From NCBI GenBank assembly GCA_964234715.1, contig OZ174280.1: a stretch of 64,000 nucleotides of DNA; one strand, written 5' to 3'. This stretch comes from Podarcis melisellensis (taxonomy: Eukaryota). The position numbers and the translations under genes are program-made. The notes beneath the pieces were generated by a model that was not told where the DNA came from, searched no databases, and saw only the letters and a list, made by a program, of their open reading frames with translations. This document shows, one piece after another, positions 1 through 64,000 of the stretch (positions are counted from its first letter, which is position 1; the number at the start of each line of letters is the position of its first letter).

Positions 1-542
1 CAGCTACATTACCCAGGGCTTTTTAAAGGGCAAGGGGGGAAAATACCATACAGAAATGGTGCTGTAGTCATTGGACGCCTCTTAAAGGGATCTACAGAAT
101 CAAGTGGATTCATGATCCGATCCTGGTTATGATCCATCCAGATAAAACCTCTGCAGATTCCTTCCCCATCATATATGACAAAAAGAGTACACTAGTTTAG
201 GATTGACTAAAGCTGCTGTTTAAGGATACGTTAGCCTTGTGAGAAGGGATACTCTTGATTGAGAATCCACAACTTTCCTTGACAACCCAGTTCCAGTTTT
301 TAATCACTTTCCCCTGCTGAACAAACTGCACCTTAATTTCTACTTTCAATCTGTCTGGTAGTGCTCTCTCCTTGTGCTTTCTGTCGCATATTATAACTGA
401 TATTTCTCTCTTAGCTTGTTCTTCAAAGGGGGATTTGTCAAGTTGGAAAGCATTAGAGCAGAAGCGGAGAAGAAAGACCCCGTTATTCCTATGAGCTAAG
501 TAGGTTGTTGCTTGGAAGCTGGCAGGGGAGGGAAGCGAGGGT

Positions 543-751
543 NNNNNNNNNNNNNNNNNNNNNNNNNNNNNNNNNNNNNNNNNNNNNNNNNNNNNNNNNN
601 NNNNNNNNNNNNNNNNNNNNNNNNNNNNNNNNNNNNNNNNNNNNNNNNNNNNNNNNNNNNNNNNNNNNNNNNNNNNNNNNNNNNNNNNNNNNNNNNNNNN
701 NNNNNNNNNNNNNNNNNNNNNNNNNNNNNNNNNNNNNNNNNNNNNNNNNNN
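543..751. other. Assembly gap (209 N)
   Basis: Run of N. Confidence 0.99.
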
Positions 752-3700
752 AAACACATTTTACTGCTTTTTTGTCCATGTTTAAAAAGCACCGGTGACC
801 TTTTTTTATTTAGCGTGCCCCAGGTGTAATGCTGAGGCTGATCCTCTTAGGGTTTATAACCTCAACAGAGAGTGCCTTTACCCAACGGAGGGATGATTTA
901 AAGGAGGGCTAGAAATATGAGGCCTCACTGGTACTCGCACAAGTCTCCTGCTCTGCCTTTCCAGAGTGAAATGGTGGCTTGCCTTGGAAATGGTATAGGG
1001 AAAGGAGCTCTCGCTGAGAAAGGTTTGGTCAGGTTGTTGGTTGCTATTACAGATTAGTGCTTCGGAAGGAGGGGAAGGCTGGACTTCAGGGTGCTGGTCC
1101 TGCACAATTAGCACAATTACCAATACATCTGCATCCTCCATACTAGATTGCAGAGTAGGTTAATATAACCAAAAAGCTCCATTGCTATGTAGAAGACAAA
1201 GCCAAGAGAAATCAAGGGTGAAATTCAGCATCTTGCTATTGCAAATATTCTGTCTCCACAAGTATATCAGCTGGCCAGAGAGAACAATCCCCCCTCCCCA
1301 TATGCTATTCTGGGTTCTTCTTACCCTCCCCCCAGCCAATTTCACAGTGGGAATAGTGGGAGGAAAGCCCCGTTGCAGAGGCCTTCAACTGATGGGTTTT
1401 GTTAGGTAAATCCTGCCCCCCGATATTTGGGCAATCTTCAGTGATTCCAAGATGATTGGTGACTTGGAAGCATTTATTCTCCATGACATTTTGGTGCCAT
1501 TCCACTGGTTCGATTCAAGAGACAAAGGAGAAATACAATATTATATTCCTTTAACAGCGTTCTCTGCTTTTTTATTTCAACCATTTTGCTAGGAATGTCA
1601 AGTTTCTTTGAGAGGACAGGAAAGATGACCCGGTGTTGAGAGTGTCCAGGGGGCATGAGGAGACATAATTTTTCCTTGTAGATAGTAACTCCCTAGGGAA
1701 CAAAAGGCTGCTGGTGTATCAGAGGGTCCAATCACAAGAGTTCAGGTTGCCTTTTGTGGTTTTTTGTGGGGTGGGTTGAATTGACTGGCTTATTTCTTTT
1801 AAAAAAAAAAAAACTTCATGATTATAGTGTCAATAGTTGTATAGTTGTCCTGCACCATTGGGTTAATTGATTTGGATGGTTGAGGATTTGATGAAATTCT
1901 CCAACACTTTTGTTTATTTAGAACCTCAGGGATGGGGAACCTGTAGCTCTCTAGATGTTTTTGGACTCCAGCTAATGGTCAAGGATAATAGCTGTTTTAG
2001 TCTAGGAAAACCAGGAAGGCCTCAGGTTCATACTCTGCCCTCAGTTAGGTAGACTAAATACAGGTTATCTCCTGTTTTGGCCCATTGTCTGCATGAAGAA
2101 AGAGGTTTTCTGAGGAGAACATGAGCTGGCACCTAATTTTTCAAAGTAGATGTGCATCCATACCTTCTCCTTCAGGATTTTCTTTTCAAACAAAAATACA
2201 GGAAAACAGACTCCATGCAGGAATAAGAACTTGCCCTTAAGGGAACCCAGGGTCCATTGGCCACATTAGAATGGGCCCAGTTAACATTTCGATCACAATC
2301 CACAGGTTGAAGAACACTGCTCATTAGTCAAGAGGTTATGTGACCTCAAATTGTTATTCTTTTGATTCAGAAAAGTGCAAATTGTAAGCATTAAAACAAT
2401 GGACCTTTCGTATTTTCTGGTGGCAGACAATCTGCAACAAAGAAGAGACTTAATCTTCCTCTCCCTCAATCTATCATCCACCCATCCATCCCTTCTTCTT
2501 GTTTCCTCTTCACCCTCGAATCCATTTTTACCTGCTATCAAAAAGATGGTTGTGGTGTCATTGGGGTGACCCACCTTTGATCAAATCTGAGTCCAGCTTT
2601 GAGCACAATCTACCAGCCAACAACCAAACAGTAATGCTGGTAGGAAGGAGCAAGATGGGCATTTAAAGCTGACAAGATTTCTAATTCTAAACCTTCTGCT
2701 CCCATTCCTCCCCCTCCATCCCATCTATGTGCCTGATAATTCTCCTGACGCAGCCTAAATGGAGAAGCAGTTGCCATTCCACCTTGGTGAAATGAGAAAC
2801 ACAAATGAAGTGCGGTTTGGTGCTAGAGCAGGGGCTTGACTCACTGATACAATGTTTAAGATGCTGCCGAGGTATTTAGAATAGAACCGCTTGCTACCAT
2901 TTTAAGGAGACAGTTTATTCATCTAAACGGCAAGCTTATGTAGAAGAGGGTCTGAGATTGACGTCTTTGGGATTAGTTTAGCCCTGCATTTTTTCTGGAG
3001 GTCGTTGTCATGGTGCTCAGGAGGTTTGTCGAATAAATGGGGCCAGCGTTCTTCTTGGGACCACATGCTAAAAACTAATACATAACGTTTAATTTACTGT
3101 CTCCGTAGCTAGCCCAGCCATTTTTCAGATAATAATATTGGATTAGAGCGACTTGCAAGGGTGGATGGGAGTGGGCAGGCAGGCATGTGGGGGCTGATGA
3201 GGAGCAATGAGAGTCGTTGTTGAGGTTCCTTGAAGCAGAGTCGATGGCTTGTGCACTTTTATTTCTTCACAGAAGCAAATTGAAAAGGGAAGTATCTTTA
3301 ACTCCTGCGATCAGGTTGTTACATGCAATCTGAGAAAGAAGGCAAGGGTTTACATTGCAACCAGAGCCCTCCCTGATGTCAAAATGTTGTATCTAGCCTA
3401 TTATGATATGGGGAGAAGGATCCCATCCTTTAGCTTCAAATTTTATTTTGCTATCTTGGCCCTTTCTGATACAAAGATGGTCACATTTTTGCAAGGTGGG
3501 TACTTCTCTGAAAATTGTTTCTTGCTGCAGTTAGACGACCAGGGTATTTGTTCCTCAAATGGTTGGTTCGTGTAGGATTTTATAAACATTGTTTTATTTG
3601 CCTATTTATTTAATAAACTTACACCCCTCTTTTTCAAATAAATTATAATAAACTACATGATCACAAAACACAGTAACAGTTTTCACCCCCTTCAAAGTGA

Positions 3701-4538
3701 CCACTCCATTATCTCAAAAGACAGGGGCTTTCAGCTGTCACAAACTTATTTAGGTTTAAAGTGTCTGTGTATATGACTAATCTGAGCTGAGGTTGAATCA
3801 GTCAAGATTATAAATCCAAACCCAACTATAAGGCTGTGGTAAGTTTAGTGAGGAACTGTTGGCTAGTTTTTGCACATTACACACCAGCCCAGAGATGTTA
3901 ATGTAATTGGGTTGGCAAATTTCCTAGAAAATAGGCTAATAGCCATTGACATGCAAATATATGCACATTTTAAGTTGTTCACTACTTAGCTGAGCTTATT
4001 TTACAGAGCTCAGATGGTTTGGAGTGGGTGGGCACCTTGCCTCGGGTCACTACTGGGGATGGGGGATAATCCAGTGGCAACAGAGAAGTGGGTGATATGA
4101 GGCTAGGCTGGTTCAGAAAGGCTTTGCTTTTTTAAAAAAATAGTGGCCTGAGTAGAGTTACTTAGAGAGTTATCAGCTGGATTAATGGGAAAGAGAAGAA
4201 GACTATTTAAAGTATAACAAGCAGCATGGTAATTACACAAAAATGGAAGTCACATGAGACAACCTGTTTGCTTGTTTGCTTGTGGGACAATTATTTGCTC
4301 CCCTAAAGGGCAGCTGAGGAACTATAAGATTGGTAGAAGGGCCACAATGCTAACAGAGAGGGAGTCCAGCTGCCCAACTGACCACCAGTGAGTCAGAAAG
4401 CTCCACCAATAACACTGTCCCACTGACAGTGTTTTGTGAATGATGAAGACCAAAGCAGGACGTGATCAAAGGTAGCAGGGGAGGGTGTAGATCCACAGGA
4501 TACTAAGCTCCATCATTATCTTGACATATCCCCCTCCC

Positions 4539-4540
<2 letters not shown>

Positions 4541-4592
<52 letters not shown>
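4541..4592 (+). repeat. (GAAA)13 microsatellite
   Basis: Direct reading. Confidence 0.97.
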
Positions 4593-4594
<2 letters not shown>

Positions 4595-5080
4595 GTTCCT
4601 GAAACGTTCTGGAACTAAAATTGTGGTTAATGAGGGGGGAAGAAGAGTGAAAAAAGAAAAAGCTATCTCCTGTTGCTGAGCATGTGAGCTTCACCTGCTC
4701 ACCTGCTGTTTGTCAGTGACCACTGATTTTTTTTTGGGGGGGGGCTGCACTCCACCTGAAAATGAGAACATTTGCACAAATGACAAAGCATATGCAAATC
4801 TATGCAAATGGGTGGAGAGTCAAATCAACATATAGTGAGCCCAGAAAATCCTGTTAGCATCCCTGTTCTCAGTAAATGAACCTCCTTAAAATATTGTCAA
4901 AGCGCTCTATCATTTCCCATAAATCTTTTTTGTGCATGGAATTTATACCTCTCCCATTGCTCTGAAGTTTGCACAGTACTGATAACCTTCACAGTTTCAA
5001 GTAAACTGCTGACAATTTTGCCTGCATAGCTTGTGGTAAAAGAAAGGAAATTCTGTGTTATTTGGGATATTTCTGAGATT

Positions 5081-5130
5081 AACAGTATAGGAAATCCTGT
5101 ACTGTAACAGTATAGGAAATCCTATACTGT
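5081..5130. repeat. Tandem duplication of a 25-bp self-complementary unit
   Basis: AACAGTATAGGAAATCCTRTACTGT twice; each unit is ACAGTATAGG-AAAT-CCTATACTGT (one mismatch in copy 1). Confidence 0.9.
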
Positions 5131-6233
5131 AATTAGAAAAAGGTTTAATAATATACTAATATTTGTAATTACTGAATGGATCTGTGCAGTTGAATAGTGT
5201 TTGGCACCAAATGCTTCTCCCCACTGATTCTGCATTACTGCTTTTATGTCTTTTTGTTTGAGTACATTTTCTGATATATTTTCATGCACATTAAAAGTTA
5301 GGAGGTGCAACTGAGGTGCTTTTGCTTGTATCCCTGTTTAAACCCTCAGATAGTATTTCAATGGCTAAGAAATGCAAATAAAAAAGTTTTCTTTAGCAAA
5401 AGTAATATTTAGCATGGGCTTCTTAGGGAGCCTCATATGTGGTCATTTGACCAAGGCACTGCTCACCTTTATCCTATGCATTTTGGTGGCATCTTTCTTG
5501 TCCAGGTGCAGAGATAGTATTGCACATTCTTTTATAATCCCAGATGATGTATACTTTACCTGTATGTATAATTATGTAGTTTCCCAATGTGTATGCCAGT
5601 GATACTGGAGTGGAGATGATGGGGGAACATTATTTCATACAATGCCTTTCACTTAACCCAAAAATTCCAAGTTGCTGTCTTTACTTTTTCCAAATCATCT
5701 CTCTTTCCCTAATGGGCAGTAGTTCCTGCAAGATGTAGTTGTGAACTGGTGTTTCTATGTCATGACTGCCAGTGTTGTTCTTCAGTGATGTATTTCCATG
5801 TGAGAGATACAAAGCTAAATAATACAGCTACCTCTGCCACTAACACAAACTTAGGAGCACAATGGAGGACAAAGAGGGGCAATGTTCATGCATCCATTCC
5901 TAAACATAGGCACTGTATGCAAGCCACCACACATGAGGCCCAGAAATGATATTCTTGTTTGTCCCATACTGGGTGACAGGTTTGGCATGAGGTGAATATT
6001 TAGCTCTTTGAATGACTTCCTGCATCATTCTCAAAAGCAATCTCAAGAGTTATCACACCACATGTCCATCTAACTTAGAAGATGTCCCTCTCTATAGCTG
6101 GTTGTTGGTGATCATGTTTTCTTAATTAGCATTTTTTGCTATTACATATCACACATCCTTCTACGCTTCCTCTTGAGAACAAGGAACACTTTGCATTGTT
6201 AACTGCTTCTCCCTTTCCCCACTTCTTCCACAG

Positions 6234-6329
6234 TCAATTTTGTTGTCAGCCTCAATCAAGCGAGAAGGAGACTCTCCAACAGCATCACCTCACTCCTCAG
6301 ATGATATCCATCACTCAGACAGATACCAG
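6234..6329 (+). CDS. RNF220: RNF220 coding exon A (96 nt): SILLSASIKREGDSPTASPHSSDDIHHSDRYQ
   Basis: Polypyrimidine tract ending ttccacag at the acceptor; donor CAG|gtgaga; 32 open codons matching RNF220. Confidence 0.95.
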
Positions 6330-6649
6330 GTGAGAGAGCAACCAGGAGGACTCAGCTGATGACTGGAAACCAGGAGTTACTAAGTGCCACTACTAGTTCT
6401 TTCAGTGCTGCCATTCAAGTCCTTAACTTTTTAGCCTTTTGTGTTTTTCAGGGATTATAATACCGCCCCCCTTGTTTAATGCATATCTCCTTGCATCTGG
6501 GAAATCTTGCCAAAAAAAGTAGTATGGTATACAAATGTTAAATAATACCCTTAACAGGTTTGCACCCAGTATAGCTTTCTGGTTCCTAATGCTTCTTGGT
6601 GCATCATGGCATAAAATACAGTTGTTAAGTTAATAATACAGTTACAGTT

Positions 6650-6870
6650 TTATTATTATTATAATTATACCCCACCCATCTCTATTTATACCCCACCCAC
6701 TCTGGGTGGCTTACAGTATATCTAAAAACATAAAATCTCCCTGTACAGGGCTGCCTTCAGATGTCTTCTAAAAATTGTCTTCTAAAAGTTATCTCCTTGA
6801 CATCTGAAGGGAGGGCGTTCCGCAGGGAGAGTGCCACTACTGAGAAGGCCCTCTGCCTGGTACCCTGTAA
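6650..6870 (-). mobile_element. L2-clade LINE 3' end fragment
   Basis: Motifs tttataccccacccatct...ctctgggtggctt and gggagggcgttcc...gccactactgagaaggccct, typical of squamate L2 3' ends in reverse orientation (from recall). Confidence 0.7.
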
Positions 6871-7088
6871 CAATTATTGAATCACGTTAGTTTTAATTTT
6901 GATATTACTGTATTTTGTAAATGGATGGAAAATAGGACTAAGCATAATGCCCCAATTAGCCAGAAACAAGTCACCACCAGTGGGACTCCATTCTGAAAAT
7001 CATGTAAATGGAATTTGCAGGTGTAAAAAGTGTTGTAGCCTTGTCGATTTAATTGTTCAGTAAGTTTTGTATAGTTTATTAAGGTGTG

Positions 7089-7160
7089 AACACAAAGGTT
7101 ATCTGCTGTAGTATGTTCAAAGCCAACACAAAGGTTATCTGCTGTACTGTGTCCAAAGCC
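7089..7160. repeat. 36-bp tandem duplication
   Basis: AACACAAAGGTTATCTGCTGTA(G/C)T(A/G)TGT(T/C)CAAAGCC twice, with 3 mismatches. Confidence 0.9.
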
Positions 7161-8268
7161 AATAGAAGTACAACTACAGTTCCTATTAGAGTCTGAAATA
7201 TGTGCACACGCACACACATTATGGGGTGCTGCCCATCATCTCTATGGGTATATGGTCTGTACTGCTAATTGGATTGCAGCCAGTGCATAACTGTGCTAAT
7301 GAATCAGTAGTGGTCTGAGATTGGGATGAACGTTTGTGTCTATTGTATGACTAATATATCTAGCATTATATGTCTTTTCTTAATTGTTAGTAGCTCCTGC
7401 CATAGTCATAGTTTATATAGTTCAGACTATGCCAGAGATATGAAGTGCTCACACTCTACTTTCTGCTAGTTCACGCTTTCAAAAATGAATCAACACTGTT
7501 CTGAATATTGTCAAATACAGATAAACATTGCTAATAGTATTCTTCTGTAAGTGATCCCAGTTTGCATTTGATGGCTTTACTTTTCACAACAGGCACTTCA
7601 CGGAGACTCATAAATTCTTGATGGAGAGGCAAATGGGAATTATAGTTTGCTTTTATAGGGTAGAAGACTGGAGGAGGATCCTTTTTTGTATTTTTACTGC
7701 TCTAGAATTTGCAGGCCGTAGTAGTACAAAGCAACTCCAGTGTATAACTAGAATATGACTAGGGAAATACACAGGCATCAGAGATAAATCTCCTCTGGGA
7801 GCTAATCCAATGGGCTTTATGCAAATAAAATAAAATAAAATTCTCCCCTTGATTCCAAGAGCTGCAAGCTGAGCTTTTCACGTGCTGGATGTGTGCCCTG
7901 GTTATATATTTCTTTAAAACTGCAGTGCTGGTAATTTTGCATTGCAAGTTCTTTATGGCATTTATGATCTGCTAGGAAATATACTGTATATATTAGTGAG
8001 AGATTGGGAAGCAAACTTTTGCTTATGAGGTTGTTCTGAAGGAAATTTCACAAAGTTTGCACTGATAAGCTCTGTTGGTGTCTTAGCAGGGACAGAAACA
8101 GTTCACCATTTAGCCCATAGTGATCACATGAAAACTTAACCTGATGCACCTGCAATTACATGTGGGAGCTCTCTGTGATAAAGCAAATATTTCCACATCC
8201 CTGCTACCAGTGATCTGTAGAGAACATATATTTTATGTGGATAAATGGTGCAGTCAGCTGCCATGAGG

Positions 8269-8390
8269 TTACAAAAGGTAGGTGCAGATTACCATTTACT
8301 ATTTAATTGCCACTTGCAAACACTACGGCATGCATGTGTTTGCAGGTGGCAATTACATAGTAAATGGTAATCTGCACCTACCTTTTGTAA
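8269..8390. repeat. 55-bp near-perfect inverted repeat with 12-nt spacer (possible palindromic MITE)
   Basis: 8269-8323 is the reverse complement of 8336-8390 at 53 of 55 positions; the spacer is TACGGCATGCAT. Confidence 0.95.
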
Positions 8391-11300
8391 AGCATCAACA
8401 GGGCTGTCCTGTCCAAGCTTTCTAAAATTCCTTACAAAATAACCACATGAACCACAGCCATACATCTAGAGCTGTCAGAACTGGGCTATGGGTTGTGGTC
8501 TGCAGTTGGGAACATGGAGTCAGGACCCAAGGGAAGTGAGGAGGCAGGGTCAGAGAATAAAGATTGAATAGCAATTAGTACCAGAGGTGAAATCAGAAGA
8601 CAGGACTCAGGAACATAGAGTAATAAGGATCAGAGGTCAAAAACCAACGCAGAGCCAGTAGGAGTCGGGACCATAGTAAAATCAGGATCAGAGGGTAAAC
8701 CAGAAGGCAGAACTGGGGTACCTCCACATGACCTGTTTATTGAACATTCATCCTTGTTTTACTCTAAGGTGCTACTGGAAGGAATTTTTTAAATTTTGTT
8801 TCATCCTGGTTTGTTTGCATTGTTATATGGCTTCCCGTCAATCATTTCCAACACTTTCTAGTCTAGTGCATTGCCTCATCACTTTCTGCACCACAAAAAG
8901 TCCTTTTTCTAAAGTGGGGTTGTTGTGCAAGAGCACCAGAATGCTTTAATCTACTTTAATTGTGCGAACCTTAATTAGCTGGTATGCAATTGAATCTTTC
9001 CCGCAAAACAGTAACAGTCTGGAATGGATCTTAGTAGAACAAGCAAAGTTCTACTGAGACAAGAAGCCTCTTGTTTTCCTTCCTGCCCAGGCTTGAATAG
9101 TCATTCTGGAAGGTACCTGCCCAAGAAGTTGTAGTGATTTTGCTTGCCACATGGGGTAATTAGTGGTCAACAGTTCCTGAAATATGTATTTAGATCTAGT
9201 TGGATACAAATGTAATCTGGTAAAGCAAGGGAAAATTCAGTAGGAACAGAATTAGGAAGTGAAGCGTTATTATGAGAGCTGAAAGGTTGATCAGAAAACT
9301 AGGATCTAGTCCAAGTTATAATTTGGCAGCCAAAATTAGTTGCTAGCTCTCTCCTACTTGGCTGTTTGGCACCTATACTGCATTTTTCTGTGTTCTTATA
9401 GAAAAGGGGAGAAATGTTTTAAGTTAACAGTGTTGTCCCACATGCATTTGATTTAAACTAGAGTTATAGAAAGGCTACTACAAATATTGTTGTGGAATTA
9501 TGGTATAAAGAAAAAGAACAGATTATGTTGCAATTGAAACTGTCCCCTCTGCATTTGCAGCTCAGGCCCAGAAGCCTTGAATTGTTTTCAGAGAGAGCAA
9601 GTGAAACTGACAGGAAGTTGTTGGTTTTTTTGAGTGATCATGTTGAGTGAAATAGCAACGGCAGGATGGTTGAGGAAAAGAGGTGAAAGGAAGCAGAAAT
9701 GTAGGTAGGTAGGTAAATGAGAGGTTTGAAGTTGCTCTGGCTGCATTAATCTGACATCTCTTGAGTAACACAAGGAGAACAGTATTGCTTTTTGAAAATG
9801 GAATTTTTATACTGTGTCCTTTCTTCCCAGCTTTCTGCATAAGAATAGGATTAATGACATGACTGTTTCTTGACAAAAAGAAAGAGCTGTTCCAGTTAAA
9901 GAGTATAACACAGAGTCTAACACAGAGAATCAATTTAGGTCAGGTCCTAGAAAATATTGGAGCACTCCTATCTCTCCTTGTAATAAATGTGAAATGAGGA
10001 TGCTAAGCACTAGACAGAGTCAGGTTCCAATATTCCAGACCAGGGTTTGGATAGTAAGTAGAGTGGAGCTGCTTGGTAAAAGTGCAATTTGCCTGAAGAA
10101 AAATCCATTAAAAATAGGATTTCACCCTCTCTCTAGGCAGTCAAACTGAGAGGAGGAGCCAATCTCATTCAGCCCAGGTGCATTCTGCCTTTGGCAGAAT
10201 CAGTAGGCTATGGCTCCTTCTGTAAATGTGCCAGCCCATGTCCCCTCCACCTTCCATAGATATTGCCAGCATGTACAGTACTAATCAGGCCATTAAAATA
10301 TGCTTACATTATCCAGTTTATTACAGAGATTTGTTTTTGCTTTGCACAAGTACACACAATGCCTTTGTTGGTTGCTGGCTGGTCTTTATATGGGCTGATC
10401 TTGTCTTCCAAAGATTCATAATACGCACATCCTTTGAAGATGTGCTTAAACAGTAGAGTGAAGGAATTCCCAATGGTACTCCCTAAACTCCAAGATACGT
10501 TACAGTATTTTGCACCCAGAAATATAAAGACTAGTATATTGTGATGTGCTGCATTCTTGCACAAGTCACTGAGGGATAGTCCACTGGCAACTCAAGTGCA
10601 TCAGATAATGTGGATAAAGCTTCTAAAGAAGAGGCTCAGTGTACTAGAACGAAGCTGCCAGCCGAGACTTCACTTGAAACAATTGCCCTCCTCCTCTCTC
10701 CTCAAAACCTCAATAATATGTATTTTACTACTTGTTTTAGCTTACAAAATAATGTCTTAACATCTGTGAAATATAAAGCATTTCATTCATACATCAGTTT
10801 GTGACAGATACAAGGCATTTGCTGTTTCTTAAAATCAGTGCAGACTTAGCATACAGAGGTGCTAATTAGGAAAATAGACAGCAGACAGTTGAGATTGCCC
10901 AAAATACTTGATTTTTCTCTTTTTCCCCCTTCAAAATCATACTGTCTACTTCTGTGCATATTGACCTAAGATATCTTATCTGCAATTGACCCCAGTGAAT
11001 TATAATTAATATAAATGGGAACAGACTACAATACAATAAAAAATGAGTAATCTCTCATTTAAGACTGTACAGCTAGTGTCCCCACCTTGTAGGGGAGATG
11101 TGCAAGAGATATCAAAATGAGTTAAAAAGTATAAAATAGCAGAGAGATCAGAAGGGTGCAGACCTGTCCCAAATTTCATCCCTTAAGTTATGTATTTACT
11201 GAAAAGAAACATGGAAAAGCCCGGTATATTGAAATAATTCAAAAGCTTAGGAAAAAAGCATTTCGAGAGGCTTACGGTTTTTAAAGGTTTTTTTTTTAAA

Positions 11301-12096
11301 GCAATTTAGGCCTCAGGATTGCAACACTGTCACACATGTTTGCCTTTAAACACTTGGATAGTCTTTGATGGCTTCAGCAGGATTGCTAATAGGATCAAAG
11401 TGAATCACTTCCCTTAAGTGTTTGCAGGATGTGGACCCTGGTTGGCAGGATAAAGGCCATTTTATAGATTTATCATTCTTGCAATCACTGACTGTGACTT
11501 TAGAGTCATAAAAGACTAAAATAATGACTGCTTTGTCCAATAACATGTTGTATTTGGTAAGGTTTTATCTTCATTTCATCCCTATAGAGAACTTCAGCTC
11601 ATCACTGCCTTTTGACAGGAAAAGGGAGGAATGCTTATGTTTCTAGGAGTCTACAAGACCTGCACACACCACTTTTTGTTAGCCCTTTTTATTATACATG
11701 CACACGGCAGGTAAAATACTAAGTATTTCACATAGCTTAATAAAAAGCCAGACTTTCCACACATGCCAAGAACAATTTACTGGATGTGATTCTAGCAACG
11801 TCCAGTGATACCTATAGCATTTCTTAGAAAACTGGTGCCTCTCTCAATGGAGACATCAATTTATCAAGAGGGGTACCTTTATACAGTTGCACCTTGTGTG
11901 CAAGTGTGCACTGCTGGGTTGTTGGTTTTCTTCTGCTTAGCCTCACAACTATTATTGCTGAGGGTTCTTAAGGTTCAAAGTTATGAAGCTGCTTATACCT
12001 GGGAAGTTACTTTATTGGTGCAGGGCACCCAAAAAGGCAGCTTGCCTTCTACAGAAAGTTGGAGTGGGTTCCTGCACTTTTTGTAATAGAAATAAG

Positions 12097-12247
12097 CCGT
12101 GCTTTTTTTCTTAAAAAATGTTTATGGGTACTCTCATTTTCCTACTCATATTGAAATACTGACCTGACCCTCAATAAGGCCAAACTTAGATTCACAAAAT
12201 GTTTAAGGGTATGCGAACCCCTGCATCCCCCCAGAAGAAAAGCACTG
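12097..12247. mobile_element. Non-autonomous hAT-type DNA transposon (MITE)
   Basis: Terminal inverted repeats CCGTGCTTTT...AAAAGCACTG with an 8-bp target-site duplication GAAATAAG/GATATAAG (7 of 8 identical). Confidence 0.75.
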
Positions 12248-12429
12248 GATATAAGCTTGAACTGTCTGTTTACAACGGTGGCAATATCGGGGCTGCTAAT
12301 TGCAAAGTTATCTATCCAAATTTTGTTAGCTTGCCATTTTCCTGCTCATTTCTCAAAGTCTCGGCAAGTTAAATTTATGCTTGGGGAGCAGACTGCATCT
12401 TGTCTGTAGTTGTACAGGAATGCATGTAC

Positions 12430-13280
12430 ACGTATGAACACTTAAGACACAGGGAGGCAGCCTTGATGTGACGACAGGGGTGTTGCACGCATTTAGCAGT
12501 GTCCCTGTTTCCTTCGCCGACTTGCCGGAGGATTTGCTTGCGTAAAAGAATGTACCTTCCGTGCTTCTCTTCAAAACACAGACGTCCATTAATAGGGCAG
12601 ATTTTGGGGGAGACGCCGAGCGACGGGAAAGGAAGTGCTGCTTTGTGCCGGGGACGTTTATAGCCCTGCGTGGGGATATGGGGAGTGAGCAGTTGCGTCT
12701 CGGGAATTGGGCTCCTGGTGGTGTTAGAGGAGGGGCTGAGGGAGATCGCATCAAGCCTAGTGGTATTTGCGGCGCGAAGAAGAAAGCGTGGTAGCAAAAG
12801 CAGAAGTCCCTAGTCCCAGACCGCTCTTTGCTGCCCCGTTGCCATGAGAACAGCTTCCTCCCCCTGAACTCTCACCCCGCGCAGGCCGCGGCGACGCCTG
12901 GTCACATGATCGGAGCTAACATGGCGGCGGCCGCTGTTATGGGGAGCTGATTGCAGGTGCCGGGGCCGTTGCCTGCATCCGCCCTCATCCCCGGCCATGC
13001 AGAGCGAGAGAAGGGAACCCGGTGGTCGAGAAGAGGTGCGAGCGGGGCGCGTCTGAGAGGCCGGAGCGTCTCTGGGGCCGGAGCCGCCAGGGCAGGAGAT
13101 GGGGCTTGTTTACATCCGAACGGGGGTTGGGCCATCATCCCTGAGGTGGGAGGGGTCTGCTTATATCCATATCCATAAACTTGGAGGGTGCATTTTTTTC
13201 ATTTAAGGACGAGGCATACCCTCCTCCCATCTTCGGGGCCGTGCAGAACGGCTTTGTTTATCTAAGGATGACACGGGTCC
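12430..13280 (+). promoter_or_regulatory. Intragenic CpG island / alternative internal promoter of RNF220
   Basis: The only strongly GC- and CpG-dense stretch in an otherwise CpG-depleted window. It contains an RFX X-box-like GTTGCCATGAGAAC (12838-12851), an E-box GTCACATGA (12901-12909), a YY1-like AACATGGCGGC (12918-12928) and a candidate donor CAG|gtgccg at 12956/12957, about 850 bp upstream of exon B. Confidence 0.8.
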
Positions 13281-13801
13281 CTGGAGGGGAAAGACCAGGA
13301 GGAGGTTGTTTATTTTTGGTATCTAGGAACTAAGAGCAATACTGGTATACTTGTTCATTTGTAAGGAGATTAATTTATAGCTAAGCCAAAGCTAGACAGC
13401 AGGCTGTAGGCTGCTTTCCCCCATACAGTAGTCTTGTAGGCTGAGGAATTAGGGAGTGGGGAAGTGGTATGGAACCTTGCAAGCAGTTGGGATGAACTAC
13501 ATTTAGGGTGCTGTGGATATGTATATTTCGACAACAGCCAAGTCAGAGGAAATGTGGGTGTATTTGTGTTTTAAGAAGTTATCTGGGGAAGATTAAATTG
13601 TGGTATTGGTTTGAATTGGTAAATATAGGCAACACCCAAAAGGGAAGTTTGTCAGGTAGATGAGAGTGCTGTGGTGGATTTTTCTAATCTAATTCCCCCA
13701 TACACTCCCTAAGACTGCTTCTCAGAATGGGGTAAATAACTCTGTGGTTTTCTCACCAGCAAGTTCCTAATGCTTTTTTGCTCCTGATCTTATCTTAACA
13801 G

Positions 13802-13844
13802 ACCTTCTTGCGAGTGAGAGCAAACAGACAGACCCGGCTGAATG
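13802..13844 (+). CDS. RNF220: RNF220 coding exon B (43 nt): TFLRVRANRQTRLN(A)
   Basis: Acceptor tcttaacag|ACC; donor ATG|gtgagt; phase 0 to 1, continuing exon A in frame. Confidence 0.95.
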
Positions 13845-15439
13845 GTGAGTGCAGAAGAAATCCTGTACCATTTTCCCCCTTGTTCCAAGATGAAGACTTT
13901 CATTATCTGGGCCTAACAAGTATAATGCTTCCTTTCTTTACAAGATTCCTGAACTAAATATGCCCCAAAGGGTTAAAGCTTCAAATCAATCATTTGTATT
14001 CCTAACACGTTTTGTTCCTCTCTGAACCCTGTCTTAAGTTGCTGCCCCTGGGTTACATTTATGTAGGCCTCCCAATGACATTGCTTTTCAGGCAGCTTGC
14101 AAACATAAAATATAATGCGGTAAAACAACAATTGCAGGAAATTATTGTCAGCAAAGGTAAGAGAGAGAATCATTTACTCAACATTATTAAAAACACACCA
14201 TGTGGAAGCAGTAGATTACAGTTCAAAACTTTAAATAATCACAGATCTGAAAATGCTTGGGAGAATTATTTTTTTTAAGTATTTTACCTGGCATTGAAAT
14301 GGCCATAAAGAGGTGGCAAGCAGGCCTCTCTGAGGAGGGCATGCCACAATTGGGGTACCACCACTTATTGTTAAATGGCCTGGTTAATATTGCAAAGGAG
14401 AAATTATCAATGCCAAGTAGAATAATTATTTTACTGCTTGCCATTTTAAAAATAATGATTTACTTATGGGTGTAATGAGATTAGTCTTTTTTCCCAATGG
14501 CATTGTTTTCACTTGGTTACCTGTTATAATCTCCAGCTGTCAACAATACCTGCTTACAGCTAAAAAAATACATACAACTATAATTCCTGTTTGTTTCATT
14601 TATTACAACTTTTTTAAATTCCACCTTTCTTTCAACACCCTCCCCCAATGCTGTTTTGAAACAATGTGCAGGATAAAAGCCTTTAATATCTCACCTGGTT
14701 ATATGGACCTGATACCTCAGTAATTTGCAACTTGGAGCTGAACCTAACTATTACTACTGTGTATGTAATAGCAGATTCCATAATTTTTGGTCTTAGAATA
14801 GACCTGCCTTCAGAGAAGTAATTAATTCAAGATGTATTTTGTAATTTTTATCCAATAGTACGTAAAACACAGTGTATTGTCACTAAGTAGGAATAATTTT
14901 TCAAACATTTTGTATAGTGACCCTTTATTTTAATTGATTCTACTTCCACTGCCAGTGAACAGAAAAACATGTATTTTTATCATCTTTAATTTGGTCAAGA
15001 GTAAAGATTATGAAAATTCATCCCTGAGAAGTTAAGAGCAACTTTAAATTATCCTGACAGTGCAGGAGGAAAGTTTCCTTGAATTCTTGAATGCCAGCAA
15101 GATTCAGAGCTGTAACATACTATGTTGGATAAAAGGAGAGAGCTCTTGAATTAATGAGGACTGTGCACTATGTAGTGAATACACGTGATCTGACTTTCAC
15201 ATACACAACTACAATATATTTCTGCTACTGAATAATTCTAGGATATGATTAATGAATACAATTGCGGTATTCTATTGATCATCTTGCAAACATTTCCTTA
15301 GGACACTTGGAGCTATTACTGGAAATGATTATAGCAGAATGCTAATATTTTTCAAAAAGAACATGATCATTTTTTGAAAGCAGACCTAGGTTTTGCCAAA
15401 TATATTGTATGTTGGCTGTATTTGGACATAATGCTAAAC

Positions 15440-15575
15440 CAGCATTTCCCAACTTGGTTGCCTCCAAATGCTTTCAACTTCATTTCCCATCTTCCCCAAC
15501 CACTGAGCACCCTGGCTGGGGTTAATGGGAGTTGGCATTCAAAGAATCTGATGAGCATCAGATTGGAGAAGGCTG
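15440..15575. mobile_element. Non-autonomous hAT (Charlie/MER5-like) MITE
   Basis: Ends CAGCATTTCCCAAC...GATTGGAGAAGGCTG, flanked by a perfect 8-bp TSD TGCTAAAC (15432-15439 and 15576-15583). Related decayed copies lie near 1925-2040, 49365-49490 and 54788-54928. Confidence 0.8.
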
Positions 15576-16984
15576 TGCTAAACCATGGTCTTGCATTATA
15601 AGAACAAACCTCAGTAAACCTTGGGCCAGTATACCCAACCCTCCCCTCTGGCTTGGCTATAACAGGAAGATCATCACCAGTTTAACATGTTGTGTAAACC
15701 ATAAGCTGTCATTAGTTTTAACTGTGGTTGGCTTAAATAAATTATCATCACAGACGTATGATATGAAGTTGTCTTGTTTCCACTAACTATAGTTTGACCT
15801 AGTTCAGAGGACACAGCAATCTGCAATGCATCTAAAACCAGCATTGAAAGTTTCCAAACTCTTCTGCATGGCTGTGGTAGTGATAGGGGCATGAGTCCTG
15901 GGCAACCTGTTGTTCATTCTCACAATGCTAAAGTGTGGTTTAATATTGCATCTAAACCATTTCATTGTTTCTGTGTTAGATCATTGTGAGTGTTTGGTGT
16001 CCCATCATAAACACATCACTTGCTCTTCTTCCTCATTATCTTTACTAACTGCTATGTTGTGTTAGTTGTATATCTTGTGGTATTTGAAGAACAGCTAAAG
16101 TTATAGGATAGTTGGGAGTCTAAAATCAGCAAGGAAAAGACTGGAGCTTGGGTCTTAAGTCCTACAGTGCTTTGATTTTGCTTTGATTTGTTAAGTCACA
16201 TAACATACAAGATTCACATTCCTCTTTCAGTCCCCCACCCCACCTTTTCTATATACCTGAACACCATTACAGTTTCATTCTTTGGAATACTGTTATTAGT
16301 CAAGCAGAACTAGCCCAGCCATAAGCTTAAGTAACAATAATGATTATCTGCCTAGGATTAGCAATATATGAGTAGTTCAGAATCCTTCAGTTGGAGATTG
16401 CTTTACACTTGCTAAACAACTTAATCAACTCTTGTATTTTTGTTCATCCTTCCTTCAGGTTATTTTTAGTCTAGATTGGCACTTTCTGTAGACATAGGCA
16501 ATTCATTTATCTTTTTACTTTGGGGTTCCACTGAACTCTCGGGATAGAAATCTCTCATTGAGACTGTATTTTGCCACACCACTGTTTCCAAAGTCTGTCT
16601 CTCTTTGTAGTCTTTTACAAGGACTTGGTCAAGATGTCTTTGAAGATCCAGGTGTGGTAAAATTCTCTTTGCAGATCCTCCCCTTCAACCAACTCATTTT
16701 TTTTTGAAAATCAGTAACACTTCCAGCAACACAGAGGTTATTGTAAAGAGACTAGAAATCAACTGATCTCTGCCAAATGGAGGAAGTGAGTAGATTAGCT
16801 TGCTGTTTCTACCTCTATACTTTATGTTAATGGGCTAATGTCTGTACCTTGGAGACTACTGTTGCAAACTCATTCCCATGGAGACACTATAGAACAGAGT
16901 ATTGGATTAGATGGGCTTTTGGCCTGATCCAGAGGTGGACTGTTATTATGGTTTCAGCTGATGGTCTAAAGCTGATGGAAGGCA

Positions 16985-17665
16985 CTCTGCGTCACTGAAG
17001 TCACCTGAGCCTCAAGGGACAGCAAAGGATCCAGAAGCACCACCAAGATGTATCCGCTCCTTGAGAGGGAGTATAACCCCATCAGGAGCAGGCAGCTTCT
17101 CTTTCATCTAGTCTAAGGAACTACCCACTAACAATGCCTTTGCCTTATCTGGATTGAGGTTCAGTTTATTGGCTCTCACCCAATCCATTACTGAGGCAAG
17201 ACAACACAGCACGTCCACTACCACACCTGCAGATATAAAGGAGCAGCAGAGCTGTAAGTCATCATCAGATTGCTGATTAATGTACTTCAAAACTCTGGAT
17301 AACCCCAGTCAGCAGTTTCATGCAGATGTTAAAAAGCATAGGGGATAAAATTGAACCCTGAGGAACCGCACACTGAGGGCTCCACATTGCTAAAGAGCAT
17401 CTCCCAAGCATCACCCTCTGGAAACAACCATCCAAGTAGGACCAGAACCATCACAAATTGGTGCTGCCCACCCCTATCTCGGACAGCTGCTCTAAAAGGA
17501 GACTCTGTGTGATGGTATCGAAAGAAGCTGAGAGATCAAGGAGAATTAACAGGAACACATTTGCCCCGCTTTTCTCCTGACAGAGATAATCATTCAGAGT
17601 GGCCATAGCAGTTTCTGTGCCAAAACTGGGCCTAACCACCATTTGAAATGTATCTAGAAAATCAG
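16985..17665 (-). mobile_element. Decayed L2-clade LINE ORF2 (reverse transcriptase) fragment
   Basis: Translations RPSFGTETAMATL...LILLDLSASFDTI, a GSILSP-type stretch after CGSS, and WVRANKLNLNPDK are recognisable non-LTR RT motifs, broken by frameshifts and stops. Confidence 0.88.
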
Positions 17666-19633
17666 GTGAATAGGAGGCTTTGCCTGTACTAGATATTGCA
17701 TAAGATAAAACTTACTTTTATGTTTCTTTTGTTTGTTTCTACTCTCTATTCCATGACTTGGTCAAAGGCCTTAGAAGGTCCTTTGTGAGAAGCCATGTTA
17801 GAAGAGTGCTAGTTCTTTTGGTGAGTTTTTTTTAAAAGTGGGATGCAAATCTACGCAGATCACAATAGCTGACTCTCTTCATTTTCCTGTGCCTCAAATA
17901 ATTTAGCAAATAGTGATAGCTGCAAAAGGTGCACCACCTCTTTATTAGCAGAATTAGAGGTGTTGGAAAGATATGTCTTTGAAAAATCTTTGACCTTGAT
18001 ATTGCTTCCCACTTAGAGTAGTTGTATGCAAAGATGGCGGTGGTAAATTACACATATCAAGGGGTGCAGCAGCAGATCTTTAAGGATGGGCAGCTTCACA
18101 TGAGACAGTCCTTCATGTAGCTTGGTTTCAAGCCGTTTAGAGTTTTATAGGTAACAACCAGCACTTTGAATTATGTTCTGAAATGGATTGGAAATTAATG
18201 TTGCTGATGGAATAAAAGGTTCACATGATCCCATCACTTTGAAGTGATGAAGAACCAATGTGATCATTCCTCAAATACAATCATGCACACTCTACCAAAC
18301 ATAGGACCTTCATTTTTTACTTCATGAAAATAAACTCTAGTTTGCCCAGTAATTCTCAAACCTTGCTTCAAGCTGTCAGTCATGAACATTTCAGTTTGTT
18401 TTTGTGTTTGACTTGGACCAATCCCACCTGTTCTGAAGCAGAACAGAACAATGCTGGAAAGAAAAAAAGACAATTTTGTCCAGTGTTCAGATCCCTATAT
18501 TCCCATAATTATTCACATAAATTGTCATGGCTATTTGTCACTAAAAAAAAAAAATTCTTATAGACTCTTAAAAAACAACAACCTCTAGAGTTAAAAAGAA
18601 AAGAAAGAATGGAAGAAAGCATGCAAAATGTATATAATGTGAGAGAAAAATGCAAGGCCTAGTTATAAGAATGCCCAAATAATGTAAATATCACTCTATT
18701 AATTAGTTGTAAAGTAACATGTTTTAGTGGTCACATTTGCACCAAGTTTTAGAAAATATATGAAGAACTATTAATGAAGAAAAAGATACTAAAATTAAAT
18801 ATTTGGCATTTTTAAATGATTAAATTAAAAAATTGGCATTTTAAATTATTTAAATCAATTCACTCTGACTAAAGTAGGTCTCAATATCCAGAAATCCTAA
18901 TGCATCTCACAACAAACTGTTCAGGTACCTTGTTAGACCTCGTATCAGCACTGTACTTGGGACATGCATGCAGTCTTGTCCAGCACAAGAAACTGAAATG
19001 GAGAGGACTTGAACCAGTAATGATTGGCAAGCGGTCAGGACTGAGTGAGGAATCTGCCGGCATTGCATCTTTAGCAGCAGCAGGCTGATGGAATCTACTC
19101 TAGAAGCTTCAGGATGAATAAATGGATAGACGAAACAAGTTAGGGGGTTAGAAGTGATATTGACTGGGCCTCTTTAGCACAACTGGGTGCCTAGGATAGA
19201 TGGGGTGCAGAGTTCAAGCTTGGGTTTTTGTGCCTAAATGGCAGACAAAACATAGATTAAGCATATACAAGATAGGTATGTAAGAGAACTCAGTATGAAT
19301 TCCATGCTTCCACCCAGCAGCTGAGCTCAGCTTCAGAAGAGTTCCAGGGATCTGCTGCACAGTACACGTGGAGGCATGGCAAGATAAAGGCAGGGGATTT
19401 GTGAGAAAATGAAGCAGAATAAGAAAAGACTTCAGAAAAGGAGGAGTGCTCCCATGCCCAGTAAGAATCATGAGAAGCCTACTTGTTTCCTAGAAAGACC
19501 TGTCAATCAGGAGCATAACACATGATAAACTCCCTTAATAGAGCAAGAAAACAAGAGCCTGATAAACATGTCAGTAACATAAAACATGTCAGTAACATAA
19601 AAGATCGAACTAAGCATTAGTTCTTCTATCTAT

Positions 19634-19869
19634 GAGAGCCAGTGTGCTACAGTGGTTAAGAGTGGTGGACTCGTAATCTGGGGAACCGGGTTCGCATCTC
19701 CGCTCCTCCACATGCAGCTGCTGAATGACCTTGGGCTAGTCACACTTCTCTGAAGTCTCTCAGCCCCACTCACCTCACAGAGTGTTTGTTGTGGGGGAGG
19801 AAGGGAAAGGAGAATGTTAGCCACTTTGAGACTCCTTCAGGTAGTGATAAAGCAGGATATCAAATCCAA

Positions 19870-19901
<32 letters not shown>

Positions 19902-19910
19902 ATCATCATC
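19634..19910 (+). mobile_element. tRNA-derived squamate SINE (Squam3-like), near full length, with (CTA)n/(CAT)n tail
   Basis: Head GAGAGCCAGTGTG...AGTGGTTAAGAG (A box), GGGTTCGCATCTCC (B box), tgaccttgggctagtcac core, and 3' end ...GATATCAAATCCAAA followed by a simple-repeat tail. Confidence 0.85.
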
Positions 19911-19914
19911 TGCA

Positions 19915-20292
19915 ATACGTCAAGGACCACCTCTCCATATGAACTTACTTGGACCCTGAGATCATTTTCTGAGGCCCTTCTTCATGTACCTCCTCCACAA
20001 GAGGTCTGAAGGGTGGCAACACGAGAATGGGCCTTTTCTGCAGTGGCTCCCCATTTGTGGAATGCTTTCCTCAGGCTGGCACCTTCATTACACACTTTTA
20101 GGAGCCAGGTGAAAATGTCCCTCTTTAACCAGGCCTTTGGCTGAGTGACATCTGATGCTCTTTAAAAGTATGTTTTGGAAGTGGGGATTATTGAGGAGTT
20201 TGTGTTTTTATTATGTATTTTGTGTCTTTTATGTTGTGAACTACCCTGAGATCTACAGGTATAGGGTGGTATACATTTTATAAATAAATAAA
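19915..20292 (+). mobile_element. L2-clade LINE 3' end
   Basis: gggccttttctgcagtggctcccc...tggaatgc motif, ending ...gggtggtatacattttataaataaata. Confidence 0.7.
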
Positions 20293-23200
20293 TTGGATCA
20301 ACAAAATAGAGGCTGTCACAGATGAGTTCTCAATGTGGAAGGGCAGGTCTCCCCCTGTATTTTAGGGTCCAGGCATAACAGTGCAGCTGAAGTAACTTTC
20401 TGCTGCAACTCAAGGGCCAAAGTCAGTGTAGTCCAGGGTGAGCCACGGCCGTAATGAAGAGGGAAATTTGGCAAGATAGATTGCTTGACATTATGGACAC
20501 GCTGGTGCACTGGCATCATTAATGTAATATAAGTGGCCTCCTTGCATCCTGGGTGAGAACTGGAATAAAGAAGCTTTTTTTAGAAGAGATCCACACTTAA
20601 ATGAGGGACATTTAAGTGAAAGTCTTTTTTTCATTCTGTTTTATATTCAGATTTTTTTTTAAAAAAAAACCCTGTGACTTAAGGGTAAGGAAAAATCAAC
20701 CCAGCCCCCCTCTTTGCTCCTGCGACAGGAATACAGGGGAGAAGGATTAGCGAGCTAATTAGAAATGATTGCATCTATCAGCACTAATTAACAATACTGT
20801 GGTCTCACTTGTGTGTTCTTTTGAGCTGTTCTCCTTCGGGACAGCTCAGCAGTTGCCCCCCTTCCTCTGGGGCTCCTCCATCCCTCCTACGTTGATTAGA
20901 AGTGATAGTTGAGCTCTATAGTAGCAATTGGAAATTCTGTTCAGTGGCTTTCAAACAGCCCCCGTTTTTTCTCTCACACACTCCAGATCCACCTCTGCCT
21001 GTATCAAGCTACTGCAAAAGGTGTTGGAACAGAAACTTTTTGTTAGCTTCTTAACTCCATTTACACTTTTGTTCATGCTGCTCTTACTTTGTGAGCAAAG
21101 CAATTTTTCTTTGCCCAGTGTCTCATGGGTCTCTAAGGTGGACTGGGTTGCTTAGAGCCCCTAATGCTCTTATTTGCTGGATGTTGTTGAAAAGTTTGCC
21201 AGCTGAGGCACAAAAATCCTTTGCATTAGTACTGTGTGTGTCATGATAGCACACTAGCAATGATGACAGAAAAATCTGCTGACATATAACCGGTTCAAAA
21301 AGATTAAGGATCAGTATAATGACAGGTCTAAAAGTTTTGCAAGGGCACTTAAAATTCAAGTTTAGTTTTTCATTAAGTGGACTTTTAAGTTTATAGAAAT
21401 GATTATTCATGGACCCTGAGTTTTTATGAAGTGGTTTTCAAGTTCTTTTTCCGTTATTCTCACACCAGACTTATGGAATAAGTTACATTATGTCCATAGG
21501 GTTTGCAGTAAATTGTTTTACAAATCATGCCACTGGGAGTCAACAGGGAATGTTGCCCCAGCTGCTCCTTGAGGGCAATGAGAAATATTTCTGAAATCCA
21601 GGTGGTTCGAACCATGCCTCATACATATTGAGGATCTGAGCGAGTATGACATCGGAGGGGAGTCATTATTAGCTCTGGATTTGGTAGTTGAGACCCACAA
21701 ATGCAAGTCAGGTGGGTAAGACATACAGATTTAGGACAGATTTGCAAATCATATTCCTTGGGTGAATTAGGATTACCTTCACCTGCCAAAGTGAGAGAGC
21801 CCTGTGTGCAGCTTCTTGTGGGAGGGCTCTTGCTTCCACCTTGGAGAAAATGTCCAAGAAAGCAACCTCTCTAACGGAGACCTGCCAAAGATGGAGCTGC
21901 AGTCAGGAGATAGTGCCTGAAACTGTTTCCTCTTCCTTGTTTCCCAGAAGTGTGAGAGAAATAGTTAGGTGTGCCCCATCCAGAATGGACTATCTCTCTT
22001 CAGAAGGCTGCATCAACTCTTCTCATTCCTGTACTCATTCCCACATGCCAGAAAGGAGCTTTGTTATTCTAAACACAGTGCGTTAGCTGTTTAGACTTGC
22101 CCTCTTTTGTCTTCCTTTCCCTCCTGGAGAAGGGGGGACAGAAACTTTGAGTCCTCTTAGCTCCACTTCAAGTATGATGGAGTTGGCTTTTTTGTTTCTT
22201 GAGAGAGTGTTTTAGTTCTAAGTATAGGAGGGAGAAAGTGGGCAGGTGCCCGTTAGCACTACACTGTATAAACAGCCTAGTGATAATGGTAGCTGCACCT
22301 CTCTGCCCTGTGTTCTTCAGGTGGGGAGAGGAGCTCTAGAGTAATTGGAGTGAGGATAGTGGCGATGGCTCAGGCAAATGGGTTGCAGGTGGATGCCTGA
22401 TCCTCCTCTGCTGATTAACTAGCCTGTATTGCCAGCCCAAAGTGCTTGAATTTGCTTATATGTTAACTCCAGAGAAAAAGGCCCCAAACAGAAAAAAATT
22501 AATACCTTTATTGAGTCAACATTGGTCTGGTTAAAAGCTTTTGCTGGATTCCTGTATTGCCTCCTTGGGTTATGACTAAAAGCCTACCCTGCTTATGGCA
22601 TTTGTCTTATTTTCCAGTGCCTCCCTTAATTTAGTTTTTGGGTCCTTTCTTCCCACTTGGTGTGTGCAGCATCTCGTTCTTGCAGTGCAGTTGCAATACA
22701 TTACAATTTCTGCAGCAAACTGGCAGGCTCATAATGTCAATAATTGTTACTGCATTAAGTGACTTCTCTGTCATGTCATCTCTTGTTACTACACAGAATA
22801 TCCTTGGGCTCTTATTTTGGTCTCTGTCAGAATTCTGACCTTCCTTATTAAGTTGTTCATTTCCCCTGTCTGTGATTGAAATATCTGATAATATTTGCTT
22901 AAAGCCATCTCTCGTAATGATCAATGTTGTTTTAATGCAAATTTTTCAGATGTTTTGTCCACATTTAATGAGGGTTCAAATTAATCAGCAGTTTGGTAAA
23001 GGAAAAAGTTCACCAGAGGGGCATGTCTCTTGAGCCTACAATAGAATTTTCTCCCCAAAAAGCAAACTTCAAGCTCCATAATTGGAATTACTTGTATATA
23101 TTCTGCATTGCTTCTGCTTGTAGTCATTTTGGGATGAGATGTAGGAGATTAGGGATAGAATCTGAAATTGTAGGATTGAGCAAAGAGTACAAATAGGGAT

Positions 23201-24401
23201 AGAGGGACATGGTGCTGTTCTAAGTGAAATCTTCTGAGCACAATTAAGTCCAGTATAGTCCTGCTGTGATTTCTAAATATTTACTGGAAACTGCCTGTGT
23301 GTGTTTGGGTCTTTTCTCCATATTTCAAAGCCTGCTTACCTTTTAAGCAGAAGCTCTCTTTCATAATTATAGAAATCATTTTGACAGAAACCCTTCTTTC
23401 TGACATCTTCACAGCTGTGCAGATTACTAGGCTCTTGGGGCTTCCCATTTATACTGATTGGTGTCTTTTCTTAGAGCAAGCTTCAGGTATTCATGTTAGT
23501 CTGCAGAAGTGTTTTGTGGCATCTTTTATAGCAGTTTGAAAACTGTTCTCTAGTCAGTATATTGTGAAACACAACTATTGAATAAGTCTGATTAGGAACA
23601 ACAGAGGCAAAAATAAAATTGATGACTTATCCTAGGGTGGATGCAGGAGGCGAATAGGACCCAACTAGTATCTTCATCCCGACAGTGTGGGTTTTGTATT
23701 TGCAGGAGATGCTGAACATGAAAATAGTGGTTCTTAGGCTTTCCCAGGGGAGGAACAGTATTATAAAGATAATGAAATCAGATATGCCCTTTTGAGGGCA
23801 AGGCACTTGGTTTTTGTTTGACTTAATTTCTACTGTGCCGTGAGGATGGTCGCTGTTTTTGTTCACTAGGGGGGCATTTGGTTAAATTCATTAAAGGTTC
23901 TGTAACTGCACAAGATGAAACTTGAGCACAGCTCCTCAAGATGAAGCAGGTGGTGTGTGGTGGGGAGGAAACCACCGAGGCTCGGTGGAGGAAAGAGCAA
24001 ATGTTTGCCTTGAAACCTTGCATCTATATCACACTCACTCTTTGTAGCTTTCAGTTATTCATATTATTTAATATGCACCTGCAGTTTTAAAGTTTCCCAT
24101 ATACAGTATCTTAAATTAAGCTCACAAATTCACAGTCTTAATAGGCATAATACAAAAGGAAAAAAGAAGGGAGAAGGGAGTAAGCATTAGAGCAGCAGGT
24201 CCTTAAAGGCCAATGGATGGGGCCAGGTTGGTCTCCCCATTGCCAGTGTTCTTTCTGAGAGGCATGAGATGAAGCCTCACAGGGGCTCTAGGCTTCCTGG
24301 CTGACAGCAGAAACTAGTATGTTCTTCCCTTTGGTTCCTCAGTCACTGGGCAACTATATAACCCATTGTGTTTTTCTTTTCTCTCTGCTTTCCTCGCATA
24401 G

Positions 24402-24523
24402 CTCGGATTGGAAAAATGAAACGGAGGAAGCAAGACGAAGGACAGGTATGTCCCCTCTGCAGCCAACCTCTCTCAGGATCCGAGGAGGAGAGGAGTAGGC
24501 ATGTCGAACAATGCCTTGCAAAG
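24402..24523 (+). CDS. RNF220: RNF220 coding exon C. Short form 24402-24445 (ARIGKMKRRKQDEGQ); long form to 24523 adds VCPLCSQPLSGSEEERSRHVEQCLAK
   Basis: Acceptor ttcctcgcatag; two phase-0 donors, CAG|gtatgt (24446) and AAG|gtagaa (24524), 78 nt apart with no stop between them. Confidence 0.93.
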
Positions 24524-24879
24524 GTAGAAGCACTGAGGGAACCCTACTGCCTCTCTCTCATTTCTTCCTACCCTCTGCTACTCCTGTGATCTGGGTAGAA
24601 ACCAAATTTGCAGATTGAAGTCCACATGGCCATGTAGATCTGTACTTGAGTTCTATCTTGAAGTTTGGAATTCTGTCTTGAAGTCTGGATTTGGCAATCT
24701 CATTACTCTAAAGACAGTTTTCCTAACCTTTCAAATGAGAAGGGATAGCAGGTGCTATTTTTGACTGTTAACTAGGAGACCGCCTGGCTTACTGCTAGAC
24801 TTTGGTTATATCAGACAACTACGGTTTAACCAAAATCCAGCAAAGCTCAGAGATGGACATAGATTGGAGAGAAGATGGT

Positions 24880-25265
24880 TATCAGAAAGTTTCTAATAGA
24901 CAGTAGTTTTTCTCCCTCATATAATAATTAGAATCCTCAGTCATCCTATGAAAGTGAATATGATGAAGCACATAGTTAATCTGCAGAATTCTCTGCCACA
25001 GGATCTAATGATAGCCATCAACTTGGATGGCTTTAAGAGGAGATTAGAAAAAATCGGGATAAGGCTTTCAGTGGCTACTAGTCATGATGGCTTTGTATTA
25101 CCTCTGGTATCAGAGGCAGCATGTCCCTGAACACCAGTTGCACACAAGTGTGTTCTTGTCCTGCTTGCAGGTTTCCCTGTAGGAATCTGGTTGGCCACTG
25201 TGAGAACAGGATGCTGGATTAGATATGCCTTTGGTCTAATCCAGCAGGTTTCTTCTTCTGTTCTC
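24880..25265 (+). mobile_element. Decayed CR1-type LINE 3' fragment
   Basis: ttggatggctttaagaggagattaga...ggatgctggattagat...tggtctaatccagcagg..ttcttctgttct. Similar fragments lie near 32330-32490 and 42720-42880. Confidence 0.65.
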
Positions 25266-26284
25266 TGATTTTTGAAGGAGGTGTTTATTTTTTAGTGTGG
25301 GGTTGGGGGAGTCTGGTAGTACAACTGCACAGTATTAACGTTCTGAGCTGATTTCACTTAGGTTCTGGTCTTCCTGCAGGATAGGTGACACTACTCCATC
25401 AACCTATCATTCTGGTCATGGTGGCTTTTATAGCAGCCTCTGATACAGCTGACTGTGGACTTCTGTTTTTCAGTTAACATACATTGCTGGCATAACTGGA
25501 GTTGCCTAATGGTGATTTGAACCATATTTTCAGGGTTGGAGTAAAACTGGCGATAAGATGATTAAGCATTGCCCTTGAAATGGAGCATTCCTTGAGGTTC
25601 TCTCCTATTGGCTGTATTGTTTGGTGTATTTGTGTAGTCCTGCCAGTGCTATATTAATAAATAAAAGTATTTTTGTAGCAGCACCTTCATACACTTCAGG
25701 CTGTGCTAAAGAGTTATCCAATAGCAACAGCGATCCTGAAACTTGATGTAGAGTGTTACCCTTTTGCTCCTAGAAGAGTTGCAGCTCCAGCTCCACTTTT
25801 TTGCCTTATCTAACTTTCTAGTTTTGCCTAGTTCAAATAGTTTCTAAATTTGAGGCACAGTAGCAAAGCTTGTATGTGTGAAAGAACTTAATTCCTTTCA
25901 TTGCAAGGAAGTATAGTTTTGATCAGAAACTGAATTGGGAAGTCTTGAATTCAAATTTGGCCATGAATTCAGTATTTGGCCTTGGGCAATAATGTCACAG
26001 CCTCTGTCCCTATGGTTAAATGGGATACTCACCTCATCCCACACTACCTTGGGGGAGCCAGTAATATAAAGTGAGCACACAATAAGCAGCAATGAATGTG
26101 GATGACATTCTTTTTCCTGCTTCGTTAGCTTTTGCCAGTACCCTGTGTCAACATGTGCTTGCCACTTTGTCCACGATTAGCTTTGTCTATACAGCATGCA
26201 TTGACAGGAATACTACCTACTAGCACCGTTTTTAACTCAGGACACTGAAATGATGCTTGGTGCTTTATTCTTTTCGCTTAATAG

Positions 26285-26417
26285 AGGGAAGGCTCATGCA
26301 TGATGGAGGATGATGCAGTGGACATTGAAAATGAAAATGGTAATCGCTTTGAAGAATATGAATGGTGCGGGCAGAAGAGGATACGTGCCACTACTCTCCT
26401 GGAAGGGGGATTCAGAG
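26285..26417 (+). CDS. RNF220: RNF220 coding exon D (133 nt): REGSCMMEDDAVDIENENGNRFEEYEWCGQKRIRATTLLEGGFR(G)
   Basis: Acceptor cttaatag|AGG; donor GAG|gtaaga; contains the RNF220 motif FEEYEWCGQKRIRAT. Confidence 0.97.
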
Positions 26418-29400
26418 GTAAGAGGGGCATTGTGGGGATTGCTGAGATGTGCTGCCGACTGAACAGTGCCCAGATCCCCTCCCTGTCATCCCAAGAACAA
26501 AACAGATTATTAATATTGGAGCTATTGCCCTCCAAACTGTAGCCCAGGCTAAGGGCTCTTTCCCTCAGCAGTTTTTGTTCATGCAAGTATACCCCCAAAA
26601 GTTATTCCCGTGGCAGACGTACTGTCTTCACAATGACAACATGTGGATACTGATGACGGTTGAAGCAGCTTGTCATGCATGTGTGACTCTAACGGAACAT
26701 GGATGTAAATTCATCCAGAGAGTTGGCTTTCATCATAGTAATGATCTGTGGTATTAACATTAACAGAAATTTTATGTTATTTGTCTCCTGCCAGAAAATG
26801 CATTCACAAAAAGCAATCATACCTTACAAGATCAAGATAGCAAAGTTGCTTTCGTAAATTTCCCTTTGTAATTCTTAACTGTTAGAGTTTGCTTAAGGGA
26901 AGTGACTTTGCTGACATGCTCAGGAGGAAAAATGTTTTTTTCCCATTCATTGCATCACTTGCCATTGAATGTTTTTAAACTGTGTAACAGGCCAGGTGCT
27001 TGCTTCTCAGTGTAGGTGGGAAGTTGCACTTCTGCCAGCACCAATATTTGTTTTCCTATGGCTATGAAAACAGCATAAAATAATAGTAGTTATGAGTAAA
27101 ACCCTGCTTAAATTAGCCTTTGAGGAGGAAATGTAGCCCAAAGTTGGGAGACAACAGGAGCAGCTACAGGACAATCAGTTTCAGCAATATTGTGCATATT
27201 TTTAAAAAATGGAAGTGGAGAATGAAATTGTAAAAAGCCCCAGTCTGGAGTGACGAAAGCTGGTTTATCAGCCGCTGGTGATGTATGGAAGTTGACAGCT
27301 AAGTCACTTTAGCACCTGCATAAAATATTAAAGGGCCGGTTATGCATTTATCACTCCATCTTTTTTAAGGCTGATAAATGAGAATTCAGCAACCTGCCAT
27401 ACACCTCCAGCACTGCAGCCCTCAGGGCTCCCAGACAAACACATCTTATTTTTCCTCCTTCTATTCCTTCCCCTGTGACAGGAAAATCGGCTGCAAAAGA
27501 GAGAATGAGTTATGGCAAAATGTGACCTTTGTGAGTTTTATTGGTGAATGTAATTTTAGCTGTGCACCTGACTCCTTTCTTACATTCAGCCTTTTGCTCT
27601 GTGTCAGAATTGACTAAACTGTCTGGTGTGAACATTGTGATTCTGTAGAAACAGTGTTCCACCCTTCCTTGACCAGAGAATCTAGTACATTGCCTCATCA
27701 AAGTAAAAGTTGGCATCCTCTTGTATTTTCATAGATTGCCCTGGATTCTAATTTAAAATATCCCAAGGAAAATCCCACTGGGAAAGGAAATCAGGCTTAA
27801 AAGATGCATGAGTTACTAGGGCTTATAAATGATGCTCGCTCTTTCCTGTTTTCCTTCACACTTTAGTCTATGGATAAATCTGTACAAAAAAATAGATAAA
27901 TGAGACTTGAGAGGTAAGCAGCACCATGACAGATATTCAGGAGTTCAGCCATATGGGGAAAGTATATTCTTTTAGCTACCAATATATTCAGAATTTTGTC
28001 TACTGATTTGCAGTAGACAAATAATTTTTTGCTGTCCCGTGGGTTCCTTGCACCCACAAATTTTATTCATAATTCTCATTCAGCTGATTGACTGTTGCAG
28101 GAATGTGTTAACTTTTCAGACCCTGGCTAAGCCTTGCTATGTGCCCCGAGGTCTGGGAGACAGAAGCAGTTAAGTTCCTACGTAACCAGGAACGTTAAGC
28201 AGTCTGCACTTTTGTGCACAGTCTTAGCATGGAAAACATAGGCAGCTAATGTAAATTATCCCTGTCTTGTTTTTGAAGTGGAAATATGGACGCTCATCAG
28301 TCATTTTCACTGCTGTTTTGTACCCTTTCCTGAAATACTTTGGATTAGTTTCTCAGCCATTTTGATAGGGATTATCATTTTGCTTGTTGGCTTTGTCAAT
28401 TAAGGTAATGGAAGACATTTAGATATGTGTAAAGAAGCAAAATCTACTCTCTACATATTCCCTGGAGTGTTTTCTTGATCAATCTATTGGCTTGTTTTTA
28501 CCACATGATGTTTCTAAGCTATTGTCTCATTGTGATAGGTTGAGACAGGATTATTTGCATTGGGTTCTGCTGTTGCAATGTTAGAAGATGATGCTAAAAA
28601 TGACTGAATAAGGTATTCCATAGTGGATATATTTGAAAAGTGTAATTCCACACTTTATAAAGTGGAATAGTAACTTTTGTAGCCTTTAAGGCCTAATTCA
28701 CCTTTAACATAAGAGTTCACTTATATTGACCATGTTTGGACTCAACACTTGGCCATAAAGTGCACATAGGTCCTGCTATCTGGCTTGCCATCTGAAATTT
28801 CAGTCATCTGAACACAAAAAATTACACCCAAACCTTTGCTGCCCAAGTAGTTCATTCAGTTATCTAAATAGCTGGAGTTTGCTCATTTCCTTGCTTCTTT
28901 GTGTTTTGCTAGTCAGTGACAGCCATTTTGATTAGAAACCAGGGACGAATGGAGAAAGGGAAAGAGATTGGGACAAATCAAGGAGCAGGAAAAACTGTCT
29001 TTTGCTAGTTGGCTGCAGCAGTTTGGGGTGGAAACCAAGGAGAGAAGGCGATCAGACAATTCACAGATTTGAAATGTTCCCATAGGAAATAATGTAAATA
29101 ATCTGCTCATTGTGTGGTTGCTTGCCTAATGAATGATTTCCTGGGGACCCATTGTGTTCAGATAGCAAGACCTGCATGTATAGATATGTGGATTAGTATG
29201 TTCATAGATGTGTGTTTGTGCATGCAGTTCAAGCACTCACTGTTGTGGTCCTCTCTTCTCAAAGCTGGGAAACAACTTGCAGAACTGCTGGCTTAGCGTC
29301 ATGTCCAAACTAGCTCTTGTGGCTTGTTTCTCATTAACAAACCACCACCAGGAACCCAAGGGTAGTTCTTTACTTCTTGATTATAGTTTATTTGAGATAA

Positions 29401-32400
29401 AGCAACCAGGAGCACTGGTTCAGGTTTTGGTTCAGCTGCTGAATCAGATGCTTCTTGGTTTGTTTGCGTGCACCTGGAAGGGAGGAATGAAGTGGGAAGT
29501 GCTTGATTTGTTTAAATGTGGTTTATGGCCATCATTGCATCCTAACATGGCCATTGTGTGAGAGAGAAAAAGTGTGGGGATACAAGAGGCCTGATAGAGC
29601 TAGATGGGCTGTGAGGACAGAGCTTAGACCTAAGAAACAGGGCACTTGGTAGTACAATCCATACACTTTACCAGTTTCCGCTTTCAATAAGGTAAGAAAT
29701 ATGTTATAGCTGTTTGTAGTAATCGGTTAGCTTGATGTGTTCTCCTCTTGAATTTAGGTTAGTGCAGGCATAGGCAGACTCAGCCCTGCAGATGTTTTGA
29801 GACTACAACATTTACAATAACACTTGAGGAACAGCTGAAACAGAACTACACCCCACGCCACCCCACCCCGGTTAACTCGAAGGAGGCATGGTTAGAACGG
29901 TGAATTATGCAGAGGTACAGCAACACCCTCTATGTGGGTGATACTTTAGGGCAGCATTCCCCAACGTGGTGGTCATCAGATATTTTTGGACTACAACTTC
30001 CATTAGCCTAGTGGCTACCAACTTTTTTTGACCACTAGGTGCATTTAAATTTTAGAGTGGGTTTGTAGGTTATTCACAGAACAGCATGTCACCACGACAT
30101 AGAGGAAGTAAAGGTGGAATCCAACATAGTACTAAGTCTCTCATTCAATCAACACAAGACTTTCTCCTTGCACAAAGGAACCTTCTCCCCCTGAACATAC
30201 CCTAAATTTATTCTATGGGTTCCCCCCACTCTCTGGAGCAGATTTAGGAAAGAGGGGGATGTCCCATTGAACAAGTTGAAATCCTTGCATTGATAGGGCA
30301 TGGTAGTTGAAAACCACCCTAAGTGTTCATTTTGTTTGACGGTCTAAATATTTACAGGTTGGACAATAATAAGTATACATGATACTTTTGTGATATTTGT
30401 AATACTTGACCTAAAAACCACATTTCTCTATTATTACTTTTTTACATAGAAGAGTACACTTAATTCAGTCCCTCAAGAAAAGGTTATGAATTCAGTGTTA
30501 AGAGAATATATAATTTAAGATGTAATTTTAAACTGTTTTTAAGGGGCACACTGTGTCTGATATTTAAAAAACTATGATTTAAATAATAACATTTGACATG
30601 AAAAATAGTGGGGCGAGGCGTACATTGGTTGGTTCAACTAGTGCTTTACCAGCAGTTTTGATTTCTGGATGCTGAAACTTGGGAGTGTTAGGCATAGTAC
30701 AGCAGCAAACTGTGCCCAGATTGGAGAATTCAGACGTATCTCACAACATTGTAAAGTTTTGTTGGAGACTCCACAGTCAATGGGGCCTGAATTTATATCT
30801 ACTGAGTTTGATGAAGAATTGTTCCTGTGTTCTGCGTCTAATGCTCCAGCCTGCATCCTACCTGCTGAAATGCGGGTGGCATTGGGTTTCTTCTCACTCC
30901 CCCCCCCTTTTAAATTCCCTGCATTTGTAGAAATCTCTCACTTATTCTAAAGAACAGCTACTCATTTACTCTAGCTGTTTACATTGCAAGGTTATCCCTT
31001 TAAAGAATTGCAGAGAGAAGTTGGGGGGGGTGGAATGCCTTTTTTTCTTTGAAAGCTTAGCAGTTTTGTCTGTGCGTCTGTTATTTGTGAGTGGGAGGGA
31101 GGAAGAGCGGGTGAGAAAAAAGTGCTTTATCCGAAAAGAATCATATTGGCTTTGTGCTGATAGAGGCTGCTGTCATCTCTTAAACGGCTTAGCCCAGTCA
31201 AAAGGCTAGCGGACTTAAAACAGTGTCTTACACGAGGATCGATGGAGAAAACACGGCAGTGGTAACTGTGAGGAAAAAAGGGTGAATGCAAGAGAGATAA
31301 CAGTAATGATTGCATGGAGGGGAGCTGGAGGCAGGCTTGCTCTTTGTAGGAACCTTGCTTCAAAGGAGTCTGAGCTGCCTGGTCCCCAGGATGTTGCTGC
31401 CTCTGTGTATCTAGGAAGAGAGCCCAAGCCCCCTCCCCCTTTGCTGGAGCAAATGGGCTAAGTAGATTAAAGCATGATAGGTTATCTCTTCCCCCTATGT
31501 TGTATCACTTTTAGGAGATTTTTTGGTCAATCAGCATATTGTGTCATTCCTTTAGCCAAAGGAGGTGAGTTGGTGTTGGGAAGGGGGGTAAGAGTCTAAA
31601 CTGCACAGTGAGGGAGCCATTGGGAAAGGGGGAGTTGGGCGGAGGGGGGGTGAAACGGTATGTCAGTTTATCGATCGCACCTCAGCCAGGAGAGCTGCAG
31701 GCACAGCTATGCGGGCACGAGCAGCAGCACTCCTAATGTGATTGAAAGGCAGTTAAAATGGCGGTGACCTTTTCAGGGGGAATTAGATTGCCTGCCAAGA
31801 GTGGTTAGAGGGAGTGATAACGCCAGCTTGAGGAAGCTGTCCAGGCAACTTCAAAGAGAGAGAGACAGAGACAGGAAAAGCAAGTGAGCGCAAGTCCCAT
31901 TTAAACTCTGAGCTGTACTGTCTGATAGAGCCAAGATTGCTGTCCTCTCTAGATATGAAGGGTTTGAAGAATGTAGTCAAGTTCCCTGTCCTTGCCCTTC
32001 CTGCACTGCACCACCTTGTCAAGGAAAGCAACAACTGGCCAGCTGTCTATTCACCTGACACTCTTGGGGATTTCAGTTGCCTTGAAAATAATACACAGAG
32101 GCAAAGCCCTAATGACTGAAAGGACAGTATGCAAGGCTTCCTAGAAGAGTGATTACTAGAAACCTTCCTATGAGGAACTGTGTGGTATGTTCTGAATTTG
32201 GAAGGTCTTTCACTTACAAGCAATTCAAAGGTGCTGGTGTTCCTACTAAATGAGAAACCCCATTGTTCTTGGTGTTCCAGGTTTCTTTGTCAAAAGATTA
32301 CTAACCAGCTGGGTGGCTCCTAAATTGAGCCTTCATGGCCAGAGGCAGGATCCTTTGGAGTACCAGATACTGGGGCCAACAATGTAGGGAGGTCATATCT

Positions 32401-35400
32401 TGCTGTTCAGCTTCATGAGGGCATCTGGCTGGCCTCTGTGGGAAGCAGGATACTGGACAAACCCGTGACCTTATCTAGTAGACCTTTTCTTAATTTGGAG
32501 ATTGAAGGACTGGCTCAGGAGCCTAACTTCTGTGCCAGAGCAAAGTATTTAATAGATGGTATTGTCACCTACACTTGTTATGACTATTTGAAGAGTCAGA
32601 TGAATTGCTTGGCATTTCCTGCAGATGGCTGTCTTCCCACTCTTGGCTTACAGCCTGTTTCTCCCTTTAACTTCAAATGCTTTTTGCTCTGAGCACTGAT
32701 GTCACAGCAGACTTTTTGCAAAATAAACTGCAGAAGTGGCACCACAACCAACAACAATAGTGATTGTACTTTTATGTGTGTAGAATCCAGAAGCATGCGA
32801 AGTAGGTATCTAGGAGTGGCACATGTCTGTTCCTACAGTAGGGGGAAATACAATTATGATACGTAATAGTTTTATAATATGAACATTCATGGAAACCCTG
32901 CACTTGACATATGGAAATGCATAGTCTCATCTCACTCAAGCTGTTTTGTTTTCTAATCATTTTGAAATAATCTGCCTCTAGCAAAATGTGGATGTCATAC
33001 AGTTGTTCTGCTAGGAATCTTAAAATATACAAAGGGTGACATCCCGCCTACTTTCTTTTGAAATTACTAGCTACATTTTCTTGTTTTTTCCCCTCTGGAG
33101 CACAAATAGGAAGATGCTTTTCTTTGAGAGCGCCTGCAAAGCTAACAGGCGTGTGCCTGATTTCCATCATCCAGTTTGTTCAGTTAAAGTTGCATTTAAG
33201 GTCATATCAAAGAGAGCTGGCAGTGGCATTAGACAATGAGATTTCCCAGAGGACTGACCAGGAAATAAAAGGTATCTGTAGTGTGTACAGATCCTTGGAT
33301 GAATGAATCTGTAACTAATATTTGTTATCCATGGATTTGAATGGACTTGGCAGAAGGAAGGAGAGCTGTCAGTGGAGCAGCTTTCGAATTTCATATCTGT
33401 GACGTCCTTAATGTCTCTCTCCTTCTCCCAGCTTTGAAAATCTGTTTCAGATATTGCTTCTTGGTAACATGCTCTCTTTTGCCTTATCCCACAAGTTAAA
33501 AAAAATATCCCGGACTGTCTGCTTCCATAGTTTAATGCTGTTCTTAAAAAAAAAAAACACAACAAAAACAACAACATTTCATTTTAATTTTTTTAAAATT
33601 TATCAGTTCAGAAACAAGTACACTGTGTGCCTTGAACAGTTGAACAAGAACCAGTAAAGACAACTAAAGGAATGCTCATGTTATTTCTGCTCTTGTTAGC
33701 CCTTCTGCTGCTGCACAAATGTGCATACACAACACTTTGTTTTCTTTGTTTGCTTGGATAAAGATGAAATGCCATAGAATGAAACTCCCTTATGATACAA
33801 ACTGTAATATGCATTTGTTTATATGTGCATGTCTCTCTCATTTATACACTAAGCAGCATGTTCGCTATTGCAAGGTGCCTGCCACATAGCTATCTCTTGT
33901 TTCACTCAAAGGCAGAAATTGCTCAAGAATGCTAACTAATCTAGTCTTGCTTGTCTTGAGCTGGCCTGCAACAGTTTTCCTTGTGTGATGTGGATTCCTG
34001 TTGTAAGCTTTTTGTGTATACTGCACTGACATGCAAAAGTCCTGCACCAAGGAAATGTATCTCTCTGCAGAAGATAAATTAAATACCTGAATGAATTTAC
34101 TTCGTGCAATCATCACAGGATTTCTGAAGCAGAATTTAGAACCCTTTTCCCTCCATTGAGCAGTAGTGACTTTAAAGATGTAGATTTAGCGCAGAGAGTT
34201 TTTTTGGAACAAAACACACTTTGGAAAGAAATTCAAATTGTAGTTTCTTTCAGAATGGCAACATGAATAAGATAAGTAAAACCGACACAATCCAGAAGAT
34301 GGAGATGTAATATGTTTGGTGCTTCTGTGCTATCAAAAGAGAAAGAGAAAGACAGAGAAAAGAGCCATTGTATTTCCTAAGAGCCCTTTCACTAACTGAG
34401 GAATCCCATGCAATTGTTATGTAAGTCATATGCGTGATATCATCTGTTGGCTAAAGCTGAATCCTAACCCCACTTTTCTGGGAGTAAGTCCCACTGAATT
34501 CAGTAGGATTTTCTTCAGAGTAGGCATGGTTAGGACTGGGTAATAGCCTGAACCAGAACTCAGGAACCAGGTCCTTACTTTTCAGTGCAAAGTTTTATTC
34601 TCATTTGGGATATTAATTATTAGTTCATCATAGATGCCTAACTGTTAAGCAAACCCTGTCTTGGCATGGTCTACCTTTCTATTACCTAAGAGGAGGCAGG
34701 ATGAGCATTAGTGGACTCCTCTAGTTTCCAGTCTACCAAGTGGGAAAATTTAAGTATTTGAAAAGTTAAGTATTTGAGGTGTTTAGTGAAATACGATTTA
34801 AGGATTTGTGGTATGCTCATTCACACACATAGTGGAAGATGATATCTGGTTGCCTGATGAACCACCCAACCTTAGAATTAATACGGTGCTTGGGAAATAC
34901 TCTTCTTTTCTTAAACGACATACAAAACTTTATTGAAATCAGTTTTATGATATTTCTAGTTTACAAGGCAGAGAAACTACTCAACATCCTAAATAGCTTA
35001 TACTGTACAATGAAATGCTGGGAATATTTTTTTTAATGTTGTTTATAGTTCAACACTCTGATGTATACTGCTACATTGTATAATCTGTAGCTACCACCAA
35101 CCACTTTGTCCCACTTAATGCATCTAATGCATTCTTTTGTGAACCTCCCTGAGATCTGTGGATGAACGGTAGTATGCAAATTCAGTTAATAATAATAATA
35201 ACAATCATAATGACGTATCCTGTATAAGTTTTTCCCCCACAATAAATCGGCAAGTTGCTAAAGTTCTGGTGTACCTAGGACCTTTTAAGGCAACAGCACA
35301 ACGGCAGAAAAAATTGCTATAGCCTTCATGCTCTGTACCACTTTATAAGTCGTAAGAGAAAGATATAATTGAAAGTTTTTCTACTTCAGCAACTTGCTGT

Positions 35401-38400
35401 CTTTCCATACAGAAAGATTTTTTTTTAACCTGAGAGATTTTAAAGGTTCACTTGGTTGCTTTTGTCACCCCGGAAGGCTATACAGTGTGTATTTCCTGAA
35501 GGCCTGTTCATTTCCATTCAAATTTCTGGAGTTTTGAAAGCGTAGATGACATATTTGAGGTCTCATTTCCTCATGAACATGGTAGAATACAACACAGTGT
35601 TAAAACTTATATTTGAGTATTTATTTTCTGACTACAACACAAGCATAGGGAATCTGAAATGAAAATGACAAAGACGTGCAGCATTAATGTGTTGTAATGT
35701 ATCTTTGTCCCCTAAGAGGAATATTCCTGTTCAGAGGCTGACTAGGGCAAAAGCTTGTAATACTTTCTGAGTGTGGGAGCACACACCTTTTTCCTCTACT
35801 TGCCTAAAGCCGTCCCCACTATGCTATTTAATTCTGAAGGGCTCAGGACAATCTATGTACCATTTCTTGCTGCCTATCTTGGGGAGGACAGTTTCTGGAG
35901 AAGGAGAAGGTATACTTGGGGGGGGGGGAGTTATTGTGTAGTGTCTCAATTTTTCTTCCCTGATAATATAAGCTACTAAGGAGTGTGAGCAAACTGGTTC
36001 CCTGTCTTTCTCCCTCTGGTTCCTTTTATTTTATTTTATTTGAATTGACAAACTCAACTTCATAGGTCCTAAAAGTTCACAGGTCCTTGTCGTGCTGACC
36101 CCCACCCCCACCCCAGTTTTTCTTTTTCAATTAATTTAGAAACTACTATACTTCTGTATACCTAGGACATTCCCATGTAGAAACTACTACCTTATTTTTA
36201 GGTGAGTCAATTTTGCTTATGAACAGGGTTGCCCAAGTGGTATTTTTTGAGGTGGGGTGAGGAATAATAGCAATGTATTTATAATGGCCTTGTGGGATGG
36301 ATAAGTGGGAATAAGTTCAAGTTACAGAAAGACAGGCTTCAATTAAATATTCGGGAAGGTTAAACTAGGGTTCACTGCTCTCCTGTAACCTTAAAAAAGC
36401 AGGATAAGTATTGCATGAAAATAATTCTGGTGCCTGTTGCATGACAACTTGTGGCACCACTATTTCATTAGACAGTGCAGTTTAAATAAAGGGAATAACT
36501 GATGCTTTATCTATTGCGTGCAAGATTATTGAAACTTGAAAGAGTTTAAGGAGAATCTTAATATCTGTTCTCAGTTTACTCAAATGCAGCATTTGAGTGA
36601 ACCATTTCCTTTATAGCATAGCCCTCATGTGCTGCAACAGGGGAGGAAGAGATTAACCGGCTGTCGGGGGACAAAATTTGATTGTTAGGTGCACTAAATT
36701 GGCAGGAGGAATCTAGGGTAATGGGGTGACATTTAAAAGTACTCCATGCTGGAAACTGAGTAGGCTCCAAGTTGAGAACATACATTTTAATGTACATTTT
36801 CTTGGCTGTTGGACTAGCAGGCATGAGCTCATCTACTCTTGGTTCTCACAGCATTACTGAAACAATATTTTGTGTATGTGTGCACCCCCATGCTTGGTAT
36901 GAAGGTTCTAGTCTGTCATTTTTTTCTCCTTATCCCCTCTCCTCCCCCTGCAAAGCCATCTGCCTTGAATACAGCTTCTCCTGTGAGCTTTGGGGTTGCC
37001 CTTCAGCCTCAGCTGTCAAGATATTGATTGACGCAATTTTAATAGCATTTTAAAATACAGTTGTTGAGGCAGTGGGACTCTTCTCTTACTCCTCCTTCCT
37101 ACACCTCCACCACCACCAAAGAGGGGAAGTGTGGTTTTTCAATGACTTTAAACTGCTTCTTGTCTTTGCATGTCGTCTCTTGCGCCAAGCGGTGAAACGC
37201 ATTATCGAGTAGTGCCCAGAAAGTGGTTAACTGCGTTTGACACACGCCAACTCTCTGCCTCCACACTGGATAATTGCATTGTCAACTATTCAGTAAAGTG
37301 GCAGGTGACACTGCTGCCGGATTGATTGTCCTAGCATTGAGGCTCCTAAGACTGTCAGCTTCCCAATCGATAGCGTTTACACAAGACACCGTGACTGCAT
37401 CTGTAACTAATTTCAGTTTGAAACTTGCAAGACACTGCGCTGCCCCTGTTTTCTGGCTACATGTGTTTAGTGACTTGCTTCCTCTCTTTGGACCACAGGC
37501 TTGATACCATCCTGCTTCACCACCCCCTCCTTCCTTGGAAAGTGCATTCCTGTTTTTATTTTGGTGTAGCAGGTGAAGAAATCGATGCTGTGTGCTGTGC
37601 CCTCAAAAGCAGGCAGAATTACTGCAGATGGCTAACTAGCAGCTCCAGTTTTGTAATCAATAGCCTGATCAATTGATTAAATTAACACTGATTTTCTTCC
37701 GTCTTCCTGGCCTATATGAAAAATTAGTTTGCAGTGAGCATGCAGGTTTGGCTTATAAAATACAGGCCTCGTTATGCTATCCCATGACTCTTTTCTATCA
37801 AGTTTGAGTGCATTGTTATTTAAATCAGTGGACAGCAAGACATGCTGCTTCCACTAGTGCCTTTAAATGGGGACATTGCTCTGGGTTGCCTACCAAACTT
37901 GACTACTTCATGCTCGGCTGCTTTAGAAAAGTCGTCCCCTCAGCTTTTCCGCCTTCCTCTGTTATTGGCAGAATTGCAATGTGACTGTGATCCCTGTCAG
38001 TGGTGCTTATTGATCCAGTGATGTGAACCTGTTTAGTGATTCAAGATTACTTTAATTCCCCTCTTTCCTTTTTTGTTTTCCCTCGCTCCTTACATGAACA
38101 AAAATTCCCCTGAGCCACCTTCATGGAAATTACGCCAATGATTGCTAAGCCTCTGCTTGCAAATTTCCCTTTGTATGGCAGCCTTCCACATACAAGCACA
38201 CAAATGCATGCACGCCTCCTGCTGAACATTAGCCTGGCACAGAACTGGAGGAATTGCCATAGCGGCTTGGATATGGGATCCTCTTTCCAGCTGTATCCAC
38301 TGTGTGATGGAGGCACAAAGGGGAACTTGTGTAGTGCTCTCAGCCAAGTTCTGAGGTGCTGTTTACAGGAGGAAAAATCCTTTTGCAGGCAACCAGCTTG

Positions 38401-40169
38401 CCCCCTGAGGCACAGGCTTGATGACTTTCACCTTGGCATGCAGCAGTACCACAAAATATTAATGGCCATAAAATTATACAGCCCCCTCTTAAAGTCTCCT
38501 CCTTGGTGTGTTAGTAAAGATGACTACAAGCAGTTGGGATGCAGACTTGCAGCCTAGGCTCTGTTTTCGTACAGCGTGAAAGATGACTTTAGAGTGGCAG
38601 CTCTACTACAATGATCCATATGCATGGCCTCAAACACTGAAGACCTATGTGTGTATTTTATAAATCCCATGATCCTGATTAAGTTATTTCATAGCAGCCA
38701 GTGAAAACCAGACTTTGCATTTTTCTATGGTCAGGTTAGTTTTCCATCAACCTGGAGTCATGAACATTACTAATCCAATTCATCTTTACCTGATCGTTTA
38801 TAGTGCAACAGGGTAATAGAACAATGCAATTTAATAACTAATTCCAACAAACATTAGCCATCAAAGGTTGACTACAGCGATCCTTTCCTTTTGCCCTTTC
38901 TTTTTAAAAGAGTCAAGGCAGTTTGCTTTTCCCCAAGCCATTTTTAAAGGAAAGCTACATCCGTGCCACTATGCTCTCTTGATGCTAGTTTGGGGATGTT
39001 TCGGCAGCTGAGGAAACAAACACTGCCAAGAGCTGTTCCCAGGAAATGTGTGTGAGGCCTGGCAGCATTAAAACACTTTTATTGCTGCTTTTGGGGGGTG
39101 GGGGAGAGTTATTCCTTATCCAGGAAGGAGCAAGCAACACTTTAGGCAAAGCAGGTGAATGAGCTCAGCCAGAGGTTGGTAGATGTTGTGGGAAAAGTAA
39201 TTAACAAAACCTGCTGGGTTTTTTTTAGTCTTTAACTAGAGACTGTATTTTTTACCAAATCTCTCTATATTACCCACAAGCACTGTAAACACTCATCTGA
39301 TTTCTGGCCATTACAGCCTTGGATAGGTCTCTGCACCAAGTGAGAGGTAGAGCATAATTCAGTTTTTGGATATTTTTTTATATTGTGAAGAATCAAGTGT
39401 TGTGCCTTGTGCACCTTGAGCTCTTTAGGGACCAACACTAAAGACTCTTCCGTCGTAGGAGCAGGACAGCCAAGATACGCATGTCATAAGCAGATTAGCT
39501 CTTCTGCTCTGCACTAGAGCATTGCTAGAGGTTCTTCTGGCAGGTCATTATTTCATTTGTTACTTAGTTATATTTTGGATTTATATCCTGTCAGTTTTAC
39601 TCAAAAAGAGCCCTCTAGGTGGCTTTCAATTTAAAATCAATAACAATACACAGCAACGTATCCATAAATGACAACCAGTGACACACAGTTAAATTATAAG
39701 CAGTAGCAACTTCAGTAGGAAGTAATCATGTGTGAGCAAATTTGGAATAATAAATAGTGAGTGAAAACAAATAGTCGATCCTTAGCATTCCGGACAGTGG
39801 AACTCTAAAGCCATTGTGTGCTACTACTCACAATGCCTAAATGATAATCAGACAAGTGGGAGATTTACCCCTTAAATTCTGTAAAGAATAAAACAGATTC
39901 TGTGCTTTATTTGCTCCAGTTCTACTCTTCACTTATATAAAGATGATGTGCAGTCTCATTTCTGTACAGTATCTGTTTTTACGATTAGAAAGTTGCATAC
40001 ATAATGGTAAATAACCAGCCCAACTAAGGATACAATTGTACCCCAAGACCAGTTGTGTTTTTTTTTTAAGTTTTCTTATTGCTAAGGAATTACAATGCAA
40101 CTGCTACTTATAACCAAGCAAAGCACGGTTCACGTATGGCCTTGTTATGATGCACCATTGCCTGTACTC

Positions 40170-40418
40170 TGTGCTGGTGCCAGATATTTTGTACCCTAGG
40201 CAAAGCTAGCCTTGCACACACACATACCCCCAAAAATGGCTAACTTCAGTTTGTAGAAATCATAAAATTCTTCAAAATAGAAAATATTACTAGAAATTCA
40301 TAAGCTATAACAAAAAACAACCTGCGTAAACTGTGCCCCTAAAAGGTCAGCACTGCGCCCCTCTGAGGTCTGTGCCCTAGGTGGCTACCTAGTTGGCCTA
40401 ATGATCGCACTGGCCTCC
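40170..40418. mobile_element. Probable decayed non-autonomous DNA transposon
   Basis: Imperfect terminal inverted repeats (gctggtgc...gcactggc) and an internal repeated ccctagg motif; family not assigned. Confidence 0.4.
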
Positions 40419-42554
40419 CTTTACAACCCTTTGAATTGAACTTGGAAAGTTACCTGGAATCAGCAAGGCTCTTTCAGTACAGACAATATATGATCTCTAC
40501 AGCTGGCCCCTGTTGGCTGTTTAGCCTCAGTATTCTAAATTAGTTTCAGTAATCCAACCCAGAATTTACCAGGAATTGGCTAACTATGATTAGACTTTCA
40601 GGGGCAGGGGTGGGGTGTGGGGTGGGCAGTTATCAGCTTGAACGGATAGGTCTTTTGTGCTGCTGAGGTTACTTGAGCCTCAAATGATGAATCTGAAAAC
40701 ACTCATAGTCTGTGTACCTGATCCTCTAGAGAGAGTGCAATCCCTTCCAGAGCTTGTTGAATACCACCTCTCTGCACCTCCGTCTTGTCTGGATTGAATT
40801 TCAATTTATTGACCCATATCCAGTCCATTACTTCTCCCAAATACCAAATCAGTACTTTTCTGACTCAGTAGGGGGAAAAGTAGAGCTATTATTGTATAAC
40901 AGCAATATGGAATGTTCCATTAGTCCTTATTGTTACTTCCAGCTTCCGGAAGTGCAGTTCTATTGCAGCCCCAATTTTATTCGCAACACAAATATAATGG
41001 TGTTAGTTAGGGCTTTGCAGCAAGAGGAAAAATATTTACATCTTTTAAAAAATATGTGGGTTTTAGTTATGGAGTGATGGAATACAAATTCTTTCATGAA
41101 AAATAAAATTATTGAAATGGAATGCAGGGAAGATGTAGTTACGCACTTTACCAGTGAACATTCATGTGAGCGCTTACTCTGTATGACGTATAAAATATAT
41201 ATTTGTTTTTAAAGGGCATGGGATTTTATCTTACTAGCATAGTCATGGGTGCTGTTAAACATACAGATGTCTAGCAAAACGGTGCTTCTAGGTTGCACTT
41301 CGAGTGGGGAGGCATTAGATTTTTTGGAAGTAAAAGGCCATGTATCTTCCCATCCCAAACGTTCTAGTTTGATCATGATTGAAAAAACAGACCCACACAT
41401 TGCATGCAAAAAGAGGATGGGGGAAGCGAAAATATGTCACAAGAGTGGAAAAGGAAAAAGATGTTGTGTTTATAGTCACCCAAGAGAATAATGCTGAAGT
41501 CACCTTCATTAATAAGATAATTAATTCATTTTAATCTAGGTATGCTTGTCATATCATCATATTCCGTGGCAGTGAATGCCACAGACTATTGATGCACTTC
41601 TGTTTTGCTTGTAAATGAATTTCATCACACCCTCTAATCTAGAAGTATACCAAGTAGTAGGTCAGTGTTCTCTATTATTTCCCCCTCCTAAACTGTTCAT
41701 AATTTCAGTAACACGTATGTCATGCTATATATCTTATCCACTCATACAGAAGAACCGTGGAAACAGATTATAGAAAAATGGTTCTTTAGAAAGGCATAAA
41801 TAATCATTTTTTAACTCAGAAATTGGAGAGGGGGAGAGCTGTCTAATGTGTGCAGTTTAGATCTAGCCTGCTACACATGTGAAATGGGCCTCTTTACTCA
41901 TAGCAAAGGTCCTGTGCTCATATCTCTGTGGGGCTGTTTCTTGCTCGGAACTCCTAGAATGTTCAGCATTAACTCAATTTTGGTGCTGGGTCCAGCTGCT
42001 CCAAGGCCAGGCAGAGCAGAGCTGTGTACACAGTGCTCGAGGGCTACTGTGCTCTCAAGGTAAGTGATCTTGATAGGTACATTCTGACTGATGAGAGAGT
42101 TTGTCTCCCGAACTGTCACAGGGTTTATAGAGGTGCCACTCAACAGTGGTGCTGGAATTGCTTGTCAGAGCAGCCGCCTACAAGAGCAATGGGGATCGGA
42201 GACAGAACAGTAACTTTGTTTTTTCTTGGCTTAATGGCTCCCGAGTCTGACCTGCATGCTCACTCTTGTTTGTCTGGACCTTTAGAAAGGCATCTTGGAT
42301 TAAGACTGTCAGAAAATGGTGTTGCTTTAGCTTCAGTAGGGTTAGTTATATCACCAAAAGTAAATGGTATTCAGCCAAAAGCTAGCAGATTGGAAGAATG
42401 AGTTGGCAAAATTATTTTCTCTAAGGAATGCCAAATTGGGAATTAAGAAGCCTTACGACACAATTTTAATAATTTTAAACTTCAGTGATTAGGCAATACA
42501 CTTGCCTCATCCGAAAGCAAAAATATGCTTTATCCCTTTAAAACGTCTCCTCCT

Positions 42555-42590
42555 CTTCTTCTTCTTCTTCTTCTTCTTCTTCTTCTTCTT
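42555..42590 (+). repeat. (CTT)12 microsatellite
   Basis: Direct reading. Confidence 0.95.
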
Positions 42591-45500
42591 CAAGTCTATT
42601 TAAGCTGCTGCATAAATACTAGTTAATAACACGATAGCATGCTTTGTTCTTTTAACCACCCCAGATGAGAAGACATCAAAATGGGCCTAAATACACAGCA
42701 TTTTATTCTGATTAGTCATATTTGGAAGAATGTGGTGATGCCCAATGGCTTTAAACAGAGATTTAGCAAATTCTTGGAGGATGGCCCTATCAGCTGCTAC
42801 TGGACATGATTACTAAATGGAACCTCCATCTTCAAAGGTGGTCTCCTGGGTACCCATTGCTGGGGCTAGCCGCACAGGAGGTTGCATGACTTGAAAGTAC
42901 TGAATGATAAGAAAGGGGGAACTTAATCTGGAACAAAGTCAATCATGACCTTTACTGCCCTCTGGGGGCTGGGTTTGGCCAAGATTCTGCCTTGGAATCT
43001 GATTTGTATCCCATTCAACAGCCCTGGAATTTGTGAAATGTAAGAGAACGTATATTTTTGAAAACAAAACAGTTCTCTTTCCCAAGCAGAGCCCAACCAT
43101 CCTCTCTGAACCAGTGCAAAATGCACCTCCTCTTTCCGCACCTGAAGTCCTAACTTGAAAATTCATTGCTTTCTGGCTGCTACAAGGGAAATGTTGCCAG
43201 TGGTGTTCAGGATGAGATTGCTTATGGCTGACCAGAGAACTGAGGAAGCAGTGAGCTAGCCTAGACGAGTTTGGCTTGGGGATTTCATTGATGCATGCAT
43301 GCACAATCCCACATCCTGCAGCTTTCTCCTCTACATAAATGGTTACTTTCTAAGTGAGAAGGTGGTAGGACTGAAATAAGCTTTGAAGTGTCTGAGAGCA
43401 AAGGTTTTCTGTTTTATTTTACAGTTAGAATTTGAAGCAAGGAGTAGGACTGCCCTTCTGTTGATAACATTAAGAACTGACAGGGAGGCAGCAGGAGAGG
43501 CTTATGCAGTATGAGTCCATTACCAGAAAGGCCCCGATTGTCTACCAATTAATAGATCTTAATGGCTGATTTACGAGCAGGACCCAGGCAGATTCATATG
43601 GGTACAGACTTTTCCTCAAATAGCCTACAAATTAAGAAAGGGATATGCATTCATAAACATGGAGGACAAATTGGTTTGAACCCTAAAAGCTAGTATAATT
43701 ATGTCAGGTAAGAGGTCTGGTCTCCCTGAAATGCATTGCCCCAAGCAAGCAACCACCTGGGTATATTAGAACCATTAGCCTTATGGGCAGGGAAGTCATG
43801 GAATTGCCTTCAAGCATTTTTGTTGGAATTCTTCTCTGTCTTGGACTTCCTGTCCTTTTCCCCACTCAGGGTGGAATTGCGCTTGTGCCAAAGACTAGTA
43901 GTGTGGTTGGTTTTTTTAGATCTTTACACTTCATTTGCACGTGTGCATGCACATATGTGCACACATAGCAGCTATGATCCTATTGGGTTGTCCTGCTTTT
44001 ATAAACCCCATTTAATTCATTTATAAAGGTTCTTGTCCAGAAATCTGGTTTGAATGAGCCTGGGATGAATAATTAATGTAAATCGGTTTAGACCTCCAAT
44101 ATTTAAACAGCTGCTGGCATGTTTTCACTGGCTCTGTACAGTGAAAAAATGTGAGTGAGTTGGGACACAAAAGTGTAACAAAAGCCTTGACCCTGTTGGA
44201 ATCGTCCCTATATCCATCCTTATGCTGGGCACAGGGTCCCTTTTTATAGGTAGTGTCAGCCATGTAGGAGTCACTCTTGAGATTCTGGAGATACTATAAT
44301 GTTACCCAGCGGCAACTCAAGAATTAAAAAATAAATAAATCTCCCTCAGTTACTGCATCATAGAGCAGAGACCCATGACTTTCTGAAGCTGGCAGGTAGA
44401 TTGCTTATGCATCAAGTCTTCCTGTAGATGCATGAACTTGTTTTGTTCCACACAATGAGAACTCCAGACCACTTCTGCCACCCATAATACTTCTGTTGTG
44501 CTCTCCTGATGAAGCATAAGAAGCTTTACAGACTTAATTTTCCTTCTCTGGCAAAGTCAGTTAACTGGAGGACAGAAAGGTAGGATGTTAAGTGTTGACT
44601 ACAGTAAGTAAATTTCATGTGCATACATGCACAGCATTCCAAAATATGAAAGAAAAAAGATAGGCAAGTAGAACTTTTATGCATAATGAGTAATGCAACA
44701 TTTTCTTAATTTACATTTTCTGGTTGCAGAATTTATTATTGTATTTAACAAAATGTATATACCACTTTCTAGGCTTCTTGTAAAGGGCTTAGAAGTTTTG
44801 CTGCAATCAAGTGGTATGTATGTTTTGTTAAATAAAGTAGTGACAGTTCTGCAGTATCACCAAATCTTGCAAGTGATTCTGTAAGTCAGTATGAGATTTT
44901 TCTTTCCTTCCTTTTCTCTTCTCTCCCCGCCCCCACCCTTTGGCTATGGCCATTTCTGGCCAGCCACCCATTTCAATTTTTAAGCCTCTTAAATACAGTA
45001 CTATGGGCTATAGTCAACTAACTTGTTGGGCAGGTTGGCATAGCTTGGGGAAAACAGCCTGGCAGACCAAGATTGGGCCAGGATTTGACAATATTTACTG
45101 GGTTCTAACAAGAATTTCAGAAAATAAAGTTTCAACAGAGAGAAATCTGATCAGAATTCTACTTACGACTCTTCCTCCTATCAGCAACCCATGTTAGCCT
45201 TGCCCACTTACTGTCTCATTAGGACTTAATTTCAGGCCTGGTTGAAATGAAACTATGATCATACTTTAGGTTCCTTCAAGGTGCAGCCCTAGTATTCCAT
45301 ATAACAGTTTGGACTCCGGTGGCATCATAGGCTTCTCTCTTCTACTTTGCAGTCTTTGAACTGAGCTTCCTGAGCACATATAGAGAAATGCAACTGTGAA
45401 AAGGAGATTCTTGTCTCTGACTTTGTATGGTAAACTTTTGTTGCTTGTACTGTGTTCTGGTAGCTTAATTTGACATATAGGACAAGAAATTGGATTTCCT

Positions 45501-47828
45501 AAAAGCTGCTTCTTTCTCCCCATTTTTGTATCAATTCTGTTACTGAAGTGAACAGAGATAAAATTCATTTCTATTCAAGATTTCCTCCAGCCTCAAATCT
45601 TGTTCTACATCTTTAATATAGATGGCATTCAGATCACAGCCCAGGTCAAGCCATAACTTCTGCTTTGTATTTGAGAGATGGTGGGAAAGAAAGAAGCTTG
45701 TGTGTTTAGAGGCTGGGCTTTTTAGAAATTACAAACTAAATTATACCTGATACTGGCATACTGCAGGCCAGTATCTGTGTGACCTCATTGTCTCTACCAG
45801 TGTGAAATAGCACTCATGCTCTTTGGGCAACTATGGAAAAGTACTACAGTCTTTAGCAACTCTGTCCTGTTTTAAATCTAAATAAACTGAAAAGTTGGTA
45901 CTTGCTAGACAAACCGAGGAGGCTTCAAAATCCTGGGCAATTTTGGGTACTTCCAGATGTGGGCGTTACAACATAAATAAGTTACAAAAATCCAGTTTTT
46001 CTATGTGTGGGTTTTAGCAAATAAGTTTCCACAAATTCCATTTTTTCAGTCATGAATATTCATTGCTATTCCGTTTTCTACACCAGTGGGTAGAACTTGA
46101 TGGAAAGTATCTGGGCTGTTTTTCTGTCCCTTATGTCAGTCATTCCCCATCCTTTCCCCCCTCCACTACTGTTCTGGGGATTTTTGCAGGTATTTCAGTT
46201 CCTGTGCATGCACATCTTTAAAGAAAAGCAAAAACCCAGGAAGTCTGCAGAAGCAAACATTAGCAACCTTAGTTCTCATTTTTCACAGTGGACAAAATGG
46301 AGGTGTGCAAAGACTAGCCAGGATTTCTCTAGAAACTGTATTGCCAAATTGTGTGTTGTCTTGAAAACATGGCATCCAACTACCATTGCAAAATGGCAGA
46401 AAATATCTGAGCTAACTTCTTTTGAAAGTAGTATTCTAGCAAAAGTGAGAGAGGTTGCTGATTTTTTTCCTTTCCAAACATGTCCCCTTCCTGGAAAGCT
46501 GCTCTGGAAGCTCAGGGGACCATCTGAAACAACATGGGAGATGGCACTGAAAGGTGAAGGGAAAATCTGCAAAATATGCCGCCACCCTCTTCCTCCTAGA
46601 GGAGGAATGGAGCCCTTCCATTTTCAGAGGCTGAAATAGAAACTTACTCATAGAAAAATAAGTTCCACACTACAGCCCAAAGTGGGTAAACAAAACAATT
46701 TTGCTTTTAAATCCTTCATTTGAGCTGTATAACACTGAATTATCTGAGTGCAGAATCTGGGATTCTAGCACAGAATTTTCGACTGCCCATAAGAGAGTTG
46801 TACGGGCAAGTACAATATTAGACTTAGGGGCTGGTGCAAATGAAAGGAATGAAAGGTTGATGGAGGGAGTTTGCATTTGTGCATAAAGTCTAGATGCCAG
46901 ATTTATGACTAGGATTGGATGCCTCTGGTAATTTGAGACGAGGATATTCCTTATAACATCACTCGATTTTTGCTTCTGTCCATTCAATACTAAATATACT
47001 CCTTTCTTTGAAACACCTCCAATAAACAACACCTTTGTCCCCTTGGCTCTCTGCTCATTAAAATCTTTGTAATGTGATCTAACCCAGTGCATGGGCACGG
47101 GGTGGGGTGGGGGTGGGATGGCAAGCAATTCAGTTTTATGAAATTGTAAAGATCATGAAGGAAGTGATGATAGTGTTTGGAACCAGTTTCCTTCCTGCAC
47201 ACAAAAGTATTCTGCTTTACATATCAGTTTATGTGTGGTCCATCAAGCCTGCATTGAACCCTTATTTCTCACTTCCCCATTTTTGCATTTGGAGTCTATA
47301 GAATTCTTCTGTGGTATACAAGCCTGGAGTGTGTTTTTCATCTCCCATATTAATTGGATGTTTCTACGCATTTACCACCTCCTGTTTGCAACAAACCTAA
47401 TAAATCACAGACTTGCTAGTTTTTGGCTTGAGTACACTTTTTCTGTTGCTGAGCAGTTCTGGTTCCCAGTCCAGTTTATCTCTGACAGACTGTGTCATGA
47501 CTCACAATTCTCTTTGCTCCCCCAGCGCGCTCTGTCTCTCTATATAGAGAAAGAGATTTATAGATCAAGATATATCGTGACCTCTCTTCATACTTATGAA
47601 ATTTTACAATGTTACCATTGTATTACATACAGTTGAGACAGGGAGATAGCCTGGATCAAACCATAGCTAAAATGAGCCTGGAGGAAAGTGACTGCTGGAA
47701 ACCTATGCAGCTAAAAGACTGCTTTCTCTCTCCCATGACATCTTTCCCCTCCCCTAGACTTGCCCAGGCCACATTTTGTTCCTCTGTGCCCTGTGGTGAC
47801 ACATTGCACATCTTTTCTTTTCCTTCAG

Positions 47829-47925
47829 GGTCCGGGTTTGTCATGTGCAGCGGCAAGGAGAATCCAGACAGTGATGCTGACCTTGATGTGGATGGAGATG
47901 ACACACTGGAATATGGAAAGCCACA
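47829..47925 (+). CDS. RNF220: RNF220 coding exon E (97 nt): GSGFVMCSGKENPDSDADLDVDGDDTLEYGKP(Q)
   Basis: Acceptor ttttccttcag; donor CA|gtatcatttt (U12-like); phase 1 to 2. Confidence 0.95.
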
Positions 47926-48322
47926 GTATCATTTTCTAGAGGTGCTGAACTCCCACCAAGAGACTGTGGCTCTGCTGTGCCACTAAAACTCTTGCTGCTC
48001 TTGCCTAATTCATACGTTTTCATTCAGTTAGGAGAGGATTCCACAAGTTCCCTGTTCACTGAAATTGCTCTGTTAGCAACTTTATTTACTAGTCATGACC
48101 TGGGTAGTAATTTCACCAGTTCCAGCATCTGATTCGTCGCTGAGGAGCGATGATTTCCTCCTCTGCTGTTTTAAGATGAGCATGTTCTTATTATCAAACA
48201 GCTGTTATTGTGTTCACACGTTCCTTGTGATGAAAGGAACCTTGTGGTCTTTGAAATGCATTCTTTAGTACTTCAGAATTTCTGGTGCCATTCTAATTGG
48301 TGCACTATATTGAATTTGTATG

Positions 48323-48363
<41 letters not shown>

Positions 48364-48608
48364 AACTAGCCTAGTGTGGAAAGGTACATTCACATTCATT
48401 GATCTGCCCATTTTGCATCTGCCCCTGCTCACCACTGCTGTGTGGGCCCCAGAAAAAGTTACCCAGAAGGAAATGTGGCCCTTGGACTACAAACAGTTCC
48501 TACCCATCCCACAAAGGAATTCTTGGCTGCTCTGCCTTGATGGCTTGGGATAAGCAGTGAAAGCTTCTTATTCATCAGGCTGTGCTCTCCTTAACCCTCC
48601 ATGCTTAG
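47926..48608 (+). other. U12-type (minor spliceosome) GT-AG intron
   Basis: The 5' end GTATCATTTT resembles the U12 consensus RTATCCTTT. A perfect U12 branch site TCCTTAAC lies at 48588-48595, 13 nt before the exon, and there is no long polypyrimidine tract. Confidence 0.85.
48327..48360 (+). repeat. (GT)17 microsatellite inside the U12 intron
   Basis: Direct reading. Confidence 0.97.
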
Positions 48609-48695
48609 ATACACAGAGGCAGATATCATTCCATGCACTGGGGAAGAACCAGGTGAAGCCAAGGAGAGAGAGGCGCTTCGAGGTGCAGTCTTAAA
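48609..48695 (+). CDS. RNF220: RNF220 coding exon F (87 nt): (Q)YTEADIIPCTGEEPGEAKEREALRGAVL(N)
   Basis: Preceded by TCCTTAAC and atgcttag; donor AA|gtaagt; phase 2 to 2. Confidence 0.95.
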
Positions 48696-49246
48696 GTAAG
48701 TGTGGACTTTTAAAAGTACTGTCTGGGAGTGGAGCAGGACATGCTTCATGGTGCTGGGTGGGCGGTGAGGATGTTTCTCAAAGCAGATATATCAGTGTGA
48801 GATGCAAGGCAGGAAGAACTTCGGAAGCAGCTACTTGCAAAGAAATTGTTACCCATCTATAACACAGCAGTAAAGTCCCACCCTACTCCTTGGCCACATT
48901 TATGCCAAAGGTAGTAGTTCTTGTTCTTTGAGAAATTAAATCCTGACTCTGGACATAGCACCTCGTACATGGGGCATTGTGCACTGGAAAAAACTCTCAG
49001 CTCGCCCATTAGAAATATGAAAATCAGGTAGATTTGTATAATACTGATGAGCTTATTTATTTACAGTTGAGAAATATAGGCTTTGTACAATTTAGAATTT
49101 TTGATAAGACCCACATTATGAATTTTTGACAACAGGGCAGGGTGCAGAAGTTTTTCATTGTGTGGATAAGGAAAGGAGAAGGGGTGGAAACCCTGTTAAG
49201 CATGCTTGTGCCCCATTTGAAATAAGTAAGACAAGTGCATACAGAT

Positions 49247-49312
49247 CATAGAATTGTAGAGTTTGAAGGGACTACAAGGACCATCTAGTCCAAACCCCTG
49301 CAATGCAAGAAT
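49247..49312 (-). mobile_element. CR1 LINE extreme 3' end
   Basis: tcatagaattgtagagtttgaaggg...catctagtccaaacccctgcaatgcaagaat is the reverse complement of the CR1 tail seen at 57805-57878. Confidence 0.75.
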
Positions 49313-50334
49313 GTCAAACCCATATACTGAGTCAATCATTGGTCCATCTAGCTCGGTATTATTCACATCAGCCTTTGCAGATGTTTTCTACAACTTCCAT
49401 CAGGTGCAGTCAACACATCCATGCTGACTGAAACTGATGGGAGTTGTAGTCCAAAACAAACTGGGGGGGACCAGGTTGGTGAAGGTCAGTCTACATTAAA
49501 TATTTGAGGCTGTCTGTGGTTTCATATAGGAGTCTTACCTGCAAATGTCAGGGACCTTTTACATGTAAATAATGTGTTCTGTCACTGAACTATGACCCTT
49601 CCCCTTCAGTAGATTAATTTTGATTTCTTAAAAAACTACTAGCACTCTTTGACCAAATCTCATTAAACGATAGGGAAGCCTTTTTCCACTGGTTAAGGTG
49701 GTACTCAAGAGTAGTTTTTTCAAGTGACTCTGGCAATTACAAATCACAGTGACTGAACCACTGGCAAAAGCACCTAAATCCCCCAGATCATTCTGAATTC
49801 TGGTAGGATCCATAAGTGTCTAGGAGTTGACCACTTTAATGGATCTCAAGGTCCTTGCAGTGTTGATTATATATTCTGGGCTGCTGTCTGCTAGACTTCT
49901 CCACAGGCCTTGTGTGGAAGATTCTGGAAAGCATTTCAGGCAAATAACTGAATGGGTGTTAACAGAGAGCTAAGAAATGGATTGGTTTTTCAAGCCCTCT
50001 GCCCTGTGTGGAAACAGCACTTACATTGCTCCAGTCTCTTAGGCAGAGTGAGCCTTGGAGGTCAAGGTTGAAGAGATTGATAGAGCAGTGAAATGAAGTT
50101 TTCCTACTGCTTAGCTTGTTACAAGCAGTGGCCTGAAATCAGATTTCACTTCATAGAAACACATATCTGCCTCATACTATTGCTGCCTCCAGTAATTTGA
50201 ATTGACAGTGACTAATATTTGATGTTGAAAGGAAGGCAGAAATGCCAGGGTGTTAGTGTGGAGTTCTGATGGTTAACCTGCCCTATCCCTATAGCCCATA
50301 GTAGGTGGTAGCAATAATTTAAGCAATGTAATAA

Positions 50335-50400
50335 TAATTTATTATTTATACCCCACCCATCTGGCTGGGTTTTCCCCGCCACTCTGGATGGCTTCCAACA
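50335..50400 (-). mobile_element. L2-clade LINE 3' tail
   Basis: tttataccccacccatctggctgggtttccccgccactctggatggcttcc; same family as 6650-6870. Confidence 0.65.
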
Positions 50401-51138
50401 AAATATTAAAAATACAGTAAAGTAACAGTAATTTAAAATTACGAAAACAGTGAGAGTATCTCTAGGTATGCTTAAATTTAGCCATTTAAAGTCTGCTTGA
50501 ATGCTTTTGAAAAAAATGCTATCAGTGAGTCTTGTTGGGAAAGAATTTCCACAGTTTGTAGGGAGTTATGGAAATCATTTCTGCATGCTATTCAAAGCTT
50601 AGCATGTAGCTGACACAAGTAAAGGGAGGTCTTGGTGCACTCTTGGTAAATCTTAAGAAAGTGACAGAACAGAAGATGAAAGGTGAGCTCTAAGTTCTGT
50701 AAATGCTTAAATCACTCAAGAACTAGGATCTTGAATTGCATGCAGAAGATGACAAGGAGTCAGTAAAGATGTAGCATTGGTGTAATCCACTCTTAACCCA
50801 CCATTGCAGTAGCTGCATTCTGCACTGACTAGAACATGTCTTATCTCCCTTCCAGTGGATACATAGTTATGGCTAGGCCTGGAAGGCCTCTGTTCAAGTT
50901 CATCTTCTGCTAGGGATTCATTGCATGGGAGGACAGATTTTTTCTCAGTTTCCCATATGTAAAATGAAAATAATAGTTTCCTGCTTTAACACAGTTGTGA
51001 GAGTAAACACAAATTGATTGTAAGGCAATTGACAAACTTTAAATACTATGTACATAATCATTCCTAATAATGGTGAGAAGAAATGCATGCTGTGGGATTT
51101 TTCCTGGGACAAATTTTCACTGCTGTCTCTTTTTCCAG

Positions 51139-51194
51139 TGGTGGCACGCCTAGTACCCGAATAACACCAGAATTTTCTAAGTGGGCAAGTGACG
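51139..51194 (+). CDS. RNF220: RNF220 coding exon G (56 nt): (N)GGTPSTRITPEFSKWASD(E)
   Basis: Acceptor ctctttttccag; donor ACG|gtgagt; phase 2 to 1. Confidence 0.95.
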
Positions 51195-53112
51195 GTGAGT
51201 GTAAGATATATAAGTGGCAATCTGTTGGGTTGGCTTGCATTGTGACAATCGGTATTTTATGGTGCAGTTTTAGTATTCAGCATATTGGGAGTATTATTAT
51301 TCCTGTGTGCCCAACACCAGAGATCTGAAGTAGTGTAATAGAGTGGTTACCAGCTTTTGAGTTTTGATAGGAGAATCCATGCAGCAGTTTAATTTGTGCT
51401 CCTGGAGATGGAGACAGGTTATTGCCTCCATTTTCCAATAGAAAAAACTGAAACTATGGAGTCACCCAGAGAAGATTATGGTGCATTATTTCTATCCCAC
51501 ACTTCTGCTAAATGCCCCCAGAGTGTTCTGGAATATAACCCAAGTCACAAGAAGTTTGAATATGATTTTCTGGCTTTGAATCCTGTGACTAGCCTGCAAT
51601 GCATTCTCATTCCTCTTGGTTTGGAGGATGATTTGAGAGACATGAAAGCTTTCCATTTATTACCATAATTGTGTTTGAGGTTATTATGCATTCTGAGATA
51701 GCAAATCCCGCCCCCTGCTTTTTTGCCTTCTATAGATATGCATGCCAGTGTCACAGTATTTGTTTATATTACTAAATGATCAGCCATTAATATCTTTCTC
51801 AGAAGCCTTCAGAGGTAAGGTCTATAAGTCCTTTTCAGTTCTTGGGTTTTAACTTTGAAATGCCTGCCCAAGAAGGTTCATCTGGCTCTGGGTCTGATGC
51901 AATTTCAGTGCCTTTTGAGACATCTTTTTAATTTTCCGTGTGTTTTGGTTTTTCACCCTTTTAATGCAGTACCTTTATCTGGCTTCTGATGATATTCTGC
52001 ATTTTAGATAAATGATCTTTATATGAATTGTTTTATTTCTGGTAACTGCTTAGAAGCAATGGACTGAAGAACAGGATAAAACTTTTCATAAGAAATATAA
52101 AATATTTATTTTAAGGCATAAACAGGGCAGCGTTCATGAAGTCCCACCATTTTTATTCTCTCAACCCTGTGAGATAGTTCGGTTTTTGAGAGAAATTGCA
52201 CTTCTAGGAGCTTGATGACTAGGGTGTCCATAGTCCAAATCCCACTCTCTCTCACTCTCTCTCTCTCTCTGATATTGCATCTCGGTTGCTATAACTGTTG
52301 AAAAGTGACATTTACATACAGGTTAAAAAAAGATGGGGTGCTAAAAGAAAGTATGGCTGGAAGTTCCCAGGCAGTATGTATTGATGGGGAGGAAGTATTC
52401 TGCATTTGGAGTAGAGGGATATTTTAAATAAGTTTGGCAATCATTATCTTCTGGGGATTTTTTCTGTGTGATTCCACATTCTTGTTTGTGATTTCACACC
52501 TTTTTCTTTATCCATGGTAGTAAAGAATAAAATATTATCACTGTGGAAATTAGCTCAGGAATTGGGACAATACTGTGCAAGTAGAGTTCAATTCCAGTTA
52601 AACTCCTGAGAAGTTCCGATGCCAGCTGTCCTGCAATGATTTTGATTTATTATATTTCTGTGCTGCTTTTCATTCAAATGAATCCCAAAGCAGCTTACAA
52701 ACAATAAATAACAGCGACATAGTAGAACATAATGGAACATTACAAATACAGCATAAATCATATAGAATAATTAACAAATAATCAATGAAGCAATTATAAT
52801 CTATAAAACACTCTTAACACAGCAACAACTAAAAAATAAGCTAAACATCACAGTTAAAGCAAAAGTCATAGTATATGATTAAAAATTAATACAGAATTTA
52901 TAATCTGTAAAACAATAACATTAACAAAATAGCAACCCCAAAATATAAACTAGGCACTGTTAAGTTTATACACACACTCTCCACAACCCCATGACTTTCC
53001 CGCTATTCAGCACATTAAAATACACCTACACATAATGCCCCTGGCAGCAACTCCTTTCTGAAGGTTCCTCGGGATGGAAGTGAGGCAGCAGCTGCACCTG
53101 TAGAGCAAAACC

Positions 53113-53131
53113 AGCTGCCCCCTGATGGCAG
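53113..53131 (-). promoter_or_regulatory. Candidate CTCF binding site
   Basis: The minus strand reads TGCCATCAGGGGGCAGC, a close match to the CTCF core CCASYAGRKGGCRS. Confidence 0.55.
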
Positions 53132-53809
53132 ACAGTTCCTCTCTTCTCACAATTCTTCCTCTGGAAACAGTGCTCCTCCCCTCATGATTTCAAAAGGCTT
53201 GTGAGAAAATTCTCAGCCTCTTCTGACCACAGAAATGGCATTACTTTGATTCCTATGTGTGGGTAAACCTGTCTGGCTTGTAAACACATGTTTCTTCCAG
53301 AAAACCCCTTGAATAGAAAACCTCTAGAATCCTAACTGCAGTTCACAGCATTGACAAAGAACAAATTGCACATACAAGCCATTTACCAAATCGATTTCAA
53401 GGAAGTTAAAGTGGATCCTTTGTGTCTATCTGGTTTGAAAACTGCTCGTAATTCCGAGTGCTTCGGTTTTGGGTGAACAGTTGCCAATGTAAAGCAGGAA
53501 ATTGATGGATTGCTGCAATTTGTCATAATTTGGCATCCCAGCCTCATTATTTGCTTTGAGTAATCCATGGCCCTATCAATTCCAGAACTACTTTGTGGGC
53601 TATGAGTTCTTCAGGTCTGCCATACTTGGCAAGTCATGAATGCGTCTTGAGTGATACAACAGTACTTGTCACTTGGACACTCCAGCATGTTATTGGTAGT
53701 TTCTTCTTGGGAACCAGCACTAGAACAATTCACCAACAATTGGGTTTCTCTGACTTTTTGTGAATAAACATTTCCCTTCACTGATCTGGGCTCTTCCTTA
53801 CTTTTGCAG

Positions 53810-53888
53810 AAATGCCATCAACGAGTAACGGAGAGAGCAGTAAACAGGAGCCTATGCAAAAGACCTGCAAGAATAGTGACATAGAAAA
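53810..53888 (+). CDS. RNF220: RNF220 coding exon H (79 nt): (E)MPSTSNGESSKQEPMQKTCKNSDIE(K)
   Basis: Acceptor cttttgcag; donor AA|gtgagt; phase 1 to 2. The next exon, leading towards the RING, was not found before 64000. Confidence 0.94.
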
Positions 53889-56800
53889 GTGAGTATGGCT
53901 CAGGAATGTCTGTCTTTGTTAGGGATGGCAAAAAAGACTGCCAGGAGCTTTCTATCAAAGGGGCATCACTGTAGCACTGACATGCTGCTTATAGCTTTCC
54001 TTGTGTAGTTCCCACATGTTTCTCATGCGAAACATATCCAGCTTTTAAACTCACACACAGTATTTATCTCTCCCATAGCTGAATGTCAGATAGGTCCCTC
54101 CCCCCCCCCTTTTTTGCTTGTTTTTCATTCTTCATAGGAATTCCGCATCTGTAGGATGGAGGAAAATCCATTTTGTTTGTTGGCTCTAAAAGTGAAAGGA
54201 TGATTTTATATTTCGTTTCTAAGTCCCTATTGTAGTTTCTACAGCTTTAGAGGGATGATGGCAAATCTTCCCCCTGTGTTAAATTCTCAACAGTATCAAA
54301 GTGCTGCCCTTTTCCTTCCCTTGGGATGTGTTATTTTTCAGAAGCTTTACTTTATATGGCCTGCCTCTGGAAAAGAATAAGATTATCTTAACCTTCATTT
54401 CCATTGGGGATGAGTCACATGGGACTGGATCTTTTGCTTCACCAAAGTGCAGGGGCAAGCCTAAGGATGATACATAATGTTGCACTGTCTCCTTGCAGCA
54501 AGGCAATGCTATGTGCAGTACTATCCTATGCCATTTTTGTATGCTCCTAATTAGCAGAGACAAAATTGAAGTCTTAAGCATAGAAATAGGCTAAGGTCAT
54601 GAGAACAAAAATATGAGACTATAGATACAAGTTCCTTAGACGACTGCACCATGTTTCCGATGTCCCACAGTGCATACAGCATTATTAGCCAGTGATTTGT
54701 GTGAACAAGCCCAAAGTCTCAGGGCAATTATCTACCAGAACAAGGTGCTGGGGGGTCGAGTTGAATTCTCTGTTATTGTAGTCCAAAGCAGAGATGGGTA
54801 TCCTGAGACCCTCCAAATGTTATTTTACTCCTAACTCCCATCACTTCCACCTGGGGGGGCAAATGGTCAGGGATGATGGAAGTTGTAGTCCCAGAGCATC
54901 TGGTGAGACATTGGTTCCCTATGTCTGCTCTTCTAGATTAACACCCTAGATTGGGCTACAATTTTAAATGAAATGCAAAAGGAAATATATTGCCTGCCGC
55001 AGCCTCCTACATTTGTGTGCCTAGGAATTAAAAGCTAGGATTATAGGCTGTTCAGGATGTTGGAGGCAGAAATCAAGAGAGGGGTGAAAGGAGAATTTCA
55101 TGATTTGATTAGGCATGAATGTTAGTTGCCAATGCATGCCAGCTTCCTTTGCAGGGATTTAGCTGCTTGTTGCCATTTTTTCACCTATCGCTTAGCCATC
55201 TTTTGATACTGCCTTCCATTTAGGAGACAGGAGAATTCAGTCTTCTTCAGCAGTCTGTGTCAATAGCATTAGTTACCAACACTTATCCCCCTCGGATCCT
55301 GGCCTCCCAAGCAGAGGTTTGACATTTTCCAGAACGATCAGTTGATGTCATCTTGATCAGATAATTTTAAAAGCTTTATTCAGTGTCTCTTGGCTGACCC
55401 CACATTCTTTCCAAGGTGGTGCATGCTATAATTCGGAGTTGTAAAGTATCGCACCCTCCTCTTTGTGACAAGTTAGGACCCCTTGTAGAGAGCACTGAAA
55501 ACTTCCTGACTTCAGAAGTCAAAAATTACACTTGGATACTCAGCCCACTACTTTTCTTAAGAAGGTAAAAACCAAATGCCATTTATTGCACTTTACAGCA
55601 ATTTCTTGGTTCATGAGAAATCCCTTGTGGTAAAGGGTTACTGCTTTTTAGTTAGAGACTTAAGTTCCAAAGGGAACAGAAAACAAAATGTTTAGAAACA
55701 AAGGTTCCAGCTGTGCTGTCCCTGCTCCTCCGGGAGTTGTGTGTGATAAATAGTTTGTGTTGTGATGGTTAAGGAGCTAGAATGTTGTGTGCGAAGGGGT
55801 GGGCTCTGTTAAATTAATTGATAAGTGGGATCAGACCTTGGGGCTTGCAGAAAGGAAGGTGTTCTTTTATTCTTACTGTCTGGCTGCTTTCACCTGCACT
55901 GCCAAGCCATGATGTATGGTGACCCAGTTCAGCTAGCTAAATTGATTCATCTCCAGTTCCTGGTTCTTAATCTAGAGCTAAATTGGTTTCATTTTTCTTG
56001 TTTTGGGTGGTGATTGTGGTGAGCTCTCCATGGGATCACTTCCTTCTGTTCATAACTTTAATTTTTGCTTTTAAATCTGGGCATTATTGATTAGTGTGTT
56101 AAGCTCCATGTAATGTCTGATTAGCATTTTAAAAAGTGTTTAGAAGCACATGGTTTATCACCTGTGTCAGCTGGGCTGTCCATTTAGAACAATGGTTAAT
56201 GGAGTTAGCAGTGATTCTCTTTATTGATCCTACTTTTATAAGAATGACATTCATTTTCTCTTCCCTTTCCAAAACAAAGTCTAGGCATGGAGCGTATATT
56301 TTTAATTAGCTAATACAATACAGTAAACTGTCCTTGTTTGGGCGCAGAGCTAATGTACTTGGGTTGAAAGTTAATGGAATGTGTGCTTCAGGCTGCTTGT
56401 AGCTGAATCACTTGCATGCCAAGCAACTTACCTCGGTTCAAGAGAAATGTATTTGCTGATGGATTCTTCTTTGTATCTCATTCATCTCGTTTTTTGTTTG
56501 AATTTGATATGAAAGCTGCTATTGGCTCAGATCAGTCAAAATGGAAAATTGTGATTTGTTGTTGCATCTGAACTGGGTCGCTATGACAAGAAAAAAATAA
56601 AGATTTCTCTCTTTTTTCCCCTTTAACTGCATGTGATGATTTCTATATGTAATATATTTTTAGTTGTTTTTTTTAATGAGGATATTGCTTATATCTGATG
56701 GTTGTAGTCTAGAAGATACTAAATAGAACAACGTGGGATGAAATGCTCAGCTGTAGAAAAACCATGTGGGATTCAGCTTTGGTTGTGTTGGTTGATGTTC

Positions 56801-57564
56801 AAACTGGTTTTTCTAGTTTTCAGTGCTTGAGCATGTATTCAGAAGTGATAGAATAACAGGGCTAGAAAGGGTTTACTGAGCTGTACAGCCAGCACACGCA
56901 TGCAACAAGAGCATCTGGTATAGGTTTTGCTAAGCTTAAAACAAGAACCTTTCAGTGCCTGGGATCCACCTTGGCTCCTGAACAACATGCAACCTGGGAC
57001 TCAATATTCTATCTTGTGTGCTTTTTAAACTATATTTATTTTATTGTTTAATATGTTTCATAGATCTTTAATTCCCCTTTTAAGAATAATCTCTTCACAA
57101 AGCACCAAACATTTTATACATAAGCCGCCTATATCCACCTCTCAGTCGCCTTATTCTTCTCCATCTCTTATTTACATCAGTCTTTCTTCTGTAGTCACAG
57201 AGAATCTATTACATGCTGCTAGACCTTGCTGTACAGATGCAAGTGTGGCTTAGCCATCTGGACGGGCAACCAAGCCTCAGCTAGGGAATGCAAGAGTTTA
57301 AGGAGAGTCTAGTTAGCCATCCTGACAATAGTTATTCTGTACTCAGGAAATCCGGCAGGCAGTCTAGTCAGTCTAGTCAGTCAGTAATGACTGCAAACTA
57401 GTCCAGCAAGTCAGAAGCAGAATGCTGTAGCAGCAACTGCTTTTCTTGACAGGCAGATGCTCAAATTATTGTGAATAGCTGAACCTTGTAGTAAGGCAAG
57501 TGTTTTGCCTCCTTTGTTAATTCCTGTGGGACTGCTTTGTGGGGGATTTGGGTATTGGTGGACT

Positions 57565-57878
57565 GAAAGGGCTGTCACATGGAAGATGGGGCAAGTTTGT
57601 TGTCTCCTGCTCCAGATGGTAGGACCCAAACCAACAGATTCAAGTTATGGTAAAGGAGATTCCAACTAAACATCAGTAAGTACTTTGTGATGGTAAGAGC
57701 TTCTTTGACAGTGGAACAGACTCCCTCAGAAAGTGGTGGACTCTCCTTCCTTGGAGGTTTTTAAGAAGAGGTTGGATGGCCATCTGTCATGGGTGCTTTA
57801 ATTGAGATTCTTGCATTGTAGGGGGTTGAACTAGATGACCCTCAGATTCCCTTCCAACTCTACAATTATATGATTCTA
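57565..57878 (+). mobile_element. CR1 LINE 3' end (ORF2 C-terminus plus 3' UTR)
   Basis: gtggactctccttccttggaggtttttaag..gaggttgga, followed by the characteristic ...tcccttccaactctacaattatatgattctat terminus. Confidence 0.85.
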
Positions 57879-60560
57879 TTATTTAAGTTAAGAGGCTAGT
57901 GGGGAACATTTCTTGGGTGCCTTGTGAATGCACATAGAGGTTGTGTGGAAGAACTCCACAGGGAGTCTGTGTCTGCAAAGGAGCTAAATCCTCTGAGCAT
58001 TCATCCTGAACTAATCTGGCAAAGTTGATAATAATGGATGAAAGCTTTTTGACCCATAATCTTGCCATATACTTTGTAAACAGGGTCTCATCCATCCTCA
58101 AACAGTTTCCCCCCATCTATTCTTGCCACTGGAAAAATTGTCCCAATTCATTGGCATATGAAACTTTGAGACCATAAAGTAGCACAGAGGTAAAATGAAG
58201 CAGCTGCAAGCCACCAGCTTTCCTGCTGTTTTTTCTTCCAAACAGCTCTCCCAGTCTTTTTGGTGTTTCTCTGTCATTTCACAACAGCATCAACCATCAA
58301 CTTTCTATCCAAGCTTTCTCTATAGCCTCTCCATTCATTCCCAGGCCAATATGCTTCTCTTTCCTCCCACTATTCCAACTCCCATCCATCTCATTTTTAA
58401 TATGGGATGCTTCCTTCTACTGAGTCAGGCGTCCATCTAGCTCAGCCAGCAACCCTAGGGCTTTGGACTGAATGCCAGGGGTTGAACCTGGGATATTTTG
58501 CTTGCAAAACATGTGCTTCACCAATATATGATTGGAGGGGGGTGGAGCAGGAGCAAGCCTTTTGGGATTGTTTGGGCCTGCAGTTTCTGAAAAATAAACT
58601 ACTCAAGAGCTATTAGTGGCTCTTGAACTTCAGCTTGGGATCCCTGCCCTAAGCCTTTCCTCTTGGAGTCTAACGCCAATGCATCTTATTCTGCCATCAG
58701 AATCAATTCCTACCTAGGAACAATTCTGCTGCTCCTCCTCTACAACAGCTTTTAAATTAGTTTAAGACTTGATGTCATGTTTTCCTTCTTTCGGTAGTAT
58801 CTGCTTAGATCAGCCAACCTTTTCTGTCATTTCGGCCCTCCCTCCTGCATTGCTGTTCCCTGAATCTTAGCAGTGGTGCTAAGACTAGCCCACCTGTGTG
58901 TAGGCTGCAAACTCGGCAACGGCTCGTTTTCTCCTCCCTGAAGATGCGAGCCACGTTGCCTGGTGCCATCTTGAAATCAAGGCTTCCTGGGGTTAAGAAG
59001 CCAGCCTCTTAATTCAGAGTGCCAATGTTCAATTTTGCTTTCTGCCACCAAACTAGATTGCAGGCCAAGGAAAGAGTCTGGGTTAGTGCCCCACTGGGTC
59101 ACCTCCCATTTGTTTTCCTCAATTTTGTGTTGTCATAAATTCATTCCAGCCCGTTGTGCTTGATCAGTTTATCTCTGTTGGGGCAGGGAGCCCTGCTAGC
59201 ATGATATATGACATGAAACATTGTAGCCAGCCTCTCCATGAATCACTCCAGCTGTTTGTTGTCAGCATGAAAAGCAAACAGGCCAGGGCTGCCGAGTGTT
59301 GACTAGGATGAGCTCAGGTTGGGAAGAGACATGACGTATGAATGTTTATTTAATAATTCTCTAATATTTCCAGCGGAGTGTGGCTGTGCCTTCTGAGGTT
59401 GGGGGGGGAGGGGGCGGTTGAAGAGGAAACTCTAATCTGTCAGGGTGGGTCATAAATCAGGCAGACAAGATCATTAATCAGGAATGGAGCAAAACTAGAG
59501 GGAGGTGGGACTCGGCTGCCGTTCCCAAGAGCAAAGGAGCACGCTCTTCTTTTCCATAAAACAAATCTCATTTTGGATGCGGCTCCGGCTGTGTCGCTTA
59601 CATAAGAGCAAAGCCAGGGCACTGGGCCAGTTAAGCAAGCGTGTGTGCTACCTTTGTCATAAGCCTTGGCAATTTGAGCTCGCCAAGCATTAAATCCCTT
59701 TATAATTATCTTCTTTATATAACTCTTCATGCTCCTCATGGTTGATTGGGCAAGGTGCTTGTTTGGTTTAGAAGAGGGTTTTTAAAAAGGGAGGTCAGTG
59801 TGTGTGTGTACACTCACGTGACAATCTTCTTCTTTCTTTCTTGTTTACTCAAATCCATTTTCTCGAATGCACTCCAAAAGTTAAGCTTTGGGATATTATC
59901 CTACAAGAATAGAAATGGTGTTCCAGAATTTGGCTCCTGAGATAAAACCAACTTTCTGGCTTTCATAGTCTGACAATTGCAGAAGCTAACTTCCTATGAC
60001 ATTGTTTAAAAACAAAACCCCATTTCTAGCTTTTAAGGATATGAAAAATGTTGCAGGTGATATCTGTCTACTCAGGTGCTGATGGGAGTCTCATGAGGAC
60101 CTAGGGCTCCCATTCTGTCAGTAGAGGGAGCTGAGCCATTCATAGAATTGTAGAATTCAGTGGAGAAATTGGGTTTTCTCCACTGAAATGATGGGGAAAT
60201 TGTTCCAGGCAGGGGTGCAGCTATAAAGGAACGTTAGCTTGAAGAACAGATGATTGATTTATTGTATGTGGCAGAAATGAGAGAAGTTCCCTCTGTGGAA
60301 GAATAAGAGTGGGAAAGTCCCTGCCCTCTTTTCAAACTGTTCTGTAGCTGAAAGACCACCTCATTCCTTCTGTTGCACACTTTATACCATATTTCCAGAC
60401 ATTGCCTTCTCTGTTTGCTAATATTATAGTTCCTTGCCAGATTTCAGCAAAATTCTGTTCTCAGGAAATATGCAAATAGGACAAATGGAATAAATTGTAT
60501 ACAGCTAAACAGATGTATACAATTGTAATTATTTTGTCTCAATATAAAACTTTGGCTATT

Positions 60561-60667
60561 TTGACCAAACTGCGGGAGGCAGTGGAAGACAGGAGTGCCT
60601 GGCGTGCTCTGGTTCATGGGGTCACGAAAAGTCAGACACGACTAAACAACTAAACAACAACAACAAC
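60561..60667 (+). mobile_element. RTE-BovB LINE 3' end with (AAC)n tail
   Basis: gacaggagtgcctggcgtgctctggttcatggggtcacgaaaagtcagacacgactaaac followed by (aac)n, the hallmark BovB terminus. Confidence 0.85.
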
Positions 60668-60823
60668 GTGTTCATTTAAATTATGGATGTGGGGGATGGG
60701 GTGAGGCAAACTATTTAAAGGGACTATTACTATTTAAAAGGACATAGCCACTAGAGCATGGCAGATGCTGCCAAGTGTGCCTTAGAAAGCCATAGAGTTA
60801 ATGCAGATTTTTAAGAGAACTCT

Positions 60824-61020
60824 GGGGATGGGGCCTTGCCTCAGTGGAAGAGCATCTGCTTTGCATGTAGAAGGTCCTTGGTTCAGTCCCCGGCATCTCC
60901 AGATAGGTCTGGGAGTAGCCCGTTTGAAACCCTGCAGAACTGCTGCCAATCAATGTAGGCAGTCCTGAGCTAGACGGGCCAATGGTCTGACTCTTTATAA
61001 GGCAGCTTCCTGTGCTTCCT
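60824..61020 (+). mobile_element. tRNA-derived SINE with CR1-like tail
   Basis: tRNA-like head (ctcagtggaagagcatctgctttgcatgtagaaggtccttggttcagtccccggcatctcca) and tail ...gagctagacgggccaatggtctgactc...aggcagcttcct. A decayed reverse copy lies near 58400-58530. Confidence 0.75.
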
Positions 61021-64000
61021 ACATGAGATTTATTTGCGCTTAATTCAGCAAGTTGTTTCAGAGCAGAAAACTGGCTAATATAAAATTACCCAAGATGTTA
61101 TCTGCAAGCAGTTCCCCATAAATGTTTTGGGATTAATAGGCTAAAAATACAGAAAAAGCAGACACATGCCAAAAATAAATATTCAGTAACACCACAAGCA
61201 TAGCTGTTTACATCTGGAAATCCCAGTTGCCTGTTGAGTTTGTGACTCTGTTTGCAAAATGTAAGCCTCAGTTAGCCAAGGTCATTAACTGTTCAGTACT
61301 ACTTCCTGCATTAATCATCTTCAGGGCATATGTAAAAGAATCTGTGGGTTTGGAGGAGAATTTAAGGCAACAGTAAGCAATTCACACTATTTTACTGGGG
61401 GGAAAGGGTGGATGCTACTAGTGTGTCTGGTACAGGATTTGGCATCCTATAAACTTGGGCAATTATTCACTATGGGGGGGGGGGAGTTTCATGGTAGCCC
61501 AGAGTAGGTTTACACTAATGGTGTAATACACCATCTGCTGTAATTTCTCTTCAAGCAGAGTTCTAGCCTAGCATACGGAAGAGATCAACCCCATTTACCT
61601 TTCTCAAAAGCATTTTGAGTTCTTAGTTGCAGTTTTCCTTGGGATCCACTTGAGAGAAAAACTCCAGCACTTCTGAAGAGTAGGGCAACGAGTGTGGGAG
61701 GCTAAATCAATTCTCCAAGGTAGCACAAGCAGTAGGACTTTCACTGCAGACTTTCAGGGGCAATAGAGAAACAAGTGAATCACACCCACCCACACCCCTT
61801 GCTAGGGCTCTTTAGCACATAGTTATTAGACATTAAAATGAAGAAGTTGGATCACCCTCATGGTATGAACTAAGCTGAAAGTTGCAACCCTTTGATAATA
61901 GATATATTGCTTTTATATCCTCCCATTTTGAATTAGATGCTTTGTATTTGCTATTGGTTTTATTGATCTGTCTATATTTTAAACAAATTAAGTTTAAAAA
62001 ATTGCTAAAATGTGTCCTTGAACTCATGCTTGTCTGGATTGGGGATAGAGAGGAGAAAGTGAGGGAGTTTAGAAACTAAACTTCCGCACGTTGGTAAAAT
62101 GTACATTTGTTCCTTCACTCACTTTTGTCTCTGATCCTGCCTACCACTGGCATGTGGCCCCCCGAAGGTTTCCCAGAAGGGATGCGGCCCTCAGGCTGAA
62201 AAAGGTTCTCACCCTTGCACCAGGGTCTTTTGCAGCACCCGATGTGCTGTTACATGGAGCATGAAGCACTGGAGAGCGCCACCCTTCCCTCTCCTTGCAG
62301 CTGGAATACTTCCTGTTGGCCAAAGAAATAAGTAGATTTAAAGGGGAAGTGGGTGACTGGATTGTACAGAGGAATGGGTTGGAAGGAATAAACTGAGAAT
62401 TCTTTAGCTTGGATTCTAGTCTGAGTTTGAGAATAATTCAAGTCTCCTAAGGCTCACTTCTTTGGTCAGATTCAAACCCTCCAAAACTTCTATCCATAGG
62501 AGTTCCAGAGCTATGGATTTCACTGACGTCTCTACTCCTGGAGACCACTACTGTAATCATAATTTCTGTGGGGTCTAATGTCGCTCTGTGCATGTTCCAC
62601 AGTACTTACTGAAGTTGATTGTATTGAGAGCATTTAGGGTTTAGATGGACTATGGCCAGAGTAGAGAGGTTCAAGCAGTCGGTTGAGAATGCAAACAAGT
62701 GCACAGGATTTAAAAATAGAGTAGACTGTATGACGCTGCTAGTGGCAAGTGGCATTCCACTCCCAACCCACGTTTTGTGGACTTGAGGTGTATTCTACTC
62801 TTATTCTATTGTTATTTTCAGGCATTGTACATTCCATAATTGTATTGCTCAAAGTACAAGAGTCTTCATGTATTTTTGCAATGCTGCCTATCAGTCCACC
62901 TCCCCTACAGCAATACCTTTACATTTTGTGGATCTTTTGATATGATTTCATTTATTCAAAGGAATTCCCTTTCAAAAGGTTTTAATTGTCTGGAAATGCC
63001 CTTCACCTTTGAATTTTCCTCCCTCTCCCCCAAACACATTGAACCCCTGGTGTTCAGGTATCTTTTCGATCCCATTTTCCCCCCTCAGTTATTTCAAAGT
63101 TTCAACAATGCTGTTAACTTTAATTTGTAGAGTTGCTCCCTGCAAGTGAAAAATCGATGGGGGGCTATCACAGTGTGAAATTCGACTGTCAGTCTTGAGC
63201 TTATGGAGTGAGTAAGACATCTTAGAAGGGGGGAAAATCACAGTCTGTGCAGTGCTCAGCTGGGCTATTTCAAAGAGAAGGCAAGGCTGATGGGCCGTTG
63301 GAGAGTATTTCAGTTAGATGGATGATGATTCTCTGTGAAATACTGGAGTTAGCCTACAGGTAAGGGAAACCAGAGGTTAGAAAATACAACTAGTTTCCCC
63401 TGAAGAACTAAATTACACCTTGGGAACCTTGAGCTGTGTCATACAGGAACTAAAACCTGTCCCTAAAATCGGTCATTGCCTCTAAACAACAACCAGTAAC
63501 AAATTAGTCATCATAACTTGCAGTGTTTCAGTTTTGCTCCCTTGTAAAGTTTATAATAAGCTCTTTGGGGCAAGTATTCCATCAAGTGTATACAGCACCT
63601 AAAGATGATTTGTATGCTTCAATATAGGATTTGTGTGTTGTACATGACCACAGCGTAACTTAAGATGATGGACTCAATTCTGAATCTTGGCCATATAAGT
63701 TGCTGTTTCCTGTGACAGCCTTCAATGCCAGTACAGGGGCAGATTGCATATCTGACAGCAGAAAGTGGTACCCAAGAGACAGAATGAACAGTATAAAAAA
63801 GAAGCTCTGAGCTGCCTGAATCACATGTGCTTTCCTTGCATTGTATGATATCTATTCTTATATCCTGGCTCAGAAGTCTGCAGAACTCTGCTCCCTTCTA
63901 GCACAGCAGTTTAAACCTGGGGGTGAGAACACTTTCCCCAAAAGTGAGTGGGCAGGGCCAGAAGCAAAAGTGGGCAGAGTAATAGCTGCATCTCTTACTT

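Follow-up and report, generated by a model that had tools for sequence, protein, structure and literature searches.

A cluster of upstream ATGs in RNF220 of Podarcis melisellensis most probably lies in the 5' leader of the deltaN-RNF220 first exon

A CpG island within an intron of RNF220 holds, in close succession, three ATGs in one frame, a TGA and a CAG/GT. The arrangement was found in a stretch of 64,000 nucleotides from Podarcis melisellensis (the window), where a first-pass annotation had taken the CAG/GT at 12956/7 for the donor of an alternative first exon and had thereby placed both the ATGs and the TGA in register with RNF220. Read in that way, the TGA would close a coding exon, and it could be the end of an upstream ORF (uORF) that forces re-initiation at a downstream ATG, a codon recoded by readthrough or selenocysteine, or a nonsense change that silenced a once-coding exon. 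The locus raises the question of which donor is used, in which frame the ATGs and the TGA then lie, and where translation of the resulting mRNA begins.

Results

Locus and features

The host gene is RNF220, on the + strand, as the translations of its colinear exons match Pfam PF15926. The candidate first exon lies in the intron upstream of the exon that encodes TFLRVRANRQ, between exon A and exon B, and its CpG island is the probable internal promoter of the short RNF220 isoform (Table 1). Direct reading and translation bore out the letters of the first-pass annotation: ATGs 12906, 12921 and 12939 share one frame (1 in 9 by chance), the TGA is followed by TTG CAG and the GT, all of this lies in the CpG island, and 12906-12956 translates as MIGANMAAAAVMGS, a stop and LQ. 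The window contains a run of N at 543-751. All four RNA runs reached very high depth at 12074-12295, up to thousands in the contig run, and the reads there came from both strands and had many different loose ends to either side. The source is a SINE-like interspersed repeat, expressed and situated in the RNF220 intron, that bears no relation to the first exon.

Table 1. Features of the RNF220 locus in the window, with the state of each in Crotalus where compared.
Feature	Position	Strand	Description	Crotalus
Exon A, end	6329	+	..HHSDRYQ/gt; direct reading	
CpG island	12551-13200	+	sole one in the 64-kb window; GC >0.55, CpG o/e >0.65	
Proximal promoter block	12838-12904	+		57/70 alignment columns identical vs 26/65 just upstream
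E-box-like CACATGA	12903-12909	+	holds ATG 12906; at or near transcript 5' end	kept
First ATG	12906	+		kept
YY1-like motif	12918-12928	+	AACATGGCGGC; holds ATG 12921; only exact match in window	
Second ATG	12921	+		kept
Putative uORF	12921-12950	+	9 codons and TGA (14 codons from 12906); ends 46 nt before ATG 12997	same length; 3 residues changed, 1 synonymous difference
Third ATG	12939	+		GTG
uORF stop	12948-12950	+	TGA	TAA at the same codon in both species
Donor GT first proposed	12957-12958	+	CAG/GTGCCG; weak, without +4A and +5G	
Coding part of first exon	12997-13035	+	AUG and 12 codons, in frame with exon B	4 codons differ, 4/4 synonymous; 13 residues identical
Intron	13036-13801	+	GT..AG, 766 nt; removed in RNA	
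Exon B	13802-13844	+	TFLRVRANRQTRLN and G; common to long isoform	
Exon C	24402-24523	+	short end 24445; long end 24523, adding the 78-nt zinc-finger insert	
Secondary AUG	24416	+	within exon C; opens MKRRK; M33	

The first exon is spliced at 13035

Over 12000-14200 we compared the window with RNA from two relatives: three raw-read runs (X21, X22 and X23) from a close relative, organism B, and one contig run (X1, tentatively taken as RNA) from another relative, organism A. These are individuals other than the window's own, and they differ from it at ~3-6% of sites in flanking non-coding DNA. The only joint listed onto exon B runs from 13035 to 13802 (printed as 13033->13800, "cut +2"). X23 supplied 6 reads for it, with 3 starts, X22 supplied 1 read and X1 a contig of depth 29.8, which makes 7 reads and one contig, all from relatives. 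The first mate of every junction read mapped to the minus strand, the pattern that a standard stranded library gives for + strand RNA, and read depth ran on across 12956 as far as 13035. The same junction is found in natural mRNA contigs from a squamate (L007) and a frog (L001). The first exon ends at 13035 and is spliced to exon B at 13802. At 13819 in exon B, all runs of the two relatives carry G for A, a synonymous difference (AGA to AGG, Arg).

From 12956, by comparison, no joint was listed in the three raw RNA runs or the contig run, where listing began at 3 reads, so that one or two reads from this donor would go unlisted. The idea of an alternative first exon that feeds exon B from an intronic CpG island was upheld, and the donor assigned to it was not. 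Because the donor in use is 13035, 79 nt past 12956, the frame moves by one and neither the ATGs nor the TGA are in frame with RNF220; the "in-frame TGA" arose because the leader had been paired with the GT at 12957, the first GT after the ATG cluster.

The main coding start lies at 12997

For the listing of AUGs and ORFs, and for that purpose only, the three exon references were concatenated by a local script; the homology searches were run with single exons or with proteins that had been found, never with a joined spliced model. ATG 12997 (context GCC ATG C) is in the RNF220 frame, with no stop up to the junction and TFLRV beyond it, and the exon-specific N-terminus is 13 residues long (MQSERREPGGREE). 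A profile-free search with exon C led to P0001, a fragment with an MQS... N-terminus followed by TFLRV, and when the C-terminal ORF of the contig that carries it was used in a word search, many annotated proteins of ~300 aa came up, whose N-termini we aligned (alignment A2). In this alignment, homologous N-termini that end in ..GREE and continue with TFLRV are seen in lizards, snakes, frogs, mammals and fishes: MQSERREPGGREE in the lizards, MQSESRGGRREE in the frogs, MPRARSG..GGREE in the mammals and MEEELQSNGKRE in the fishes, each followed by TFLRVRANRQ. A word search with residues 1-90 of P0052 returned no further leader-bearing fragments.

P0052 is XP_077784918.1, the 303-aa isoform X8 of E3 ubiquitin-protein ligase RNF220 from Podarcis muralis, a computational RefSeq model, and the lizard form is known from such models. 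P0052 contains the exon translations of the window as exact substrings (residues 1-13, 14-27 and 29-68), and the later exons agree with it as well; at the protein level the two do not differ, every exon translation tested occurring in the right order. The 303-aa form is annotated in about a dozen squamates (Lacerta, Tiliqua, Crotalus, Pantherophis, Pseudonaja, Candoia, Gekko, Paroedura, Rhineura and others), and the models from Podarcis muralis, Lacerta, Tiliqua, Crotalus, Pantherophis and Gekko come without an annotated uORF.

In mammals, deltaN-RNF220 (isoform 4 in human and isoform 3 in mouse) is transcribed from an intronic promoter through exon 5a, which has its own TSS, and it is the ubiquitous form in mouse tissues (PMC12296455; Choi et al. 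2025, Mol Cells). The lizard form resembles it in a probable intronic promoter, in a first exon that carries an AUG and is spliced to the TFLRVRANRQ exon, in a second AUG at MKRRK, in the 78-nt zinc-finger insert and in a length of ~300 aa. In the mammalian protein, the annotated AUG and a conserved secondary start, M38, give proteins 4a and 4b (PMC12296455). The lizard form differs in having 13 exon-specific codons, not 18, with MQSERREPGGREE in place of MPRARSG...GGREE, and because of this the second start is M33 here and M38 in human. The first-pass annotation had counted on ATG 24416 as a start 63 nt after the TGA; the MKRRK start stands, with M38 as its mammalian counterpart (PMC12296455), and the 63-nt spacing would hold only if 12956 were the donor. 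N-truncated RNF220 isoforms do exist, as it had stated for mammals.

We conclude, with high confidence, that deltaN-RNF220 (isoform 4 in human, where this exon is "exon 5a") has its promoter and first exon in this region, with the main AUG at 12997, and that the ATGs and the TGA belong to its 5' leader. This first exon is already known and annotated.

Several features of the downstream exons can be added here. The optional 78-nt segment at 24446-24523, which codes for a zinc-finger-like VCPLC..H..C motif, forms part of the 303-aa short isoform as annotated; its counterpart in the mammalian gene is the 146/224-bp exon-7 alternative, and mammalian deltaN-RNF220 likewise includes the segment (PMC12296455). 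The last three bases of exon B (13842-13844) are an out-of-frame ATG, which opens an ORF of 6 codons across the B/C junction (13842-13844 and 24402-24419; MLGLEK and a stop) whose TGA overlaps ATG 24416 (ATGA). The same arrangement is present in the mRNA contigs from the squamate (L007), the frog (L001) and zebrafish (L005). This short ORF is probably a by-product of the conserved L-N-A-R-I-G-K-M-K codons, and it stands in the path of any ribosome scanning to M33. In the frog contig (L001:334-366), 16 extra bases after the long exon-C donor shift the frame, with the result that two ORFs are called; these bases may come from an unproductive variant or from the use of another splice site.

The frame from 12997 is conserved in Crotalus

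Genomic loci of Crotalus adamanteus and C. tigris (L008 and L009) were aligned to 12838-13045 (alignment A4). In Crotalus the CDS begins with the orthologue of ATG 12997, has the same GAG/GTGCGA donor as the window after 13 codons and continues in exon B 706 nt on. Judged by the codon differences in Table 1, the frame from 12997 evolves as coding sequence and the ATG cluster does not. As to whether the elements of the cluster are conserved, ATG 12906, ATG 12921 and the position of the stop persist in Crotalus, whereas ATG 12939 and the TGA itself do not. Between the window and organism A, we saw 0 differences in the 139 nt of 12895-13033 and 41 in 858 nt of flanking non-coding sequence (Fisher p = 0.004). 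The 25 nt after the uORF stop (12951-12975), which include the CAG/GT, are perfectly conserved between lacertid and rattlesnake, more tightly than the uORF; a minor donor could be the reason, as could a transcription-factor site or an element of the leader.

A bird mRNA contig (L004:1-104) has a different first exon, which ends in ..GACGTCATG and is spliced straight onto exon C, and because of this direct joining the mRNA can encode only the MKRRK-initiated protein. The last 12 bases of that first exon (TCTGACGTCATG) have no match in the window with one mismatch allowed. A Tauraco genomic contig (L006) begins 130 nt before exon B and so does not take in exon 5a; its positions 131-175 are exon B-like sequence without the 9 nt for T-R-L.

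The transcript 5' end and its motifs

Raw-read RNA depth was zero over 12296-12887 and began in the 12888-12961 bin in all three runs. Depth arithmetic on single reads in X21 and X22 gave starts near 12916-12921, and the contig of X1 extends back to 12710, possibly because it derives from pre-mRNA. From the first bin with depth, the single-read arithmetic and the 5' ends of L001 and L007, we infer a TSS at ~12890-12915, these signals being too sparse to fix it. The conserved promoter block contains a further upstream ATG at 12844-12867 (MRTASSP and a stop; GCCATGAGAAC, identical in Crotalus). Only in a transcript that starts upstream of 12844, such as the reach of the X1 contig to 12710 might suggest, would this ATG open a uORF.

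Both of the ATGs kept in Crotalus lie within recognizable motifs. The frog mRNA contig begins at CATGA, which matches the E-box-like CACATGA of the window. The first-pass annotation had pointed out that ATGGCG overlaps a YY1-like motif; the match is exact and has no second instance in the window. The motif, AAnATGGCssC, recurs at position 3 of L007, at position 14 of L001 and in Crotalus, and in the two mRNA contigs it lies 2-13 nt from the 5' ends. YY1 motifs were reportedly found by Xi and colleagues in 2007 to be enriched just downstream of TSSs. A sense-strand AAnATGGCGGC that lies in a CpG island with no TATA box, near the point where the RNA evidence begins, resembles a YY1 downstream promoter element, for which a place about +10 to +30 from the TSS is expected; here the matching sequence is kept from lizard to frog and is absent from the zebrafish leader. 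That leader (L005) has no YY1 motif and no alignable similarity, and other uATGs are present in it. A local alignment of the lizard and frog leaders (12905-12934 against L001 1-30) has 22/30 identical positions, and as ~3% of shuffles reach its score it is marginal and at most suggestive. The most economical reading would be that the YY1 site accounts for the presence of the second ATG and the E-box-like element for that of the first.

A putative uORF in the leader

Since its stop precedes the main AUG, 12921-12950 fits the definition of a uORF, and it is out of frame with the main ORF. The context of uAUG 12921 is strong (A at -3, G at +4). The L001 and L007 contigs include the orthologous uAUG, and reads fall in the 12888-12961 bin. 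The uORF has 9 codons in the lacertid window, 24 in the squamate L007 and 10 in the frog L001; its stop lies 46, 83 and 99 nt, respectively, before the main AUG, and the offset of the uAUG to the main AUG, modulo 3, is 1, 2 and 0. The three peptides have only MA(A/P)A in common, the residues that the motif encodes. An upstream AUG start, short length and a stop before the main AUG are kept in the lacertid, the viperid, the other squamate and the frog. Of the first-pass proposal that a uORF forces re-initiation at MKRRK, the leader uORF is retained; its placement in frame and MKRRK as the sole start are not, there being two starts, 12997 and 24416.

There is no mention of a uORF or a YY1 motif in PMC12296455, and a literature search on RNF220 and uORF found nothing relevant. 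The conserved uAUG within a YY1 motif and the short uORF that follows it in tetrapod leaders are a small unreported detail.

Alternative readings of the cluster

The first alternative is that the ATGs are pure by-products of transcription-factor sites (YY1 and E-box) with no translational role, most TSSs lying at or after them or else the ATGs being too near the cap for recognition, and on this reading our judgment is evenly poised. Lizard, L007 and frog share only the letters of the motif, besides the MA(A/P)A that these spell, the third ATG is lost in Crotalus, and the RNA evidence starts only 5-16 nt ahead of the YY1 ATG in the case of L007 and L001, and in the 12888-12961 bin in that of the raw reads; YY1 motifs are known to be enriched immediately downstream of TSSs (PMC8384218). 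Against this, the uORF is short and ended before the main AUG in four of four tetrapod leaders, its stop was kept through the change from TGA to TAA, and the uAUG context is strong.

It is highly unlikely, in our view, that 12956 is a genuine minor alternative 5' splice site, whose mRNA would not contain AUG 12997, would have the uORF stop in register and would give only the MKRRK-initiated (4b-like) protein. The CAG/GT and the ~20 nt that follow it are perfectly conserved between lizard and rattlesnake, and rare use would be compatible with a list of joints that starts at 3 reads; however, the whole leader is conserved, so that conservation is not specific to this GT. The listed joints do not include it, and the annotated models and mRNA contigs in lizards, snakes and the frog all take the downstream donor. 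The site also scores poorly: a rough donor matrix, which relies on general consensus frequencies and is thus approximate, gave -0.07 bits for 12957 and 2.5 bits for 13036 (GAG/GTGCGA), a difference of ~2.6 bits.

That the cluster formerly coded for an N-terminus and lost this role through a nonsense change is extremely improbable, its one attraction being a coincidence of frame. The true coding start lies intact 46 nt downstream and is under purifying selection, the uORF peptide resembles no vertebrate N-terminus in alignment A2, and a stop is present in the snake, the other squamate and the frog at varying positions; the same holds for the change from TGA to TAA in Crotalus, the mostly nonsynonymous change in the uORF and its varying frame and length across species, which tell equally against recoding. 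Recoding of the TGA by selenocysteine or programmed readthrough into an N-terminally extended protein, suggested by the same frame coincidence under a splice model that the RNA does not support, is so improbable that we rule it out, because Crotalus has at that codon a TAA, which cannot encode Sec, and because the observed splice puts the TGA out of frame; uORF residues moreover change freely (3 nonsynonymous against 1 synonymous), the frame of the uORF with respect to the main ORF changes from species to species, and a scan at Rfam gathering thresholds gave 0 hits, SECIS included, in the window, outside which the RNF220 3' UTR lies.

Discussion

The arrangement at this locus is best explained as follows. 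Transcription would start in the CpG island, at ~12890-12915, and the first exon extends to 13035 and joins exon B at 13802. AUG 12997 opens the main frame, its 13 exon-specific residues followed by TFLRV... to give the 303-aa protein, with AUG 24416 (M33) as a probable second start site, as documented in mammals. The three ATGs and the TGA would then sit in the 5' leader, ATG 12921 within a YY1-type motif and ATG 12906 within an E-box-like element. Once transcribed, the cluster would form a putative uORF of 9-14 codons ending 46 nt before the main AUG, and, with the uAUG so near the cap, many ribosomes may skip it.

In its layout the leader recalls uORFs of the GCN4/ATF4 type, as a short uORF, 9-24 codons long, stops 46-99 nt ahead of two in-frame starts, measured to the first; it differs in having a single cap-proximal uORF, and the likeness is one of sequence layout only. 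We consider it unlikely that the uORF opened by the YY1-embedded uAUG sets the choice between initiation at M1 (4a-like, nuclear) and at M33/M38 (4b-like, with a different localisation) through leaky scanning or reinitiation. If this were true, one DNA element would couple transcription, through YY1, to the choice of deltaN-RNF220 proteoform.

There is no coding exon at this locus that an in-frame TGA closes, and the value of the analysis is mostly that of a correction. What takes its place is the start of deltaN-RNF220, a ubiquitously expressed short isoform recently shown to matter in mammals, and the conservation of its promoter and first exon, the junction included, now extends to squamates, frogs and fishes. 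The uAUG in the YY1 motif and its uORF could bear on the balance of the deltaN proteoforms 4a and 4b.
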